The notes beneath the pieces were generated by a model, which saw only the letters and a program-made list of their open reading frames with translations, ran no database searches and was not told the origin of the DNA. The position numbers and the translations under genes were made by a program. A stretch of 64,000 nt of DNA from Desulfosudaceae bacterium (GTDB lineage Bacteria; Desulfobacterota; Desulfobacteria; Desulfobacterales; Desulfosudaceae): the NCBI GenBank assembly GCA_963674745.2, contig CAXXDV010000003.1:832001-896000 (forward strand), read 5' to 3'. Of the stretch, positions 1-64,000 are shown in pieces. How positions within the stretch are numbered: the stretch's first letter is position 1; each line of letters begins with the position of its first letter.

Positions 1-711
1 ATACCAGGCAAACAAAGCGGTTGTCTCCAGTGTGGCAATAAACGTCATGGCGTGCCAGGTGGACAGTGCAGCCAGCAGCGCAAGTGCGGCCGTCACGTAT
101 GCCGAGCGTGAGCCCAGGCGCATGGCGCGAGCCAACAGCCAGAGATGCATGGCGAACAACGGCAGGCTGAAGTCCTCCCGCATGAGAATAAAGCCAATGG
201 TGCGGTAGTTGGCCGTAGTCAATCCGTAAACCAGTGTGGCAAAGGCCGCCCAACCCGGTTTGCCGGTCAGTTCCCGGGTCAGGCCGAACACCCCGATCGC
301 GGTGAGACTGGCAAACAGACTCATTGCCATAACACAGAACACATGAAGCGGCAGATTCCGCCCGAAAAGCCGGTAACTCCAGGCCAGATAAAATTCCTGC
401 CCTACGGTAAACAGGGCCGGCAGATCAACCGCATACGGATGCTCGACGCGATGATCGGCCCGGAAATTATCAGGAGGGAATCCGTTGTTGTCAACAAGAC
501 GGCTGGTCAGGTAAAACAGCAACCCCGGATCCCCCGCCAGTTGGCCTTCGTCATGTTTAACATCAAAACCGGGGGCTGAGCATGTCTGTTGAACACGGAG
601 CAGCGTGCTGCCGGCAATGACCAGCAACAGGACGCAGATGGCGATCCGGGCGGTCCGCGTCTTGTTCTGTCCAAAAATCAACAGATCGTCCTCAGGGGCA
701 TGAAGATGCAT
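1..711 (-). CDS. GT-C fold membrane glycosyltransferase, DPY19/STT3-like (N-terminal part; runs off the window edge)
   Basis: Manual translation from ATG 711 is open to base 1 (237 codons): MHLHAPEDD...TM1...EGQLAGDPGLLFYLT...DHRVEHPYAVDLPALFTVGQEFYLAWSYRLF...YRTIGFILMREDFSLPLFAMHLWLL...LSTWHAMTF; several hydrophobic helices; not in the ORF track. Confidence 0.75.
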   Translation of the reverse strand, partial: MHLHAPEDDLLIFGQNKTRTARIAICVLLLVIAGSTLLRVQQTCSAPGFDVKHDEGQLAGDPGLLFYLTSRLVDNNGFPPDNFRADHRVEHPYAVDLPALFTVGQEFYLAWSYRLFGRNLPLHVFCVMAMSLFASLTAIGVFGLTRELTGKPGWAAFATLVYGLTTANYRTIGFILMREDFSLPLFAMHLWLLARAMRLGSRSAYVTAALALLAALSTWHAMTFIATLETTALFAWY

Positions 712-739
712 GTCTGAATCTGCCGTATACAGAACTGTA

Positions 740-1375
740 TCAGATATCAAAAAAGCTGCCGGCCCCGCCTTCAACATAGATGTCGGCGTGACGCTGGCGG
801 ATTTCAGTTATGTGCTGGGTACAGTGGGTGGGGCAGACCAGGTCCAGCCCGTTCAGTGCGTCAAAATTATCAAAGCCGTGCAGCCCCCCGATCAGTGACG
901 TGACCTTTCCGACTGTACCGGCTGCGGTCAGAATATTTTCCACGCCTGGGTGGGAACATCCGGTAACGACTACCGTCTGGCCTTTCTGCTTGATAACCAG
1001 GGAATGTTCGATCCCAGCCAGGGTGCCGGTAGACCAGATGTTTTCATGGATTTCCTGTGGTTGTTTTCCGATACGCATTTCCGATACGTTTTTCGTCGGC
1101 TGAAACGTGTCGGGCAGGAACCAGGTAGACTGGTTGGCACCGGTGATGGCCTCCAGACCGCCGGTATGGTCCCAGTGATCATGGGAAATAAAAATGTCGG
1201 TAATGTCTTCCGGACGAATCTCAAGGTACTTCATGTTGTTAATCAGTATGCTTCCATTGGCGCCGGTGTCAAAAAGAATCTTCCTGTCAAAGGCTTCTAC
1301 CAGGCAGGCAAATCCCCAGTCTGCCGCCAGACGCCGGTCACGGGTGGTATTATCGTAGATGATGGTGATTTTCAT
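740..1375 (-). CDS. MBL-fold metallo-hydrolase
   Basis: ILFDTG, SHDHWDHTGG (HxHxDH), GCSHPG, GGLH and PTHCT motifs. Confidence 0.9.
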   Translation of the reverse strand: MKITIIYDNTTRDRRLAADWGFACLVEAFDRKILFDTGANGSILINNMKYLEIRPEDITDIFISHDHWDHTGGLEAITGANQSTWFLPDTFQPTKNVSEMRIGKQPQEIHENIWSTGTLAGIEHSLVIKQKGQTVVVTGCSHPGVENILTAAGTVGKVTSLIGGLHGFDNFDALNGLDLVCPTHCTQHITEIRQRHADIYVEGGAGSFFDI

Positions 1376-1451
1376 GGCTGTTTTTTCCCCTTGTTTGTTT
1401 TGACTTTACCTTCTTCCATGCTTAGTATGATCCTCATGGATTGTCAATGTT

Positions 1452-1575
1452 GCTGGCAAAGTAAAAAGTCCAATCTCTGCGTTACGCTTCATCCTTCGGA
1501 ATTTCACGTACTCCTGTGTACGCTGCATTCCTCAGGATTTGCGCGCCTTGATCTTGAACTTTTTACTTTGCCAGC
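1452..1575. mobile_element. MITE/REP-like long hairpin element
   Basis: Perfect 18-bp inverted repeat gctggcaaagtaaaaagt (1452-1469) / actttttactttgccagc (1558-1575) with nested inner stems; intergenic. Confidence 0.65.
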
Positions 1576-1633
1576 CCAGCTTTGACTTTATTTACGAGTG
1601 TTTCAATATCAATACTGAAGACGACTTTTTATA

Positions 1634-2749
1634 ATGAAGATTGCCACTTTATATATCGATCCGGATGCTGAAGGGTACCAGGAGACGGAAAACGTAAGAA
1701 AAAGAATCCACGCGGACAGAGAAATCGTGGCTTCTCCTCATGACGTTTTCAAAGCTGTTTCCCAGGCTGATGATGTGGTCAAAACGGGTAAACAAACGCT
1801 TTTTCTGACCGTCAACAGGGGACCGTTTATCCGGAGATGCCCGGGAACCCGTTATTATCGGTGCTGCGGTTATCAGATTTTAAATATTGCCCGTTTTTGT
1901 ACCATGGACTGCTCTTATTGTATCCTTCAGGCTTATTTTCATCCGCCGCTACTCCAGTATTATGTCAACCAGGAAGATATGGCGCTTGAGCTGAATGCCC
2001 TCTTTGAGAATTCAGACCGGATCATGCGTATCGGTACCGGAGAATTTACCGACAGCTCCATCTGGAACGACTGTACGGATCTGAACCGACGTCTGGTTAC
2101 GATGTTTGCCGCTCAGGACAGCTGTATTCTGGAGATCAAAACAAAAACCGTGAATATTGAACCCCTCCGTGATGTTGCTCATAACCGGAAGACCATTGCC
2201 GCCTGGTCACTGAACACGGAGTTGGTGATCGCCGGTCAGGAACGCGGTTCGGCTTCACTGACCGAGCGACTGGAAGCCGCTGCCGACTGCCAGGCCATGG
2301 GTTACCCCCTGGCTTTTCACTTTGACCCCCTGATTGTCTATGATGGTTGTGAGGATGATTATTCAGGGGTAATCAAACGATTATTCGACGCGGTATCGCC
2401 GGATAATATTGTCTGGATCAGCCTGGGCTCATTTCGTTTCATGCCGGATTTAAAACCCCTCCTCCATCAACGGTTTCCAGATTCAAAAATTATTTACGGT
2501 GAATTCATCACCGGCCTGGACCGGAAAATGCGTTACTTCAAGCCGCTTCGCATCGAGCTTTACCAGTCGATCATTGCCGATATCAGGCGCTATGCCGCGA
2601 ATGTAACGCTCTATTTTTGTATGGAAGATGACGATGTCTGGAAACAATGCCTGGGGTTTGTCCCCGGGGATAAAGGCGGTATCCCGGCTATTCTCGACCG
2701 AAGTGCGGTTATGCACTGCGGTCTGGATCCGCGAAAACTTAACCGTTGA
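1634..2749 (+). CDS. Radical SAM protein, spore photoproduct lyase (SplB)-like family
   Basis: CTMDCSYC (CxxxCxxC), RIGTGEFTDS, EIKTK, AFHFDP, YFCME. Confidence 0.85.
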   Translation: MKIATLYIDPDAEGYQETENVRKRIHADREIVASPHDVFKAVSQADDVVKTGKQTLFLTVNRGPFIRRCPGTRYYRCCGYQILNIARFCTMDCSYCILQAYFHPPLLQYYVNQEDMALELNALFENSDRIMRIGTGEFTDSSIWNDCTDLNRRLVTMFAAQDSCILEIKTKTVNIEPLRDVAHNRKTIAAWSLNTELVIAGQERGSASLTERLEAAADCQAMGYPLAFHFDPLIVYDGCEDDYSGVIKRLFDAVSPDNIVWISLGSFRFMPDLKPLLHQRFPDSKIIYGEFITGLDRKMRYFKPLRIELYQSIIADIRRYAANVTLYFCMEDDDVWKQCLGFVPGDKGGIPAILDRSAVMHCGLDPRKLNR

Positions 2750-2764
2750 AATAAGGAACATCGT

Positions 2765-3379
2765 ATGCTGCCCCAGGTGTATTCGGTTAAATGGAAATCC
2801 TTCTTTCTGGCGTTGCTGGTGGCGTTTTATACCGGCGGCTATCTGGGGATCAACTGGCTTAATGATTATCGGAGCCGTTATTACGATGTTTCCTTGTGGT
2901 TCGAGAAGGATATCCCCTTTGTCCCGTCAATGATTATCGGCTATTCATTTGTGTTTCTTCTGGTGGTCATCCTTTTTCTGGTCATTGACAATATGCCTGA
3001 TTTCTGGGATATCTGCCGCCGTTTTCTGATCATGACGTTGATCTGTTTTGCGATTTTTCTGCTGTTTCCGGTACGCATGAAGTTTCGTCCCGCCGTGGGC
3101 GTGGGGCAAGACTGGATAACCGAACTGGTCAGTTTTTATTTCTGGATGGACAAACCTTATAACCTTTTCCCCTCCATGCATCTGGCGGCTTCCTTTTTTG
3201 TCGCTTTTTATTGTGTGCGCAAGGGGAAGATTATCGGTTGGGTTACAATGACCATGGCGACCGTTGTCGGTGTCTCGGTGGTGCTGCTGAAACAGCATTA
3301 CATAATGGATGTGGTGGCCGGGTTCACGGTGGCCTGGTTCTGTTCGTTTTTTTCATGCAAGTATTTTAAACGCGCATAA
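2765..3379 (+). CDS. PAP2-superfamily membrane protein (IPC-synthase/phosphatase-like)
   Basis: Multi-TM; NLFPSMH and QHYIMDV motifs. Confidence 0.8.
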   Translation: MLPQVYSVKWKSFFLALLVAFYTGGYLGINWLNDYRSRYYDVSLWFEKDIPFVPSMIIGYSFVFLLVVILFLVIDNMPDFWDICRRFLIMTLICFAIFLLFPVRMKFRPAVGVGQDWITELVSFYFWMDKPYNLFPSMHLAASFFVAFYCVRKGKIIGWVTMTMATVVGVSVVLLKQHYIMDVVAGFTVAWFCSFFSCKYFKRA

Positions 3380-3416
3380 AAAAGATTTCCGGATGAGAAG
3401 GCTAAGAAAAAGAGGC

Positions 3417-4301
3417 TCAATCATATCCGAGCTTTTCCAGGATAGGATGAAGTGTGTCATTTAAGATGTTTATGGTTTCCGCTTTAAGTTTCCGTTTATG
3501 ATCACCCGGTGTAACCTGCCTCCTGTGCGAATACACGTTTTGTTCGGCTACCGTAAAATCTGCCTGATCTTTTATCATTTGGATCAAAGCCGGGTTCCCG
3601 TTCAATTCAAGATGCGCCGCGATCCGGTCGAGCCAGTCGGAAAAATTTGAAACCATGTCTTCATATTTCATCAACAGGACATTCGGTTTTCTTTCACTCA
3701 GCAGCTCCCGACAATATGTATCATAAGTCTTTTTAACCGGTTCCATTCGCTGAAGGGCAAACTCGTCGATTGTCATCTGCCTTGCCTGTTGTCTGCTGTT
3801 TACGATTGTCCGGTTAATCAGCTCGTGACTGTACGCGACTGAGAAATAGGAGGATGTCAATACGTCACGGGGATCTCTTAAAAGTAATAGGACAAGGTAT
3901 TTCCCAATATCCGGGATGTTGATCCATCCACCCGAGGGGCCGTAAAGGTAACCCTTATCCTTGAACGCTTTTTCCATAAAAACGGGGTCTGAATACAACT
4001 GATATTTTGCATTGTTGGACAGTGAAAAATAGGAGTTGTAATTTAAATGCATCATTTTTTCATTTTCGGCCAACGTCTTGAGGATACCATTGACATACTG
4101 GGTGGCGCTTTTATTAACGGAGAAGAAAACAATGCTCCGATGTTCACTCTTTGAGATGTCCGCCCCTTTCATCGCCTTTTTTTCATTTCTAAAAGAGAAC
4201 AGTCGTCTTGGCTTGACAGCAAGATTCAACCACAACAGGGGATATTTTTCCCTTGCAAATCGCTGAAGACGGGGGAAAGGTGAAGCGGTCTTCGATGGCA
4301 T
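3417..4301 (-). CDS. Sulfotransferase domain protein
   Basis: KSATQY (5'-PSB-like), RDPRDVLTS (3'-PB), KYEDM, HRRQVTPGDHK. Confidence 0.85.
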   Translation of the reverse strand: MPSKTASPFPRLQRFAREKYPLLWLNLAVKPRRLFSFRNEKKAMKGADISKSEHRSIVFFSVNKSATQYVNGILKTLAENEKMMHLNYNSYFSLSNNAKYQLYSDPVFMEKAFKDKGYLYGPSGGWINIPDIGKYLVLLLLRDPRDVLTSSYFSVAYSHELINRTIVNSRQQARQMTIDEFALQRMEPVKKTYDTYCRELLSERKPNVLLMKYEDMVSNFSDWLDRIAAHLELNGNPALIQMIKDQADFTVAEQNVYSHRRQVTPGDHKRKLKAETINILNDTLHPILEKLGYD

Positions 4302-4426
4302 GGATCAGTCCTTTAACCTATAGCATATTAATAAATATATTTTTCTTAAAACAGAGAAAATATAACACAAAAATCAGATTTTTTTTAAACACAGGATGCC
4401 CTTTATAAGGATTTTTTAGAACCGGT

Positions 4427-5680
4427 TTAACTTTTTTTGTCGTTCGTACCGCTGGTTCGGGGTTTTCTTTTTTGCCGGGATTGTTTTTTGGGGGCAGGAG
4501 ACCGGGGAAGGATCAGCCAGTCCGGGTCCGGCTGGATGCAGGGCAGGGGACGATCCATAAAATCCTCGATGTCCGGGAGGTAAAAAGATTCACGCTCGTC
4601 GGCGAAACTGATCGAGGTGCCGGTTGATCCTGCCCGGCCGGTACGGCCGATGCGATGGACATAGTCTTCCGGATCATGGGGGAGGTTGAAGTTGATGACA
4701 TGGTCCATGTCTTCGATGTGAATCCCCCTGGCCATGACATCGGTTGCCACCAGAATACGTATCTGGCCGGATTTAAAATTTTCCAGGCGTTGGGACCGCT
4801 TCTGCTGGGGCACATCACCGGTCAGTATCTCGCACCTCAGGCCGTATCGTTTTATCTTATCGGCCAGCCGGCTGACCTCATCCTTGCGGTTGCAGAAGAC
4901 CAGTACCCGGGCCAGGTCCTGTTTAACGATGATGTTGTAAAGCAGGGCGAATTTGTTCTGGCTGGTAACGATATAGACGATCTGATCGACGGAATCCACC
5001 GCCACCTGCTCCGGTTCAATGGCTACCTGAACCGGATCATGGGTCCAGCTGGCAGCCAGCCGGGTGATGGCTTCCGTAAGCGTGGCACTGAACAGCATGG
5101 TCTGGCGGCCGGTTTTTTTGGGGGTGGCGTAAACAATCTTGCGGACGTCGGGTATGAACCCCATATCAAGCATGCGGTCGGCTTCGTCAATCACCAGCAC
5201 TTCCACTCTTTTGAGCATCAGCAGGTTTCGCCTCGAGAAATCAAGCAGCCGACCCGGTGTGGCGACGATGATATCCGCCGGGCGACCGGTCAGTTGTTTT
5301 TGCTGCAGTTTAAAATCCATGCCACCGAAGATCGCGAAAATGTTTATGTCGCTGTAAGTGGCGAGTTGACGGGCTTCCTCTGTTATCTGGACAACCAGTT
5401 CCCGGGTGGGCGCCAGGATCAACACCCTGGGGGTTCCCGGTTTCCGTTTACCCTGGATGGGGTCGTTGTGCAGATGGGTCAGTATTGAAATCAGAAAAGC
5501 GGCTGTTTTCCCGGTCCCGGTCTGGGCACGGCCGAAGGCATCCCGTCCCGCCAGAGTGCTGGGCAGAATTTTCGCCTGAATGGGTGTGCAATAAGTAAAA
5601 CCCAGGTCATGGATGGCGTGCATCAAAACTTCGGGAAGGTCAAAATCGTGAAAGCGGGTTTTATCCCGTTCCGGAGGCAC
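4427..5680 (-). CDS. rhlB: DEAD-box ATP-dependent RNA helicase RhlB (true start probably upstream, possibly ATC at 5827)
   Basis: TRFHDF, AQTGTGKT, PTRELV, DEAD, SAT, HRIGRTGRAG; frame stays open upstream to about 5908. Confidence 0.85.
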   Translation of the reverse strand: MPPERDKTRFHDFDLPEVLMHAIHDLGFTYCTPIQAKILPSTLAGRDAFGRAQTGTGKTAAFLISILTHLHNDPIQGKRKPGTPRVLILAPTRELVVQITEEARQLATYSDINIFAIFGGMDFKLQQKQLTGRPADIIVATPGRLLDFSRRNLLMLKRVEVLVIDEADRMLDMGFIPDVRKIVYATPKKTGRQTMLFSATLTEAITRLAASWTHDPVQVAIEPEQVAVDSVDQIVYIVTSQNKFALLYNIIVKQDLARVLVFCNRKDEVSRLADKIKRYGLRCEILTGDVPQQKRSQRLENFKSGQIRILVATDVMARGIHIEDMDHVINFNLPHDPEDYVHRIGRTGRAGSTGTSISFADERESFYLPDIEDFMDRPLPCIQPDPDWLILPRSPAPKKQSRQKRKPRTSGTNDKKS

Positions 5681-5987
5681 TGTAAATTGTGACGGCTGCC
5701 AATGGCCGGAACCCTCATCACTGCTTTCTGCAACCGCTTGATCCGGCGTGGCCGACGCGTCCGGCTCTGAATCGTTTTGTCTTCTTTTACGTCCGGGCTT
5801 TTTTTGAGTGTGTTTCTCTGTTCGGATTTTCTTTAGTCCTTTTAGTTTTAGTTTTTTTCCATTATAACATAACTGATTGAGATAATCGTCACTTATTGAA
5901 ATAATTATTTATCGCCGGTTTTCATAAGACAGGTCGGTTATTCAGATAACATAAATAAAACAGTCCATAAACTAAAATATCCTTTTT

Positions 5988-7643
5988 ATGACGCATCGAT
6001 TATATCTCAAACCCTTTTTCTTGTTTCCGGTCTATTTTATCTTCGCCATTATTCTTACCTGGCCCCTCCTGGCTAATATTTCTACTGTTATCCCCATCGG
6101 CACGGAACGAACCACGACCATACCGCTGTTCGGCCTCTGGACCCTGCTCTGGAACGCGCAGCAGGTTCCCGACCTGTTCCAACACTATTGGAATGCGCCG
6201 ATCTTTTATCCTGTTGAAGGGACATTTGCTTTTTCCGAAACCATGCTGCCTCAGGGCATTGTCTTTGCCGCCGGTGTTTTTCTTATTAATGACCCATTGC
6301 GGGTTTACAATCTCATGCTTTTGTGCTGCCTGGCCTTGAACGGGATGGCCGCTTTCAGTCTCCTGCGCAGAACCGGCACCAGTGATTTTCCGGCCGTTAT
6401 CGCCGGTCTTTTTGTCGTGGCCCTGCCGTATTCAGCCTATGAAATGGGCGTCTGCCAGCTGATCGTTCTGTTTCCGATTTTTTATTTTTTTTCATATTTT
6501 TATCAGTTCAGCCGCAAGCCAACGTTTAAAAACGCTCTTTTGATGGGGCTGTGGGGAGCCTTGTTATCGCTCTCCTGCAGCTACTATGGCCTGTTTCTGT
6601 CTTTTTTTGCCGTTCTGGGGGCGGCTTGTCTTTTTAACCGGACAGTTTTTACCTTCAGGCCGCTTTTTTATCTGGTTTGCGGGGTCTGTCTGGCCGCGTT
6701 GGCCGTGAAGCCGGTTTTGTTCACCCAGCTCAAAATTACGTCCGGCTTTACCCATGGCGCCTCGGTCACACATTTGCAAAGCTGTCGCCCGGCTGATTAC
6801 CTGGCGCTGGCGCCGATTCTTTTTGGTGCTCATTTCCTTCCCTGGCTTGGAGGCAGCAGGGCTCTCCATCCCATGTATCCCGGAACCGGTTTACTGGTTT
6901 TGGCTGTTGCCGGTATCTGGCTGGGCAGGGACAAAGCGCCCCGTTGGGTCCTTTTCTGCACGCTGGGGGTTGTTCTGGCCATGATTTTGAGCATGGCGGG
7001 AAATATCGAAATTGCCGGATGGAACCTGATGAATTTTTTAAAAGGCTTTTTGCCGGGTTTCAAACAATTGCGAAACGCCTTCCGGTTCGGTGTTTTTGTT
7101 CAGATTTTTCTGGTCGGCCTGGCCGGTTTTAGCCTGGAATGGATTTATCGCTCAAGCAGAGGGCGGGGGCCGCTATTGCTGATGCTGATTTTTTTATTAA
7201 GTGTTGTCGAGGTGTTGCCTTTAACCCGGTTAAGGCCTTTGCCGGAATCTACCTTCTCGGCCGATTGGTCGGATTTTCTGGCAAAGCAGCCGGATGGTTC
7301 CGCCGTCATGATTCCAATGGCAGAGGAAAACGAAAGGGTTGACTACAACTATCTACCGATCGTGGTCGGCATGATTCATGCCCTGGATCATGGGAAACCC
7401 TTGTTAAACGGTTTTTCTTCTTTTCGCCCTCCCGAATACCTGGCGCTTAAGGAGACAATAAAACATTTCCCCGCCCCCCCCGGGCCGGGATATTTGTGTG
7501 AACGTGGTGTCGATTATCTTATTGTGGATAAATCGTTTTTAACTGCAGAGATCGTTTCTGACTTAAATCAACGACCGCAGTTCGATCTGCTCTTTGCCGA
7601 TGATAAGATGTCTGTTTACCGGTTAAAATGCCCGGGAAGATGA
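5988..7643 (+). CDS. Polytopic membrane protein, putative GT-C glycosyltransferase
   Basis: More than 10 hydrophobic segments; WNAPIFYP..AFSE loop; C-terminal soluble domain (LLNGFSSF, GVDYLIV). Confidence 0.6.
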   Translation: MTHRLYLKPFFLFPVYFIFAIILTWPLLANISTVIPIGTERTTTIPLFGLWTLLWNAQQVPDLFQHYWNAPIFYPVEGTFAFSETMLPQGIVFAAGVFLINDPLRVYNLMLLCCLALNGMAAFSLLRRTGTSDFPAVIAGLFVVALPYSAYEMGVCQLIVLFPIFYFFSYFYQFSRKPTFKNALLMGLWGALLSLSCSYYGLFLSFFAVLGAACLFNRTVFTFRPLFYLVCGVCLAALAVKPVLFTQLKITSGFTHGASVTHLQSCRPADYLALAPILFGAHFLPWLGGSRALHPMYPGTGLLVLAVAGIWLGRDKAPRWVLFCTLGVVLAMILSMAGNIEIAGWNLMNFLKGFLPGFKQLRNAFRFGVFVQIFLVGLAGFSLEWIYRSSRGRGPLLLMLIFLLSVVEVLPLTRLRPLPESTFSADWSDFLAKQPDGSAVMIPMAEENERVDYNYLPIVVGMIHALDHGKPLLNGFSSFRPPEYLALKETIKHFPAPPGPGYLCERGVDYLIVDKSFLTAEIVSDLNQRPQFDLLFADDKMSVYRLKCPGR

Positions 7644-7662
7644 TTGTCGGTTCGGGGTTCGG

Positions 7663-7687
7663 GTAGGGGCACAGCGGGCCGTGCCCT
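7663..7687 (+). repeat. GTAG REP-like palindrome
   Basis: gtaggggcacagcgggccgtgccct; near-identical copies at 19497, 39845, 52496. Confidence 0.7.
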
Positions 7688-7745
7688 TTTGTCGGGGTTC
7701 AGGGCTCAGTCTTCAGCGCTGGGGAAGGGGAACGGAAAAAGGGCG

Positions 7746-9041
7746 TTATTTGCGGTTGATGCCCAGAATGCTCAAGAAAAAACTGGACAGGATTATCTGA
7801 CATCCCAGTATCATGGCCAGGACGGCCGGAATAACCAGGCGCAGGGTCTGCTGTGGATCCAGGTCGCCAAACGCTTCACTGCCCCAGGTGCCGACGGCAT
7901 ACAGAGAGCCGGCCAGTCCGACGAAAAAAAGGATGCCACCGGTGATAAGACCGCGTTCCAGTGTAAAAATTTTAAAGAGCCGGTTAAAAACGGGATCGGG
8001 GGGCTGAAGGTTTTCCGTCAGAGCGAAAATTTTATAAAATGCGGCAAACAGAATGGATTGAAAACCGATAAACACGGCCGCTGAACAATACAGCAGGGTA
8101 TGGATATCAAAGGTGACGCCCGCGATTGCCCTTGGTCCGGGCAAGAGCCAGAGGCCCGCTACCGCTCCAATGATGAAAAGCAGTATTCCCGGATAGAAAA
8201 AAAGCCATTTTGGACTGTAAAGCAGCATAAACCTTAAATGCCGCCAGCCGTCACGCCAGGTCCGTAAATGCGGCCTCCGGCTCCGTCCGTCCGGGGAGAG
8301 GGTGGTGGGGACTTCCGTAATGCGCATATTCTGAAGCTGCGCCTTGACGATCATTTCGCTGGCAAATTCCATTCCCGTGGTCCGTAGATCCAGCTTTTCG
8401 ATGGCTGTTTTTTTAAATCCTCTCAGACCGCAATGAAAATCACCGATGGGGGCGTTGAAAAACAATCGTCCAATGCCGGTAAGCACCGGATTACCCAGGT
8501 ATTTGTGCAGAAAAGGCATGGCCTGCGGAGAAATACCGCCCTGAAACCGGTTGCCGATCACAAGATCAAACCCTTTACGCAGTTTATCAACAAAACCGGA
8601 CAGCCCTGAGAAATCATAACTTCCGTCAGCATCGCCCATGATAATGAATTCACCGTGAGCGGCTTCAATTCCGCCTGCCAGTGCGCTGCCGTAGCCTTTT
8701 TCCGCTACCTGGACCACGCGCGCGCCGGACCTGGCGGCAATCTCCCGGGAGTCATCAGTGCTGCCGTTGTCCGCGATAATGATTTCACCGTTGATACTGT
8801 TTTCGGAAAGATAGCCACGGGCCTGAGCAATGCAACCGGCCAGCGTTTCCGCTTCATTAAGGCAGGGCATTACGATCGACAGTTCAAGTTTCGTGTCCGC
8901 TTGAGGCACAGGCAACACCAAAGATAAGAAGTTGTTTTTATGATTATTATCAATATCAGTGTCCGCCTCCCAGGTCAATGCTTTTCCCGCATTCGCGTTC
9001 GAGACAAAACCGAACGGCTCGTCTAACGGCCTGAAAACCAT
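7746..9041 (-). CDS. GT2 polyprenyl-phosphate glycosyltransferase (DPM1-like) with C-terminal TM helices
   Basis: SIVMPCLNE, IIADNGSTD, GYGSAL, MGDADGSYD, DFHCGLRGF, MEFASEM, WRDGWRHL. Confidence 0.9.
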   Translation of the reverse strand: MVFRPLDEPFGFVSNANAGKALTWEADTDIDNNHKNNFLSLVLPVPQADTKLELSIVMPCLNEAETLAGCIAQARGYLSENSINGEIIIADNGSTDDSREIAARSGARVVQVAEKGYGSALAGGIEAAHGEFIIMGDADGSYDFSGLSGFVDKLRKGFDLVIGNRFQGGISPQAMPFLHKYLGNPVLTGIGRLFFNAPIGDFHCGLRGFKKTAIEKLDLRTTGMEFASEMIVKAQLQNMRITEVPTTLSPDGRSRRPHLRTWRDGWRHLRFMLLYSPKWLFFYPGILLFIIGAVAGLWLLPGPRAIAGVTFDIHTLLYCSAAVFIGFQSILFAAFYKIFALTENLQPPDPVFNRLFKIFTLERGLITGGILFFVGLAGSLYAVGTWGSEAFGDLDPQQTLRLVIPAVLAMILGCQIILSSFFLSILGINRK

Positions 9042-9159
9042 TGACTCTTTAAGCGCCTCCTGTAATGATCGTCAACAGTAGAAAAACAGCAGTTTGTATT
9101 CGACACCGGGGGCATCTGTCGGGAAACGCTGCTGTGCCATCACTCTGAAAGGAAAAAAT

Positions 9160-10083
9160 ATGAGAACATTTTTTGTAAACGCGGGAATGCTGATGTTAAT
9201 GCTCCTGTTCTTTTATCCTTCGGTCTGCGCGGCGGGTGATGACGAACCGGTATTGATCATATCACCGTTTGTCGAATACCAGTATCACACTGACAAGGGC
9301 GGGGCCGAGGATGTGCTGGATAATATTAATGACCTGGTCGGTGGATGGCTGCGGGGATATAAAGACGTCGAACTTTTTGAACATTTGTGCCTGATAGGCG
9401 CTGAAGTCAGGTTGATGCGGCCTGAACTGCCGAAAGGATTGCATCTTTTCGGCTCGTTAGCGGGCACAACCGGTTCCACGGACATGTTGAATGATGATTA
9501 TGACAAACAGTACGAACTGAACTCCTTTCCGGCCATACCGGGGGTTGTGGATGTAGCGGATTTTCCTTTTGTTGACCTTGATGGCGACATGCGTATCCGC
9601 GTGGATCAGTACCTGGATTATTACATTCCTGTGCAGGTGGGCATCCGGTATGAACCGAAACCGGATAAAACCTTGTCCTGGTTCGGTTCGCTTTCCGGCG
9701 GGGTGCTGTTTTACAAGGGCGGTATGGATATTGACGTTGACATGTCAGGAACTGCCCGGGTCCTGTTAATTAACGGACAGACGTCGGCCTCATACCGGGG
9801 AAAGGTGGAAGTAAAGGATATCGGGTGGATCATGTCCGCCCTGGTCGGTATGCGGTATCACTGGAAGAAGAACCTGACCTCGTCTGTTGCCGTTGGTTTT
9901 GAGACCGGTCGGTTGAGCGATAATGCCGACATAGACGGTAAGTTTTCCGGAAATGTAAGGATCGACTCATCAATTTTTGATTTTGACACCCCTTTTTCAA
10001 TGGATATCGACAGCAGCGAATCGGTTGATCTCCGGACCGACGGCTGGCGTGTGCGGGTAGGCATTATTGAGTGGGCGTGGTAG
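9160..10083 (+). CDS. Exported protein, probable outer-membrane beta-barrel of unknown function
   Basis: SD aaagga before ATG 9160; signal peptide; alternating amphipathic strands; terminal Trp (IIEWAW). Confidence 0.6.
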   Translation: MRTFFVNAGMLMLMLLFFYPSVCAAGDDEPVLIISPFVEYQYHTDKGGAEDVLDNINDLVGGWLRGYKDVELFEHLCLIGAEVRLMRPELPKGLHLFGSLAGTTGSTDMLNDDYDKQYELNSFPAIPGVVDVADFPFVDLDGDMRIRVDQYLDYYIPVQVGIRYEPKPDKTLSWFGSLSGGVLFYKGGMDIDVDMSGTARVLLINGQTSASYRGKVEVKDIGWIMSALVGMRYHWKKNLTSSVAVGFETGRLSDNADIDGKFSGNVRIDSSIFDFDTPFSMDIDSSESVDLRTDGWRVRVGIIEWAW

Positions 10084-10092
10084 GGGAGGGGC

Positions 10093-11292
10093 TCAGATGG
10101 ACAGCCGTTTCCATTTCAGGGCATGGGCAATGATGATGCCGGTGATAAATCCGGCTGCCAGGTTTGATGCCAGGCTGATGCTCAGGATGAGCATGGCCAC
10201 GAAATAGTCTTTTCGGTTCTCCAGGTCCATGATGGTCAGGGCCAACTGACCGCCGGCAAATACCAGCAGAACACCCAGGATTGACAAGGGTAAAAGATTT
10301 AGGAACCCGATAATATTGTCACCCAGAAGAACCGCCAGGAAGACAAAAGACAACCCGATGATGACATTGGAACCGGCGGTCCGGCCGCCGAAACGGTAAT
10401 GAGCCGCCAGTCCGCCGGCACCATGACAGAGCGGCATGCCACCCAGGCAGAAGCTGAGACAATTGGCCAGGGCCATGCTGATGCAGACCCTGCGATTGGT
10501 CACTCTGGTTGACTTTTTTCCGAAATACGTCCTGGAAAGATCCGTGTAGGCCAATACCGCGTTTCCGAGTGTCATGGGTAACTGCGGCAACACCAGTACC
10601 AGGACGGCAAAGGAAAAGTCGGCTTTGGCCGGGAAACCGAAGGGGAGCAGCTGCGGCAGGTGTAAACCGATAAAACCGTTATCCGGGGCGAATCTGGCCC
10701 CCAGGGCCAGACCGGTCAGAAGCCCGCCGACAACCAGAATCAGGCCGGCCGGCAGTTTTTTATTATCCAGGAGCAGCAGGGTGATCACCCCGGCGGTGAT
10801 TCCGATGATCAGGCTGACAGGAACAGGTCCGATAGCCTGGAGCGCGAGATGTGGCTCAACCGCCTTGCTGAGCAATTGGAACATGGATTGGCCGATGATT
10901 AATTTAATGCCGCTGACAATCAGCACAACCCCGGTGGACAACTGTACGCCCCGGATGACGGATTGCGGGGTCGTTCGTCGGATAATGTCGATAGCACCGG
11001 TAATGCCGGCTATCATCAGAAAAATCCCCATCAGCAGGGACGATGCCTGGATCTGGTCGGGGGTCATGGCGGTGGCAATGGCATAGGCCCCGATGACTTT
11101 CATGGGCTGGACCGGTACCGTAACACCGAAGTAGGCACCTGCCAGAAGATAGAATACCCCGACACTTAAAAACAACCCCAGGGGGTTGAGGCCATTGAAG
11201 AGGACCATGGCAATGGCAATGGGCAGCAGGGTGCCCAGATCGCCCAGGGATCCGGCCACTTCCATCCGGTTAAATTTGAATCGGTCGGTCAT
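10093..11292 (-). CDS. MOT1-family molybdate/sulfate transporter
   Basis: GSLGDLGT, PVQPMK, PLCHGAGGLAAHYRFG. Confidence 0.85.
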   Translation of the reverse strand: MTDRFKFNRMEVAGSLGDLGTLLPIAIAMVLFNGLNPLGLFLSVGVFYLLAGAYFGVTVPVQPMKVIGAYAIATAMTPDQIQASSLLMGIFLMIAGITGAIDIIRRTTPQSVIRGVQLSTGVVLIVSGIKLIIGQSMFQLLSKAVEPHLALQAIGPVPVSLIIGITAGVITLLLLDNKKLPAGLILVVGGLLTGLALGARFAPDNGFIGLHLPQLLPFGFPAKADFSFAVLVLVLPQLPMTLGNAVLAYTDLSRTYFGKKSTRVTNRRVCISMALANCLSFCLGGMPLCHGAGGLAAHYRFGGRTAGSNVIIGLSFVFLAVLLGDNIIGFLNLLPLSILGVLLVFAGGQLALTIMDLENRKDYFVAMLILSISLASNLAAGFITGIIIAHALKWKRLSI

Positions 11293-11365
11293 ATCCGTTT
11301 TTCTCCTGCCAATTTGTGGATTGTTTTACAGTATAGATAATCTTATGGCGGGATCAAACGGTTTT

Positions 11366-12385
11366 TTAAGTGTCCGATTGGTTATTCCGTTGTTTTTCGT
11401 ACATGTCCGCCAGGGTCGGTAGAAAAGCGGTGACATCCGCCACGATGCAGAAGTCGGCCACAGAGAAGATGGCCGCATTGGAATCGGTATTCACGGCCAC
11501 GATGCATTGGGAATCTTTCATGCCGTACAGGTGCTGCTGGGCACCGGAAATCCCGCAGGCCAGGTAGAGTTTCGGGGCGACGGTTTTACCGGTTGCGCCC
11601 ACCTGGCGGGAATAAGGCAACCACTTGAGATCGCACAGAGGGCGCGAGGCGGCCACGGCGGCATTGGGAAACAGCCTGGCCATCCGGTTGACCAGTTCAA
11701 GATTCTCTTCACTGCCGATTCCACGGCCGGCAGCGATGATAATGTCGGCCTTGTCAATGGCCGCGTCCGTGTCGTCGGCTGACGTGATTTCCAGGGGTTG
11801 ATAACCGTCCGAAGTCCCTTCTACCTTGATACTGGTAATATCCGGCTGGGCCGATTGTCCTTTGTCGTTTGGGTCATAGCTGAAGGCTCCGGGCAGGACG
11901 GTCAGGACAACCGGCCGGTTGACAGGTCTGGTTTCCATGACCATTTTGCCATTGAACAATGCCCGTTGAAAAATAATATCCCGATTTTCTTGTATCCGCA
12001 TATCGTTTACCGCGGAAATGCATACGGCGCCGGTTTTGGCCGCTGTCACGGCCGCTGCCTGGCATCCTGCGGCGGTATGAAGAAAACAGACGTAATCAAA
12101 CGGTGTCTCTTCTATCAGGTTGACAACCACATCTGCTGTCAGGGCCGGGTTGGGATATCGGAAGCCCCGGCTGTCGGCAACGTAAGCGTGAAAGCCGGTT
12201 TGCGCCGAAAAGGCGCCTGCCCGCTCTGCAATTTCACGGCCGCAAATCAGAAAGCATTTCCGGCCTCCGGAAGAGGGCGAAAGCTGTTCGGCCAGAACCG
12301 ACAGTTCGGCGCTGTTGGCGGCTATCCGGTTACCTGTGGTATCCGTTATCATCAGAATATTATAACTCAAGGGGCTTCCTTTCAT
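11366..12385 (-). CDS. etfA: Electron transfer flavoprotein alpha subunit
   Basis: AAGRGIG, ASRP, QVGATGKTVAPKLYLACGISGAQQH. Confidence 0.92.
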   Translation of the reverse strand: MKGSPLSYNILMITDTTGNRIAANSAELSVLAEQLSPSSGGRKCFLICGREIAERAGAFSAQTGFHAYVADSRGFRYPNPALTADVVVNLIEETPFDYVCFLHTAAGCQAAAVTAAKTGAVCISAVNDMRIQENRDIIFQRALFNGKMVMETRPVNRPVVLTVLPGAFSYDPNDKGQSAQPDITSIKVEGTSDGYQPLEITSADDTDAAIDKADIIIAAGRGIGSEENLELVNRMARLFPNAAVAASRPLCDLKWLPYSRQVGATGKTVAPKLYLACGISGAQQHLYGMKDSQCIVAVNTDSNAAIFSVADFCIVADVTAFLPTLADMYEKQRNNQSDT

Positions 12386-13158
12386 ATCAGTGATTGTTTG
12401 TGCAGGATATCAAGCAGGGCAACGGCTTTTTCTTCCAGGTTGCCCTGGATAAATTCGCCGGTACCCGTTTTCGGCGGGCTGAAAACAGACATCAGGTGTT
12501 GCCGCTGTTCCGGTAGCGCACTCGCGTTGAGATCGATGACCTTAATTTCCTGGGATTTTGCCCGTAGCCGGTTAGACAGCGAAGCGTACCGTGGCTGATT
12601 GATGCCGGACTGGACGCACAATACCGACGGCAGGGGCAGCTTGACGGTTTCATGTAAGCCGCCTTCCAGTTCACAGACAACTTTAACGGTTCCGAATTCG
12701 GGCTCAAGCGTCTGGTTTACAACAGCCGTGGCGCAGGGCAGGCCACACAGGGCCGCTGTCATGGGGCCTGTCAGGCTTTGCATGGCATCTTCGGACATAA
12801 CACCAAGCAGAACCAGATCATATGAATCAGATTGAATTAATTGCGCGATATGGAAGGCCGTTTCTTCGGCCGGCAGAAATCCGTTTCCGTCGCATCGGAT
12901 GTGAACGGCATTGTCGGCACCCAGTGCCAGTGCCTGTCTTAACGTGCTTTCGGCCCTGGCCGGCCCTATGGTCAAAACGTCAATGGTGACGTCTTTGAAC
13001 TGTTCCTTAATCCTGACGGCTTCCTCCACGGCAAATTCGTCAAAATAGTTCATGTGATAGCGGGTTTCTTCATCTTCCAATATCCAGAGACGGTCTGGCC
13101 GGATATCGATCTGTTGCTCAATGTCGACGACCTGTTTGACGCATACGAGGATTTTCAT
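12382..13158 (-). CDS. etfB: Electron transfer flavoprotein beta subunit
   Basis: MKILVCVKQV, DEFAVEEA, ALALGAD, NQPRYASL; 4-nt overlap with etfA. Confidence 0.92.
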   Translation of the reverse strand: MKILVCVKQVVDIEQQIDIRPDRLWILEDEETRYHMNYFDEFAVEEAVRIKEQFKDVTIDVLTIGPARAESTLRQALALGADNAVHIRCDGNGFLPAEETAFHIAQLIQSDSYDLVLLGVMSEDAMQSLTGPMTAALCGLPCATAVVNQTLEPEFGTVKVVCELEGGLHETVKLPLPSVLCVQSGINQPRYASLSNRLRAKSQEIKVIDLNASALPEQRQHLMSVFSPPKTGTGEFIQGNLEEKAVALLDILHKQSLI

Positions 13159-13244
13159 GTGGTGTTGTTTCCATAACCATTTAGGCGTTGTTTTTAGAGG
13201 GGCCCTTTTTTAATTAAATATATATTAACGAAGGAAAACGTAAG

Positions 13245-13307
13245 TTTCAAGAAAAAAACGAACGTTCGTTAGATTTTTCTTGACTTGGAAAATTTCCCGC
13301 GTATTAT
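13245..13307. promoter_or_regulatory. Divergent promoter region with palindromic operator
   Basis: Perfect 14-bp palindrome aacgaacgttcgtt (13257-13270) inside tcaagaaaaa...tttttcttga; ttgact (13280) and tattat (13302) on the + strand. Confidence 0.55.
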
Positions 13308-13331
13308 GAATTGAAAATAACGGAGATGTTT

Positions 13332-14042
13332 ATGAGTACACTTTACTTTATCCGCCACGCTCAGGCTTCATTTGCCAAACAGAACTATGATCAGTTATCA
13401 GACCGGGGCATCGTTCAGGCCAGGCATCTGGCCGCCTATCTGCTCGATCAGAATATTATTTTTGACAAGATATATATCGGGCCTCAGGTACGGCATCGTC
13501 AGACTGCGGACGAATATATTTCTTTATGTCGAACGGCTGGTATCAATGATTTTACGATTACTGAACTGGCGGATCTGGCGGAGTATGATTTTGGCGGTGT
13601 GTTGAAAACCCTGATGCCGATCATGGCGGCCGAAGATGCTTCCTTTAATGATGACATCAGCCGGATGTTTGCCGACGGCAGAGCCTTTCAGCGGGTGTTT
13701 GAAACAGCCGCCATGAAATGGGTAAAGGGAGAATATCCGCCATGCGACCTGATGACCTGGAATGATTTTTTCGCCCGGGTGAATCGGGGTATTGATACGA
13801 TCCTCAAGCAGGACGGCCAGGGGCGCCAGGTGGCAGTGTTTACTTCAGGTGGGCCACTTGCGGTTGCGGCACAACGCGCCATGGGCCTTTCTGATGAGAT
13901 GACCATGCGGCTTAACTGGCAGGTTATCAACTGTTCATTGACGCGTTTTAAGTCCACGTTTGAGACCATGATGCTGTCGTCTTTTAATGAGCATTACTGG
14001 CTGATGGGGGCTGAGAAAGAAGGCATGATCACATATAGATGA
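13332..14042 (+). CDS. Histidine phosphatase family protein
   Basis: IRHAQASF (RHG variant), YDQLS, EYD, VFTSGG, SFNEH; SD ggag before ATG 13332. Confidence 0.88.
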   Translation: MSTLYFIRHAQASFAKQNYDQLSDRGIVQARHLAAYLLDQNIIFDKIYIGPQVRHRQTADEYISLCRTAGINDFTITELADLAEYDFGGVLKTLMPIMAAEDASFNDDISRMFADGRAFQRVFETAAMKWVKGEYPPCDLMTWNDFFARVNRGIDTILKQDGQGRQVAVFTSGGPLAVAAQRAMGLSDEMTMRLNWQVINCSLTRFKSTFETMMLSSFNEHYWLMGAEKEGMITYR

Positions 14043-14081
14043 TGTGTTAGTTGTCATAATTAACAATAGCGGGAGGAAACC

Positions 14082-15281
14082 ATGGATTTTGAAATATCCG
14101 ATCGGATGAAGACAATTTTAGAAATGATCAATGAGTTTGTGGAAAAAGAACTGGTCCCACTTGAGGCGGAGTTCATAAACCATGACTTTAAGGAAATGGT
14201 GCCGGTACTGGCCGAAAAACGGGAAATGGTCAAGAAAATGGAGCTGTGGGGGCCTCAGATTCCTGAAGAATTGGGTGGAATGGGACTTTCCCTGGTGGAA
14301 CATGGCCTGGTTTCAGAAGCCCTGGGCGGATGTCCGCTGGGCCATTATGTGTTCGGATGTCAGGCACCGGACGCCGGCAATATCGAAATTCTTCATTTGC
14401 ATGGTACCGAAGAACAGAAAGATCAATATTTGCAGCCCCTGGTTGATGGCAAAATTCGCAGTTGTTTTTCCATGACAGAGGTGGATCTGGCGGGTTCCAA
14501 CCCGGTTATGCTGGACACCACCGCCGTCAAAGACGGGGATGATTATGTCATCAATGGTCATAAATGGTACACCACTGCCGCTGACGGCGCTAAATTCGCG
14601 ATTGTTATGGCGGTCACCAATCCTGAAGCACCGGTCTATTTACGGGCCAGTATGATCATTGTTCCCACGGACACGCTCGGTTTCAACCTGGTGAGAAATC
14701 TCCCGGTTATGGGGGAAAAAGGGAGTGATTACGCCAGTCACGGTGAAATTCTTTATCAGTCCTGCCGTGTGCCGCAGAAAAATCTGCTTGGACCGGAAGG
14801 GCACGGTTTTGTTATCGCCCAGGAAAGACTGGGGCCGGGCCGGATCCATCACTGCATGCGCTGGCTGGGTATCTGCAAGCGATGTTTTGAGATGATGTGC
14901 CGACGCGCCAATCAGCGAATGATTCTGCCTGATGGCCGTACCCTGGCCACGCGGCAGATTATCAGGGAGTGGGTAGCGGATTCGGCCGCTGAAATTCAGG
15001 CCGCACGGTTGATGACCCTGCATGCCGCCTGGATGATTGACAACCACGGACAGAAGGAGGCCCGCAATTATGTTTCCTATATCAAGTACACGGTAGCCAA
15101 TACCATGCTGCGGGTGATCGATCGGGCGCTGCAGGTTCACGGCGGACTCGGCATGACCGACGATACCATCCTGGCCTTTTTCTATCGCCATGAACGGGCG
15201 GCCCGGATTTATGACGGCGCCGATGAAGTTCATAAGATGTCGGTGGCCAAGCGCATTCTGAGAGAGTATGAGGGCAAGTAG
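14082..15281 (+). CDS. Acyl-CoA dehydrogenase, ACAD10/11 (LvaC-like) type
   Basis: CQAPDAGNIE, SCFSMTE, NGHKW, AQERLGPGRIHHCMR, RIYDGADEVH. Confidence 0.92.
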   Translation: MDFEISDRMKTILEMINEFVEKELVPLEAEFINHDFKEMVPVLAEKREMVKKMELWGPQIPEELGGMGLSLVEHGLVSEALGGCPLGHYVFGCQAPDAGNIEILHLHGTEEQKDQYLQPLVDGKIRSCFSMTEVDLAGSNPVMLDTTAVKDGDDYVINGHKWYTTAADGAKFAIVMAVTNPEAPVYLRASMIIVPTDTLGFNLVRNLPVMGEKGSDYASHGEILYQSCRVPQKNLLGPEGHGFVIAQERLGPGRIHHCMRWLGICKRCFEMMCRRANQRMILPDGRTLATRQIIREWVADSAAEIQAARLMTLHAAWMIDNHGQKEARNYVSYIKYTVANTMLRVIDRALQVHGGLGMTDDTILAFFYRHERAARIYDGADEVHKMSVAKRILREYEGK

Positions 15282-15290
15282 CTGATTGTA

Positions 15291-15977
15291 ATGACATACG
15301 CCGACTTCAAAGATAAGGTAATGCTTTCCATGGAAGATATCTGTCGTGATATCTTCCATGAAAACAGGGATGCCATCAAGGTGAAAAAAGAAGCCGTGGT
15401 GGTGAAAAATCTGGTCAATATTTATGAGGCCACCCTGCGGCTGAGCAATAAAAAAGGTTTTCACTCCATGAGCCTTCGGGAACTGGCCAGGGAAACCAGC
15501 TTGAGCCTGGGCGCCCTGTATTCCTATTTTTCAAACAAGGAACAGCTTCTGGCGATCATCCAGGAGCAGGGGTACCGGATCACCGGCCGGTTGCTGGAAG
15601 AGGAGATCAATAAATCATCCGATCCGGTTCAAAAGCTCGATATTGCCATCCGAACGCATCTGTATCTAAGCGAAAGCATGCAGCCCTGGTTTTATTTTTT
15701 CTTTATGGAAGCAAAGAACCTGAACAAAGAAACACAGAAAACGGTCATTGCCAGTGAGCTGTATACAGAACAGATTTTTACCGATATTATTGATCAGGGG
15801 GTTAAGGCCGGCGTGTTTTTAACCGACAACAAGCTGCTGACGGCATCTGTTATCAAAACCATGCTCCAGGACTGGTATTTGAAGCGGTGGAAGCATATAA
15901 AAAGAGATATCAATGTTGATGATTATGCGGATTTTGTTATTAAGTTTGTATTGCAGGCGTTAAACGGAAAGCATTAA
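15291..15977 (+). CDS. TetR/AcrR family regulator
   Basis: KGFHSMSLRELARETSLSLGALYSYFSNKEQL HTH. Confidence 0.9.
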   Translation: MTYADFKDKVMLSMEDICRDIFHENRDAIKVKKEAVVVKNLVNIYEATLRLSNKKGFHSMSLRELARETSLSLGALYSYFSNKEQLLAIIQEQGYRITGRLLEEEINKSSDPVQKLDIAIRTHLYLSESMQPWFYFFFMEAKNLNKETQKTVIASELYTEQIFTDIIDQGVKAGVFLTDNKLLTASVIKTMLQDWYLKRWKHIKRDINVDDYADFVIKFVLQALNGKH

Positions 15978-16004
15978 GGCAATTTGTTTGCGATTGAACG
16001 TTTC

Positions 16005-16283
16005 AGGTGGTTAAGTGAAAAGTGGTTAAGTGATTATGTGTTTAAGTGATTATGTGATTAAACAATTGGTCTTAACCATGTTTGTTGTCATGACGATGTT
16101 GGTGACAAGGCGCTTAATATTCATTAAAGCTAAAATTGACTTAACCACCTAATCACAAACACTTTAAAGCAGAATTTTTACTTATCGATTCGGTACCAGG
16201 CTATGCCCGGATATGACGCTAAAAACGTAAACACCTAAACACTTAATCACTTAATCACATAAACACCTAATCACATAAACACA
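16005..16283. repeat. Intergenic insert bounded by inverted 8-mer tandem arrays
   Basis: Left array of aagtggtt/aagtgatt/atgtgttt units (16005-16060); right array of taaacacc/taatcact/taatcaca units (16228-16283). Confidence 0.8.
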
Positions 16284-16299
16284 AATTTGAGGAACCTCG

Positions 16300-17367
16300 A
16301 TGAATGTCATAGATCAACCGAAAGCGATCAGAGAAGGGGAACAATTTGATCTGCAGAAGGTCGAAACGTATTTAAAGGACACCATACCCGGACTTGAAGG
16401 CGCCCTGACGGTCAAACAGTTCCCCAGCGGTTTTTCGAACCTGACGTATTTTCTGAAACTGGGAGATACCGAAATGGTGCTGCGGCGGCCGCCATTTGGT
16501 AAAAAGGCTAAAACGGCTCACGACATGTCCAGGGAATACCGTATCTTAAAGGCGCTGCACCCGGTTTTTCCCTATTGCCCGGAACCACTGGCCTTTTGTG
16601 ATGATTCGTCGGTGTTGGGATGTGATTTTTATGTCATGAATTGTATTCGTGGGGTTGTGCTGCGCAAAAACATCCCGTCTGAGCTGTCCATGACACCGGA
16701 TCAGGTCAGAAAATTATGTGACAGTATGATTGATGTCTTTTGCCGGCTGCATGACATTGATTATAAGGCCATCGGTCTGGACGATTTTGGAAAACCCGAG
16801 GGATATGTCAGACGACAGGTGGAAGGATGGAGCCGTCGCTACCGGGATGCCAGAACCCCGGACGCGCCGGATTGCGAAACAGTCATGGCCTGGCTGCATG
16901 AAAACATGCCGGCTGATGTAAGCGATTCCTGTATTATTCATAATGATTACAAGTTCGACAACCTTGTCTTGAACCCGGATAATCCCTTGGAAATTATTGG
17001 CGTCTTTGACTGGGAAATGGCGACTCTGGGCGATCCGCTCATGGACCTGGGGTCATCTCTGGGATACTGGGTGCAGGCCGACGATTCAGAGGAGCAGGTC
17101 CTTATTCGAATGTTGCCCACAACGGCCGAAGGCATGATGACCAGGCGTGAAGTGGTTGACGCCTATCTTGCCAAAAGCGGCCGGTCGGTTGATGATTTTA
17201 ATTTTTATTATGTGTTCGGTCTTTTTCGTCTGGCTGTGATCGCCCAGCAGATTTATTACCGTTTTTATCATGGACAGACCAAGGACGAGCGGTTCGGCCT
17301 GTTGATCGCGGCGGTGGAGGTTTTAGAACGCGTCGCGCTCAGGTCCATGGAAAAGTCGGAATTCTGA
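16300..17367 (+). CDS. APH-family phosphotransferase (ACAD10/11 kinase domain, LvaA-like)
   Basis: QFPSGFSNLTY, LRRPP, AHDMSRE, HNDYKFDN, DWEMATLGDPLMDL. Confidence 0.92.
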   Translation: MNVIDQPKAIREGEQFDLQKVETYLKDTIPGLEGALTVKQFPSGFSNLTYFLKLGDTEMVLRRPPFGKKAKTAHDMSREYRILKALHPVFPYCPEPLAFCDDSSVLGCDFYVMNCIRGVVLRKNIPSELSMTPDQVRKLCDSMIDVFCRLHDIDYKAIGLDDFGKPEGYVRRQVEGWSRRYRDARTPDAPDCETVMAWLHENMPADVSDSCIIHNDYKFDNLVLNPDNPLEIIGVFDWEMATLGDPLMDLGSSLGYWVQADDSEEQVLIRMLPTTAEGMMTRREVVDAYLAKSGRSVDDFNFYYVFGLFRLAVIAQQIYYRFYHGQTKDERFGLLIAAVEVLERVALRSMEKSEF

Positions 17368-17392
17368 CGGTATTAAAGGGGGGAGGGAATAA

Positions 17393-18265
17393 ATGATTAT
17401 CGACTGCCATTTTCATCTGGAGGAACGTTTACTGTCCCTTGATCAAATTCTGAAAAAAATGGATGTCTGCGGAATAGATAAAACCGCGCTGATGGCACCC
17501 ATGGTTGATCCCATTCCTGAGTCCGGGGCGCTGCTGATCCACCTGTTTCATTTTCTGCTTTTTCACCGATCAACCCGGTGGCTGGCCCGAATACTGGCGG
17601 CCCGTTTTACGGATGACGGCGCCATTAAACTTCCGGCCGGGAACTTTCCCGTTTATCCGGATCCGGATAATGCACTGGTCTTTGATGCCGTTGACAAACA
17701 TCCGGACCGTTTTTACGGCTGGATTTTTGTCAATCCCGGGGGAAAAAACAATCCGGTTGAAGAATACGAACGCTGGAAAGACCATCCCGGTGTGGTCGGT
17801 GTCAAGGCTCATCCTTTCTGGCATCAATACGAACCAATAGAACTCGCGGCGGTTGCCGGCCGGGCTGCCGCGGATGGCCGGCCCCTGTTGATTCATGTCG
17901 GGTTCGGCGCGCATGGCCGCTTTGAGGAGCTGATGGCATCCGTTCCAAAACTGAAATTGATTCTTGCCCACGCGGGTTTTCCTGAATATCGTGATACCTG
18001 GGAGAAAATCGCGGAAAATCAAAATATTCTGGTGGATGTTTCTCAGACCAGCTACGTGGGCGAAAAGATCTTGGACCGGGTTGTAAAAGCATTGGGCGTG
18101 GAAAGGTGCTGTTACGGTACCGACGGGCCCTTTGGGTTCCACGACGAAACCCATACTTTTGACATGTGTTTGATTAAAAAAAGAATTGAAAATCTGCTGC
18201 CGGACCCCGGGGACCGGCAGAAAATTCTGGCAGATAATTTTGCGGCTTTTGCGAATTTAAAATAG
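17393..18265 (+). CDS. Amidohydrolase-2 family protein
   Basis: IIDCHFH, GVKAHP, IHVG, ILAHAG, YGTDGP. Confidence 0.88.
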   Translation: MIIDCHFHLEERLLSLDQILKKMDVCGIDKTALMAPMVDPIPESGALLIHLFHFLLFHRSTRWLARILAARFTDDGAIKLPAGNFPVYPDPDNALVFDAVDKHPDRFYGWIFVNPGGKNNPVEEYERWKDHPGVVGVKAHPFWHQYEPIELAAVAGRAAADGRPLLIHVGFGAHGRFEELMASVPKLKLILAHAGFPEYRDTWEKIAENQNILVDVSQTSYVGEKILDRVVKALGVERCCYGTDGPFGFHDETHTFDMCLIKKRIENLLPDPGDRQKILADNFAAFANLK

Positions 18266-18282
18266 TATTTTAAAGGAGGACG

Positions 18283-19047
18283 ATGATGGTTGATTTTTCA
18301 TTAAAGGACAGGGTGGCCTTGATCACCGGGTCAAGTCGGGGAATAGGGGAAGCCATCGCCATGCTGTTGGCGGCCAATGGCGCACAGTGTATTCTGATCG
18401 GCAGGAAGGTAGATCCCTTGAATACGGTTGCCGCCAATATCGAGAAAGCCGGTGGCAAGGCCGAAGCCCTGGCCTGTCATGTCGGTGATATGGAGCAGTT
18501 GAAAAACCTGTTCGGGCATATCAAGGAAAAGTACGGCAAGCTTGATATCGTCGTTAATAACGCGGCCACCAATCCCTATTTCGGTGATATGCTGAACGCC
18601 GAGGAATGGGCCTGGGACAAGACCAATGATGTCAATCTCAAGGGGCCGTTTTTTATTACCCAGTTTGCGGCCAGGATGATGATTGAAACCGGCAGCAAAG
18701 GATCGATTGTTAACGTGGCTTCGGTCAACGCCGTGAGGCCGGCACCCATGCAGGGCATCTATTCCATCACCAAGGCCGGCGTGGTGGGCATGACCAAAGC
18801 CTTTGCTAAAGAACTGGCGGGCAGTAACATTCGTGTCAACGCCCTTTTGCCGGGTCTGACCGATACCAAGTTCAGCGAAGCCATTGTGGCCAATAAAGCC
18901 ATATATGATTACGCGGTCAGCGGTATCCCCCTGGGCCGTATTGCTCAGCCCGAGGAAATGGCCGGGGCGGTACTTTACCTGGTTTCGGATGCCTCGTCTT
19001 TCACCACCGGCAGTTGCATTACCTGTGATGGAGGCATGCTTGCTTAA
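18283..19047 (+). CDS. Short-chain dehydrogenase/reductase
   Basis: TGSSRGIG, NNAATNP, YSITK, NALLPG. Confidence 0.93.
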   Translation: MMVDFSLKDRVALITGSSRGIGEAIAMLLAANGAQCILIGRKVDPLNTVAANIEKAGGKAEALACHVGDMEQLKNLFGHIKEKYGKLDIVVNNAATNPYFGDMLNAEEWAWDKTNDVNLKGPFFITQFAARMMIETGSKGSIVNVASVNAVRPAPMQGIYSITKAGVVGMTKAFAKELAGSNIRVNALLPGLTDTKFSEAIVANKAIYDYAVSGIPLGRIAQPEEMAGAVLYLVSDASSFTTGSCITCDGGMLA

Positions 19048-19315
19048 CCCGAATATTTCATGAATTTTTTCGACATAGATGAATTTATTTATAAAAGGCA
19101 ATCAATTGAAAGGAAAATTGGGTGCTTCTCAGAAACATATACTGCCGTAAGCGGTTTAATGAATCGAGTATCATTATTGTGTCGAATAATTCACCCTACG
19201 GGCGAGTCACTTTGAACGCTTCTGCTTTGTTGCAGGCCGCTTGCGGTAGGTCGACTACAGCTTCGCGTCCTGCGCCTTGCAAAAGCGTCCAAATCGACTC
19301 GTGAAATATCCGGGT
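19047..19315. mobile_element. MITE-like element with 17-bp imperfect TIRs containing a long hairpin
   Basis: acccgaatatttcatga (19047-19063) / tcgtgaaatatccgggt (19299-19315), 15/17 complementary; internal hairpin 19203-19301. Confidence 0.6.
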
Positions 19316-19457
19316 GGGCACTTCTAAAAATTGCCTTTTGGCCCGATGTCGGCGTTGTGCTCAAATTTTAATCCTCGAAATACGACTAAGTATTCCTCCG
19401 GTTAAAATTTTCGCACGCCTTGACCTCGAACCAAAATTCTAATTTTTAGAAGCACCC
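19316..19457. mobile_element. MITE/REP-like long hairpin element
   Basis: gggcacttctaaaaatt / aatttttagaagcaccc ends; nested stems gtgc/gcac, aaattttaatc/ggttaaaattt, aatac/gtatt. Confidence 0.65.
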
Positions 19458-19496
19458 TTTACTTAGGTTCGGGGTCGGGGTTTGAGGTTTTTTTGT

Positions 19497-19520
19497 GTAG
19501 GGGGACGGCGTGCCGTGCCC
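19497..19520 (+). repeat. GTAG REP-like palindrome
   Basis: gtagggggacggcgtgccgtgccc. Confidence 0.7.
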
Positions 19521-19608
19521 GATTCCCTCGAATCCTTGAGCCCTTATGAATCTTAAGTTATAGAAGGAAAAAGACGCTTAACTGCCCGGTTTAGCGGGAG
19601 TTTACATT

Positions 19609-20682
19609 ATGTCACAAAGGTTTGTTGTCCTCGCCGGGCGCAAGGCCCTGCCGATCATCAGGGATGAGGGGCTTGATCCTGCCCGGGTTCAGGTCGTGGC
19701 CGGTGCCGCCGGTGGACCCAAATGGCTGGTTCTGTATGGCCTTGATCGATGGCTTTTCGGTGAATTTTTTAAAAACAGGCAGGCCCCCCTGCATTTAATC
19801 GGTTCTTCCATCGGCAGCTGGCGGTTTGCCGCCGCTTCAGCCAAAAACCCGGTTTCCTGTCTTGATAATTTTAAAGAAGCCTACTTCCGGCAGCGTTACG
19901 CATCGAAGCCGACTGCTGCGGAAGTATCGCTGGAAACCAGAGGGGTCCTGGACGGGTTTATCGGTGAAGATGAAATCCGTCAAATCCTGTCGCACCCGTC
20001 ATTCAGACCGGCCATTCTGACGGTCCGATGCCGTGGCACCGCCCTGGCCAGTGAAACGGTTTTCCCTCAGACGGCGGCGCTTGGTGTTGCCGCGCTGTGC
20101 AATGCTGTTGCCCGATCTTCACTCCGTTTCTTCTTCCGGCGGACCCTGTTCCATCATCCTGCCGGAAACGGGTTCTGGGGCGGGTTTCAGGATTTTCCCG
20201 AGCAGAAGGTCGTCTTGAATGAGGCGAATTTCCGTGATGCGGTTATGGCTTCCGGCGCGATTCCCCTGGTCATGTCCGGTGTTTCGGATATACCGGGCGC
20301 ACCACCGGGGGTTTATCGGGACGGCGGCATCATTGACTATCATTTGAATTTGAATTTTCCCTGCGATTCAGAGGAACTGGTTCTTTTTCCGCACTATGCC
20401 GGGCATGTTATCCCAGGCTGGTTTGACAAAAAAGTGTCCTGGCGTAAACCCGTTTCTGATTATCTGGACAATGTGGTTCTGGTCGCACCGTCGCCGGACT
20501 TTATTGCCGGTCTTCCCATGGGAAAGATCTCCGACCGTAAGGATTTTGGAATATTCCATGGAAGGGACGATGAAAGACTCAAGTCCTGGCAAAAGGTTGT
20601 TGACCAGAGTCGTCGTCTGGCAGATGATTTCGAGGAAGCCGTTGGCGCCGGAAAAATCAGGGCCCTGGTTCAATCGTTCTAA
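19609..20682 (+). CDS. Patatin-like phospholipase family protein
   Basis: GAAGGPKW, GSSIG (GxSxG), DGG motif. Confidence 0.85.
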   Translation: MSQRFVVLAGRKALPIIRDEGLDPARVQVVAGAAGGPKWLVLYGLDRWLFGEFFKNRQAPLHLIGSSIGSWRFAAASAKNPVSCLDNFKEAYFRQRYASKPTAAEVSLETRGVLDGFIGEDEIRQILSHPSFRPAILTVRCRGTALASETVFPQTAALGVAALCNAVARSSLRFFFRRTLFHHPAGNGFWGGFQDFPEQKVVLNEANFRDAVMASGAIPLVMSGVSDIPGAPPGVYRDGGIIDYHLNLNFPCDSEELVLFPHYAGHVIPGWFDKKVSWRKPVSDYLDNVVLVAPSPDFIAGLPMGKISDRKDFGIFHGRDDERLKSWQKVVDQSRRLADDFEEAVGAGKIRALVQSF

Positions 20683-20711
20683 CTTCATGAAATATTCGGG
20701 CAAGGATCGTC

Positions 20712-22007
20712 ATGAAACTATCCGGGTGGGGATGCTATCCGCGCATTGACGCTCAGGGACGTTTTTTCGGGTCTGCCGAAGAGGCGGCCGTTCTGGTAAC
20801 GGATGAACACCCCTGGATTGCCCACGGGGCGGGCAGGAGTTACGGTGACAGTGCCCTGGAGCAGCGTGTCATCTTTACGCGGCGATTTGACCGGCTGATC
20901 GACTTTGATGATCAACAGGGCATCATTCACTGCTCGTCCGGCATGCTTCTGGGGGATATTGTCGATCTGGTACTTTCCCGCGGCTGGTTTCTCAGGGTTA
21001 CGCCGGGCACGAAACATATTACCCTGGGCGGTGCCATTGCCGCCGATGTCCATGGCAAAAACCATCATCAGGCAGGATGTTTCAGTAATTCGGTTTTATC
21101 TGTCCGGCTAATGATGCCGGACGGGCAAGTGCTAACCTGCAGCCGGAAAGAAAATTCCGATCTTTTCCGGGCAACCTGTGGCGGCATGGGCTTGACCGGG
21201 CTGATAATGGATGCCGTCCTGCAACTGGAACCTGTTAACAGCGCCTTCATTACGGAAACCACCATTTCCTGCAAACATCTGGATGAGGTCATCGAAACAC
21301 TTCATCTCTCTCATGAGACCACCTATTCCGTGGCCTGGATAGACTGTCTTGCCGGTGGACAGAAGAAGGGACGCGGCCTGGTCATGCTCGGTGAACACGC
21401 TGATGATGGCGACCTGTCCCGTTCCTGTCCCCGATCGCAGGTTGTCCCGGCCGGATTCCCGTCGGTTCTTCTTAACCGTTATTCCGTAAGCCTTTTCAAT
21501 CAATGCTATTATCGGGCGGCCGGCCGGTCCCGATCAACGCGGGTAACGCTGGATCGCTTTTTTTATCCCCTTGACCGGCTTGAGGCCTGGAATCGGATGT
21601 ATGGCCCGGCCGGGTTTATTCAGTATCAATTCGTCATTCCTGAAGCAGCCCGGACCGGTGGGCTGCGAAAAATTATGGACAAGATAACAAAAGCCCGATA
21701 TGAGGCCTTTCTCGGGGTCTTGAAGCTGTTCGGGCCTGAAAATGAGAATATGCTCTCGTTTCCCATGCACGGCGTTACCCTTGCCCTGGATTTTAAAGTG
21801 AGTCCCGGGCTTTTTTCTTTTCTTGATGAACTGGACCGGATTGTGTTGGATCATGGCGGACGCCATTATTTAGCCAAGGACGCCCGGATCAAATCCCATG
21901 TGTTTGGTGAAGGTTATCCGAAATTGGCGGAATTCAGGCAAATCAGGGAACAATACGGCCTGAAGGATAAAATTAATTCTTTACAGTCAAAAAGATTAGG
22001 GATATAA
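20712..22007 (+). CDS. FAD-linked oxidoreductase, DprE1-like
   Basis: GAGRSYGD, TPGT, ADVHGKNHH, GGMGLTG, YSVAWID, TLALDF, YLAKD. Confidence 0.85.
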   Translation: MKLSGWGCYPRIDAQGRFFGSAEEAAVLVTDEHPWIAHGAGRSYGDSALEQRVIFTRRFDRLIDFDDQQGIIHCSSGMLLGDIVDLVLSRGWFLRVTPGTKHITLGGAIAADVHGKNHHQAGCFSNSVLSVRLMMPDGQVLTCSRKENSDLFRATCGGMGLTGLIMDAVLQLEPVNSAFITETTISCKHLDEVIETLHLSHETTYSVAWIDCLAGGQKKGRGLVMLGEHADDGDLSRSCPRSQVVPAGFPSVLLNRYSVSLFNQCYYRAAGRSRSTRVTLDRFFYPLDRLEAWNRMYGPAGFIQYQFVIPEAARTGGLRKIMDKITKARYEAFLGVLKLFGPENENMLSFPMHGVTLALDFKVSPGLFSFLDELDRIVLDHGGRHYLAKDARIKSHVFGEGYPKLAEFRQIREQYGLKDKINSLQSKRLGI

Positions 22008-22074
22008 AAAACGAATCCAACCACATTTTATAGTTTTATGGATTTAACTTTTAACAGGATAGAAGGAGAAAAAA

Positions 22075-22395
22075 ATGGCTAATACGCGTCTGATAGTAAA
22101 ATTGGAGGAAGAAGAGGGTTATTTCCACCAGAAAGAGCGCGAACAGATTAAGGCCCTCAGAGAGGCGGCAGCCAAGGAAAGTGATTTAAAGTATCGGGAT
22201 GATCATAAGCACCATTGTTTTCGTTGCGGCACCAAGAGCCTGGTAGAAGTGCGCAAGGGGGACGTCGTGGTGGATGTGTGTGTTAACGAAGACTGCGGCG
22301 CCGTGCATCTGGATCCGGGCGAACTGGAAGACATCATCAAGGAGAGCAAAGCCGTCAGAGATATTCGTTCGGCGATTCTTGGCGTTTTTAAATAA
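22075..22395 (+). CDS. Small zinc-ribbon (zf-TFIIB-like) protein with N-terminal charged helix
   Basis: CFRC...CVNEDC...LDPGELE; SD aaggag. Confidence 0.8.
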   Translation: MANTRLIVKLEEEEGYFHQKEREQIKALREAAAKESDLKYRDDHKHHCFRCGTKSLVEVRKGDVVVDVCVNEDCGAVHLDPGELEDIIKESKAVRDIRSAILGVFK

Positions 22396-22415
22396 TACGT
22401 TTAATTTATTGGTAA

Positions 22416-22454
22416 AATACAAAAGAGCCGGGTTTTTCCCGGCTCTTTTGTATT
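22416..22454. terminator. Bidirectional intrinsic terminator
   Basis: 17-bp perfect stem aatacaaaagagccggg/cccggctcttttgtatt between convergent genes. Confidence 0.85.
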
Positions 22455-22461
22455 GTCTTGC

Positions 22462-23106
22462 TTATTCTTCTTTCAGAGATCGGATGAAGGCATCGGCCTG
22501 GGATACGGCCTCTTCCATTTCGCTTACCAGTTGGTCCACATTGGCCTGTATGCCGACGACTTCGTCACTGAGCCCGGCAATGGCCCTGGCATTCAGGTTG
22601 TGCTTCATAAACAGGACCTGATCACGGAGGGGCCGGAGCGCGGGCTCCAGTCTGGCCTCAGCTTTTTTCATGGCTTTAATGAGCGCCGTGTATTTTTTCT
22701 GTGTCAGGTCATACTTTTGCCGGCTTGATTTCCTCAGGCTGTCGCTGGCGTATTGTTTGATTTCCTGACGCCACTCCTTGAACAGGGCCTCGGAAACATC
22801 CTCAACCGCCTGGATTCGATCCCGGACCTTGTCGGCTCCGGCCTCGGTTTTCTGAAGGGTTTTATTTAACCGGTTGTATTCTTTTTCCAGGTCGCCGCCC
22901 TGGAAATTGATAACACTTTTGAACTGTTCAAGGGCCGTTTGAAACTGCTCTTTGGCTTCATTCTGCGTGTCTCGGGCCTCTTTAATCCGGTCGACCATGA
23001 TGTCACGTTTATGGATACCGACTTTTTCCATGGCACCGTAATACATTGAACTGCAACCAATCAGGCCGGTAAGGATCATCGAAACAATAATTGGTAGAAT
23101 TTTCAT
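22462..23106 (-). CDS. DUF2959 family lipoprotein
   Basis: Lipobox LIGC; EKVGIHKRDIMVDR; LFMKHNLNARAI; SD aaggag before ATG 23106. Confidence 0.85.
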   Translation of the reverse strand: MKILPIIVSMILTGLIGCSSMYYGAMEKVGIHKRDIMVDRIKEARDTQNEAKEQFQTALEQFKSVINFQGGDLEKEYNRLNKTLQKTEAGADKVRDRIQAVEDVSEALFKEWRQEIKQYASDSLRKSSRQKYDLTQKKYTALIKAMKKAEARLEPALRPLRDQVLFMKHNLNARAIAGLSDEVVGIQANVDQLVSEMEEAVSQADAFIRSLKEE

Positions 23107-23120
23107 AAATTTCTCCTTAT

Positions 23121-24557
23121 TCAATCTATCTGTAACCGCTCAAAGCCTTCCTTTGAAATTTCCTGAAAAGCTCTGGTGAGGATATCTGAAACATCGGGTT
23201 TAAGGCCAGAGATTTTTTCCCAGTCTCCTTTCCGGGCCGCAGCAAAATAGCGGCTGAATGTTTTTTTCAAGGAGATGTCCCAGCGGGTGGTGACACCCGA
23301 TTTGCCGGAACTGATATGGGCGGAGGGTGGGGGCAGGTCCCGGCGGCTGTGAGCCCAGCTGCTGACATGGGAAAAATAAATCAGGGCCCGGTCCAGAAGA
23401 ATAAAAAGTATCTGATCGCTTTTTAACGGCCCCACACTGACCTGTATACGACCCAGTGACAGTCCCTTGACATCAGCGCGGGTTGCCTGTCGCGCGCCCA
23501 TGGCGGCCGACCCACCGCCGATCAGTCCGCCCAGGGCCGTAAAGGCGCCCAGGCTATGACCGGCCAGAGCCAAATCAATCTTTGCACCCACCAATCCGCC
23601 GCCTGCAGCTCCGGCAGCGGCCAGTTGCCATTGGCTGAGTCCCAGAATCCGCCACGCCTTTTTAGAAAAAAGGTCTTCATTGACAATGGAGTGGGGCGGC
23701 AAAGCCAGGTCAAACAGATTGTGTCTGAACTGCCGGCGTATTTCCAGATGGGTGTTTCTTTCGAATGCCTGGATGTCCTTTCTGTATTTCTGCTCAAGCC
23801 GCTTTTTAGTTTCCGTTACCTGTAATTCATCCCGGCAGGTCGTTCTGGTTGAGTGCCGGGCGGTGATCACCAGGAGTTCCAGGACGGCGCTTACCGTGAG
23901 GTCTATACGGCGCTGCCACTCCAGTTGAAAAGCGTCTATCGCTTCCTGGAGCAGGGGCTGCCATTCCGGGTCAATGTGCTTGAGGCTTTCCAGCAGGTCT
24001 ATCCGTTCGGCAAAGTTGGCCCGGTGAGCGTTGAACAGCCGGACGATGTTGAAGCGTTTTCGGGCTTCATGCTTCCAGTCTTCGATAAACTCGCCCCGGG
24101 CGTGCTCTTTGGTGTTGATAACGACCATGCGCGGAAGGCCGGTAAGGCGAAGAATTTCCATCTCCATAATGTCCACCTGCCGTAACGGCCGCGAACCGTC
24201 TACCACAAAAATAATACCTGCTCCCCGGGCCAGAGGTGAAAAAAGTTCAACCTCATGGGAAAAGTCCGGATTGTCGCGATGGGCGGTAATAAATTCGGCC
24301 ACCATGCAGCCGGCCGGACCGTCATAGCCCGACAGCCATTTCAAGCTCTGACGCGGCTGCTGAAATCCGGGCGTGTCTACAAACCGGATAATTTCGCGAT
24401 CGTCAATTTTGATCATATAGGGCCTGCATACGCGTGTTTCACCGGGGACCGGGCTGATGCGGACGCTGTCGTCCTCGGTCAGGGTGGAGACCACCGATGA
24501 TTTTCCCTCGTTGGGATGCCCCATGACGGCAAAGATGGGAACAGCCGATTTATTCAT
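23121..24557 (-). CDS. P-loop GTPase with DUF3482 C-terminal domain
   Basis: GHPNEGKSS, PGET, DTPG, INTK; glycine-rich hydrophobic hairpin. Confidence 0.85.
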   Translation of the reverse strand: MNKSAVPIFAVMGHPNEGKSSVVSTLTEDDSVRISPVPGETRVCRPYMIKIDDREIIRFVDTPGFQQPRQSLKWLSGYDGPAGCMVAEFITAHRDNPDFSHEVELFSPLARGAGIIFVVDGSRPLRQVDIMEMEILRLTGLPRMVVINTKEHARGEFIEDWKHEARKRFNIVRLFNAHRANFAERIDLLESLKHIDPEWQPLLQEAIDAFQLEWQRRIDLTVSAVLELLVITARHSTRTTCRDELQVTETKKRLEQKYRKDIQAFERNTHLEIRRQFRHNLFDLALPPHSIVNEDLFSKKAWRILGLSQWQLAAAGAAGGGLVGAKIDLALAGHSLGAFTALGGLIGGGSAAMGARQATRADVKGLSLGRIQVSVGPLKSDQILFILLDRALIYFSHVSSWAHSRRDLPPPSAHISSGKSGVTTRWDISLKKTFSRYFAAARKGDWEKISGLKPDVSDILTRAFQEISKEGFERLQID

Positions 24558-26124
24558 GGGTATCTCCCAGATTTTCAATGCGCGTAAAAGGGTCATTCAG
24601 GCTGCCTGCCGCCTGCTCCCAGACCTTCCGGTCGGTCAGGTCCGGGGCGGTAAAACGGTTATCCCTTTCGGGTTTTCCCACCAGTCCCAGGATAATACCG
24701 GTATGCGGACCGGCCGCATGACGCAGGCCGATCAGCCAGGTAATGGTTTCCTGAAGCGGCGGTTGCCAGGCCTCGGTTACCACTACCAGGCGCAACGCTT
24801 CCGCCGGGATGCCCTGTTTCTTTAAAAGGTGTTTAAGTGCCTTTTGATCGATATCCGGGTCCTGTTCAATGGATAAACGGCCGGTCATATCCAGGCTCAA
24901 GTTCCGGGAAATCCGGATTTTCAGGCTTTCGTCGGTAAACAGGTGGGCGATTTCTTCCGGAATCAGGACAATCGCCGGTCCCGCCGGTTGGTCGGTGCTT
25001 CCGCCAGGGGCGGGGGTGCCGGGTAATGATTTTGGCCCCTCTTCCGTAGCTTTGTCGGATGTGTTCGACCCCGCACTTTGCAGTCGCGGTGTCTGCAGGC
25101 GATGAATCAGGCGGTCACAGGCACCGGTTGAAAAACTGGTTTTGGCCAGCACCCGGTGCTGTTTCCAGAACCCCCAGGCCAGAAGGACTGCCCTGGGAAT
25201 CAGTCCGTAACAGAGAATCGCGCAAATCAGAAACGGCCACCACGACACCAGGTCCGGCGTGGTCAGGTGAACAATGCCATCCTTTAAAACCATCCGGCTT
25301 CCCTCGATCTGGGAAATGGTGGGGTGGGCGCTGTCAACCGCCCACGACCAGGGCAGGGAAAAGACTTTCACCATGCGCAGAACGGTATCCGGGGCCGGAA
25401 ACAAGGTGGACTGCCAGCCAAAGGCCAGGTCGGTGATGGCCAGTTTAAGCCCCGTGGTGATCAGAAGCCCCAGGTTGAACCAGATACCGAATAACTGGGC
25501 CAGTATAAATACGGGCCAGAACAGGACCGGGCTGTAAGGCGTATTTTTGATGCGGGCAAGATCAATCAACGTGATCAATCGTTGCCGCGAACGGGCCGGG
25601 AATAAGTTCCGACCCTTTGTGGCCGTTCGGTTGGCCATTCGTCGAAGCAATGTAACGGTCAGGGGATAAAACCCCGCAAAACTGTTTTTTATCCCCAATC
25701 CTGACATCAGGGCTGACAGCCCGAAAAAACCCAGCAACAATAGCTGAGGGACGATCATTACCCAGACGCAGGTAAATATATTGATGGGCGTGGCGCCGCT
25801 GTAAGACAGAACCGACCACGACAGGATCGCGCCGAAAAGAAAAGCGGAAACCGAAACCAGAATACGTGTCAGGGACATGGTCTCATGATACAGTTCGCCG
25901 GGGAAGGGGCCGGCTTTGGATGAAGCCGTTCGTTTTTCATCCAGCCAGTGTTTGATCAGTTCCCGGCGTTCAAAGGGGGGATTGTTGGCTTTGGCGTAAG
26001 CCCGATAAACGGCACGGTCAAAATTAACGGAATCGTCTGTATCGCTGCCGTCCATCTGATCCGGCGAACGGTTCAGAAAATAATCCAGATCCAACAAATC
26101 GCTTGTTTGCCATGGGGTCGACAC
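24550..26124 (-). CDS. DUF2868 membrane protein
   Basis: DLAFGWQSTL, WWPFL..YGLIPR, EAWQPP; overlaps the GTPase start. Confidence 0.8.
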   Translation of the reverse strand: MSTPWQTSDLLDLDYFLNRSPDQMDGSDTDDSVNFDRAVYRAYAKANNPPFERRELIKHWLDEKRTASSKAGPFPGELYHETMSLTRILVSVSAFLFGAILSWSVLSYSGATPINIFTCVWVMIVPQLLLLGFFGLSALMSGLGIKNSFAGFYPLTVTLLRRMANRTATKGRNLFPARSRQRLITLIDLARIKNTPYSPVLFWPVFILAQLFGIWFNLGLLITTGLKLAITDLAFGWQSTLFPAPDTVLRMVKVFSLPWSWAVDSAHPTISQIEGSRMVLKDGIVHLTTPDLVSWWPFLICAILCYGLIPRAVLLAWGFWKQHRVLAKTSFSTGACDRLIHRLQTPRLQSAGSNTSDKATEEGPKSLPGTPAPGGSTDQPAGPAIVLIPEEIAHLFTDESLKIRISRNLSLDMTGRLSIEQDPDIDQKALKHLLKKQGIPAEALRLVVVTEAWQPPLQETITWLIGLRHAAGPHTGIILGLVGKPERDNRFTAPDLTDRKVWEQAAGSLNDPFTRIENLGDTHE

Positions 26125-26315
26125 TGGTTTCTCCAGGGAAGAAATAAAAAAAATCTTTAATGACCAGTGTTATAGCAAAATCAGCCTGGTTTGTCGAGGA
26201 TCTGAAACGTTTCGGTAATCTTCAATATTTAACACGTTATTCACTACTCCCTTATAATATAAATAATATAATAGCCTTGACGGATAAGATTTGAAATTGA
26301 AAAATAAGCCGATTA

Positions 26316-28742
26316 ATGATTAAATTTTTGAGAATCGATTTTGTTTGGGGACTTTGTTTGGTGAAAAAGCTAATGTCCATTCATTTCAGGGAGTTTTTTT
26401 TTGTAGCGCTTGTCATCATCAGTGTATTGACCATCACTTTTTACGATGTTGTTTTTCAGGGTAAAACCTTCAAAGTTACAAATGACGTGCCCCAGGCGGT
26501 TACAACCGGTGTCTATGGCCAGGACCAAAATAAACCGCCATTTCATCTTACCGTTGGCGTAGACCACGCCGTACAGGAAGAACCGCTTTGCGAGTTTATT
26601 AAACAATCCCTGCGGGAGGGCACAATCCCTTTATGGAACCCTCATCAGGCATTGGGTCATCCGCTTGTTGCCATGCTGCATTTGGGGATGTTTTTCCCCC
26701 TGACCTATATTTTATATATTTTTCCACAGGTCATTGCCTTTGATTTGCTTATTTTGTCCCGTTTCTTTTTTGCCGCTTTTTTTACCTATCTTTTCATGCG
26801 GGAGTTAAAATTTAAGCCTGTTGTAGCTGCTGTTGCTGCGGTCACTTTTATGTTGAGCGGCACCCTGCTGCTTTACCAGAACGTCACAGCCAATGCCGAT
26901 ATCATGATTCCCGTTCTGCTTTATGCACTCGAACGCTTGATTCAAAGACCGACGCCTACCCGTACAGTCGTTGCCGCCGTTGCCGCTGCCTTGATGGTTC
27001 TGGCAGGCCATCCCGAGCATGTGTTTATCAATAGCCTTTTTGGATTGGCCTATACTGTTTTTCGTTTGTTTTCCCTTCGCAACCAAGTGCCGATGAGACG
27101 GGTGTGTTCTGTTTTGTTTCTGGCCTTTTTGATGGCGATCGGTTTTTCGGCATTCGGGCTATCTTCCTTCCTTTGGAATTTAAACTCTGAATTCTGGCAT
27201 TCGCATTATCCCGGCACAGGGCTTATGGCTGAAGAAATTCCTTACAAAATTTTTTCCATTATTATGCCCCATTTTTTTCAAGTATCTGCTATGAATTCAC
27301 CGGGATTTCATCCGATAGGGTGGCTGGGAGGATATATCGGCCTTGTACCTGTCTGCCTTGCACTGATAAGTCTCGGGAACTGCCAGCGAAAAGGTTTGAA
27401 TTATTTCTTTGCGGCAGTCGCTTTTTTAGTGATGGCGAAAGCCTATGGGTTGCCAATTGTAAACAGCATCGGCTATCTGCCGGTTTTCGATGTGATTCGC
27501 TTTTCCCTGCATACTCCCGCAATCGTTACTTTCTGCTTCTCTGTTTGCGCCGGTATGGGGGTGAGAACCCTCTTGACAGGAAAGCGCATTGTCATAAAGG
27601 CTTCTGTGGTCGCAGGCGTCATGGCGGCCCTTATTACATTCGCTTTAATGAACTATCAGTCCGAGGTGTCTCCTTTGCTGTCACAAAAAGCAGTGATGTT
27701 GGCGTTTATCTTGCTTTTTCTTTTTCTGTCAGTCGTACTGGTCGTAAGGTTTAAGATTTTTCCGGTCAGGATGACCGGTCTTTTAATTCTGTTGCTGGTA
27801 TGGGGGGAGTTGTTTTTTTATATCTATCGTGTTAAGCCCGACCGGTTTGATTCGTTCCCGCCGGTACCGTATGTCAATTACCTGAAAACGTTGGATGCCA
27901 CCTCCGGCCGGGGCCGTTCCTACGGTCAGTTCTGGACTTTTTTCCCAAATGTCGCCAGCGCTTACGAGGTGGATGACCTGGGGATTTTCGATGGCCTTAT
28001 CCTGAAACGATTTGTTAATTTTGTAAATAATTGTCTGGATTCAAACCATTTTTACAATGATAAAGCCTGCCTCACCACCCTTCGCAACAAGCCGCTGTTG
28101 AGGGTAAAACATTTTCTTGATTTGCTGAATGTAAAATATCTGGTTTTCCCTTCGGAGGCTCTCACAACTCGTTTTCATATCAAAAGTGATGATCTAGAAC
28201 TGATATATGCCCGTGAAGTAAATATTTATAAACGTAAGGGCGTCTTACCCAGGGCGTTTATTGTTCATCAGGCGATTTTTGTCGACTCTGACGATAATTA
28301 TTTTTATCATATGCTTCAAAAATGTCAGGCCTATTTTAACAAGGTTGCCATTATTCGTCATCCACCTGTTGCAGAAATTATTCAGAAAGATGTCGATAGA
28401 AGGTCATTCACCAACTCCACCGCACACATCAGCCAATATTCCCCCAACGAGGTGATTGTCGAGGCGAATATGGACGGCCCCGGTTTTTTAGTGTTGGGTG
28501 ATATGTACCATCCCGAATGGAAGGCCTACATAGATGATCAAATCCCGACGGAAATTTATGAGGCATATGGCCTTGTCAGGGCAGTTTTTTTACCCCAGGG
28601 CAGGCATACCGTTCACTTTGTTTTTCGTCCGGTTTCCTTTTATATCGGATGCCTTATTTCCGCCGTCAGTGTCATATGTTCGCTGGTTCTTATTTTTGTC
28701 GGAAAAAGACGAAGTGGGGGCGCCTTCAAAGGAAGCAGATAA
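26316..28742 (+). CDS. YfhO-family GT-C-like membrane protein
   Basis: PLWNPHQALGHP, LAGHPE, LLNVKY, LPRAF, YHPEWKAYID, RAVFLPQGRHTVHFVFRP. Confidence 0.85.
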   Translation: MIKFLRIDFVWGLCLVKKLMSIHFREFFFVALVIISVLTITFYDVVFQGKTFKVTNDVPQAVTTGVYGQDQNKPPFHLTVGVDHAVQEEPLCEFIKQSLREGTIPLWNPHQALGHPLVAMLHLGMFFPLTYILYIFPQVIAFDLLILSRFFFAAFFTYLFMRELKFKPVVAAVAAVTFMLSGTLLLYQNVTANADIMIPVLLYALERLIQRPTPTRTVVAAVAAALMVLAGHPEHVFINSLFGLAYTVFRLFSLRNQVPMRRVCSVLFLAFLMAIGFSAFGLSSFLWNLNSEFWHSHYPGTGLMAEEIPYKIFSIIMPHFFQVSAMNSPGFHPIGWLGGYIGLVPVCLALISLGNCQRKGLNYFFAAVAFLVMAKAYGLPIVNSIGYLPVFDVIRFSLHTPAIVTFCFSVCAGMGVRTLLTGKRIVIKASVVAGVMAALITFALMNYQSEVSPLLSQKAVMLAFILLFLFLSVVLVVRFKIFPVRMTGLLILLLVWGELFFYIYRVKPDRFDSFPPVPYVNYLKTLDATSGRGRSYGQFWTFFPNVASAYEVDDLGIFDGLILKRFVNFVNNCLDSNHFYNDKACLTTLRNKPLLRVKHFLDLLNVKYLVFPSEALTTRFHIKSDDLELIYAREVNIYKRKGVLPRAFIVHQAIFVDSDDNYFYHMLQKCQAYFNKVAIIRHPPVAEIIQKDVDRRSFTNSTAHISQYSPNEVIVEANMDGPGFLVLGDMYHPEWKAYIDDQIPTEIYEAYGLVRAVFLPQGRHTVHFVFRPVSFYIGCLISAVSVICSLVLIFVGKRRSGGAFKGSR

Positions 28743-28786
28743 AACCCTCGATGTCGGTGGTAATAGGCACTCCAGTCGATAATACT

Positions 28787-31225
28787 TTATCTGTTCTTCT
28801 TGTTTTCAAGTGCCCTGACTGTCGAGGCGATTTCTTCTGTTGTAACTGTTTTACGTATGGCCTCCATACGTTCCATAACAGCGGCGAACCGGACGCCTTC
28901 GGCGGCGCTGATCCATTCCAGCTGCAATCGTTCCGTACGGATCCCCCGTTTTTCCATTTTGCGGTGGATCTTGTTGATCCGTTTTTCCGTCCAGTGATTG
29001 GCGTCGATATAATGGCAGTCACCGATGTGACAACCGCTGACCAGAACCACCGGCGCGCCTTTGGCAAAGGCCTGCCAGACAAACTTTTCATCCACCCGGC
29101 CGGAACACATGGTCCTTATCAAACGGGCGTTGGGCGGGTACTGCAAACGGGAAACACCGGCGTAGTCGGCGCCGGCGTAGGAACACCAGTTGCAGGCAAA
29201 AATCAGGATCTTGTCTTCCGGTCTTTGGGCCAGCATGGCCTCGCTCTGGCTTTCGATCTGCTCATCTGAAAAATGGTTCATGATAATGGCGTCAAAAACG
29301 CATTCGGCGGCACAGGTACCGCACCCGGCGCAGGCCGCCTTGTTGACCACGGCCGGTATTTTTTTCTTAACATCAACCGTGATGGCATTGTAGGGACAGA
29401 CTTCGGCGCACTTGCCGCAGGACTTGCACTTTTCGGCAATTACTTCCGAGGTGATCGGTTCGGACAGGATCACACCCCGGTGCATCATCCGTATGGCCCG
29501 CCCGGCGGCAGCTGAGGCCTGGGTCACGCTCTCTTTGATGTCCTTGGGCCCTTCGGCACACCCGGCATAAAAAATGCCCCGGGTGGCCGCGTCCACGGGC
29601 TGGAGTTTGGGGTGGGCTTCCAGATAAAATCCATCCGGCGTGAGTTGGAGACCCAGCATTTCCTGGAGCCGCTGGGTACCCGGCGAAGGTTTAATACCCA
29701 CGGCCAGCACCAGCATATCCAGATCGTGGAACTCAATTTTACCGGCGGCGGTGTTCTCCACGGCCACCCTCAAACCGCGGTCCCCGGTTTCCTGGACATT
29801 GCCGGGCAGCCCCCGGACGTAACGGACGCCCAGGGCGCGGCTGCGATTATAGAGGTCTTCAAACCCTTTGCCAAAAGCGCGGATGTCGATGTAGAAAACC
29901 GTGATATCAATGTCCGGATCATGTTCTTTTAATACCAGGGTGCTTTTGATGGTGTTCATGCAGCAGATATTGGAACAGTAAACGCCCCCTTTACTCCGGG
30001 AGCGCGAGCCGACGCATTGAATGAACCCGATGGAGCGGGGATGCTTGCGGTCTGTGGGCCGCATAACCTCGCCCTTGGTCGGACCGCCGGCATTGACCAG
30101 TCGTTCAAACTCCACGCTGGTCAGGATATTGTCAAAACGGGTGTATCCATATTCGTCCATTTCCCTTGGATCATAGGCTTCCATACCGGTGGCCACGACA
30201 ATCGTGCCGACCCGCACGTTTATTTCCTCGTCCGAGAGATGAAAGTCAATACATTTCTTTTCGCAGGCATCGGCGCATTTGGTACAGCCATGCCCCAGGC
30301 ATTCCTGCATATTGATCAGAAATGAAGCCGGCACGGCCTGGGGAAAGGGAATGTAAACCGCTTTTCGGGATCCCAGGCCGGCATTGAATTCGTCAGGATA
30401 AACCACCGGGCAGGCATTGGCACAGTCGCCGCAGGCGGTACACTCTTTCTCTTGAACAAATTTGGATTTTTTTCGAACCCGAACGTCAAAATTACCGACA
30501 TAGCCCTTGATATCGATTACTTCACTCAAGGTCAGCAGCGTAATGTTGGGATGTCGACCGACATCCGCCATTTTCGGCCCCAGTATTCAGATGGAGCAGT
30601 CCATGGTGGGGAATGTTTTATCCAGCTGGGCCATCATCCCCCCGATGGACGGGTTTTTCTCGACCAGGAAAACTTCATAACCGTTGTCCGCCAGGTCCAA
30701 AGCCGCCTGAATGCCGGCCACGCCGCCGCCGATCACCAGGGTCCGTTTGGTCATGGGCAGAACCTCTTCGGTCAGGGCCCATAAACGCTCCACCCGCGCC
30801 ACTGCCATGCGAACCAGATCTTCCGCTTTTTCAGTCGCTTCCGCCGGCTGTTTCATGTGGACCCAGCTGCACTGTTCACGCAGGTTGGCCATTTCCAAAA
30901 GAAACGGGTTGAGATCGGCTTTTTTCATTACCTCCCGGAAGGTCGGCTCGTGCAGACGGGGTGAACAGGAGGCCACCACAATCCGGTTGAGGTTGTTCTC
31001 ACGGATGTCTTCGACGATTTCCGCCTGGCCCGGTTCGGAGCAGGCATAGGCGATTTCCTTGGCGATCCGGACATTGTCGAGGCCCGCTGCTGTTTGGGCC
31101 ACCCGGGCACAATCCACGGTCTGGGCGATATTCAGCCCGCAACGGCAGACATAAACGCCGATCCGTGCCTGATCATTGGTCGGGTCCGTTGCTGTGACGG
31201 ATGCCGCTGGTTTTTCTTCTTTCAT
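28787..31225 (-). CDS. hdrA: Selenocysteine-containing HdrA-MvhD fusion (812 aa)
   Basis: The two track ORFs (30587-31225 and 28787-30571) are in one frame joined by TGA at 30587-30589 in DKTFPTMDCSI-U-ILGPKM; GGGVAG FAD motif, ferredoxin motifs, CSNICCMNTIK, C-terminal MvhD (FACNWCSY, MCSGR, GCHIGDCHY). Confidence 0.88.
30549..30566 (-). promoter_or_regulatory. Bacterial SECIS-like hairpin
   Basis: GGAUGUC-GGUC-GACAUCC, starting 20 nt 3' of the in-frame UGA; G at the start of the apical loop. Confidence 0.65.
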
Positions 31226-31264
31226 CTGTTTCCCTTTTCTATTTTGTATCCCGGCCCGGGATGA

Positions 31265-32869
31265 TTATTCCCAGGTTAATGTTCTTGCAATAACACCGGT
31301 CAGGTCCATCATGTCCATTTCAAGCTCTTTTCCCCGCAGCGGGTCTTCCATGGCGCATCGCAGATGGGCCTGGCATTTCGGGCAGGCGGTGACCAGCAGA
31401 TCGCTGCCTGTTTCATGCGCCTGCTGAAGCCGGTTGATCTGCATGGCTTTACTAAAGGCATCGCACCCGGTCCAGGCACTGTTCCCGCAGCATATGGAAG
31501 AGGTGCCGGAATCCTTCATCTCATGAAAGTTGTCCGGCGCAATGCGTTGTATCAACTTGCGCGGCAAATCCCGTAATTGTTCAAAGCGGTTCATCCGGCA
31601 TGAATCCTGAAAAGTAAATTGCCGTTCCAGTGGCTTGAATGAATAGGCGCCTTTTTCAATTTCCCGCTCCAGCACTTCGTACAGGTGAGTGACCTTGAAG
31701 TTTACTTCTATGCCGTGGGCCGGATAGTCTATTGCCAGTGTGCGCCAGCATTCCGGACAGGCGGTGATTACTTCCTGTATGCCTTTTTGATGGATCGTTT
31801 CCACGTTCAGCCGGGCCAGTTTCAGGAAATTTGATCGGTCCCCCGACCACAGCAGGTCATGACCGCAGCAGCGTTCGTTTTCCAACACAGCCGGCGTAAT
31901 ATCAAAAAAATTCAACAACCGGAGACTGTCTTCCAGGATGGTGCCGGTCTGGATGTCGGTATGTTTTCGAAAAAAAGCGTCAAAAAACGGCGCGCAGCCA
32001 CCGAAAAAGAGGACCGAACTGTCTGAATCAATTTTAATTGATTTGGGCAGGCTGCCCCATCGCCGGGTTCTCAGTTCCGGCGAGGTCATGGCTCGCATCA
32101 GGGACTGAAAAAAACCGCCGTGGGTGGAGTGCCGTTCACCGCTGCCGATCATTTCGCATCGGATATCCCGGACAAAATCCGGAAAGTTGACACCCGACGG
32201 ACAGCGGTCATAACAGAGGCCGCATGTCAGGCAGGCCCAGATGTCGTCATGAACCTTGTCTGCGTCACCGGCAATGATGGCGGAAACCAGGGCCCGTGGA
32301 GAAAAAGGCCGGCCGCTGAGCGCCAGGGGACAGGAAGAGGTGCATTTGCCGCAATCCTGGCATTCATAGGCATTATACCGGGACAGAATGTCCGTAAACG
32401 ATGGCAGGGTCGTGCGGTCTTCCAGTCTCGGCCGAACGGTCGGAATTACGGGACTATTACCGAGCGCCATAATTTCCTTGCGGAAGGTTTCCAGGAATTC
32501 TTTGAGCGACTGAGTTTCGTCCGGGTGAAAGGTCGCCATTTTCATCCGGTTTCGGCCGATGCCCAGCAGGTCGATAATCCGGCGTGTATCTTCGGTATTG
32601 TTGTGTGCGGCATCCGTGCCGCTGCCGTATCGGCAGGTGCCGGATTTGCATCCCAGCAAGGCCACACCATCGGCTCCCATTTCAAAGGCTTTAAACAATA
32701 ACGCCTTGGTTATCCGTCCGGTACAGGGAATTCTGACCATTCGTATTTCCGAGGGCATGGGATAGCCCTGATCCAGGAGCGCGTTGTAAGCGGAATGAGG
32801 GCTCCAGTTGCATAGAAAGAGGACGATGTTGATATCGTTTTCTTTATTGTCCGTTTTTCTTTTGGCCAC
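31265..32869 (-). CDS. MvhD-HdrC/HdrB (HdrD-like) fusion
   Basis: FLCNW, PCTGR, GCKSGTC (MvhD); two CxxCxxCxxxC motifs; two CCG domains (CCGHD..ACPEC; CCGNS..ACPKC). Confidence 0.85.
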   Translation of the reverse strand: MAKRKTDNKENDINIVLFLCNWSPHSAYNALLDQGYPMPSEIRMVRIPCTGRITKALLFKAFEMGADGVALLGCKSGTCRYGSGTDAAHNNTEDTRRIIDLLGIGRNRMKMATFHPDETQSLKEFLETFRKEIMALGNSPVIPTVRPRLEDRTTLPSFTDILSRYNAYECQDCGKCTSSCPLALSGRPFSPRALVSAIIAGDADKVHDDIWACLTCGLCYDRCPSGVNFPDFVRDIRCEMIGSGERHSTHGGFFQSLMRAMTSPELRTRRWGSLPKSIKIDSDSSVLFFGGCAPFFDAFFRKHTDIQTGTILEDSLRLLNFFDITPAVLENERCCGHDLLWSGDRSNFLKLARLNVETIHQKGIQEVITACPECWRTLAIDYPAHGIEVNFKVTHLYEVLEREIEKGAYSFKPLERQFTFQDSCRMNRFEQLRDLPRKLIQRIAPDNFHEMKDSGTSSICCGNSAWTGCDAFSKAMQINRLQQAHETGSDLLVTACPKCQAHLRCAMEDPLRGKELEMDMMDLTGVIARTLTWE

Positions 32870-32889
32870 GGTTGTTCCTTATAAAAAAA

Positions 32890-33072
32890 GTTTTAAGGTG
32901 TTAGGTTTTAAAGTTTTATGTTTTAGGGAACGGGTCTTCATATTTTGATGTTGTCATCTGGTTCCAAACGGTAGTTAATTTTCCGAGGCGTTTAAAATTA
33001 TTTCCTACTTTATATTCTAACCAAAGCCCACGATTCAAAACCTAAAACCTAAAACTTTAAAACCTAAAACCT
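32890..33072. repeat. Intra-operon insert bounded by inverted 7-mer tandem arrays
   Basis: Left gttttaa/gttagg/gttttagg units; right (aaaacct)n at 33037-33072. Confidence 0.75.
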
Positions 33073-36000
33073 TATTTTATCAGTATTTCTTCCAGTGTCT
33101 GTTCTAAAAACTGCTGGTCCCGATAAGGACTGTCGGCCGCGTTTGACGGGCACACCGAAATACAATTGCCGCATCCTTTGCACAGGGTTTCATCAATTAC
33201 GGCATGCCAGTTATTGTAATCGTTCTGCCGGATGGTGATCGCCTGGTAGGGGCAGGCCTGGATGCAACGGCCGCAGAGTCGGCAATGTTGGGCATCTATG
33301 GCCACGGTATACCCCTTGCTTTGCCTGGGCCCCCGGGGCATAACCGCTGCGGCCAGGGCAGCGGCTGCGGCACCTTTCTGGCGGGCCGAGACCTCTATCC
33401 CGGGCGGCTCAGCCATAAAAATTCCGGCCACGGATGTCATGCCGGGATAATAGTAAGGAATTCCGGTTATATTCGGCCGCTGCATGGTGGCGGAGATTGC
33501 CCGGGCCGGAAGTTCATCCTGACGCAGAAATGTTACCGCGTCGGTGTTTTTGTCTCCGATGATGACCGCCCCGACTTGAAATTCCTGCTCCTGGTCACCC
33601 AGGTTGACTTGGATGTGAAAGTCTCCCAGGCTGCCCGTTATGCGCATTGCCTTTGAACCTTCAAACCGGAGCACGTTCACATCTTTGTGCTTATCGGACA
33701 ACGGCTTCTTTTTTGTGCCGAACATGAAGACATCGATTTTGGACTGCGCCAGAACTTCCGCGCTTTCCAGGGCTGCTTCGGACTCACCGATAATGGCCGT
33801 GGTAAAGTTGTAGTTTCTGGCCGGAGATGAAAATGGTTTGAGATTCCGTGAACGCCGGATGGCGCGATCGGTCATCCCTTCGAAACGCTGAGCGGCTGAT
33901 TCAGGTGAATCAGCGATCAGGTTAAGCACTTCACCCCGCAGGTTGAACGTCGTCACCATGGAACGACTGACGCCGGTGGCGTTGAACAGTCCTTTTTTCA
34001 GGCGGCTGCGCTGATCGGTGCAGGCGCTGCAGACGAAATCCAATGGGCAGCAGACGCACGACGCCAGCACCAGGCGGGTAATTCCTTTTTCACGGACCAC
34101 TCTGAGAATACGCGTTAAACCGTCCTGTATGCAGGCCGCGTTCACGGTTTCAACATGTTCAATGTCCGGGCGTTCCGCAAGTGTCCGGGCATAGGCGTCA
34201 AATTCCGGTAGCCAGCCCAACGCCTGGTTGCAGGCGCAGAAAAAAACACCGATGCGAATGTCTTTCGACAGCCCGGGGTCTGGCGGCGTAAACGTAACGC
34301 CTCTGCCCCCGCGTTGAACAGAGGCGTTGCCGAGTAATGTCATGGCCCGGGCAGCGGCGGCATAACCACGGGTCATCATGGCATGGGTGTCTGCCCGGGA
34401 TGTTTGTGGCCCATAGGCGCGGATGATATCGTCACCCCGCACCATGGGCGCCTGATCTGAATCGGCAATGATAATGGCGCCGACCTGTTCATTGATTGTC
34501 TCGGCCGTTTCATCATGAAAAATGGCGTTAATGGCGCCACAGGCGGTCACGCATTCCATGCATTCAGAGCAGATGCCGCATTGCAGACAGCGTTGCGCCT
34601 CGGCGCCGATCTGCGTTTCCGAACACCCCATGGCCACTTCGTCAAAGTTGCCTCTTCGCTCCGATACGTCACGTTTGGCTATACAAATCCTGTCGTTTGA
34701 GGGAAGGTCTTCGGGAAGCGCTGGAAAATCAAGATCAGCCGGCCGTCTGGCCGCATCATCGGCCGGGAGATCAATAATAATGTCGCAAACCTGTTTCAGT
34801 ATCTGAGCCGCAGCGGCACGACCGTTCGCCATGGCCTGCACCACCGATGAATACCCGGTAACGGCGTCGCCGGCGGCGTAAACGTTTTTCATACCGGTGC
34901 CGTGGCCTTCATCGGTATCAATCAACCCCGCGGATGAAAGGCTTAGTTTCCCTATTTTTTTACCGGTAAAAGGGCCGGTCTGACCGATGGCCACCACCGC
35001 CCGGTCGAATTCCAGCAGAGAAGGGGCGCTGTCTTTGATTACCACCGGCCACTCGATGCCCTGGCTGTCGGCCGGGCCGGGTCGGGTCGGGCGGCAGACA
35101 AGTTGTTTTAAACGGCCATTTTTGCCTTCAAAGGCGACCACCCGCATGCTGTCAATCAACTTGACGCCTTCGGCTAGGGCATCGTCGTATTCTTCCCTGT
35201 CGGCCGGGATTTTATCGGCCGCAAACCAGGAAATCAGGGTCACATCCGCGTTGATACGAACCAGGGCCCGGGCCAGATCAAAGGCCGCGTTGCCGTCGCC
35301 GATCACGGCGACTTTTTTCTTGAGCTTTTTGATTCCTCCCCGGTATAGGCTGGGCAGAAAGTCAAGGCATCCCTGAACACCGGTCAGTTCTTCGCCGGGA
35401 ATTCCCAGTTTACGGTCCGCCCAGGTGCCCGTGGCGATCAGCACGGCATTAAATTTTTTCGTTAATTTGGCCAGATCGGATTTAAAATCAATGTCGCTGC
35501 CGGTCTCAAATTTGACACCCAGCCCTTTGATCCAGGCCAGTTCCATATCCAGGATCGAACGGGGCAGGCGATGAGGACCGATGCCGTAACGAAGCAGGCC
35601 GCCGGCCTTTTTTTCCTTTTCATAAACCGTTACCTGGCAACCCTGGCGGGCCAGTTCTGCTGCTGCGGCCAGGCCGGCCGGGCCGGAACCGATCACGGCT
35701 ATTTTTTCGGGCCGTTTTTCTGTTGCCGTGGATGCCGATTTTTTTTTCGTTTTAGCGGCCTGTCTCATCTCGTGATCGGCCAGGAATTTTTTGATGTCCC
35801 GGATGGCGACCGGCTCGTCCAGCTCGCCGCGGCGGCAGGCGTCTTCACATGGATGGGTGCAGATCCGGCCGCAGATACCGGGTAGCACATTCCGCTGACG
35901 GACAAGTTCCAGTGCTTCTGCAAAACGTCCGGCGCCGGCCAGGGCCACATATCCCTGGGCGTTGACACCCAGCGGGCAGCTTTCCCGGCATAAGGGAAGG

Positions 36001-36446
36001 CGGCGTTTGTCAATGAAAGCCCGACTGGGAAGGCTCTGCCGGCTGTCAAAACCAATGGCTTTGGTATTGTCAATGGATACCGGGCAGGCTTCAACACAAC
36101 GCCCGCAAAGGACGCATAAGTTCGAATCAACAAAGGTGGGACTGGTCCGAATATCAACGCGGAAACCCTGGCGGTTGTGCTTGATGCCGGTAACATGGGC
36201 CGGAAGCAGGGCTTTGATACTGTCATTACGCAGTATCCGTATCAAGCCCGGACGATGGGCCTGGTTCAGCAAAACGCCTGACGGAAGGCGCCAGTGTTCA
36301 GCGCCCAGTTTGGTGTTGATGTCCGGATCACGGTCCACCAGCGTAACCGGTATGCCGATCTCCCCCAGTTTGTTGGCTGCTGCGATACCCGCCGGCGTGG
36401 CGCCGATCACGATCACCCGATGAAGACGTTCCTTGGCGCGTTTCAT
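33072..36446 (-). CDS. HdrL-like multidomain flavo-iron-sulfur protein (HdrA-like frame with GltD/NfnB-like module)
   Basis: Ferredoxin motifs; CRESCP, CGRICTHPCEDAC, GSGPAGLAAA, GDGNAAFD, AAGD, EAQRCLQC; GVFFCAC; terminal 2x[4Fe-4S]. Confidence 0.8.
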   Translation of the reverse strand: MKRAKERLHRVIVIGATPAGIAAANKLGEIGIPVTLVDRDPDINTKLGAEHWRLPSGVLLNQAHRPGLIRILRNDSIKALLPAHVTGIKHNRQGFRVDIRTSPTFVDSNLCVLCGRCVEACPVSIDNTKAIGFDSRQSLPSRAFIDKRRLPLCRESCPLGVNAQGYVALAGAGRFAEALELVRQRNVLPGICGRICTHPCEDACRRGELDEPVAIRDIKKFLADHEMRQAAKTKKKSASTATEKRPEKIAVIGSGPAGLAAAAELARQGCQVTVYEKEKKAGGLLRYGIGPHRLPRSILDMELAWIKGLGVKFETGSDIDFKSDLAKLTKKFNAVLIATGTWADRKLGIPGEELTGVQGCLDFLPSLYRGGIKKLKKKVAVIGDGNAAFDLARALVRINADVTLISWFAADKIPADREEYDDALAEGVKLIDSMRVVAFEGKNGRLKQLVCRPTRPGPADSQGIEWPVVIKDSAPSLLEFDRAVVAIGQTGPFTGKKIGKLSLSSAGLIDTDEGHGTGMKNVYAAGDAVTGYSSVVQAMANGRAAAAQILKQVCDIIIDLPADDAARRPADLDFPALPEDLPSNDRICIAKRDVSERRGNFDEVAMGCSETQIGAEAQRCLQCGICSECMECVTACGAINAIFHDETAETINEQVGAIIIADSDQAPMVRGDDIIRAYGPQTSRADTHAMMTRGYAAAARAMTLLGNASVQRGGRGVTFTPPDPGLSKDIRIGVFFCACNQALGWLPEFDAYARTLAERPDIEHVETVNAACIQDGLTRILRVVREKGITRLVLASCVCCPLDFVCSACTDQRSRLKKGLFNATGVSRSMVTTFNLRGEVLNLIADSPESAAQRFEGMTDRAIRRSRNLKPFSSPARNYNFTTAIIGESEAALESAEVLAQSKIDVFMFGTKKKPLSDKHKDVNVLRFEGSKAMRITGSLGDFHIQVNLGDQEQEFQVGAVIIGDKNTDAVTFLRQDELPARAISATMQRPNITGIPYYYPGMTSVAGIFMAEPPGIEVSARQKGAAAAALAAAVMPRGPRQSKGYTVAIDAQHCRLCGRCIQACPYQAITIRQNDYNNWHAVIDETLCKGCGNCISVCPSNAADSPYRDQQFLEQTLEEILIK

Positions 36447-37057
36447 TACAGCACCCCCGTCTGACCCGAAGCTTTGCGCTCCCGTCCTTTGAGAAGTGAC
36501 TGGCCGAACTCAAGCCCTTTGGTAAAAGCCTGGTCATTCTTTTTTTCCGTTCCTTTGGGGACAGAGGCTGCCACGGCTTCTCTGGCTGCGGTTTCGGAAA
36601 TCAACCCGGTAACAGCCACGGTAAAACCGATCATGATGATGTTGGCCATCATTTTGCGCCCCAGTTCTTCTGCCATGCGGGTGGCCGGAACGGCGAAATA
36701 ATCCCGCTTGCCGTCCGGTTTGACAAGGTCGCGGTCAGTCAGCAGCAACCCTTCCGGCTTGAGCTGGTCTTTGTATTTGTCGTAAGCCGACTGGGACATG
36801 CAGACAAGCACATCGGGTATTTTGATATACGGGTATTGGATGACCTCGTCCGAGACAATCACCTGGGCCGAGCAGGCCCCGCCCCGGGATTCCGGGCCGT
36901 ATGACTGCACCAGCGTGCTTTCCTTCTTGTCTCCCAGAACCGCTGCCATCCCCAGAATTTTACCGGCCAGAACGATTCCCTGGCCGCCGAATCCGGTGAC
37001 GATGACTTCTTTACGGAGTATTTCTTTTTTTGCGTTCATTGTTTTGCTTTTGTCCAA
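36446..37057 (-). CDS. 2-oxoacid:ferredoxin oxidoreductase gamma subunit (start may be 37039)
   Basis: TGFGGQG, QSYGPESRGG, ANIIMIG. Confidence 0.92.
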   Translation of the reverse strand: MDKSKTMNAKKEILRKEVIVTGFGGQGIVLAGKILGMAAVLGDKKESTLVQSYGPESRGGACSAQVIVSDEVIQYPYIKIPDVLVCMSQSAYDKYKDQLKPEGLLLTDRDLVKPDGKRDYFAVPATRMAEELGRKMMANIIMIGFTVAVTGLISETAAREAVAASVPKGTEKKNDQAFTKGLEFGQSLLKGRERKASGQTGVL

Positions 37058-37080
37058 TTCAGTCGTATTGTTCTTTTAAG

Positions 37081-37366
37081 GGGCCAAGGAGTCAAGGGGT
37101 CAAGGGGTCAAGGGGTCAAGGAACTTCCCATGAACTCGATATTATTGGTCCTCAAACAATACGGTGTATTCAAACCATAGAAAGTTATCGTAAATGCCCA
37201 TTTTAAATATTTAACCAGTACTTTTATCAACCGTCTTCTCGTCGAGTATTACGACGATTAAGCCTTCAATAAAGTAACAACAGGCCTGATACCTGTTTCA
37301 TCACCATATAATTAACTCCAATCTGCTTCCACAATCCCCTTGACCCCTCGACCCCTCGACCCCTTC
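37081..37366. repeat. Intra-operon insert bounded by inverted 8-mer tandem arrays
   Basis: Left (ggggtcaa)n at 37081-37121; right cccttgacccctcgacccctcgacccc at about 37337-37365. Confidence 0.8.
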
Positions 37367-37371
37367 AATGT

Positions 37372-38199
37372 TCACTCCTCCCCCATGCATACCTTGGCAT
37401 AACATTCGTCCTGGGTCGGCTTTTCCACGTGAATAAATTTCCCTAATGTGACGCTTTTGGTTAAGTCCATGTCCAGGGCGGCCGGATCGGCGCCGTTTTG
37501 AATAATGGTTTTATCCTGAAAGCTGTGCAGTATCTGCATGGCCGATTCCTTGTTACGCCGGCCGTAATTAATCGGGCAGGGGGAAAGCACCTCGATAAAT
37601 GCAAAGCCACGATGGTTTATTGCCTCAACAAAAGAATGAATCAGGTCACGGACATGAATCATTGTCCAGCGGGCCACGTAGGTGGCACCCGAAGCGTAAG
37701 CCAGCAGGGGGAGGTTGAATGGCGTTTCCGGGTTGCCGTAGGGCGTGGTCGCTGTTTTGGCCTGGTTGGGGGTTGTGGCCGCCACTTGTCCGCCGGTCAT
37801 GCCGTAGATCAGGTTGTTGATGCAAATGACAGTCAGGTCCATGTTTCGCCTGGCGGCATGAATAAAATGGTTGCCGCCGATGGCAAACAGGTCGCCGTCT
37901 CCTGAAAAAACAATAACATTGAGGTCCGGTTTGGCCATTTTAATCCCGGTGGCAAAAGGGATGGCACGGCCGTGGGTGGTGTGAAACGAATCCAGTTTGA
38001 CATAACCCGCGCCGCGACCGGAACAGCCAATGCCGGATACCATGGTAAATTTACGATAATCGATGCCCGTATCTTTTATGGCGGCCAGGCAGCTCGCAAA
38101 CACCGAGCCCACACCGCATCCCGGGCACCATATATGCGGAATGCGGTCAACCCGGATCAGGTCTTCCAGCGGATGCGCCGGCTGTTTTTTAGCAGCCAT
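37372..38199 (-). CDS. 2-oxoacid:ferredoxin oxidoreductase beta subunit
   Basis: WCPGCG, SGIGCS, HGRA, GDGD, NNLIYGMTGGQ, SPCP. Confidence 0.93.
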   Translation of the reverse strand: MAAKKQPAHPLEDLIRVDRIPHIWCPGCGVGSVFASCLAAIKDTGIDYRKFTMVSGIGCSGRGAGYVKLDSFHTTHGRAIPFATGIKMAKPDLNVIVFSGDGDLFAIGGNHFIHAARRNMDLTVICINNLIYGMTGGQVAATTPNQAKTATTPYGNPETPFNLPLLAYASGATYVARWTMIHVRDLIHSFVEAINHRGFAFIEVLSPCPINYGRRNKESAMQILHSFQDKTIIQNGADPAALDMDLTKSVTLGKFIHVEKPTQDECYAKVCMGEE

Positions 38200-38200
38200 A

Positions 38201-39346
38201 TTAAAATGCCTCTTTCATTAATTTAATTACTTCATCGGGAGGGATGATCGTTCCTCCGGGGTGCCCGACCAGGTGGCAGGGGGCATTCCCGCCAACGCAA
38301 CGCATCACCTCGCGGCTGATCTGGCCCATGTTTATTTCGACGGTAATAAAACCTTTGGCCTTTTCGGCCAGTTGTTGAATTTGTTCATCCGGAAAAGGCC
38401 AGACGGTGACCAGCCGCAGCAGTCCGGCTTTGATGCCCATGCGTCGCGCTTCGTCCACCGCCGTGTAGCTGGTCCGGGAAGAGACGCCATATGAAACAAT
38501 AATTATCTCGGCATCTTCCAGCAGGTATCCCCGGGTGCGGACAATGTCTTTGCGGTTGCTGCGGATTTTTCCCAGCAGGCGGGTGATCATGTCGTGCTGG
38601 GTTTCCACAGACATGACCGGGTAGCCCCGTTCATCATGGGTCAATCCGGTGACATGAATGTTAAAGCCGTCGCCGATGGCCGGCATGGGCGGCACCCCGT
38701 TTTTATCGGGGTGATACGGCAGATAATCTTTTTTGCGGCCGGTTGGTTTTCTGCGGCGGACGGTTTTAATGGTTTTGGCCGGGGGGATGACAACCTTTTC
38801 ACTCATGTGCCCCACGATCTCGTCGGACATGATGAAAACCGGCACGCGATAGGTTTCACTGAGGTTGAAGGCCTCGATGGTCAGATCGAACATCTCCTGG
38901 GGCGATGAGGGCGCGATGGCGATGATTTCATAATCCCCGTGAGACCCCCAGCGTGCCTGCATCATATCCGCCTGGGCGCCCATGGTGGGCAGTCCGGTAG
39001 ACGGCCCGGCCCGCTGGATATTGACTACCACACAGGGTGTTTCGGTGACCACGGCCAGGCCGACGGTTTCCATCATCAGGCTGAACCCCGGGCCGGAAGT
39101 GGCGGTCATGGTTTTGACGCCGGTCCAGGCCGCGCCCAGGATGGAGGTCATGGCGGCGATTTCGTCTTCCATCTGGATAAAAGTGCCGCCCACATCCGGC
39201 AGTCGTTCGGACATCTGTTCGGCCACTTCCGTGGCCGGCGTAATCGGGTAGGCGCCAAAAAACCGGCAGCCGGCGGCAATAGCGCCCTCGGCACAGGCAA
39301 TGTCGCCGTTTAGAAAATGTTCACCGGTTAATACGGCTGGTTTCAT
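38201..39346 (-). CDS. 2-oxoacid:ferredoxin oxidoreductase alpha subunit
   Basis: AYPITPAT, QMEDE, TATSGPG, QRAGPSTGLPT. Confidence 0.93.
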   Translation of the reverse strand: MKPAVLTGEHFLNGDIACAEGAIAAGCRFFGAYPITPATEVAEQMSERLPDVGGTFIQMEDEIAAMTSILGAAWTGVKTMTATSGPGFSLMMETVGLAVVTETPCVVVNIQRAGPSTGLPTMGAQADMMQARWGSHGDYEIIAIAPSSPQEMFDLTIEAFNLSETYRVPVFIMSDEIVGHMSEKVVIPPAKTIKTVRRRKPTGRKKDYLPYHPDKNGVPPMPAIGDGFNIHVTGLTHDERGYPVMSVETQHDMITRLLGKIRSNRKDIVRTRGYLLEDAEIIIVSYGVSSRTSYTAVDEARRMGIKAGLLRLVTVWPFPDEQIQQLAEKAKGFITVEINMGQISREVMRCVGGNAPCHLVGHPGGTIIPPDEVIKLMKEAF

Positions 39347-39350
39347 GATT

Positions 39351-39644
39351 TTATTTGTCTGTTTTTAGTGGTTTTGATGTTACCGGTGGTGACGGATCTT
39401 CCACCGAATAAATGGCAAATTCGGGGCACAGCAATTCGCAATAATGGCAGTTCAGGCATTCGTCGTTCTGGACCACCGGGGGATGATATCCTTTTATATT
39501 AAATCCCGTGGAAAAAACCAGAACCTCCCTGGGACAGAACTCGATGCAGTATCCACACCCCTTGCATCGATCCGGAATAATAACAACTTTTCCTTTGGAT
39601 AGCGGGATTTCATCCGTATCCAGCGGTTCACGCCAATATTTCAT
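39351..39644 (-). CDS. 2-oxoacid:ferredoxin oxidoreductase delta (2x[4Fe-4S]) subunit
   Basis: CKGCGYCIEFCP, CLNCHYCELLCPEFAI. Confidence 0.9.
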   Translation of the reverse strand: MKYWREPLDTDEIPLSKGKVVIIPDRCKGCGYCIEFCPREVLVFSTGFNIKGYHPPVVQNDECLNCHYCELLCPEFAIYSVEDPSPPVTSKPLKTDK

Positions 39645-39787
39645 AAGACCGGCCCTGTTTATGTTTTGTCCGTATGATTAGAAACAATCATTTTTTATCT
39701 ATTTTTAATAAAATAGCAACTTAAAAATAATATTTCAGGCAAATGATAGAGACACCCCTGTACTTTTTACAATAGTGTCCCCTTTTT

Positions 39788-40152
39788 TAAGGTGTTAACG
39801 TATTATGGTTTTAGGTTTTAAAGTGTCAGGTTTTAGGTGGTCAAGTAGGGGCACGGCGTGCCGTGCCCGATTGAAGTGCTTAAGTGGTTAGGTGCTTAAG
39901 TGATTATGTGGTTATGTAGTAACACGGCGTGCCGTGTCCGATTCTGATCCGGATTTAGGTGGGCGAGGTTTGAGGGGGTTGTATATTAAGCGGACCGTTT
40001 TATGGGGGGTATGGCGTAGGGGCGACCGGCGGGTCGCCCTTACACACGGGCAACCTTCGGTTGGCCCGTGGCACCCGTTAAAGAAATATTAACTTGGTTG
40101 GATAACGAATTACGAGACAGTCCTAAAATCCGTGCAGTCCGTACAATCCGTG
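39788..40152. repeat. Composite cluster of REP-like palindromes and short tandem arrays
   Basis: ggttttag units; REPs at 39845-39868, 39916-39939, 40016-40040; 8-mer array 39874-39917; cacgggc..gcccgtggcaccc 40045-40076; (tccgt)-core repeats near 40125-40152. Confidence 0.75.
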
Positions 40153-40313
40153 TCAAAAAAAGACGACCGGGTCGAGTGTGACTTTGACTTGTTCCAGGTG
40201 TTTCCGGCCGTTCATTTGTTTGACAGATTCTCTCTAAACTGGTAAATAAAAATGAACATTCAAGGTATTTCGTTAGATCTTTATTTATAATTTTTTTAGA
40301 GGAGGGTGGTTCG

Positions 40314-41030
40314 ATGAAAAAATGTTTTCTGGTTGTTTTACTTCTGGTGCTTTGCCTGTCTGTTTCATCCGCTTTTGCCGAAGACAAACCGCGGCTGGGC
40401 GTGCTGAGGTTTACCAACAATACCAGTGCCGGTTGGTGGAGCGGCAGTACCGGCAGGGATCTTCAGGACATGCTGATTGCTGAGCTGGCGGCCATGAAAA
40501 GCTTTTCCGTGCTGGAAAGAAAAGAGCTTGAGGCTGTTCTTGGTGAGCAGAATTTAAGTGCTTCCGGCAGAGTCGATCCCAAGTTCAAGGTGCAAATGGG
40601 AAAATTAAAAGGTGCTCCCTACCTTGTGTCTGCCACGGTTTCAGCGTTTGAAGCTGATACCAGCGGCGGTGGTGGCGGTCTTTCCTTTAAGGGCATTTCC
40701 ATCGGCGGCAAACGGGACCGGGCCTATATGGCTGTGGACCTGAAGGTGATTAATTCGACAACCGGGGAGATCGCAGACGTCAGGACAGTCGAGGCAACGG
40801 CCAAGTCCGGCGGCCTGGGCGTGGGCTTCAGCAGGGGCGGTTTGGGGGGCAGTCTGGATGGGTATAAAAAGACACCCACCGGCAAGGCCATCCGGGCCTG
40901 TGTCATGGAGATCGCCGAGTACCTGGAATGCTCCATGGTTAAAGGCCCCAACGACAGCTGCATGCAGGAATACAACGCCAAAGAGAGCAAGAGAAGAGAG
41001 AAAACCAAGGGCTCCATTGACCTTGACTAA
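40314..41030 (+). CDS. CsgG/HfaB family exported protein
   Basis: Signal peptide; LGVLRF.N, FSVLER..L..VLGEQ, VDLKVINSTTGEI. Confidence 0.85.
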   Translation: MKKCFLVVLLLVLCLSVSSAFAEDKPRLGVLRFTNNTSAGWWSGSTGRDLQDMLIAELAAMKSFSVLERKELEAVLGEQNLSASGRVDPKFKVQMGKLKGAPYLVSATVSAFEADTSGGGGGLSFKGISIGGKRDRAYMAVDLKVINSTTGEIADVRTVEATAKSGGLGVGFSRGGLGGSLDGYKKTPTGKAIRACVMEIAEYLECSMVKGPNDSCMQEYNAKESKRREKTKGSIDLD

Positions 41031-41050
41031 TTGATAGCTGATAAAAAACG

Positions 41051-41087
41051 CCGGGCCGGGCATTCTTATGCCCGGCCCGGTTTTTTT
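41051..41087 (+). terminator. Intrinsic terminator
   Basis: 13-bp stem ccgggccgggcat/atgcccggcccgg followed by T7. Confidence 0.85.
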
Positions 41088-41097
41088 ATGCAATCAG

Positions 41098-41316
41098 GGT
41101 TCAAGAAAGGTTCAAGGTTTGAGGTTCGAGGTTCGGGGTTCGGGAAGACGATCGCTTTCCACGGCCCGTAGGGGCAACCCCCTGTGGTTGCCCTTTTCCG
41201 GGCAGGCACGGGGGCCTGCCCCTACATTGTTCATGAACATGTACCACGGCCTGTAGGGCAATCAACGGGTCGCCTCTACGAGGTCAGGCATTATTAAACC
41301 CTAAAACTCTAAAACC
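41098..41316. repeat. REP doublet, further REP and tandem arrays
   Basis: (ggttc)n array; gtaggggc...gcccctac 41168-41225; gtagggc...ctctac 41253-41279; taaaac(c)t units at the right end. Confidence 0.7.
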
Positions 41317-42468
41317 TTAAAACCCCTCAAGTTTTGAAATAATCTCACACATAATCTCATCGGCGCCGCCGCCGATGGAAATCAGGCGTGAATCCCGGAA
41401 CGCCCTTGAAATCGCCATTTCATTCATGTATCCCATACCGCCGTGCATCTGCAAACATCCGTCCATGACCTTGTTCAACAGTTGGGCGCCGAACAGTTTG
41501 GCCATGGAAATCTCTTTGGTTGCGTCCTGACCGGCCATTTTCAGCCGTACAATATGGTAAGTCATCTGCCGCATACATTCAATTTCAGTCAGCCACTGGG
41601 CCAACCGGTGACGGAGTACCTGTTTTTTGATCAGGGGCTTGCCGAACACAATACGTTTTCTCAGGTATTCCACGGTCTGGTCAATCACTCTTTTCGTTGA
41701 GATATAGCAGCCGGGAAGGGCGGCAAAGCGTTCATGCTGGAACTGCTGCATCTGGTAGATAAACCCTTCCCCTTCCTGGCCGATAATGTTTTCAGCGGGT
41801 ATCCTCAGGTCATCAAAAAAGAGTTCGGCCGTGTCACTGCTGCGCATCCCCATTTTGTCGAGTTTCTTACTGACATTAAACCCCGGCAGATTGGTGGGTA
41901 CCACAAACAGGCCGAATGAATGATAACCCGGGTCATCGCTGGTCCTGGCCAGAAGGGTCAGAAAGTCGGCCTGGGTACCGTTGGTGATATAGGTTTTGGA
42001 ACCGTTGATGACGTAGTCATCGCCGTCTTTTTTGGCATAGGTTTTAATAGCGGCCACGTCTGATCCGGCATCCGGTTCGGTAACGGCGATGGAAGCCACC
42101 ATGTCACCGGCAATGGCCGGTTTTAAATAAGTCTCCTTGAGGTGTTCACTGCCGAAGGCTTCAATGGCCGGGGTGGCCATGTTGGTCTGGACCAGAATGG
42201 CCATGGGTACCCCGCCGCAGTCGATCAGGGAAAGCTCCTCGATGAACGCCAGTTCATACCAGTAGTCCAGTCCCTGCCCGCCGTATTTGGGGTCACTGCG
42301 GATGCCCAGAAAACCCAGGTCCCCCATTTTTTTAAACAGATCATGCAGCGGCGCGATGCCCTTTTCTTCCCATTCATCAACATAAGGATTGATTTCCTTG
42401 TTAACAAAATCCCTTACTGCCTTACGGACCATTTCGTGGTCCTTGGTGAAATACATTTCATTACCCAT
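41317..42468 (-). CDS. Acyl-CoA dehydrogenase
   Basis: AVTEPDAGSDV, NGSKTYITNG, QMHGGMGY, SIGGGADE. Confidence 0.93.
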   Translation of the reverse strand: MGNEMYFTKDHEMVRKAVRDFVNKEINPYVDEWEEKGIAPLHDLFKKMGDLGFLGIRSDPKYGGQGLDYWYELAFIEELSLIDCGGVPMAILVQTNMATPAIEAFGSEHLKETYLKPAIAGDMVASIAVTEPDAGSDVAAIKTYAKKDGDDYVINGSKTYITNGTQADFLTLLARTSDDPGYHSFGLFVVPTNLPGFNVSKKLDKMGMRSSDTAELFFDDLRIPAENIIGQEGEGFIYQMQQFQHERFAALPGCYISTKRVIDQTVEYLRKRIVFGKPLIKKQVLRHRLAQWLTEIECMRQMTYHIVRLKMAGQDATKEISMAKLFGAQLLNKVMDGCLQMHGGMGYMNEMAISRAFRDSRLISIGGGADEIMCEIISKLEGF

Positions 42469-42707
42469 TTCATCCCCTTTCCCAAATAACGATATATTTT
42501 AAAAGGCTGGTACACACTCATATTATTTTCCAGCTTATGCCAATATATAGTTGAAGTAATCAGTTCATCAACATTTTAAAAAATTTAAAGTGTTATTCAA
42601 TTTTGCAGGCATTTTCCGGTCAGCCCTCATTTTGTTTTATGTAAAAATATGATATTTATTTCAAAAAGAGCATTAACAAAAAATAATTAAGGGGGGGAGG
42701 TTAATCA

Positions 42708-43544
42708 ATGCCTGTTATTACCATTTCCAGGGGGTCTTACAGCCGGGGAAAAAAAGTTGCTGAAAAAGTGGCCCAAAAGCTGGGTTATGAATGTATATCC
42801 CGGGACATTCTTCTTCAGACCTCTGAAGAATTTAATATACCTGAAATCAGACTGGTTCGTGCCCTTCATGACGCCCCGTCGGTTCTGGAACGGTTTACCC
42901 ACGGTAAAGAACGGTATGTCGCCTATATCCGTAAAGCGCTTTTGAAACACGTTCAAAAAGACAATGTGGTCTATCACGGCCTGGCCGGTCATTATTTTTT
43001 GATGGATATCCCGCATGTTTTTAAGATCAGAATTATCGCTGATCTGGACGCGCGGGTAAAGGAAGAGGTCAAAAGAGAAAATATCAGCGCCGACAAGGCG
43101 CTTTATACACTCAAAAAGGATGATGAAGAGCGTCGCAAATGGGGTATTCAACTTTATGGCATCGATACCTGGGATCCCCAGCTTTACGATATGGTTCTGC
43201 ACATCAAGACCATTACAGTTGACAAGGCTGTTGATGTCATCTGTCAAATTGTTAAAAGCGGCACGTTTGAAGCCTCTTCCGAATCCCTCAAAATTTTTGA
43301 TAACCTGCTGCTGGCCGCAGACGTTAAGGCCGCGGTCGTGGATATTGAGCCCATGCTGAAGGTGACAGCTGAAGACGGTGTGGTCCAGATCAGTAATATT
43401 GAAGTCGCCAGAAAAATTAAACCGGCTGTTCTGGCTAGGGTCAAGGCCGTTGCCGCTCAAAAGGAAGGTGTCAAGAAAGTGGTTTTCAGCGGGCAGTTGA
43501 CCGAGGATGATCAGCATACCGTTAATCCTTTTCACCATTTATGA
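42708..43544 (+). CDS. Cytidylate kinase-like family protein
   Basis: VITISRGSYSRG, VVYHGLAGH, D..R..W...YG.D.WDP.LYD. Confidence 0.85.
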   Translation: MPVITISRGSYSRGKKVAEKVAQKLGYECISRDILLQTSEEFNIPEIRLVRALHDAPSVLERFTHGKERYVAYIRKALLKHVQKDNVVYHGLAGHYFLMDIPHVFKIRIIADLDARVKEEVKRENISADKALYTLKKDDEERRKWGIQLYGIDTWDPQLYDMVLHIKTITVDKAVDVICQIVKSGTFEASSESLKIFDNLLLAADVKAAVVDIEPMLKVTAEDGVVQISNIEVARKIKPAVLARVKAVAAQKEGVKKVVFSGQLTEDDQHTVNPFHHL

Positions 43545-43622
43545 TGCTGATAAATATTTGCTGCGCCATGTCTATTAGCGGCTGGCCGGTTTCGCCAGGA
43601 CAAATCAGGAAGCACCGTTTTT

Positions 43623-43650
43623 GCCCGGATATTTTATGAAATATCCGGGT
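43623..43650. repeat. Collapsed (empty) copy of the 19047 TIR element
   Basis: gcccggatattt-tatg-aaatatccgggt; another solo end at 20685-20701. Confidence 0.6.
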
Positions 43651-43691
43651 TAGCGAAACCGGATCATGATGAACAAAAAAAGGAGGCAGCT

Positions 43692-44345
43692 ATGACGACC
43701 GCATCGGTACTGGCACTTGACGGGCTCAGGGATCTTTCCACTGTCAAATGGTATGTTATCCCGCTACTGGCCATGGTATTTTATATTTATACGGTGGAAA
43801 TAAAAAAAGCCCGGCAGTCGTCAGACTGGAACGCCGTTCTGGCCGGATTGACGCTTTTCGGGACGGATTTTCTTTTGGAGACCATCAATGGCTGGGTGTT
43901 ACATTTCACGCAATATTCGGCCCTGTGGACGACTCCCGGGGATACAGCCCTGCGGACCATGGTCGGATGGAATATAGAAATCATGTTCATGTTTCTTCTG
44001 GCCGGGATTATTTATTATCATACGCTTTCAGAAAATCAGAACGCCAGGATTCTGGGGGTGCCCGAAAAACTGTTCTGGGTGATATGCTACGCGGCTTTTT
44101 GTGTTTTTGTGGAATGCCTGTTGAATATGGGTGATCACCTGGTCTGGGAATATGCTTTCTGGAAGCGATCGTCCCTGGGTGTGCTGCCCATTTTTTGCTG
44201 TGGTTATTTTCCGCTTTTTCTCAGTCCCATGCTGGTGATCGGCATGAAACAAAACCGGTACAAGGTGGCTTACGTCGGCGGGATATATGCAACAGCCGTT
44301 GTCATGAATATTTTCGCCCTCGGTGTAATGGGCTGGACTTATTAG
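43692..44345 (+). CDS. Hypothetical multi-pass membrane protein
   Basis: Strong SD aggagg; about 6 hydrophobic helices. Confidence 0.75.
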   Translation: MTTASVLALDGLRDLSTVKWYVIPLLAMVFYIYTVEIKKARQSSDWNAVLAGLTLFGTDFLLETINGWVLHFTQYSALWTTPGDTALRTMVGWNIEIMFMFLLAGIIYYHTLSENQNARILGVPEKLFWVICYAAFCVFVECLLNMGDHLVWEYAFWKRSSLGVLPIFCCGYFPLFLSPMLVIGMKQNRYKVAYVGGIYATAVVMNIFALGVMGWTY

Positions 44346-44405
44346 TTCCGATTTGAATTTTTATGAATTCATGACAATCCTGATAGCAACTTTCTTACTC
44401 GGCCA

Positions 44406-44801
44406 TCAGCGTCTCATGGTCTTGGTAAATACATTGTTGTCCCAATTGGGCATGGTGTTCTGATAATCGACGGGGCATCTGCCGGAATCATCCATAACCG
44501 TGATGGTGACCCATATATTCGGGTCGGCGGCTGAAATATCCCATTTCTGGCTGGTCAGGCCGGTAGCGTGAAGGCTCTCTTTGTCGATAGTCGTATGGTT
44601 CGGAATCGCGAAATATTCCCCGATTTCGTTGGCGATAATATCGGCATCCCGTTCCACACGGCTGCAATAGGCTTTGTTTCTGTAAGAAATAAAGTTGGGC
44701 ACGGCGATGAGAACTAAAAGAGCTATAATGACGATCACCGTCATGACTTCGATAAGTGAAAATCCCCGGAGGCCTGATGTGTGACAGGATTGAGTACCCA
44801 T
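44406..44801 (-). CDS. Type IV pilin-like protein
   Basis: Prepilin cleavage G|FSLIE, hydrophobic helix, P22. Confidence 0.88.
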   Translation of the reverse strand: MGTQSCHTSGLRGFSLIEVMTVIVIIALLVLIAVPNFISYRNKAYCSRVERDADIIANEIGEYFAIPNHTTIDKESLHATGLTSQKWDISAADPNIWVTITVMDDSGRCPVDYQNTMPNWDNNVFTKTMRR

Positions 44802-44949
44802 TTTGGTCCCTGAATATAAGAAAATAAATTATTATAAATAATTATAATAACATTGTCAATATTCTTGCCGAAGCGGGAGGCTGGCGGTTTCTGGAGGCGT
44901 TCTCAGAATTTAGCGCAATGGGTACCCCTGTTTAAAGCCGTCTTTTTCC

Positions 44950-45378
44950 TTACCATCCTTTGCGGGTTAATATATCCCTTATCCGTTGTTCACTCTTTTT
45001 CTCCACCAGAATGATTTTTTCGGCTTTGGCACGTTTGATCCGGTCAATGATGGTTGTCAGATCCGCCGGTTTTTCAATCAGATCCATGGCGCCGAGTTTC
45101 ATGGCTTCAACACCTTTTTCAACCGTGGCATGACCGGTCAGCAGGATGACCTGCACATCGGGATTTTTTTCCTTAATGCGCTTGAGGGCCTCAAGCCCGT
45201 CCATTTCAGGCATCTGAAGGTCCAGCACCACTGCGTCATAGGACTCCTTGTCCAGCAGTGAGAGGGCGTCCTGGGCGCGGGTGGCGGTGGAAACTTTTAC
45301 ATCCCGGGCTGCCAACCGTTCAGAAATAAGATCTAAGAAGTCTTTTTCATCATCTACGATCAAAACATTGTCGGACAT
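44950..45378 (-). CDS. Single-domain response regulator
   Basis: LIVDDE, LDLQMP, LTGH, KP. Confidence 0.92.
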   Translation of the reverse strand: MSDNVLIVDDEKDFLDLISERLAARDVKVSTATRAQDALSLLDKESYDAVVLDLQMPEMDGLEALKRIKEKNPDVQVILLTGHATVEKGVEAMKLGAMDLIEKPADLTTIIDRIKRAKAEKIILVEKKSEQRIRDILTRKGW

Positions 45379-45429
45379 AGTAACCTCCTTATTCGTTTTA
45401 AAAAGCCGGATCGTTTACGATCATGCCGG

Positions 45430-46107
45430 CTATGATTCAAAAATCTCCGGAACTGATGCCGGGAGTAAAAATTCAAGGCGACCGTCACTTTCACTGATTG
45501 TCAGGTCGGCCTTCAATACGGCCAGCAAAGACTCGAGCCTTCCTGAAAAAAAATCGTCGATTGAACCTGATGTAACTGATTTGAGCCCTGAGAAATAAAT
45601 CCGGGCACCGGCATTCGTCTGCGTTACGCCAAGACCGATCGTCTTATCAACGCCGCAGGCGGCCATGGAATATTCCAGCACAAGCCATACCAGTGTTTGC
45701 AGGTAAAAAGGACAGGTCGTCAAGTTAATCCGGGTCTCCGGAAAAGTGGTTGAAATTTTTACGCCCTTGTTGACTGCGGTCCGTTCGACCAGGCAGGTCA
45801 TGAGTTCCAGCAAATCGATCAGTTCGATGGAAGAACGCTTTTCATCCAGGCTGTGGGCCAGACGGTTCATGTTTTTGATGATGGTATTGGATCGCTGTAC
45901 CTGTTTTAAAACAGTTCCGGCCAGCGCGCCAATTTGATTCGGGTCAAGCGGCCTGCCTTTTTGCGCCATAAGTATAATGTCTTCCAGGAAGCCGGCGCTT
46001 TCATTGATTACCGCCAGTGAATTTTTTAACTCATGGGAGATGGATGCTGAAACTTTGGAATAAAAAGCCAACGCCGTCTCATCGGGAAGTTTTTTTGTTT
46101 CCATCAT
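45430..46107 (-). CDS. Histidine kinase-like protein (HisKA; degenerate ATPase domain)
   Basis: SHELKNSLAVI H-box; no clear N/G boxes. Confidence 0.75.
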   Translation of the reverse strand: MMETKKLPDETALAFYSKVSASISHELKNSLAVINESAGFLEDIILMAQKGRPLDPNQIGALAGTVLKQVQRSNTIIKNMNRLAHSLDEKRSSIELIDLLELMTCLVERTAVNKGVKISTTFPETRINLTTCPFYLQTLVWLVLEYSMAACGVDKTIGLGVTQTNAGARIYFSGLKSVTSGSIDDFFSGRLESLLAVLKADLTISESDGRLEFLLPASVPEIFES

Positions 46108-46116
46108 GCAGCCCTC

Positions 46117-46470
46117 CTATTCGGCCAGTGCGTCATTGATCTTGGCGATCAGGTCGTCGATGTTGATCGGCTTCATCAGATAGTATTCCGCTTCGGCGAC
46201 GCCGGCCTTGTAATCCTCTTCGGATCCATGACCGGTCAGATAGATTGTTTTAATTCCGGGTATTCTTTTTTCAATGATTTTTTTTAAATCGCGTCCACTC
46301 ATGCCCGGCATCTTTACATCCAGCACTGCCAGATCATAATGCCGTGTCTGGATAATCGCTTCCGCGTCCTTGGCACTGGTGACCCAGTCCGCGTCAATAT
46401 TTCGAAGCGAGAGTCGTTCAGCCAGCGTGGCCACAAAATCTATTTCATCATCAACCAGAAGCAGTTTCAT
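46117..46470 (-). CDS. Single-domain response regulator
   Basis: LLVDDE, LDVKMP, LTGH, KP. Confidence 0.92.
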   Translation of the reverse strand: MKLLLVDDEIDFVATLAERLSLRNIDADWVTSAKDAEAIIQTRHYDLAVLDVKMPGMSGRDLKKIIEKRIPGIKTIYLTGHGSEEDYKAGVAEAEYYLMKPINIDDLIAKINDALAE

Positions 46471-48229
46471 TCGTTGTCTCCTTCTTTTTGGCTGGAGGTG
46501 TTAACGGCAGCATAATCGTAAATTCGGTTCCGACGCCGATTTCACTGTTGACGTCGATGGTACCGCCCAACTCCTGAATAAGCGAGTAAGTGATGGAAAG
46601 GCCCAGCCCGGTTCCGCCGGTGTTTGTCTTGGTTGAGAAAAAAGGTTCAAAAATTCGTTTCAGGTCTTTATCCGGAATCCCGCACCCGGTGTCCTTTACC
46701 CTTATAAAGATCGACTTTTCGTCGGCCCGGAATACCGATATGGACAGGGAACCGCCATCGGTTTGTGCGGCAAAAGCGTTGTTGATCAGATTGAGCAGAA
46801 TCTGCTGGAGCTTACCGCGGTCACTTTCAAACTGGGGCAGGTCAGAAGGTACATCAATGTTAATGGTGATGTTTCGGTATTCCGCCTCTTTGCCCAGAAA
46901 TCCCACCACATCCGAAATTACGGTCTGTATATCAACCGGTTCGACACTGGAATCCATGTGGCGGGCGAAACTGAGCAACTGCTTGGTAATCCTGCCGCAA
47001 CGGGTGACCGATTCATTAATGGCCTCGACCAGTCCCTGGAGTTTTTCGTCTCCGGCGTATCGATTCGTAAGTTGAAAAATATCCTTGATCAGACCGGCTT
47101 TTTCGTTGATTACAGCCAGGGGGTTATTGATTTCATGGGCCACACCAGCCGCCAGTCGACCGATGGAGGCCAGCTTGTTGGCATACTCCACCTGGTGCAG
47201 GCTGCGAATTCGACGCTGGTCGGCGATATATATGCGGTTGACAAAGTAAGTGGCAAAACCGGTTACCGCGATCAGCACGATCACGATACCGGCCAGGACA
47301 TAGACCAGCATTTCAATCCGGGTCCGGTGCCATGATCGCATGAGTTCCCCGGTTTTATTAACGATCATCAGTATGAAGGGGCTGTCCGGAATATAGGCAT
47401 AGCCCAGGATATAATCGCCTTCGGAGGACGTCTGATACTGGGAGACCTCGGTTTTGTCAGAATAAGCCGGGACCGGAAAGTCAATTTTTTCGAACATTTT
47501 TTCATGGCCCCGGGAAGGCGTCTGCAGAATGCCGCCGGTATTGATGATAAAGGCATTGCCCTGGTCACTGAGCTCGAATCCCGACAGCTGTTCATTCAAA
47601 CGGCCGGTATCAATTGAAATGCGAAGTATGAAAAAGGACTGGTCCTGTGTCTCGTGCCTTACCGCTATAACGAAATGGGGGGCGTTTCTGAAGCCCATGA
47701 AAACTTCGCTGATAAAGGTGCCCCGGGTCATGGCTTCCTTGAACCATTGCTGGTCACTGTAATTCCTGCCTTCAAGTGAATAAGGGCCGCTGTAAGCAAT
47801 TTGCTGGCCGGCTGCGTTGATGACCCCGATATCGGTGACCCCGCCAAGGGCCAGGCGGAGATTCTTCAGGATCGTGGCCAGGCGATCGGAATCCAGCAGC
47901 CGATCATAGGGGGTGTCATTTACAATATATACCAGGGATGCCTTGCGTTTGGCCAGAAACGCGGCGATGGTCCGTTTGGCGTTGGAAACGGTCCGTGACG
48001 TGCGGGCCAGGCTCTCGGACTCAACCGCCCTTTGAGTGACATTATAATCGATCCAGGTGACCATCAGCAGCGGTATAATCGCGCACAGTCCGGTGAGCAT
48101 GACCGCAGACTTCCAAAGCCGGCTGTAGTTGAACATGAACCGATCAAGACGGCCCTGGGAGTGATCCTCCTGCTGTCGAAAGCCGGGTAAGAAAAGTTTG
48201 AGGGAACGTTTCATGATATTATATTTCAT
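46451..48229 (-). CDS. Membrane sensor histidine kinase (Cache-like sensor)
   Basis: Two TMs; AHEINNPL, NLINNA, DTGCGI, FEPFFSTK, GTGLGL. Confidence 0.93.
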   Translation of the reverse strand: MKYNIMKRSLKLFLPGFRQQEDHSQGRLDRFMFNYSRLWKSAVMLTGLCAIIPLLMVTWIDYNVTQRAVESESLARTSRTVSNAKRTIAAFLAKRKASLVYIVNDTPYDRLLDSDRLATILKNLRLALGGVTDIGVINAAGQQIAYSGPYSLEGRNYSDQQWFKEAMTRGTFISEVFMGFRNAPHFVIAVRHETQDQSFFILRISIDTGRLNEQLSGFELSDQGNAFIINTGGILQTPSRGHEKMFEKIDFPVPAYSDKTEVSQYQTSSEGDYILGYAYIPDSPFILMIVNKTGELMRSWHRTRIEMLVYVLAGIVIVLIAVTGFATYFVNRIYIADQRRIRSLHQVEYANKLASIGRLAAGVAHEINNPLAVINEKAGLIKDIFQLTNRYAGDEKLQGLVEAINESVTRCGRITKQLLSFARHMDSSVEPVDIQTVISDVVGFLGKEAEYRNITINIDVPSDLPQFESDRGKLQQILLNLINNAFAAQTDGGSLSISVFRADEKSIFIRVKDTGCGIPDKDLKRIFEPFFSTKTNTGGTGLGLSITYSLIQELGGTIDVNSEIGVGTEFTIMLPLTPPAKKKETTNETASG

Positions 48230-48243
48230 ATCAATAAAAAAAT

Positions 48244-49485
48244 TTATCCGTTATCAGGCTCTCCCGGGGAGTGTTTTTTCTGCTGAACCTTTTCATTGGC
48301 CTGTTTTAAGGTTTTGCTGAGCACATCGATATCCACCGGTTTCTGCAGATAGGCAAAGGCGCCCAGTTCCATGCATACCTTGCGGTCGGCTTCGGAACCG
48401 TGCCCGGTAAGAATAATAATTTCAATATCCGGCCGGGTGGATTTTACCTGGCGCAGCACTTCGATACCGTCGATACCGGGCATTTTCAGGTCCAGGATCA
48501 TGACCTCCGGTTCTTCTTCGGCCACCATGTTCAGCGCCGACTCTCCGTCGTAAGCCACGGCCGACCCCATATCCCGCATGATCAGCCGTTCCGAGAGGGT
48601 CTGCACAAATTCCCGCTCGTCGTCCACCAGCAATACCCTGGAGGGCATCTGGAAATCATATTTTCGATAGATGTCGGTCTGATAGAAGTCCTCTCCCACT
48701 TTCGTTTCTACATCCTTGACACCCTCAACTTTCTGCACCAGGCCTTTTAATTCCTCTTCCAGGCGGGCAAGCATCAGTACATGTTTGTTGATGGTGATGA
48801 ACACTTTACCGTCCTTGGCTTTGGTGGTCACATTGTGACCGGCCCGGGCCAGAAGTTCTCCCGCCCTGGCAGCCAGTTGAAAATCAGCAACTGCCTGGCG
48901 GGATCGATCGGTCGGTTGTACCACATCCGTCGCCAGGTGCTGGGTGATCAAATCGACCGTTTTTTCCGCGTCGGTTTTGTCTGTAGGCACCACCATGTCA
49001 TACAGTTCCGGTGCCCATGGATCGTCCTTATTTTTTACAGCCTTTACCCAGGCCGCGGCCTGTTCCGTATGCTTGCGAACCAGTGCTGTGGCATCTTTTT
49101 CACTTATGTTTTTCTGCTGCTGCGCCATCTCCACCCTGAATTTGGCATCTGCCACCAGACACACACGCAGCACATGGGTGATATCAGTCGGCAGCAGGAG
49201 ACTGGTAAATCCGGATATGATCTGGTTTTCCGCGTCAAGTTGATTGGCCAGGGCCAGGCGCAGGTAAGCAATGGCCCGTTCTTTTTCATGGGTAAAGGGG
49301 TTGAATACCGAAGCCTTGGCGGCAAAGGCGGCTTCAATTTTTTTGGGGCTGAGGCCGGAAAGCCGGGCCGCTTCGGCAACCAGCGAGTCGTCGGAGACCA
49401 GCTTCTGCCCGGTCTTGTTCCGGCAGCCGTCAATAATAGCTTCGGCGTTGCAGAAAGCCCCACTGAAAAATGCAAGTATCGTCAT
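48244..49485 (-). CDS. Cytidylate kinase-like domain fused to a C-terminal receiver domain
   Basis: FTHEKER, DPWAPELYD shared with the 42708 protein; VLLVDDE, LDLKMP, KP; SD aaagga before ATG 49485. Confidence 0.85.
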   Translation of the reverse strand: MTILAFFSGAFCNAEAIIDGCRNKTGQKLVSDDSLVAEAARLSGLSPKKIEAAFAAKASVFNPFTHEKERAIAYLRLALANQLDAENQIISGFTSLLLPTDITHVLRVCLVADAKFRVEMAQQQKNISEKDATALVRKHTEQAAAWVKAVKNKDDPWAPELYDMVVPTDKTDAEKTVDLITQHLATDVVQPTDRSRQAVADFQLAARAGELLARAGHNVTTKAKDGKVFITINKHVLMLARLEEELKGLVQKVEGVKDVETKVGEDFYQTDIYRKYDFQMPSRVLLVDDEREFVQTLSERLIMRDMGSAVAYDGESALNMVAEEEPEVMILDLKMPGIDGIEVLRQVKSTRPDIEIIILTGHGSEADRKVCMELGAFAYLQKPVDIDVLSKTLKQANEKVQQKKHSPGEPDNG

Positions 49486-49511
49486 GGCTGAATCCTTTAT
49501 ATAATTTGTTG

Positions 49512-51626
49512 TTATGAAATACGGCACACCGTCATCAGTGGGCAGTCAGGCTCATCTGATGCATGATGGGCATCGGCATGGATTGAGCATACCGCTTTTT
49601 CCATTGTCGGATAAATGTTTTCTTCTCCGATCTTGGCCAGCAGGTGAGTGCGTTCCATCACCTTCATGACCGACTCGTTTATGCCGCTGAAGGAAATTTT
49701 TACACCCGCACTGCGAACATTGTCAATAAGAAGCGAGAGTGTTTCTTCTCCGGAAGCGTCGATATCATTAATGGCGTTGGCCGCGATAACGATATGGCGT
49801 AAGTCACTGCGGTTCATCATGCGGTCGTTGATTTTGTCTTCCAGGTAGCTGGCATTGGCAAAAAACAACGGCCCGTCGAACCGGACCAGGTCGATGTATT
49901 TACATTTTTGCAGGCCGTGGACCATGGCGGCCCGAAAGGCGTCGTCCTCTTTCCGTGAGAGTGAGGCCACCGTGGGGCGCATGCTTTTATATAAAAAGAC
50001 ACCCAGGGAAAGCACCACACCGACCATGATGCCCCGATCCAGGTGGGGCGCGAAGGCCAGGGTGCAGATAAAGGAAAGAATGGAGATGGCGCCGTCATAC
50101 CACTGGGCTTTCCAGGCATGAATAAAACCGCTGACATTGATCAGCCCGATGACCGCCATCATGATGACCGCAGCCAGAACCGCCTGGGGCAGGTTATAGA
50201 GCAGGGGGGTAAAGAAAAGCAGAACGATAAGCACCGCCAGGGAGGTAAAGGCGCTGGACAGGCCGGTAACCGCACCGGCCTGGAGATTGACCGCCGAACG
50301 GGAGAAAGAACCGGAAACCGGGTAGCTTTTGCCGGCAGCGCCGATCATGTTGGCCAGCCCCTGACCGATAAGTTCCTGGTTGGGGTCCAGCCGTTGGCCG
50401 GTCTTGGCGGCCATGGCCTTGGCAATGGAAATGGCTTCCATAAAACCAAGTAGAGAAATAATGGCCGCGTAGGGAAACAGGTGAAGCATGATTTTCATGT
50501 TGAGTTCCGGCATAGACATGGCCGGTATACCCTTGGGCACTACGCCGACCACCGCGCCGCCGCCGATCATTTTCATTTCTTCCGGGTTGACCGGCGCTTC
50601 ACGAACTTTGAGGCGCCAGATGTGGGCATCCAGGTTTTTTGCCGCCGGGTCGTCTTTCAGGTAAAAGGTCTTTTCTTCCTCATCGGCGACAAAAAGCATG
50701 GACCGCAGTTCCGCGCGATAAACATGTGCTTTTTCCTTGAGGGTGTTGATTTTATAATTGGCAACCCGCAGGCCATGCTCGGCATCCATCAGGGCCAGGT
50801 CGTCATGAGCCTCTTTGGCCTCGTCCATCGCTTTCATGATGGCGGTACGTTCTTCCACAAGGGATTTAATTTGAGTGATCCGGCTGTTGTAGTCCGTAAC
50901 CGTCTGATGCACGGCCGGTGCCTGAATGGCTTTCATGGATACGGTGGTGTTGTGTTCAAAACCTATTGCCCAGGACAGGATGGTGGTCACGGCCACGGCC
51001 ACCAGTACATTGGGTATGCGGGGGTTGATGCGTTTGAGTATTACCATAATGGCAAAGGCCAGTAATCCCATGAAAAGGGTAAACCAGTGAGTATAATGGA
51101 AAGCCGCCTCGACGACCCGGATAATCGTTTCATAATGGTGGGCCGCCTTATCCACATCCACCCCGAACATTTTGGAGAGCTGGGAAGAAGCGATGATAAT
51201 AGCGGCGGCATTGGTAAAACCGTTGACCACCGGATGAGACAGAAAATTGACGACCAGGCCCAGCCGCAGCACACCCAGGGAAAACTGGAACACCCCCACC
51301 ATCAGGGCCAGCATGATGGCATAGGCAATATACCCTTCACTGCCGGCGGTTGCCAGTGGTTCAAGCGAAGCTGACGTCATCAGTGATACCACCGCAACCG
51401 GGCCGGTGGCCAGCTGGCGACTGGAACCGAACAGGGCCGCGATCAGGGGCGGGAGAAAAGAAGCATATAGACCGTAATAAGAAGGCATCCCCGCCAACTG
51501 GGCATAGGCCATGGATTGGGGAATCAATACCAGGGCCACCGTCAGGCCGGAAATCCCGTCCGCTTTGAACTTGTCCAGATTGTAGCCGCGCAACCAGCTC
51601 AGAAATGGAAAAATTACATTGATCAT
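49512..51626 (-). CDS. SulP/SLC26 anion transporter with STAS domain
   Basis: PQSMAYAQLAG, YGLY, GSSRQLATGP, NQELIGQG, SFSRSAVN, GPLFFANA. Confidence 0.93.
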   Translation of the reverse strand: MINVIFPFLSWLRGYNLDKFKADGISGLTVALVLIPQSMAYAQLAGMPSYYGLYASFLPPLIAALFGSSRQLATGPVAVVSLMTSASLEPLATAGSEGYIAYAIMLALMVGVFQFSLGVLRLGLVVNFLSHPVVNGFTNAAAIIIASSQLSKMFGVDVDKAAHHYETIIRVVEAAFHYTHWFTLFMGLLAFAIMVILKRINPRIPNVLVAVAVTTILSWAIGFEHNTTVSMKAIQAPAVHQTVTDYNSRITQIKSLVEERTAIMKAMDEAKEAHDDLALMDAEHGLRVANYKINTLKEKAHVYRAELRSMLFVADEEEKTFYLKDDPAAKNLDAHIWRLKVREAPVNPEEMKMIGGGAVVGVVPKGIPAMSMPELNMKIMLHLFPYAAIISLLGFMEAISIAKAMAAKTGQRLDPNQELIGQGLANMIGAAGKSYPVSGSFSRSAVNLQAGAVTGLSSAFTSLAVLIVLLFFTPLLYNLPQAVLAAVIMMAVIGLINVSGFIHAWKAQWYDGAISILSFICTLAFAPHLDRGIMVGVVLSLGVFLYKSMRPTVASLSRKEDDAFRAAMVHGLQKCKYIDLVRFDGPLFFANASYLEDKINDRMMNRSDLRHIVIAANAINDIDASGEETLSLLIDNVRSAGVKISFSGINESVMKVMERTHLLAKIGEENIYPTMEKAVCSIHADAHHASDEPDCPLMTVCRIS

Positions 51627-51658
51627 AAACGTTACCTTATCCTTTTTATTTAAATTTT

Positions 51659-52234
51659 TTATTTGACCATGCGACCAACCAGGCCCATCAGCTCGTTGTA
51701 CAAGGCGCCTGCGTCATACAGGTTACAATTCTTGAAGCGGACAATGCCATCCACCGTAGAAAGAATGACCAGGGCGGTTTTACGGGGAGAGATATCGCCC
51801 ACCGATCCGTCTTTCTGACCCCTGACAAGGGCATTTTCAAATATATCTACAAAGCAGTTGTAAATGGCTTCCAACAGCGTTCGGCAGAAATCGTTTTTTT
51901 CGGCCAGTTTGTAAGGATAATAGCGGTGTAGCAACAGAAACCAGGGTTGTCGGGTGCCGGCCAGGTAAAGGTAAAAAGCAACCGACGCCTCCAGCCGCTC
52001 GGCGCCGTTGGAAAATGTTTTTTCACTGAAATAATGGGAGAATTCTTCCAGAATACCGTTTTTAACATTGTTTAAAACCGACAGGAACAGGTCTTCCTTG
52101 GTCTTGAAATGATAAAATATGGTAGCACTGGCCACCCCGCTTCTTTTAGCGACTTCCACCATTGAAGTCTCTTTAAAGCCCTTGTTTGCAAATAAAAAAG
52201 TAGCAATTTCAAGTATTTCATCTTTTTTTGACAT
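51659..52234 (-). CDS. TetR/AcrR family regulator
   Basis: KGFKETSMVEVAKRSGVASATIFYHFKTKEDL. Confidence 0.92.
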   Translation of the reverse strand: MSKKDEILEIATFLFANKGFKETSMVEVAKRSGVASATIFYHFKTKEDLFLSVLNNVKNGILEEFSHYFSEKTFSNGAERLEASVAFYLYLAGTRQPWFLLLHRYYPYKLAEKNDFCRTLLEAIYNCFVDIFENALVRGQKDGSVGDISPRKTALVILSTVDGIVRFKNCNLYDAGALYNELMGLVGRMVK

Positions 52235-52262
52235 AACCGGCCTTCATTTAAGTGCGTGCTAA

Positions 52263-52324
52263 CTGATAAGTCAGTCAGGCTGACTGTCTAGTCAGTTGTA
52301 TTTCGTTGCAGGTGGCCTTGTCAA
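52263..52324 (-). promoter_or_regulatory. Sigma70-like promoter with tandem palindromic operators
   Basis: TTGACA (52324-52319), 18 nt, TACAAC (52300-52295); ctgact-N4-agtcag (52280-52295) and ctgata-N4-agtcag (52263-52278). Confidence 0.6.
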
Positions 52325-52336
52325 GATTTTTTTTTG

Positions 52337-52519
52337 GGTTTTAAAGTTTTAGAGTATTAGGAGATTAAGTGACTATGTGTTTAAGTGGTTATGTGATTAT
52401 GGGTTTTTAGATCTTGGTAATATATGGCTTTGTAGGGGCGACCGGCGGGTCGCCCTTTTTCGTGTTTATATGATTGCCCTTGTTACTGAAGGCCTGTAGG
52501 GGCACGGCGTGCCGTGCCC
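52337..52519 (+). repeat. Tandem arrays plus two GTAG REP-like palindromes
   Basis: gttttaaag and aagtggtt/atgtgatt units; REPs at 52432-52456 and 52496-52519 identical to the 40016 and 39845 copies. Confidence 0.75.
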
Positions 52520-52730
52520 AATAAGGCGTGCCGTTCCCGATTGTGAATCACGTCCGTTCAGGGTCGTTTCTGTGGGTTCCCTTTGATCGGGCGGCCACAG
52601 AGAACCGCCTTTACAACATTCGCCGCCGGCCCTCAATACAATAAAAAAGTTTTTGGCTATTAGTCGTTTGATTGAGATTTTTACTCATGTTATGTTAATC
52701 TGATATTTTAACCGAATAGACGGAGTGCTT

Positions 52731-53297
52731 ATGAATTACGATGTTAAAGACTTGATGGTGCCGATTTCGGAGTATGCCACGGTTTCTATTGGAACCACCC
52801 TGTTTGAAGCCGTTCTGGCCCTCGAAGAAGCCCAGTTGAATTTCGATCGTTCCAAGTATCATCATCGGGCGATCCTGGTGATGGATGAAAACAACCAGGT
52901 TGTCGGTAAGCTGAGTCAGTTGAATGTTTTGCAAGCCCTTGGCGGTGAAACGGACAGCCAGCAGGTCGATAAAGTCAGCCGGCTGGGTGACTTCGGGTTC
53001 AGCCCCCAGTTTGTCAGCAGCATGGAAGCCCGGCAACGTTTTGCCGGCCGGTCTTTTAAAGACATTTGTGCCGCCCCGGCCAACTTGAAGGTGGAAAATT
53101 TCATGAAAGCCACCTCTGCCGGTGAGTACGTGGATGAAAACACCCCTCTTGAAACGGTGATCCCCCAGTTTATTTCCGGCCACCATCTGTCATTGCTGGT
53201 TACCCGGAAAGATGGTGAAATCATCGGCATATTACGGTTGTCTGATGTATTCGCTGCTGTATTTCATATGATGGAAGAAGGGCAGAAGAATCAATAA
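52731..53297 (+). CDS. CBS domain protein
   Basis: VKDLMVP, ILVMDE..VVGKLS, LLV..GEIIGILRLSDVF. Confidence 0.85.
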   Translation: MNYDVKDLMVPISEYATVSIGTTLFEAVLALEEAQLNFDRSKYHHRAILVMDENNQVVGKLSQLNVLQALGGETDSQQVDKVSRLGDFGFSPQFVSSMEARQRFAGRSFKDICAAPANLKVENFMKATSAGEYVDENTPLETVIPQFISGHHLSLLVTRKDGEIIGILRLSDVFAAVFHMMEEGQKNQ

Positions 53298-53328
53298 TTA
53301 ATATTTCATGGAGCACGGGATATATCCA

Positions 53329-54750
53329 ATGCAAGAACTGGAAAAGCTATTAGACAGAATCATACAACGCGCCAACATCAACCTGCGGGAAATCCCCTAC
53401 GATGCGACGCCGGTGATCAAAGGCCTGGTGCCTTTGAGTAAAATGGAAAAATTTTACGCTTTTTACGGTATTTCCAATTATCATCCGCTGGATCTGCAAT
53501 TCCGGCACTCGAACCTGGCCGGCAGTTATTTTCTGGGAAAATGCCGGGTCAGCAATTCTATTTTATACAAGAGCGACATCCGGGGCGATGAGCTTAAAAA
53601 AAAGGGAGACGTGTTTAAATTTCAAAATTTTGAAATCCCGATGACCCGCGATGAAGGGTTTGATATTGAAGACAGCTTTCTGATCAAAACACTGGTTCAT
53701 AATTTTTCTCATGACCCGGAAACCCTGGAGCGGTTTTTCATCAAAGACACGCTCTCCACGCATTATGCCAATATTCACGGCGCGCCCAGTGACGGTTGTT
53801 TTCTGGGCCCGTTTGCCACGGTTGACCTGACGACCATGCGGGATTGTATCATCGGCGCTTTTTCTTATGTCCAGGCAGGGGAAATCGGGCATATGAATAT
53901 CCAGCCCGGAACCGTATGGGTCCGCAGCCCCGGTGTGTTTAATTTTCTGTATCGATATGACCTTGACCGGCTCGGTGATTATATCACCTTTGAACCCGGC
54001 TCGATCCCCAAGGGCGTATTCATGGAAGTCGCTGAAGCCTGTAAGGAAGATTTTCAGGGCATTTATGACCGTGTCCATCTGGAACATCCCATATCCGTTC
54101 CGGACAGCACCTCGGTGGATCGCTATGCCGTGATCAAGCCGAAAACCCATATTGATGAAAATGTTCTGGTGGCCCAGCGGGCCTTTGTCCAGAATTCCTG
54201 GTTGGGCAAAGGGGCCAATGCCCAGGAAAACTGCTATATCATCAATTCCCGATTGACCGGCAACAACGTTACCGCCCATGGCGCCAAAATTCTGGACGCG
54301 GAACTGGGACAGCAGGTATTTGTGGGATTTAACAGCTTTGTCAACGGCCGGCCGGAAACCAAATTGCAGATCGGTGAAAAAAGCATTATCATGCCCCACA
54401 CCATCATTGACAGCCCCGAACCCTTGATCATTCCCCCCGGTCACCTTGTCTGGGGGCTGATAACAAAACCCGCAGATATCCTCACCAACAGCATCGCCCT
54501 GTCAGAACTGGCAGCCGTTAAAGACAAGCTGACCATCGGCGACATGTTTTTTGAAGGCAGCGGCGCCGCCTTTGTCGAAGCTTTCGAACACCGGATTGAC
54601 CATATTCTGGAAGCCAATGGCGCTTTTTTCGACGGTACCCGCAACCGGGGGCACGCCCAGTTCAATCAGAATATTTCGTTCAACACGCTGCAACCGTACT
54701 CGGAAGGTGAATTAAAAGGCCTGTATCCGACCATCATGATCAAGCCCTGA
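53329..54750 (+). CDS. Left-handed beta-helix (hexapeptide repeat) protein, transferase/gamma-carbonic-anhydrase-like (alternative start 53308)
   Basis: Hexapeptide repeats (IDENVLV, LGKGANA, LGQQVFVG, IGEKSIIMP); ANIHG and TAHGA. Confidence 0.7.
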   Translation: MQELEKLLDRIIQRANINLREIPYDATPVIKGLVPLSKMEKFYAFYGISNYHPLDLQFRHSNLAGSYFLGKCRVSNSILYKSDIRGDELKKKGDVFKFQNFEIPMTRDEGFDIEDSFLIKTLVHNFSHDPETLERFFIKDTLSTHYANIHGAPSDGCFLGPFATVDLTTMRDCIIGAFSYVQAGEIGHMNIQPGTVWVRSPGVFNFLYRYDLDRLGDYITFEPGSIPKGVFMEVAEACKEDFQGIYDRVHLEHPISVPDSTSVDRYAVIKPKTHIDENVLVAQRAFVQNSWLGKGANAQENCYIINSRLTGNNVTAHGAKILDAELGQQVFVGFNSFVNGRPETKLQIGEKSIIMPHTIIDSPEPLIIPPGHLVWGLITKPADILTNSIALSELAAVKDKLTIGDMFFEGSGAAFVEAFEHRIDHILEANGAFFDGTRNRGHAQFNQNISFNTLQPYSEGELKGLYPTIMIKP

Positions 54751-54872
54751 TAGAGCGTCTTTAATAACGTATTATGGCTTGAGTTTTGGGCCTGAAAGGG
54801 GTATAATGAAAGATATTTTCGGGTTCGGTTGTAAAATAGAGCGACTAACACTTTTTGCAGGAGGCGGTTATA

Positions 54873-55787
54873 ATGGAGTTAACAGATCTTCAACTGATGA
54901 CGATCGCACCGTTTATTGATGAAACAATTAAAAAGCTGGACAACATGTGCGGCCTGGAAGCCTACGCCGGCGACCCTTTCCTGGATGAGGTCGTAAATTT
55001 TCGGTTCAAAGGTTATGCTGTTGCTTCGGAAACAAGAGGTAAAATCAACGGCGTTATCCTTTTACACAATTATATCGAAACAGCCCTGACGATCGGCAAC
55101 CGGTTGCGGATGCGGTTGCTGGAAGAAACGCATCAACACGACAAAATCGATGAAGACATGCAGAGCGCGCTGGCCGAGTGGGGCAACACCATCATCGGAA
55201 ACGCCACCGACTTTCTGACGGACAAAAACCTGGGGATTAAATTTAACCCGCCTTATTTTATTACCAATACCGGGAATATGGATCCTCTGTTGAGCAACGC
55301 CAAGGAAATTATTTCCATCCCCATTCATATCAAGGATGAGGGCCGATTCTATTTTAATTACATTATTAGTACGGGCGAAGCGTCTGCCGGCACCCAAAAA
55401 GGTGGTATCCCCAGAACAGGCAAGGTGCTGGTGGTGGATGACTCCAATTTTATCCGGATGGTTGTCAAAAAGTACTTGAGAAAGATCGGTTACGAGAATA
55501 CGGTTGAAGCTTCCAACGGCAGGGAAGCCATCGAAATGTACAAGAAAGAAAGACCGGATATCATTCTTATGGACTATGTCATGCCGCAGATGACGGGGTA
55601 TGAAGCCCTGCAGCAGATACGTCTGCAGGATAAGAATATTCCGGTGGTCATGTTTACTTCCGTGTCCGATTCGAATGTTGTGGCGGAATGTAAGGCCCTG
55701 GGTATTTCCGGTTATATCATCAAGCCTCTGACCGCAGAGGAAGGGCCGGAAAAGCTTAAGGCTTTTATGGATAACCCCCACGGCTAA
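54873..55787 (+). CDS. CheX-like phosphatase domain fused to a receiver domain
   Basis: EWGNTIIGN (ExxN); VLVVDDS, MDYVMP, KP; SD ggagg. Confidence 0.8.
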   Translation: MELTDLQLMTIAPFIDETIKKLDNMCGLEAYAGDPFLDEVVNFRFKGYAVASETRGKINGVILLHNYIETALTIGNRLRMRLLEETHQHDKIDEDMQSALAEWGNTIIGNATDFLTDKNLGIKFNPPYFITNTGNMDPLLSNAKEIISIPIHIKDEGRFYFNYIISTGEASAGTQKGGIPRTGKVLVVDDSNFIRMVVKKYLRKIGYENTVEASNGREAIEMYKKERPDIILMDYVMPQMTGYEALQQIRLQDKNIPVVMFTSVSDSNVVAECKALGISGYIIKPLTAEEGPEKLKAFMDNPHG

Positions 55788-55810
55788 CCGGTATTGTAAT
55801 TAATTATAAT

Positions 55811-55846
55811 AAAGCGCTCAGCAGAAAATCGTTGGGCGCTTTTTTT
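55811..55846 (+). terminator. Intrinsic terminator
   Basis: aaagcgctcagc/gttgggcgcttt stem followed by a T run. Confidence 0.7.
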
Positions 55847-55992
55847 ATGGGGCGGGGTCACTGTTTCTGTACTTTACCGGATGGATATGGTTGATTTGAT
55901 TTTATATCCAGCGTGCCGGAAAAAACAAATAAACGGTTGTAATAATATAAAAATGTTTACAACAGATTGAAAATATAGCAAACTTTTTTATT

Positions 55993-57510
55993 ATGGGTAC
56001 TTACCGTTTTATCGGACTGGTTTTAGTGTTATCGCTTGTAGCCGGTTGTGGCTTTAACGTTCGGTATTCAGCCGATGAGATCCGTGCCGAACATTCCAGC
56101 CCAACCATTACCTCGATTCCATCCATTAACGAAGATCAAGCAATCGTTGGAAACGGTCATGAGACGTTGGCCCATGCTTCGATTCCAGTTGATTTTGACT
56201 GGGGAAGCGAACTGACGTTATCCCGGGTAATCGATATATCGCTTGCCAACAATCCCGATCTGCAGCAGACGGTTTATCGTATCTCACAGGCCAGGGCGAT
56301 GAAGGCGCTTTCCGATACGGCCTTCTGGCCGATGGTTAATGTTTATACGGAATATATCCAGGGAAACGCCCCTTCCGCCTATTTGTTCAAGACAATTGAT
56401 CAACGTCAGCTTCCGCCCGATACCAATTTCAATGATCCGGGCTGGTTCGAAAATTATGAAAGCGGCCTCGGTCTCCGTTTGAACCTGTTCAACGGCGGCC
56501 GGGACTACCTGAGGTATCACATGTCCCGGCAGGATGTGGATATTTCGGAACTGGACCGGCGGGCGGTCCAGAACGACCTGACGGCCCAGGTGATTGCGGC
56601 CTTTTACGATGTCCTGGCGGCCAGGAAATTTGCAGGCATTGCGGAAACATCGGTGGCGACTGCTTCCGAACAGTTGCGCATTATACAGGTTCAATATGAG
56701 GGCGGCGGCGCCTTGAAATCAGATGTTTTGACCTTGAAGGTCCGTCTGGCCCAGGCGGAAGAAGGCCTGGTTGAAAGCCGTAACCGCTATAAGCTGGCCC
56801 AGGCGGCCCTGATCCATCTGATGGGGGCCGATCCCGCCGAAAAAGAAACGGACCTGAAACTGGTCGAAGCCGAAGCCCTGGTCGCCGAGTCGGTGCCGGC
56901 CACATATGAAGATGCCATTGCCTATGCCCTGGTCCATCGCCCTGAGCTGGAAAAAGCCCGAAAAACGCTGATCAAATCCCAAATGGGACTTGATGCTTCC
57001 AAAGCCGCCTACCTGCCCCGAATCGATTTGATGGGGAAATATTATGTTGATGACCCCCATCTGGAATATGACCGTGACCGTGAAAACTGGACCGCGGCCA
57101 TCTTCTTCAACTGGGATCTGTTTGCCGGGTTTTCTACTCAGGATCGGATAAAACAGGCCGACGCTGTTTTAAAGGAAATGCTGGCTGCCGATCGAAAGGC
57201 CACCCTGGGTGTCAAGCTGGACGTCAAAAACGCTTTTCTGAACCTGGAAGCGGCCCGGTCCCGGTACGAAGTGGCCGCCGCCAGCGTTGAAAACGCCGAA
57301 GAATCATTCCGCCTGGTAAAAGAGTACTACAGGGGCGGCGCGGTAACCATCACCCGTTATCTGTCGGCCGAACTGGACCGCAACCGGGCACGATTTCATT
57401 CGACCGCGGCTTTTTACGATAAGATCAAAGCCACCGCCGAACTGGCCCGTGCCGTCGGCAAGCTGGCAAAAGACGAACCGAAAAACACGAAAAAAACGGT
57501 AAGCCCATGA
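55993..57510 (+). CDS. TolC family outer-membrane efflux lipoprotein
   Basis: Lipobox VAGC; ANNPDL, HRPEL, YLPRIDL; two OEP repeats. Confidence 0.9.
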   Translation: MGTYRFIGLVLVLSLVAGCGFNVRYSADEIRAEHSSPTITSIPSINEDQAIVGNGHETLAHASIPVDFDWGSELTLSRVIDISLANNPDLQQTVYRISQARAMKALSDTAFWPMVNVYTEYIQGNAPSAYLFKTIDQRQLPPDTNFNDPGWFENYESGLGLRLNLFNGGRDYLRYHMSRQDVDISELDRRAVQNDLTAQVIAAFYDVLAARKFAGIAETSVATASEQLRIIQVQYEGGGALKSDVLTLKVRLAQAEEGLVESRNRYKLAQAALIHLMGADPAEKETDLKLVEAEALVAESVPATYEDAIAYALVHRPELEKARKTLIKSQMGLDASKAAYLPRIDLMGKYYVDDPHLEYDRDRENWTAAIFFNWDLFAGFSTQDRIKQADAVLKEMLAADRKATLGVKLDVKNAFLNLEAARSRYEVAAASVENAEESFRLVKEYYRGGAVTITRYLSAELDRNRARFHSTAAFYDKIKATAELARAVGKLAKDEPKNTKKTVSP

Positions 57511-58664
57511 AAGAAAAGAAACGGGTCATTTTTTTTCTGATCGTATGTGTTCTGATTGTCGGTGGAATCCTTATGTTCCGGTTCTTTTCCGACGAGGACA
57601 TCAGTCCCCGGGTCTGCGGGCCGGATAAAATTTTTGCCGGAAACACCAACGCCACGGCGCGGGCCGAGCTGACCACGGTTAACGAATGGTATGATGCGGT
57701 GGGAACGGTACAACCGAGTACCCAGGCGCGGATCGAGGCTCAGGTTTCCGGCCAGATCAATGAGATCCGTGTTAATGCCGGCGATGAGGTGAAAACCGGC
57801 CAGCTGTTAATCCTTCTCGATAACCGCCAGATGCAGACCCGGCTGTCCCAGGCCAGGCAATCCCTTCAGACGTCTATGGCCGCCCGGGAACAGGCGCGGC
57901 AGGCGGTCAACGCGGCCCGGGCGGCATTTGAAGAGGCGGAATCGGCCTATAAGCGGGTCCGCGGGTTTTATGAGGCCCAGGCCGCAACCGAGCAGTCGCT
58001 GGAACAGGCCCGTTCCCGTTATCAACAGGCAGAATCCGCCTTAAAACAGGCCGGGGATGCCGTTTCCGGAGCCGATGCCGGTGTCCGCATGGCGGAAGAA
58101 ATGGTTGCCGAAGCGGAAATCCCCCTGGGGTATACCCGAATCAAAGCCCCTTCCGATGGACGGGTGTTGAAACGGATGGCCGACCCCGGCGACCTGGCCA
58201 TGCCCGGGAAACCCTTGCTGCTGTTGCGCACCATCGGCGGGTTACGGCTGGAAGCCCATGTTCGTGAAAGCCTTATCGACAAGATCCGCATCGGTTCAGA
58301 GCTCCGGGTGGAGCTGCCTGCCCTGGAACGGACGGTGGATGCCCGGGTGGAGGAAATAATCCCCTACGCGGATCCCCAAAGCCGTAGCTTTCTGGTCAAG
58401 GCTGCGCTGCCGGACCTGCCGGGTTTATATCCCGGCATGTACGGCAAGCTGCTGATGCCTTACAAAACGGTCGACCTGGTCCTGGTTCCGCCGGAAACAA
58501 TCGCCCGGGTCGGTCAACTGGAACTGGTCAGAGTTAAAACACCGGCAGGATGGGCACGTCGTTACATTAAAACCGGACATGTCTACCAGGGCAAGGTGGA
58601 AGTGCTGTCCGGACTTTCCGGCGGTGAGATATTGGAATTAAAGGAGCCTGGCAATGGCGAATAA
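57507..58664 (+). CDS. RND efflux periplasmic adaptor (MFP)
   Basis: QVSGQI, GDEVKTGQLL, IKAPSDG, PGMYG, VLSGL. Confidence 0.92.
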   Translation: MKEKKRVIFFLIVCVLIVGGILMFRFFSDEDISPRVCGPDKIFAGNTNATARAELTTVNEWYDAVGTVQPSTQARIEAQVSGQINEIRVNAGDEVKTGQLLILLDNRQMQTRLSQARQSLQTSMAAREQARQAVNAARAAFEEAESAYKRVRGFYEAQAATEQSLEQARSRYQQAESALKQAGDAVSGADAGVRMAEEMVAEAEIPLGYTRIKAPSDGRVLKRMADPGDLAMPGKPLLLLRTIGGLRLEAHVRESLIDKIRIGSELRVELPALERTVDARVEEIIPYADPQSRSFLVKAALPDLPGLYPGMYGKLLMPYKTVDLVLVPPETIARVGQLELVRVKTPAGWARRYIKTGHVYQGKVEVLSGLSGGEILELKEPGNGE

Positions 58665-61600
58665 GGATGATGCGCCCGGCGGGCTGATCCCCGGAATCGT
58701 CAAGCCCTTTCTTTCCGGCCGGCCGGCCATTATTCTATTGATTGTTTCGCTATGTTTGGGCGTTGCGGCCATTTTCGTCACCCCCCGGGAAGAAGATCCC
58801 CAGATCGTGGTTCCCCTGGCCGATATTTACGTTCAGGCCCCGGGAGCCGACCCTCAAGAGGTTGAAAAACTGGTGGCCACCCCCCTGGAAAACCTTTTAT
58901 GGCAGATCGACGGGGTTGAATACGTCTACTCCATGTCGCACAAGGGCCTGGCCATTGTGACCGTCCGTTTCTACGTCGGCCAGGACCGGGAGGATTCCCT
59001 GGTCAAGCTGCACAATCAGATTACCATGCACATCGACCAGGTGCCGTCCATTGTACGCGGCTGGGTGATCAAGCCGGTGGAGATCGACGATGTTCCGATT
59101 GTCAACCTGGCGCTTTATTCCGAACGCTATGACGATCATGAGCTGCGCCGCATCGGCGAGGAAGTGCTCTGGCGGCTGTCCCGGATCCGGAATATTTCCC
59201 GTACCTTTATTACCGGTGGCCGCCCCAGGGAAATCCGCGTGGAAATTCTGCCGGAACGCCTGAACGGCTACAACATTTCCCTGCTTCAGATCCGGCAGGC
59301 CCTGCAGGGGGCGGACGCGGCCGTTACGGCCGGACATATGGACCGTCTTAACACCCGTTTCCAAATTAATATCAATTCTTTTCTGCGTTCGGTGGACGAA
59401 GTCTCGGCGCTGGTGGTCGGCGTTCGCGCCGGACGGCCGGTTTATCTGCGTGACCTGGCCGTTATCACCGACGGCCCGGCCGAGGTCGCTCATTATACCC
59501 GTTTCAGCCACTCCTGCCGCTATCGGCAGGCAGCCGGGCTGGAGGATCAGCCCCGGGAATATCCGGCGGTGACCCTTTCTCTGGCCAAAAAACCCGGTAC
59601 CAACGCCGTGGAAGTGTCGCGTGATATTCTGAACCTGCTGGATGAATTAAAAAAGAAAATCATCCCCGAAGAGGTCCGCATCGAGGTTACCCGCAACTAC
59701 GGCTACAATGCCCAGGAAAAGGTCAACGACCTCTTGTCTTCCCTGGGGTTCGCCGTTTTGACGGTGGTGATTCTGCTGGCCTTCACCCTCGGCCGGCGGG
59801 AAGCCCTGGTGGTGGCCGTGGCGGTGCCGGTCAGTTTCAGCCTGGCCCTTTTTGTGAACTATCTTTTCGGTTATACCATCAACCGGGTCACCCTGTTTGC
59901 CCTGATTCTTTCTTTGGGTCTGGTGGTTGATGATCCCATCACCAACGTGGACAATATTCAGCGTCATATTTTCATGGGCCGGCGCAAGCCGTTTGCCGCC
60001 ACCCTGTTCGCGGTCAATGAAGTGCTGCCCCCGGTGATCATGTCGACCATCGCCATCATCATCTCTTTTGTCCCGCTTTTCTTCATTACCGGCATGATGG
60101 GGCCTTATATGGCGCCCATGTCGGTCAATGTTCCCCTGACGGTTATTTTTTCAACCGTGTGCGCCCTGACCATTGTTCCCTGGATGACCTACGCGCTGCT
60201 GAAAAAACACCCCCTGTCGGACCAGCGGTCAAACGGGGCGGGGGAGGGCGGTCCGCCGGCATGGATCTCCGGAACATACCGGAAAATCGTCACCCCCTTT
60301 CTGGAATCCCGTTCCCGTCGCTACCTTCTGCTGATGGCCATTATCGGGCTGATGCTGTTTTCCGTGGCGTTGGTGATTTTTCGTGTCGTGCCGCTTAAAA
60401 TGCTGCCCTTTGACAATAAAAACGAGTTTCAGATCGTGATCGACATGCCGGAAGGGACGACTCTGGAATCGACCGATGCCGTAGTCCGGGAGTTTGAAGA
60501 CTATCTGCGGCGGGTCAGCGAAGTCAATAATGTCATTTCTTATGTCGGCACGGTTTCCCCCATGGATTTTAACGGCATGGTCAGGCATTATTATCTGCGC
60601 CAAAGCCCTAACCTGGCCGATATCCGGGTCAACCTGGCCTTGAAGGACGAACGCCGGCAGCAAAGTCATTCCATTGTGCTCGGCTTGAGAAACGATCTGA
60701 TGGAAATCGCCCGCGAAAACAATGCCCGCATCCAGATCGTCGAAGTGCCGCCCGGTCCGCCGGTTCTGGCCACTATTGTGGCGGAAATTTACGGTACGCC
60801 CAATCAGTCTTATGATGAACTGGTTGCGGCCACAGATCATGTCCGGCGGATTATGGCCCGGGAACCCGGCGTGGTGGACATCGATGACATGACCGCCATG
60901 CCCTGTGAGCAGATCGATTTTTTCGTCGACCGGGAGAAAGCCGCCCTCCACGGCGTCTCCGCCATGGCCGTGATCAACGCCCTTAAAATCGCGGTCGGCG
61001 GAGAGACCTCGATCACCCTGCATGTCCCGGACCAGCGGCAGCCCCTGCATGTCCGGATGATCCTGCCCCGGGAATACCGCAGCACCATGTCATCGCTGAT
61101 CCAGATCCCCATGACCGCGCTGGACGGCGGCATGGTTCCGCTGGCGGAACTGGTCAGATATGACTACAGCACCAATGACCAGACCATTTTTCATAAAAAC
61201 CTGGACAGGGTGGTCTATGTCCTGGCGGAGGTAGCCGGCCGGGCACCGGCCGAAGCGATACTGGGAATGAAGAAATGGCTGTGCCGGGACCCGCTGCCTG
61301 AAGGGATCCGCGTCGAATGGGCCGGTGAAGGGGAATGGAAAATCACCCTGCGGGTGTTTCGCGATATGGGAATCGCCTTTGCGGCCGCCCTGATTGGGAT
61401 TTATATCCTGATGATCATTCAGACCGGTTCTTTCTTCATGCCGCTGTTGATCATGATGGCCATACCCCTGACCCTGATCGGTATCATGCCCGGGTTCTGG
61501 CTGCTGAACATGGTTGCCGGAGGTACCGTCGGCGGCTACCAGGATTTGATTTTTTTTACCGCGACGAGCATGATCGGCATGATCGCCCTGGGCGGTATCG

Positions 61601-61887
61601 TGATTCGAAATTCACTGGTGTTGATCGAATTCATCCAGGACTCGATAAAAGAAAACATGCCCGTCAAGGAAGCCATCCTTCAGAGCGGCGCCATTCGCAT
61701 GCGGCCCATTGTGCTCACGGCGCTTACGACGGCCCTGGGCGCCTGGCCGATTACGCTGGACCCGATTTTTTCCGGGTTGGCCTGGGCCTTGATTTTCGGC
61801 CTGTTCGCCTCGACCCTGTTTACCCTGCTGGTGGTGCCGGTCAGTTACTACGCCTTTTACGGCCGGAAACCCGCCGAACAGGGGTAA
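58654..61887 (+). CDS. RND efflux permease (AcrB family)
   Basis: GLVVDD, GIVIRNS, RMRPIVLT; 1077 aa. Confidence 0.93.
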   Translation: MANKDDAPGGLIPGIVKPFLSGRPAIILLIVSLCLGVAAIFVTPREEDPQIVVPLADIYVQAPGADPQEVEKLVATPLENLLWQIDGVEYVYSMSHKGLAIVTVRFYVGQDREDSLVKLHNQITMHIDQVPSIVRGWVIKPVEIDDVPIVNLALYSERYDDHELRRIGEEVLWRLSRIRNISRTFITGGRPREIRVEILPERLNGYNISLLQIRQALQGADAAVTAGHMDRLNTRFQININSFLRSVDEVSALVVGVRAGRPVYLRDLAVITDGPAEVAHYTRFSHSCRYRQAAGLEDQPREYPAVTLSLAKKPGTNAVEVSRDILNLLDELKKKIIPEEVRIEVTRNYGYNAQEKVNDLLSSLGFAVLTVVILLAFTLGRREALVVAVAVPVSFSLALFVNYLFGYTINRVTLFALILSLGLVVDDPITNVDNIQRHIFMGRRKPFAATLFAVNEVLPPVIMSTIAIIISFVPLFFITGMMGPYMAPMSVNVPLTVIFSTVCALTIVPWMTYALLKKHPLSDQRSNGAGEGGPPAWISGTYRKIVTPFLESRSRRYLLLMAIIGLMLFSVALVIFRVVPLKMLPFDNKNEFQIVIDMPEGTTLESTDAVVREFEDYLRRVSEVNNVISYVGTVSPMDFNGMVRHYYLRQSPNLADIRVNLALKDERRQQSHSIVLGLRNDLMEIARENNARIQIVEVPPGPPVLATIVAEIYGTPNQSYDELVAATDHVRRIMAREPGVVDIDDMTAMPCEQIDFFVDREKAALHGVSAMAVINALKIAVGGETSITLHVPDQRQPLHVRMILPREYRSTMSSLIQIPMTALDGGMVPLAELVRYDYSTNDQTIFHKNLDRVVYVLAEVAGRAPAEAILGMKKWLCRDPLPEGIRVEWAGEGEWKITLRVFRDMGIAFAAALIGIYILMIIQTGSFFMPLLIMMAIPLTLIGIMPGFWLLNMVAGGTVGGYQDLIFFTATSMIGMIALGGIVIRNSLVLIEFIQDSIKENMPVKEAILQSGAIRMRPIVLTALTTALGAWPITLDPIFSGLAWALIFGLFASTLFTLLVVPVSYYAFYGRKPAEQG

Positions 61888-61932
61888 TAACCTTCCGGCA
61901 CCGTTACCGCCAACGCCTGCTGCCGGCTGGCA

Positions 61933-62538
61933 CTAATCTTCAAAAACCCTGGCGATGATGTCGGTCAGACGCAGCGTGTGCTTCCGGATTTCCGTGTCAG
62001 TACGGCCGGGATAGCGGGCGTAACTGATCATGACACCGTTCAAGGCCGCGAACAGGGCGTGCGCCCGTATTCGGTTGCCGCTCTTTTCGACTGATTCGGC
62101 GGTTCCGTCCAGCCCGACTTCAATCCGGTCCAAAAGGCCGCGCATGGCCAGATTCAGTTTTTCGGTCGCCTGGGAGCCCAGATTATTTCCCAGCATGAAG
62201 TGACTCATCATCTGGTAAAATGTCATGTTCGTGTTCAGGTAATCCACGTATATCCGGCACAGGTCAATCAGCGAGACCGGACCCGATGCCTCCTGACGGT
62301 CGATTATCTGGGTGAGTTCCCGGGAACATTGCAGAAAAATATCCAGAAACAGTTGATCCAGACTTTCGTAATAGTTATAAATCGTGCCCACACTGATTTC
62401 CCCCTGGCGGGCGATTTCACGGACCGTAACCTGCCGGAAGTCCTTTGTCGCAAAAAGCTCCCGGGCGGCTTCCAGAATGAGGTTCCGGCGGGCGTCTTTT
62501 TCCTGTTGTTTCAATTCAGCCAGGGTCAATGCGGGCAT
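61933..62538 (-). CDS. TetR/AcrR family regulator
   Basis: VTVREIARQGEISVGTIYNYY; SD agggg before ATG 62538. Confidence 0.9.
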   Translation of the reverse strand: MPALTLAELKQQEKDARRNLILEAARELFATKDFRQVTVREIARQGEISVGTIYNYYESLDQLFLDIFLQCSRELTQIIDRQEASGPVSLIDLCRIYVDYLNTNMTFYQMMSHFMLGNNLGSQATEKLNLAMRGLLDRIEVGLDGTAESVEKSGNRIRAHALFAALNGVMISYARYPGRTDTEIRKHTLRLTDIIARVFED

Positions 62539-62571
62539 AGTGTTCATCCCCTTCAGGTGACTAACTTTAAT

Positions 62572-62662
62572 GGGTGCCACGGGCCAAGCCACAGGCTTGC
62601 CCGTGTTTTAATCCACTAACCACATGTTTGCACGGGCAAGCTTCGCTTCGCCCGTGGCACCC
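62572..62662. repeat. REP-like doublet with 13-bp terminal inverted repeat
   Basis: gggtgccacgggc ... gcccgtggcaccc with two inner hairpins; right half resembles 40045-40076. Confidence 0.7.
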
Positions 62663-62677
62663 TATAATGCCTTATTT

Positions 62678-63949
62678 TTATTTCCCGTACTCCTCGTGAA
62701 TCCGCATCATATCATCGTCCGTAAAGCAGCGCTCGGTTTCGTCCGGGTTGAGGGCATCATCTTCCATTTTGCGGCGGTCATAGGCCGGATCAAGCACCTG
62801 TTTGTAATATTCATGCTGAATCAGGAGTTTCATGATTTCATTGGTGCCGGTCCAGATCATGGACAGGCGGGTGTCACGCAGGGCCCGTTCAATGGGGTAT
62901 ACCTCGGTATAACCGATGCCGCCCATCATCTGCATGGCCTTGTTGACCACATTCCAGGCCGTTTCGGTGGCGCACTTTTTGGCTTCACTGACCAGTCGGC
63001 GGGAATAGGGATAATTGTTATCAACAGCTTTGGCGGCAATATAACACAGGCCCCGGGCCGCATCGAGTTCGGTAATGGCGTCGGCCAGCATGAAGCTGAC
63101 GGCCTGGTATTTGCGGATTTCCTGGCCGAATGCCCGGCGCCGGTTGGAATAGCGGGCGGCCAGGTCCAGGGCGCCCCAAAGGGCCAGGCTGCCGCCGGCC
63201 GAGGTCATACGTTCGGGAATCATCATCTGGTGAAAGCACAGGGCGCCGCCGTGGAGTTCACCGATAATGTTTTCCCTGGGTACTTTGACATCCCGGAACA
63301 CCAGCCGGCCGGTTCCGCCGCCCCGGCAGCCCATCAGCCCGTAGAGGTATTCGGTTTCAACGCCCGGGCCCCGGTCTACCAGCAACAGGCTCAGGCGGCC
63401 GTACTTGTGGGCGCTTTCGTCAAAATTGGTCCGGCAATAAACAAGGAAGAAATCCGCGCCTTCGGCCCCGACCACAAACCGTTTCTGTCCGTTTAAGATA
63501 AAATGATCGTCATGGACTTCGGCCCGGGTCATGGCGCCAAAGAAATCCGATCCGCCCCGGGGTTCGGTCAGTGCTTCAGCCGCGACCAGCTTCCCTTCCA
63601 GGTAGGGCTTTAAGTATTTTTGTTTCTGCTCTTCGGTGCCGAACACGTTCAGTGCTTCTCCCACGATGGACGGCATGGAATAGGCGCAACCAAGGGCGAT
63701 ACCCAGGCAGCCGATCTCTTCTAACACAGCGATTTCGGCGGTCCAGCCCATGCCGCGGCCGCCGTATTGTTCCGGAAAACGGACGCCCAGCAGTTTCCGT
63801 GCGGCCAGTTTTTCGACAAACTCGCGGGGATAGGTAATCTCGTTTTTATCCATCTGCCGAAGAAAATCGCTGGAAATTTCTTCGCGGACAAATGCTCTGG
63901 CCTCTTTTTTCAGCGCCTGTTCCTCGGGCGTGAGCAGAAAATCATACAT
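62678..63949 (-). CDS. Acyl-CoA dehydrogenase
   Basis: ALTEPRGGSD, NGQKRF, QMMGGIGY, IWTGTNE; SD aaggagg. Confidence 0.93.
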   Translation of the reverse strand: MYDFLLTPEEQALKKEARAFVREEISSDFLRQMDKNEITYPREFVEKLAARKLLGVRFPEQYGGRGMGWTAEIAVLEEIGCLGIALGCAYSMPSIVGEALNVFGTEEQKQKYLKPYLEGKLVAAEALTEPRGGSDFFGAMTRAEVHDDHFILNGQKRFVVGAEGADFFLVYCRTNFDESAHKYGRLSLLLVDRGPGVETEYLYGLMGCRGGGTGRLVFRDVKVPRENIIGELHGGALCFHQMMIPERMTSAGGSLALWGALDLAARYSNRRRAFGQEIRKYQAVSFMLADAITELDAARGLCYIAAKAVDNNYPYSRRLVSEAKKCATETAWNVVNKAMQMMGGIGYTEVYPIERALRDTRLSMIWTGTNEIMKLLIQHEYYKQVLDPAYDRRKMEDDALNPDETERCFTDDDMMRIHEEYGK

Positions 63950-64000
63950 ACGGCCTCCTTATAATGAAGTGTTGTTTCCGCCATTAATTGAACTATGAAT

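Follow-up and report, generated by a model that had tools for sequence, protein, structure and literature searches.

A putative DPY19-type GT-C glycosyltransferase encoded in a Desulfosudaceae bacterium

Introduction

Does a bacterium encode an enzyme of the DPY19 type? DPY19, the animal enzyme that puts mannose on tryptophan, is a GT-C fold family and a sister to STT3; its CAZy label is presumably GT98. The question is raised by a minus-strand open frame at the left edge of a 64,000-nucleotide stretch of a Desulfosudaceae genome (the window), which a first-pass annotation, made from the N-terminal part of the gene, had read as a protein glycosyltransferase closer to DPY19 than to PglB. In PMC6801728, protein C-mannosylation is described as confined to metazoa and alveolates. 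In the passages searched, neither the structure paper of 2023 nor a review from 2026 mentions prokaryotic DPY19 homologues, and a literature search for prokaryotic DPY19 found no paper: the matches to 'PF10034' were Plasmodium gene ids, and Asgard papers were matched without 'DPY19'. We put the probability that the gene encodes a genuine bacterial DPY19-family enzyme, one that looks catalytically competent and works by the mechanism proposed below, at roughly 60%.

Results

The ORF listing of the window contained a minus-strand ORF at positions 1..777 whose 3' end was open, so the frame extends past the left edge of the window. From position 711 to position 1 it ran through 237 residues without a stop, and its translation held, in the order quoted in the first-pass annotation, a hydrophobic TM1 (IAICVLLLVIAGSTLLRV), AGDPGLLFY, DHRVEHPYAVDLPALFTVGQEFYLAWSYRLF, YRTIGFILMREDFSLPLFAMHLWLL and LSTWHAMTF; the open frame is thus real. 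The annotation had called for the full gene, and in the same genome the frame continued to a 646-aa ORF from the first ATG, with 387 codons and the stop lying beyond the left edge (Table 1). The ATG at window position 711, giving 624 aa, is likely the true start, because it lies 29 nt past the stop of the upstream gene and because the product would then be as long as most relatives (610-650 aa); the ATG at 777 is an alternative start further upstream. The full protein matched 102 database proteins at E<=1e-3 (best E 1e-267), and the family profile matched 1202 cluster representatives at 50% identity, which places the frame far beyond chance. The GC content of the gene (0.46-0.57) was similar to that of its flanks and of the genome (0.505), giving no composition signal of recent transfer, and a promoter and terminator scan scored no higher than shuffled sequence.

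Table 1. Features of the DPY19-like gene and its surroundings; positions are those of the window unless a genome coordinate is given
Feature	Position	Strand	Basis
DPY19-like GT-C gene, N-terminal 237 codons	1..711	-	Translation; full-length Pfam Dpy19 51.3 bits
646-aa ORF from first ATG (window 777)	G000:C3:830837-832777	-	Own genome
624-aa version, ATG at window 711	G000:C3:830837-832711	-	Own genome
W241-H242 codons, start of TM segment	52..57	-	Alignment to 7zlg, conservation
EL2 motif R192-TIGFIL-M-R-E201 (Rx6[L/M]RE), RTIGFILMRE	175-204	-	Translation, alignment to 7zlg
EL1 acid motif EGQLAGDPGLLFYL	508-549	-	Translation
D83 codon, proposed catalytic acid/base	529-531	-	Candidate counterpart of CeDPY19 Glu71
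Predicted TM1, ~residues 42-62 (646-aa numbering)	592..654	-	Family-averaged hydropathy, sequence
Metallo-beta-lactamase-fold gene, 211 aa, upstream, co-directional	740..1375	-	ORF list
GT2, 431 aa, DPM1/AglJ/PpgS type, polyprenyl-phosphate sugar synthase-like	7746..9041	-	Family-model scores

The scores of Dpy19, STT3 and PMT, the three families that the annotation had set against one another, were then compared, and Dpy19 was favoured at the family level. The sole Pfam family match of the full protein was Dpy19 (PF10034; 51.3 bits vs a gathering cut-off of 27.2), while the 237-aa fragment alone reached 21.3 bits, under the cut-off. Dpy19 also matched 44/44 relatives (best E 5e-22). STT3 (PF02516) did not match the full protein at E<=10 and matched a single one of the 44 relatives (E 0.48); PMT (PF02366) and PMT_2 (PF13231) did not match the full protein either, and hit 1/44 (E 1.5) and 2/44 relatives (E 0.0057), respectively. 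No STT3 match was found in the source genome, the control search being positive in 4 archaea; the control search for Dpy19 was positive in 0/14 well-known genomes.

Among solved structures, the family profile matched C. elegans DPY-19 (CeDPY19, 7zlg) at E 4e-17 and STT3B at 0.65. Profile positions 124-613 aligned with chain residues 170-678 of 7zlg (~490 positions), and the full-length E-values placed DPY19 ahead of STT3 by ~17 orders of magnitude. Detection was by profiles only, as a single-sequence phmmer search of the PDB did not find DPY19. Counting against a simple reading, the N-terminal third alone matched STT3A better (E 2.5e-4), with DPY19 absent from its list at E<=10. The profile of a sister class that carries TPR repeats matched 7zlg at E 2.2e-21, and this class and the shorter class were homologous end to end (hhalign E 8.8e-88).

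The motifs pointed the same way. The annotation had named a C-terminal WWDYG motif as a mark of the STT3 alternative; it is absent, WWD occurring in 0/186 family members vs 8/8 PglB-type proteins of the same phylum, which served as the positive control. Its reading of a DPY19-like RE(D/S)F in place of DxD/E also held, with R-x6-M-R-E-D here vs Rx6DNE in STT3, and two of the DPY19 motifs that it had listed are present in the 7zlg chain, as ATRVQWTPPLRESFAFPF and FWQFTQF. Pfam, the 7zlg profile score, the lack of WWD and the Rx6MRED motif thus agree that the protein is closer to DPY19 than to PglB. It is a member of the DPY19 family and lacks the hallmarks of an oligosaccharyltransferase (OST) of the STT3/PglB type.

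Functional residues were mapped through the family-profile alignment to 7zlg and are numbered as in the 646-aa version; counts come from 185 sequences (166 shorter and 19 longer). PMC6801728 defines Rx6LRE as the EL2 motif of DPY19 and reports the DPY-19 mutants R211A, E220A and R471A as inactive. The corresponding residues are conserved: R211 is R192 here (166/166 shorter, 18/19 longer), E220 is E201 (185/185), and R471 of the short EL6 is R439 (185/185). Trp262 of CeDPY19, which forms a hydrogen bond with the Dol-P-Man phosphate, corresponds to W241 (185/185), within an STWHAM motif that the translation places at window positions 46-63 on the minus strand. H375 and K383 correspond to H347 and K355 (184/185 each). 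The known catalytic residues are apparently intact.

The acid of EL1 was D or E in 185/185 sequences (D in 163 and E in 3 of the shorter; E in 16 and D in 3 of the longer). D83 lies 21 residues past TM1, ahead of a hydrophobic stretch, and E77 precedes it by six residues, the same spacing as that of E65 and E71 in CeDPY19. It aligns with an invariant Glu of the TPR class, and the Pfam Dpy19 match spans the EL1 acid motif in 4 members. HMMER alignments to CeDPY19 began at about chain residue 160-170 and never reached EL1, whether full, N-terminal or long-class profiles or two single members were used. On position, motif spacing and conservation, D83 is a candidate equivalent of Glu71. In published work, E71D retains ~80% activity and human DPY19L4 has a natural Asp at the Glu71 site, which makes D83 acceptable as a catalytic residue.

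In the C-terminal domain, the peptide-sensor loop HPHYE...R of DPY19 was matched by QPK(Y/W)E...R (Q539-P540-K541-Y542-E543...R548), with P576, Y578, E579 and R584 of CeDPY19 falling on P540, Y542, E543 and R548. Position 542 was aromatic in 166/166 shorter members (Y in 118, W in 44, F in 4), and K541 and E543 were each kept in 166/166. Published text describes the His575-Arg584 loop of DPY19 as making strong contacts with the peptide that is bound. Part of the tryptophan pocket, in contrast, is not conserved (K473, and probably Y395 and F401). Lys473, which makes a cation-pi contact with Trp+3, is not kept and aligns with V441 (V, L, I or A across the family), and Leu474, which forms the Trp+3 pocket's floor, aligns with V442. 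Y395 and F401 of the EL5 cage around Trp(0) fall on N367 and A373 in a gapped loop where the alignment is unreliable, and three invariant aromatic residues, F371, W377 and F381, are near by, within 4-10 residues. F264 of CeDPY19 aligned with Ala. The loss of K473 weakens the claim of WxxW-sequon recognition, not family membership, and the partly non-conserved pocket leaves tryptophan C-mannosylation plausible but unproven. The hydropathy profile is compatible with 13 TM helices, of which TM4 and the division between TM11 and TM12 were assigned by eye, and with an EL1 that is long, an EL5 of 46 aa, an EL6 that is minimal and a C-terminal domain of 160 aa; the basic stretch QNKTRTAR before TM1 suggests a cytoplasmic N-terminus.

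The upstream metallo-beta-lactamase-fold gene is possibly co-transcribed with the DPY19-like gene; as a partner it showed no synteny in relatives. Neighbourhood clustering of relatives found no conserved operon or glycosylation operon around family genes; sulfatase, sigma-54 activator, GGDEF and enoyl-CoA hydratase genes recurred in these neighbourhoods. The GT2 encoded in the window scored 124 bits for AglJ, 85 for PpgS and 76 for Dol-P-hexose transferase, all under the curated cut-offs, and its role as the source of the donor for the DPY19-like enzyme is speculative. The genome is rich in GT2s that resemble polyprenyl-phosphate sugar synthases. A scan covered 28 of 30 GT2 ORFs (L096 and L123 offered no suitable ORF and were left out), and not one of the 28 reached an NCBIfam cut-off. 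TSP_1 repeats (TSR domains, known DPY19 substrates) were found nowhere in the genome in a search whose control also matched nowhere. WxxW-rich proteins were likewise not found in the genome, the maximum being 4 motifs per protein, with 320 WxxW motifs observed genome-wide vs 223 expected. Elsewhere in the same genome lies a TPR-bearing DPY19-like paralog, of a class that joins a GT-C membrane module to periplasmic TPR repeats. In TMTC enzymes, TPRs go together with protein substrates.

The family is rare and patchy, found mostly in Planctomycetota; the gene is carried by ~100 species genomes, and the family occurred in 6/41 relatives, 2/301 genomes of a phylum sample and 6/201 of a Planctomycetota sample. 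It comprises ~1200 clusters of 'hypothetical proteins' outside NCBI's family library.

Discussion

These results point to a membrane enzyme of ~13 TM helices whose active site would face the periplasm; given the bacterial host, an undecaprenyl carrier and a periplasmic active site are presumed. The donor would be a polyprenyl (undecaprenyl)-phosphate hexose, synthesised by a genomic DPM1/AglJ-like GT2 and then flipped, which may enter through a tunnel at EL5, the loop with the invariant H347, K355, R374 and W377-x-x-x-F381. Its phosphate would be gripped by R439 (EL6), R192 (EL2) and W241, the EL1 carboxylate of D83 would act as acid/base, and the ~160-aa C-terminal periplasmic 'dome' would shut over the acceptor by means of its QPK(Y/W)E...R loop. 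The most likely acceptor would be an exported protein, within a stretch that is unfolded, and aromatic (Trp) C-glycosylation is the leading candidate chemistry, plausible on sequence grounds but unproven. We infer from these features the identity of the donor, the role of D83, the protein or tryptophan acceptor and the topology, and likewise that the enzyme works on protein or tryptophan or uses mannose. More tentative, and in our view rather doubtful, is the wider proposal that DPY19-type enzymes with undecaprenyl-phosphate hexose C-glycosylate Trp or another aromatic residue of exported proteins in some bacteria, namely a few Planctomycetota, Myxococcota and Desulfobacterota, and that eukaryotic DPY19 descends from a prokaryotic lineage between STT3 and DPY19, with an STT3-like N-terminal module and DPY19-like catalytic loops and dome.

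An enzyme of the same family and with the same lipid-linked donor might instead act on a non-protein acceptor, either a glycan of the envelope or a glycolipid, in the manner of ArnT or the Emb/Aft arabinosyltransferases. The partial loss of the peptide and Trp pocket (Val in place of K473; Y395 and F401 unmatched) is in keeping with such an acceptor, as are the absence of a substrate-like neighbour or conserved operon and of TSR or WxxW-rich proteins in the genome, with the reservation on the TSR control given above; the structure paper adds that the dome core is also common to bacterial arabinosyltransferases. Against it, the peptide-contacting loop QPK[Y/W/F]E...R is the best-conserved C-terminal block, and the TPR repeats of the sister class are protein-binding modules. 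We regard a non-protein acceptor as a serious minority reading, itself on the unlikely side.

A divergent STT3/PglB/AglB OST, N-glycosylating Asn in N-x-S/T sequons, could account for the STT3A match of the N-terminal module and for the bacterial STT3-like clusters among the Atlas feature neighbours. An hhalign comparison with 8 PglB-type proteins was collinear over 402 columns and set R192, E201 and R439 on the catalytic Arg, Asp and Arg, but its probability was only 15% (E 1.7e-3), and a hydrophobic residue occupies the place of the first Asp of DxD/DNE. Together with the Pfam STT3 score, the absence of WWD and the full-length E-values, this DxD loss largely refutes an OST, which is scarcely credible here. 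The chance is slim, too, that the gene is a non-catalytic relic or scaffold that retains the GT-C fold for a structural or regulatory role: its patchy distribution would suit a relic, but the mappable residues essential in DPY-19 are kept across 185 diverse members (with the one exception at R192 among the longer sequences), which argues for purifying selection on catalysis. The reading of the gene as a bacterial DPY19-family enzyme is therefore the one we prefer.

A bacterial clade with the residues essential in DPY-19 offers a simple, probably expressible system for GT-C C-glycosyl transfer, allows testing for Trp C-glycosylation in bacteria and provides an outgroup for the divergence of DPY19 and STT3. 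The family assignment also gives a name to the ~1200 hypothetical-protein clusters.

Comparison with known systems

With DPY-19 and human DPY19L1-L4 (PF10034; 7ZLG/H/I/J), the bacterial family has in common Rx6(L/M)RE, the Arg in EL6, the Trp that binds phosphate, H375/K383 and the loop of the dome. DPY19 has no WWD motif, as here, and its paralogs carry D or E as the EL1 acid, as the bacterial family does at the candidate position. The carrier of DPY19 is dolichyl-phosphate and its active site faces the ER lumen, whereas the bacterial enzyme presumably uses undecaprenyl-phosphate and faces the periplasm. Compared with CeDPY19, the EL1 of the bacterial family is apparently ~30 residues shorter, and RLLWQGPF in EL5, D521 and E201-D202, invariant in the bacterial family, are not seen in CeDPY19.

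STT3, PglB and AglB (PF02516) share the GT-C architecture of 13 TM helices and a soluble C-terminal domain, the topology being predicted here, as well as the scaffold of EL2 Arg, EL2 acid and EL6 Arg. The WWD(Y/H)G of STT3 is absent from the bacterial family, in which A-A-D521-F stands at about that hhalign position, and the first Asp of the STT3 DxD/DNE is M or I, which leaves E201, the second acid, as the one retained. The long paralog class resembles TMTC1-4 and bacterial GT-C/TPR proteins in that a GT-C module is followed by extracytoplasmic TPRs; the TMTC module is of the PMT type whereas that of the long paralog is of the DPY19 type, and the gene in the window itself is a DPY19-like enzyme without TPR repeats.

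Gene model and family assignment

The first-pass annotation had read TM1 followed by AGDPGLLFY, DHRVEHPYAVDLPALFTVGQEFYLAWSYRLF, YRTIGFILMREDFSLPLFAMHLWLL and LSTWHAMTF in a minus-strand frame, and these motifs were all present in this order in the translation of bases 1-711 (-) (237 residues; coordinates re-checked). The ORF listing of the window gave 1..777 (-) with an open 3' end, and extension of the frame beyond the left edge yielded a full ORF of 646 aa from the first ATG, to which residue numbers refer. The ATG at window 711 gives 624 aa and lies 29 nt past the stop of an upstream metallo-beta-lactamase (MBL)-fold gene; because 624 aa matches the usual length among relatives, it was taken as the putative start.

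Pfam Dpy19 (PF10034) was the sole family matched by the full protein (51.3 bits; curated cut-off 27.2), and the fragment visible in the window scored 21.3 bits, under this cut-off. In the NCBIfam search, no model covered the protein. A word-indexed protein search returned 102 relatives at E <= 1e-3, called 'hypothetical protein' at source in every named case; by our own count, 85 carried a precomputed PF10034 match. In an exhaustive profile search, 1202 cluster representatives matched the family profile at E <= 1e-3; 850 of these were still within a limit of 1e-10, and 583 within one of 1e-30.

The proposal that the protein is closer to DPY19 than to oligosaccharyltransferases (OSTs) of the STT3/PglB type was supported at family level. 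Pfam Dpy19 matched 44/44 diverse relatives (best E 5e-22), compared with 1/44 for STT3 (E 0.48), 1/44 for PMT (E 1.5) and 2/44 for PMT_2 (E 0.0057). The 44-sequence profile matched the structure of C. elegans DPY-19 (CeDPY19, 7zlg) at E 4e-17, with profile 124-613 on chain residues 170-678, versus E 0.65 for STT3B. At the C-terminus, where the WWDYG motif had been singled out for checking, the OST hallmark WWD occurred in 0/186 family members versus 8/8 PglB-type controls.

Three results ran against this. DPY19 was absent from the PDB matches when the single protein sequence was the query; a profile of the N-terminal third (residues about 40-255, window 1-711 (-)) found STT3A at E 2.5e-4 and other STT3s, with DPY19 not listed at E <= 10; and when eight PglB-type proteins of the same phylum were compared with the family profile to profile, the match was collinear over 402 columns but weak (probability 15%, E 1.7e-3). 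Together, these results indicate a common STT3/DPY19 scaffold in the lineage. Judged from sequence, the N-terminal module looks somewhat STT3-like and the protein as a whole is far closer to DPY19; in evolution, the family may stand between the two.

Family-averaged hydropathy revealed TM1, an 83-aa extracytoplasmic loop (EL1), a series of hydrophobic segments, a 46-aa EL5 holding H347, K355 and RLLWQGPF, and a soluble C-terminal domain (dome) of about 160 aa after the last TM. The long hydrophobic block after EL5 was read by eye as TM11, a minimal EL6 with R439, and TM12. This layout fits the 13-TM STT3/DPY19 plan, with TM4 and the TM11/12 split placed by eye.

Conservation of the DPY-19 active site

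PMC6801728 lists as DPY-19 motifs ExE after TM1, Rx6LRE in EL2 (Rx6DNE in STT3) and a conserved Arg in EL6; in its account, R211A, E220A and R471A abolished activity, E63A lowered it, and E65A and E400A had no effect. PMC10154233 assigns the acid/base role to Glu71 (E71D is still about 80% active, and the residue is Asp in human DPY19L4) and phosphate holding to Arg471 and Trp262. It places Trp(+3) between Arg211 and Lys473 and Trp(0) in a cage of Tyr395, Phe401 and Tyr578, with the indole NH bound by the Pro576 carbonyl and the peptide sensed by loop His575-Arg584, and describes catalysis as metal-independent (PMC10154233).

We read the CeDPY19 counterparts from a profile-to-7zlg residue alignment (HMMER) and counted conservation over 185 aligned family members, 166 under 720 aa and 19 longer.

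CeDPY19 residues, their aligned counterparts in the window's protein, and conservation in the family
CeDPY19	Counterpart	Conservation
R211	R192	166/166 shorter, 18/19 longer
E220	E201	185/185
W262	W241	185/185
F264	A243	Phe not conserved, Ala here
H375	H347	184/185
K383	K355	184/185
R471	R439	185/185
L472	L440	
K473	V441	Lys not conserved, V/L/I/A in family
L474	V442	
P576	P540	
Y578	Y542	Y118/W44/F4 of 166
E579	E543	166/166
R584	R548	

K541 was likewise present in 166/166 shorter members. Y395 and F401 fell on the non-aromatic N367 and A373 in a gapped loop of the HMMER alignment; three invariant aromatic residues, F371, W377 and F381, are found near these positions.

EL1 of CeDPY19 was not aligned by HMMER in any profile/member comparison, and no direct counterpart of Glu71 was obtained. 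D83, in the motif L-x-S-D-P-x-L-L-Y-Y, sits 21 residues past TM1 and directly before a hydrophobic stretch, the site at which PMC6801728 places the DPY19/STT3 acid. This position was D163/E3 in the 166 shorter sequences and E16/D3 in the 19 longer ones. A partly conserved acid, E77, lies six residues upstream, reproducing the E65-to-E71 spacing. The Pfam Dpy19 match begins 3-5 residues before the D83 motif and spans it in four members, consistently at about profile position 36, and hhalign placed D83 within six residues of the invariant EL1 Asp of PglB-type proteins. The circumstantial case for D83 as the candidate counterpart of Glu71 is good, though short of proof.

A TPR-bearing paralog and the probable acceptor

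The same genome encodes a second Dpy19-family protein (Pfam 58.7 bits) with TPR repeats at its C-terminus. Its class is homologous to that of the window over 597 columns (hhalign E 8.8e-88) and slightly nearer to CeDPY19 (E 2.2e-21 versus 4e-17). In a 16-sequence alignment, the TPR-class residue aligned to D83 was an invariant Glu within W-T-E-x-A-F. The paralog lies among GT-C/TPR membrane proteins in an island (locus L127) that also contains an FKBP isomerase, two B12-radical-SAM genes, a GDSL hydrolase and two large ORFs without a Pfam match. The island resembles a cluster of TMTC-like enzymes for protein glycosylation in the periplasm.

Locations of genes discussed in the text (the window is G000:C3:832001-896000; locus L127 is positions 2206001-2226000 of the same contig, G000:C3, outside the window)
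Gene	Location	Strand	Remark
SPL-like radical-SAM gene	window 1634-2749	+	divergently upstream of MBL/DPY19-like pair
PAP2-superfamily membrane phosphatase gene	window 2765-3379	+	divergently upstream of MBL/DPY19-like pair
ORF without Pfam match	window 5988-7643	+	551 aa; flanks GT2
GT2, DPM1/AglJ/PpgS-like	window 7746-9041	-	431 aa
ORF without Pfam match	window 9094-10083	+	329 aa; flanks GT2
PMT-family GT-C	L127:417-1979	-	paralog island
AglJ/ArnC-like GT2	L127:5834-6625	+	paralog island
DPY19-like/TPR paralog	L127:8334-10643	-	769 aa
Membrane+TPR protein	L127:10660-12210	-	paralog island
DUF6056+TPR protein	L127:15732-17981	+	paralog island

In the mechanism we propose, a DPM1/AglJ-type GT2 would load a hexose onto polyprenyl phosphate at the cytoplasmic face, and the lipid-linked sugar, once flipped, would reach the periplasmic site beneath EL5. 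There the phosphate would be bound by R439, R192 and W241, D83 would act as acid/base, and the dome loop QPK(Y/W)E..R would shut over the acceptor. The window's genome has 32 GT2 matches, several of them, including the one in the window, most like AglJ, PpgS or dolichyl-phosphate hexose transferases; none of the scanned GT2s reached the curated cut-off, and no sugar was assignable from them.

Two observations favour a protein acceptor (probability about 0.55-0.6): conservation in the dome is highest in the element that corresponds to the loop with which DPY19 senses the peptide, and TPR repeats occur in the sister class. Within this reading, aromatic C-glycosylation as in DPY19 is the leading candidate, of fairly low probability overall, and the absence of K473 argues against the canonical WxxW sequon.

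Genomic context and distribution

The DPY19-like gene follows the MBL-fold gene co-directionally and is convergent with a DUF6909 gene. PAP2 enzymes include polyprenyl-pyrophosphate phosphatases; no functional link was found between the window's PAP2 gene and the DPY19-like gene. In the neighbourhoods of relatives, none of the MBL, DUF6909, radical-SAM or PAP2 genes was conserved beside their copies. Beyond the window's left edge, two overlapping ORFs (AFOR_N 294 aa and AFOR_C 329 aa; L004:4816-6686, G000:C3:826816-828686) together encode an aldehyde:ferredoxin oxidoreductase; the split could mark a pseudogene or stem from a frameshift or from recoding.

Of 106 pattern-matched stretches in species-representative genomes, 103 encoded a relative, and the 80 best of these were retained. 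Sulfatase genes in the Planctomycetota loci lay <= 6 kb from the DPY19-like gene in 22/80 loci (L005-L084; e.g. L015:7875-9395), adjacent in 10, and five carrier genomes had 15-82 sulfatase matches each; the loci are not independent, and any enrichment is at most weak. A second family copy in one Planctomycetota genome (G340:C2:503324-505190) is matched as two segments, profile 8-536 and 529-621, that adjoin each other in separate open frames, which points to a frameshift or a misassembly.

The gene is rare. It was found in 6/41 relatives of the window's genome: in 5/12 within its own taxonomic family, and in none of the order's 28 further families that were sampled. It occurred in 2/301 genomes sampled from the window's phylum and 6/201 from that of a Planctomycetota carrier (<= 6 candidates scored per genome). 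The 77 short-class tree rows comprised 61 Planctomycetota, 6 Myxococcota, 1 Thermodesulfobacteriota, 1 Pseudomonadota and 8 unlabelled. The Pseudomonadota row, a MAG labelled Glaciecola (L031), has a copy nearly identical to that of a Planctomycetota MAG (L028; end branches 0.08 and 0.06), which probably reflects a binning error rather than a true occurrence in Pseudomonadota. When a FastTree tree was rooted with the long class, the protein of the window paired with that of a Thermodesulfobacteriota MAG; the pair belonged to a clade of seven rows that included Myxococcota (support 99) and fell within Planctomycetota diversity. This nesting, in a quick tree with long branches, hints at horizontal spread; the base composition of the gene gave no sign of recent transfer.

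Relation to known DPY19 enzymes

Literature searches found no paper on prokaryotic DPY19 homologues, yet the PF10034 match for such proteins is already precomputed in public protein collections. We therefore regard this protein as a bacterial form of the known DPY19 kind of enzyme, of interest mainly in that the mapped catalytic set appears intact here.
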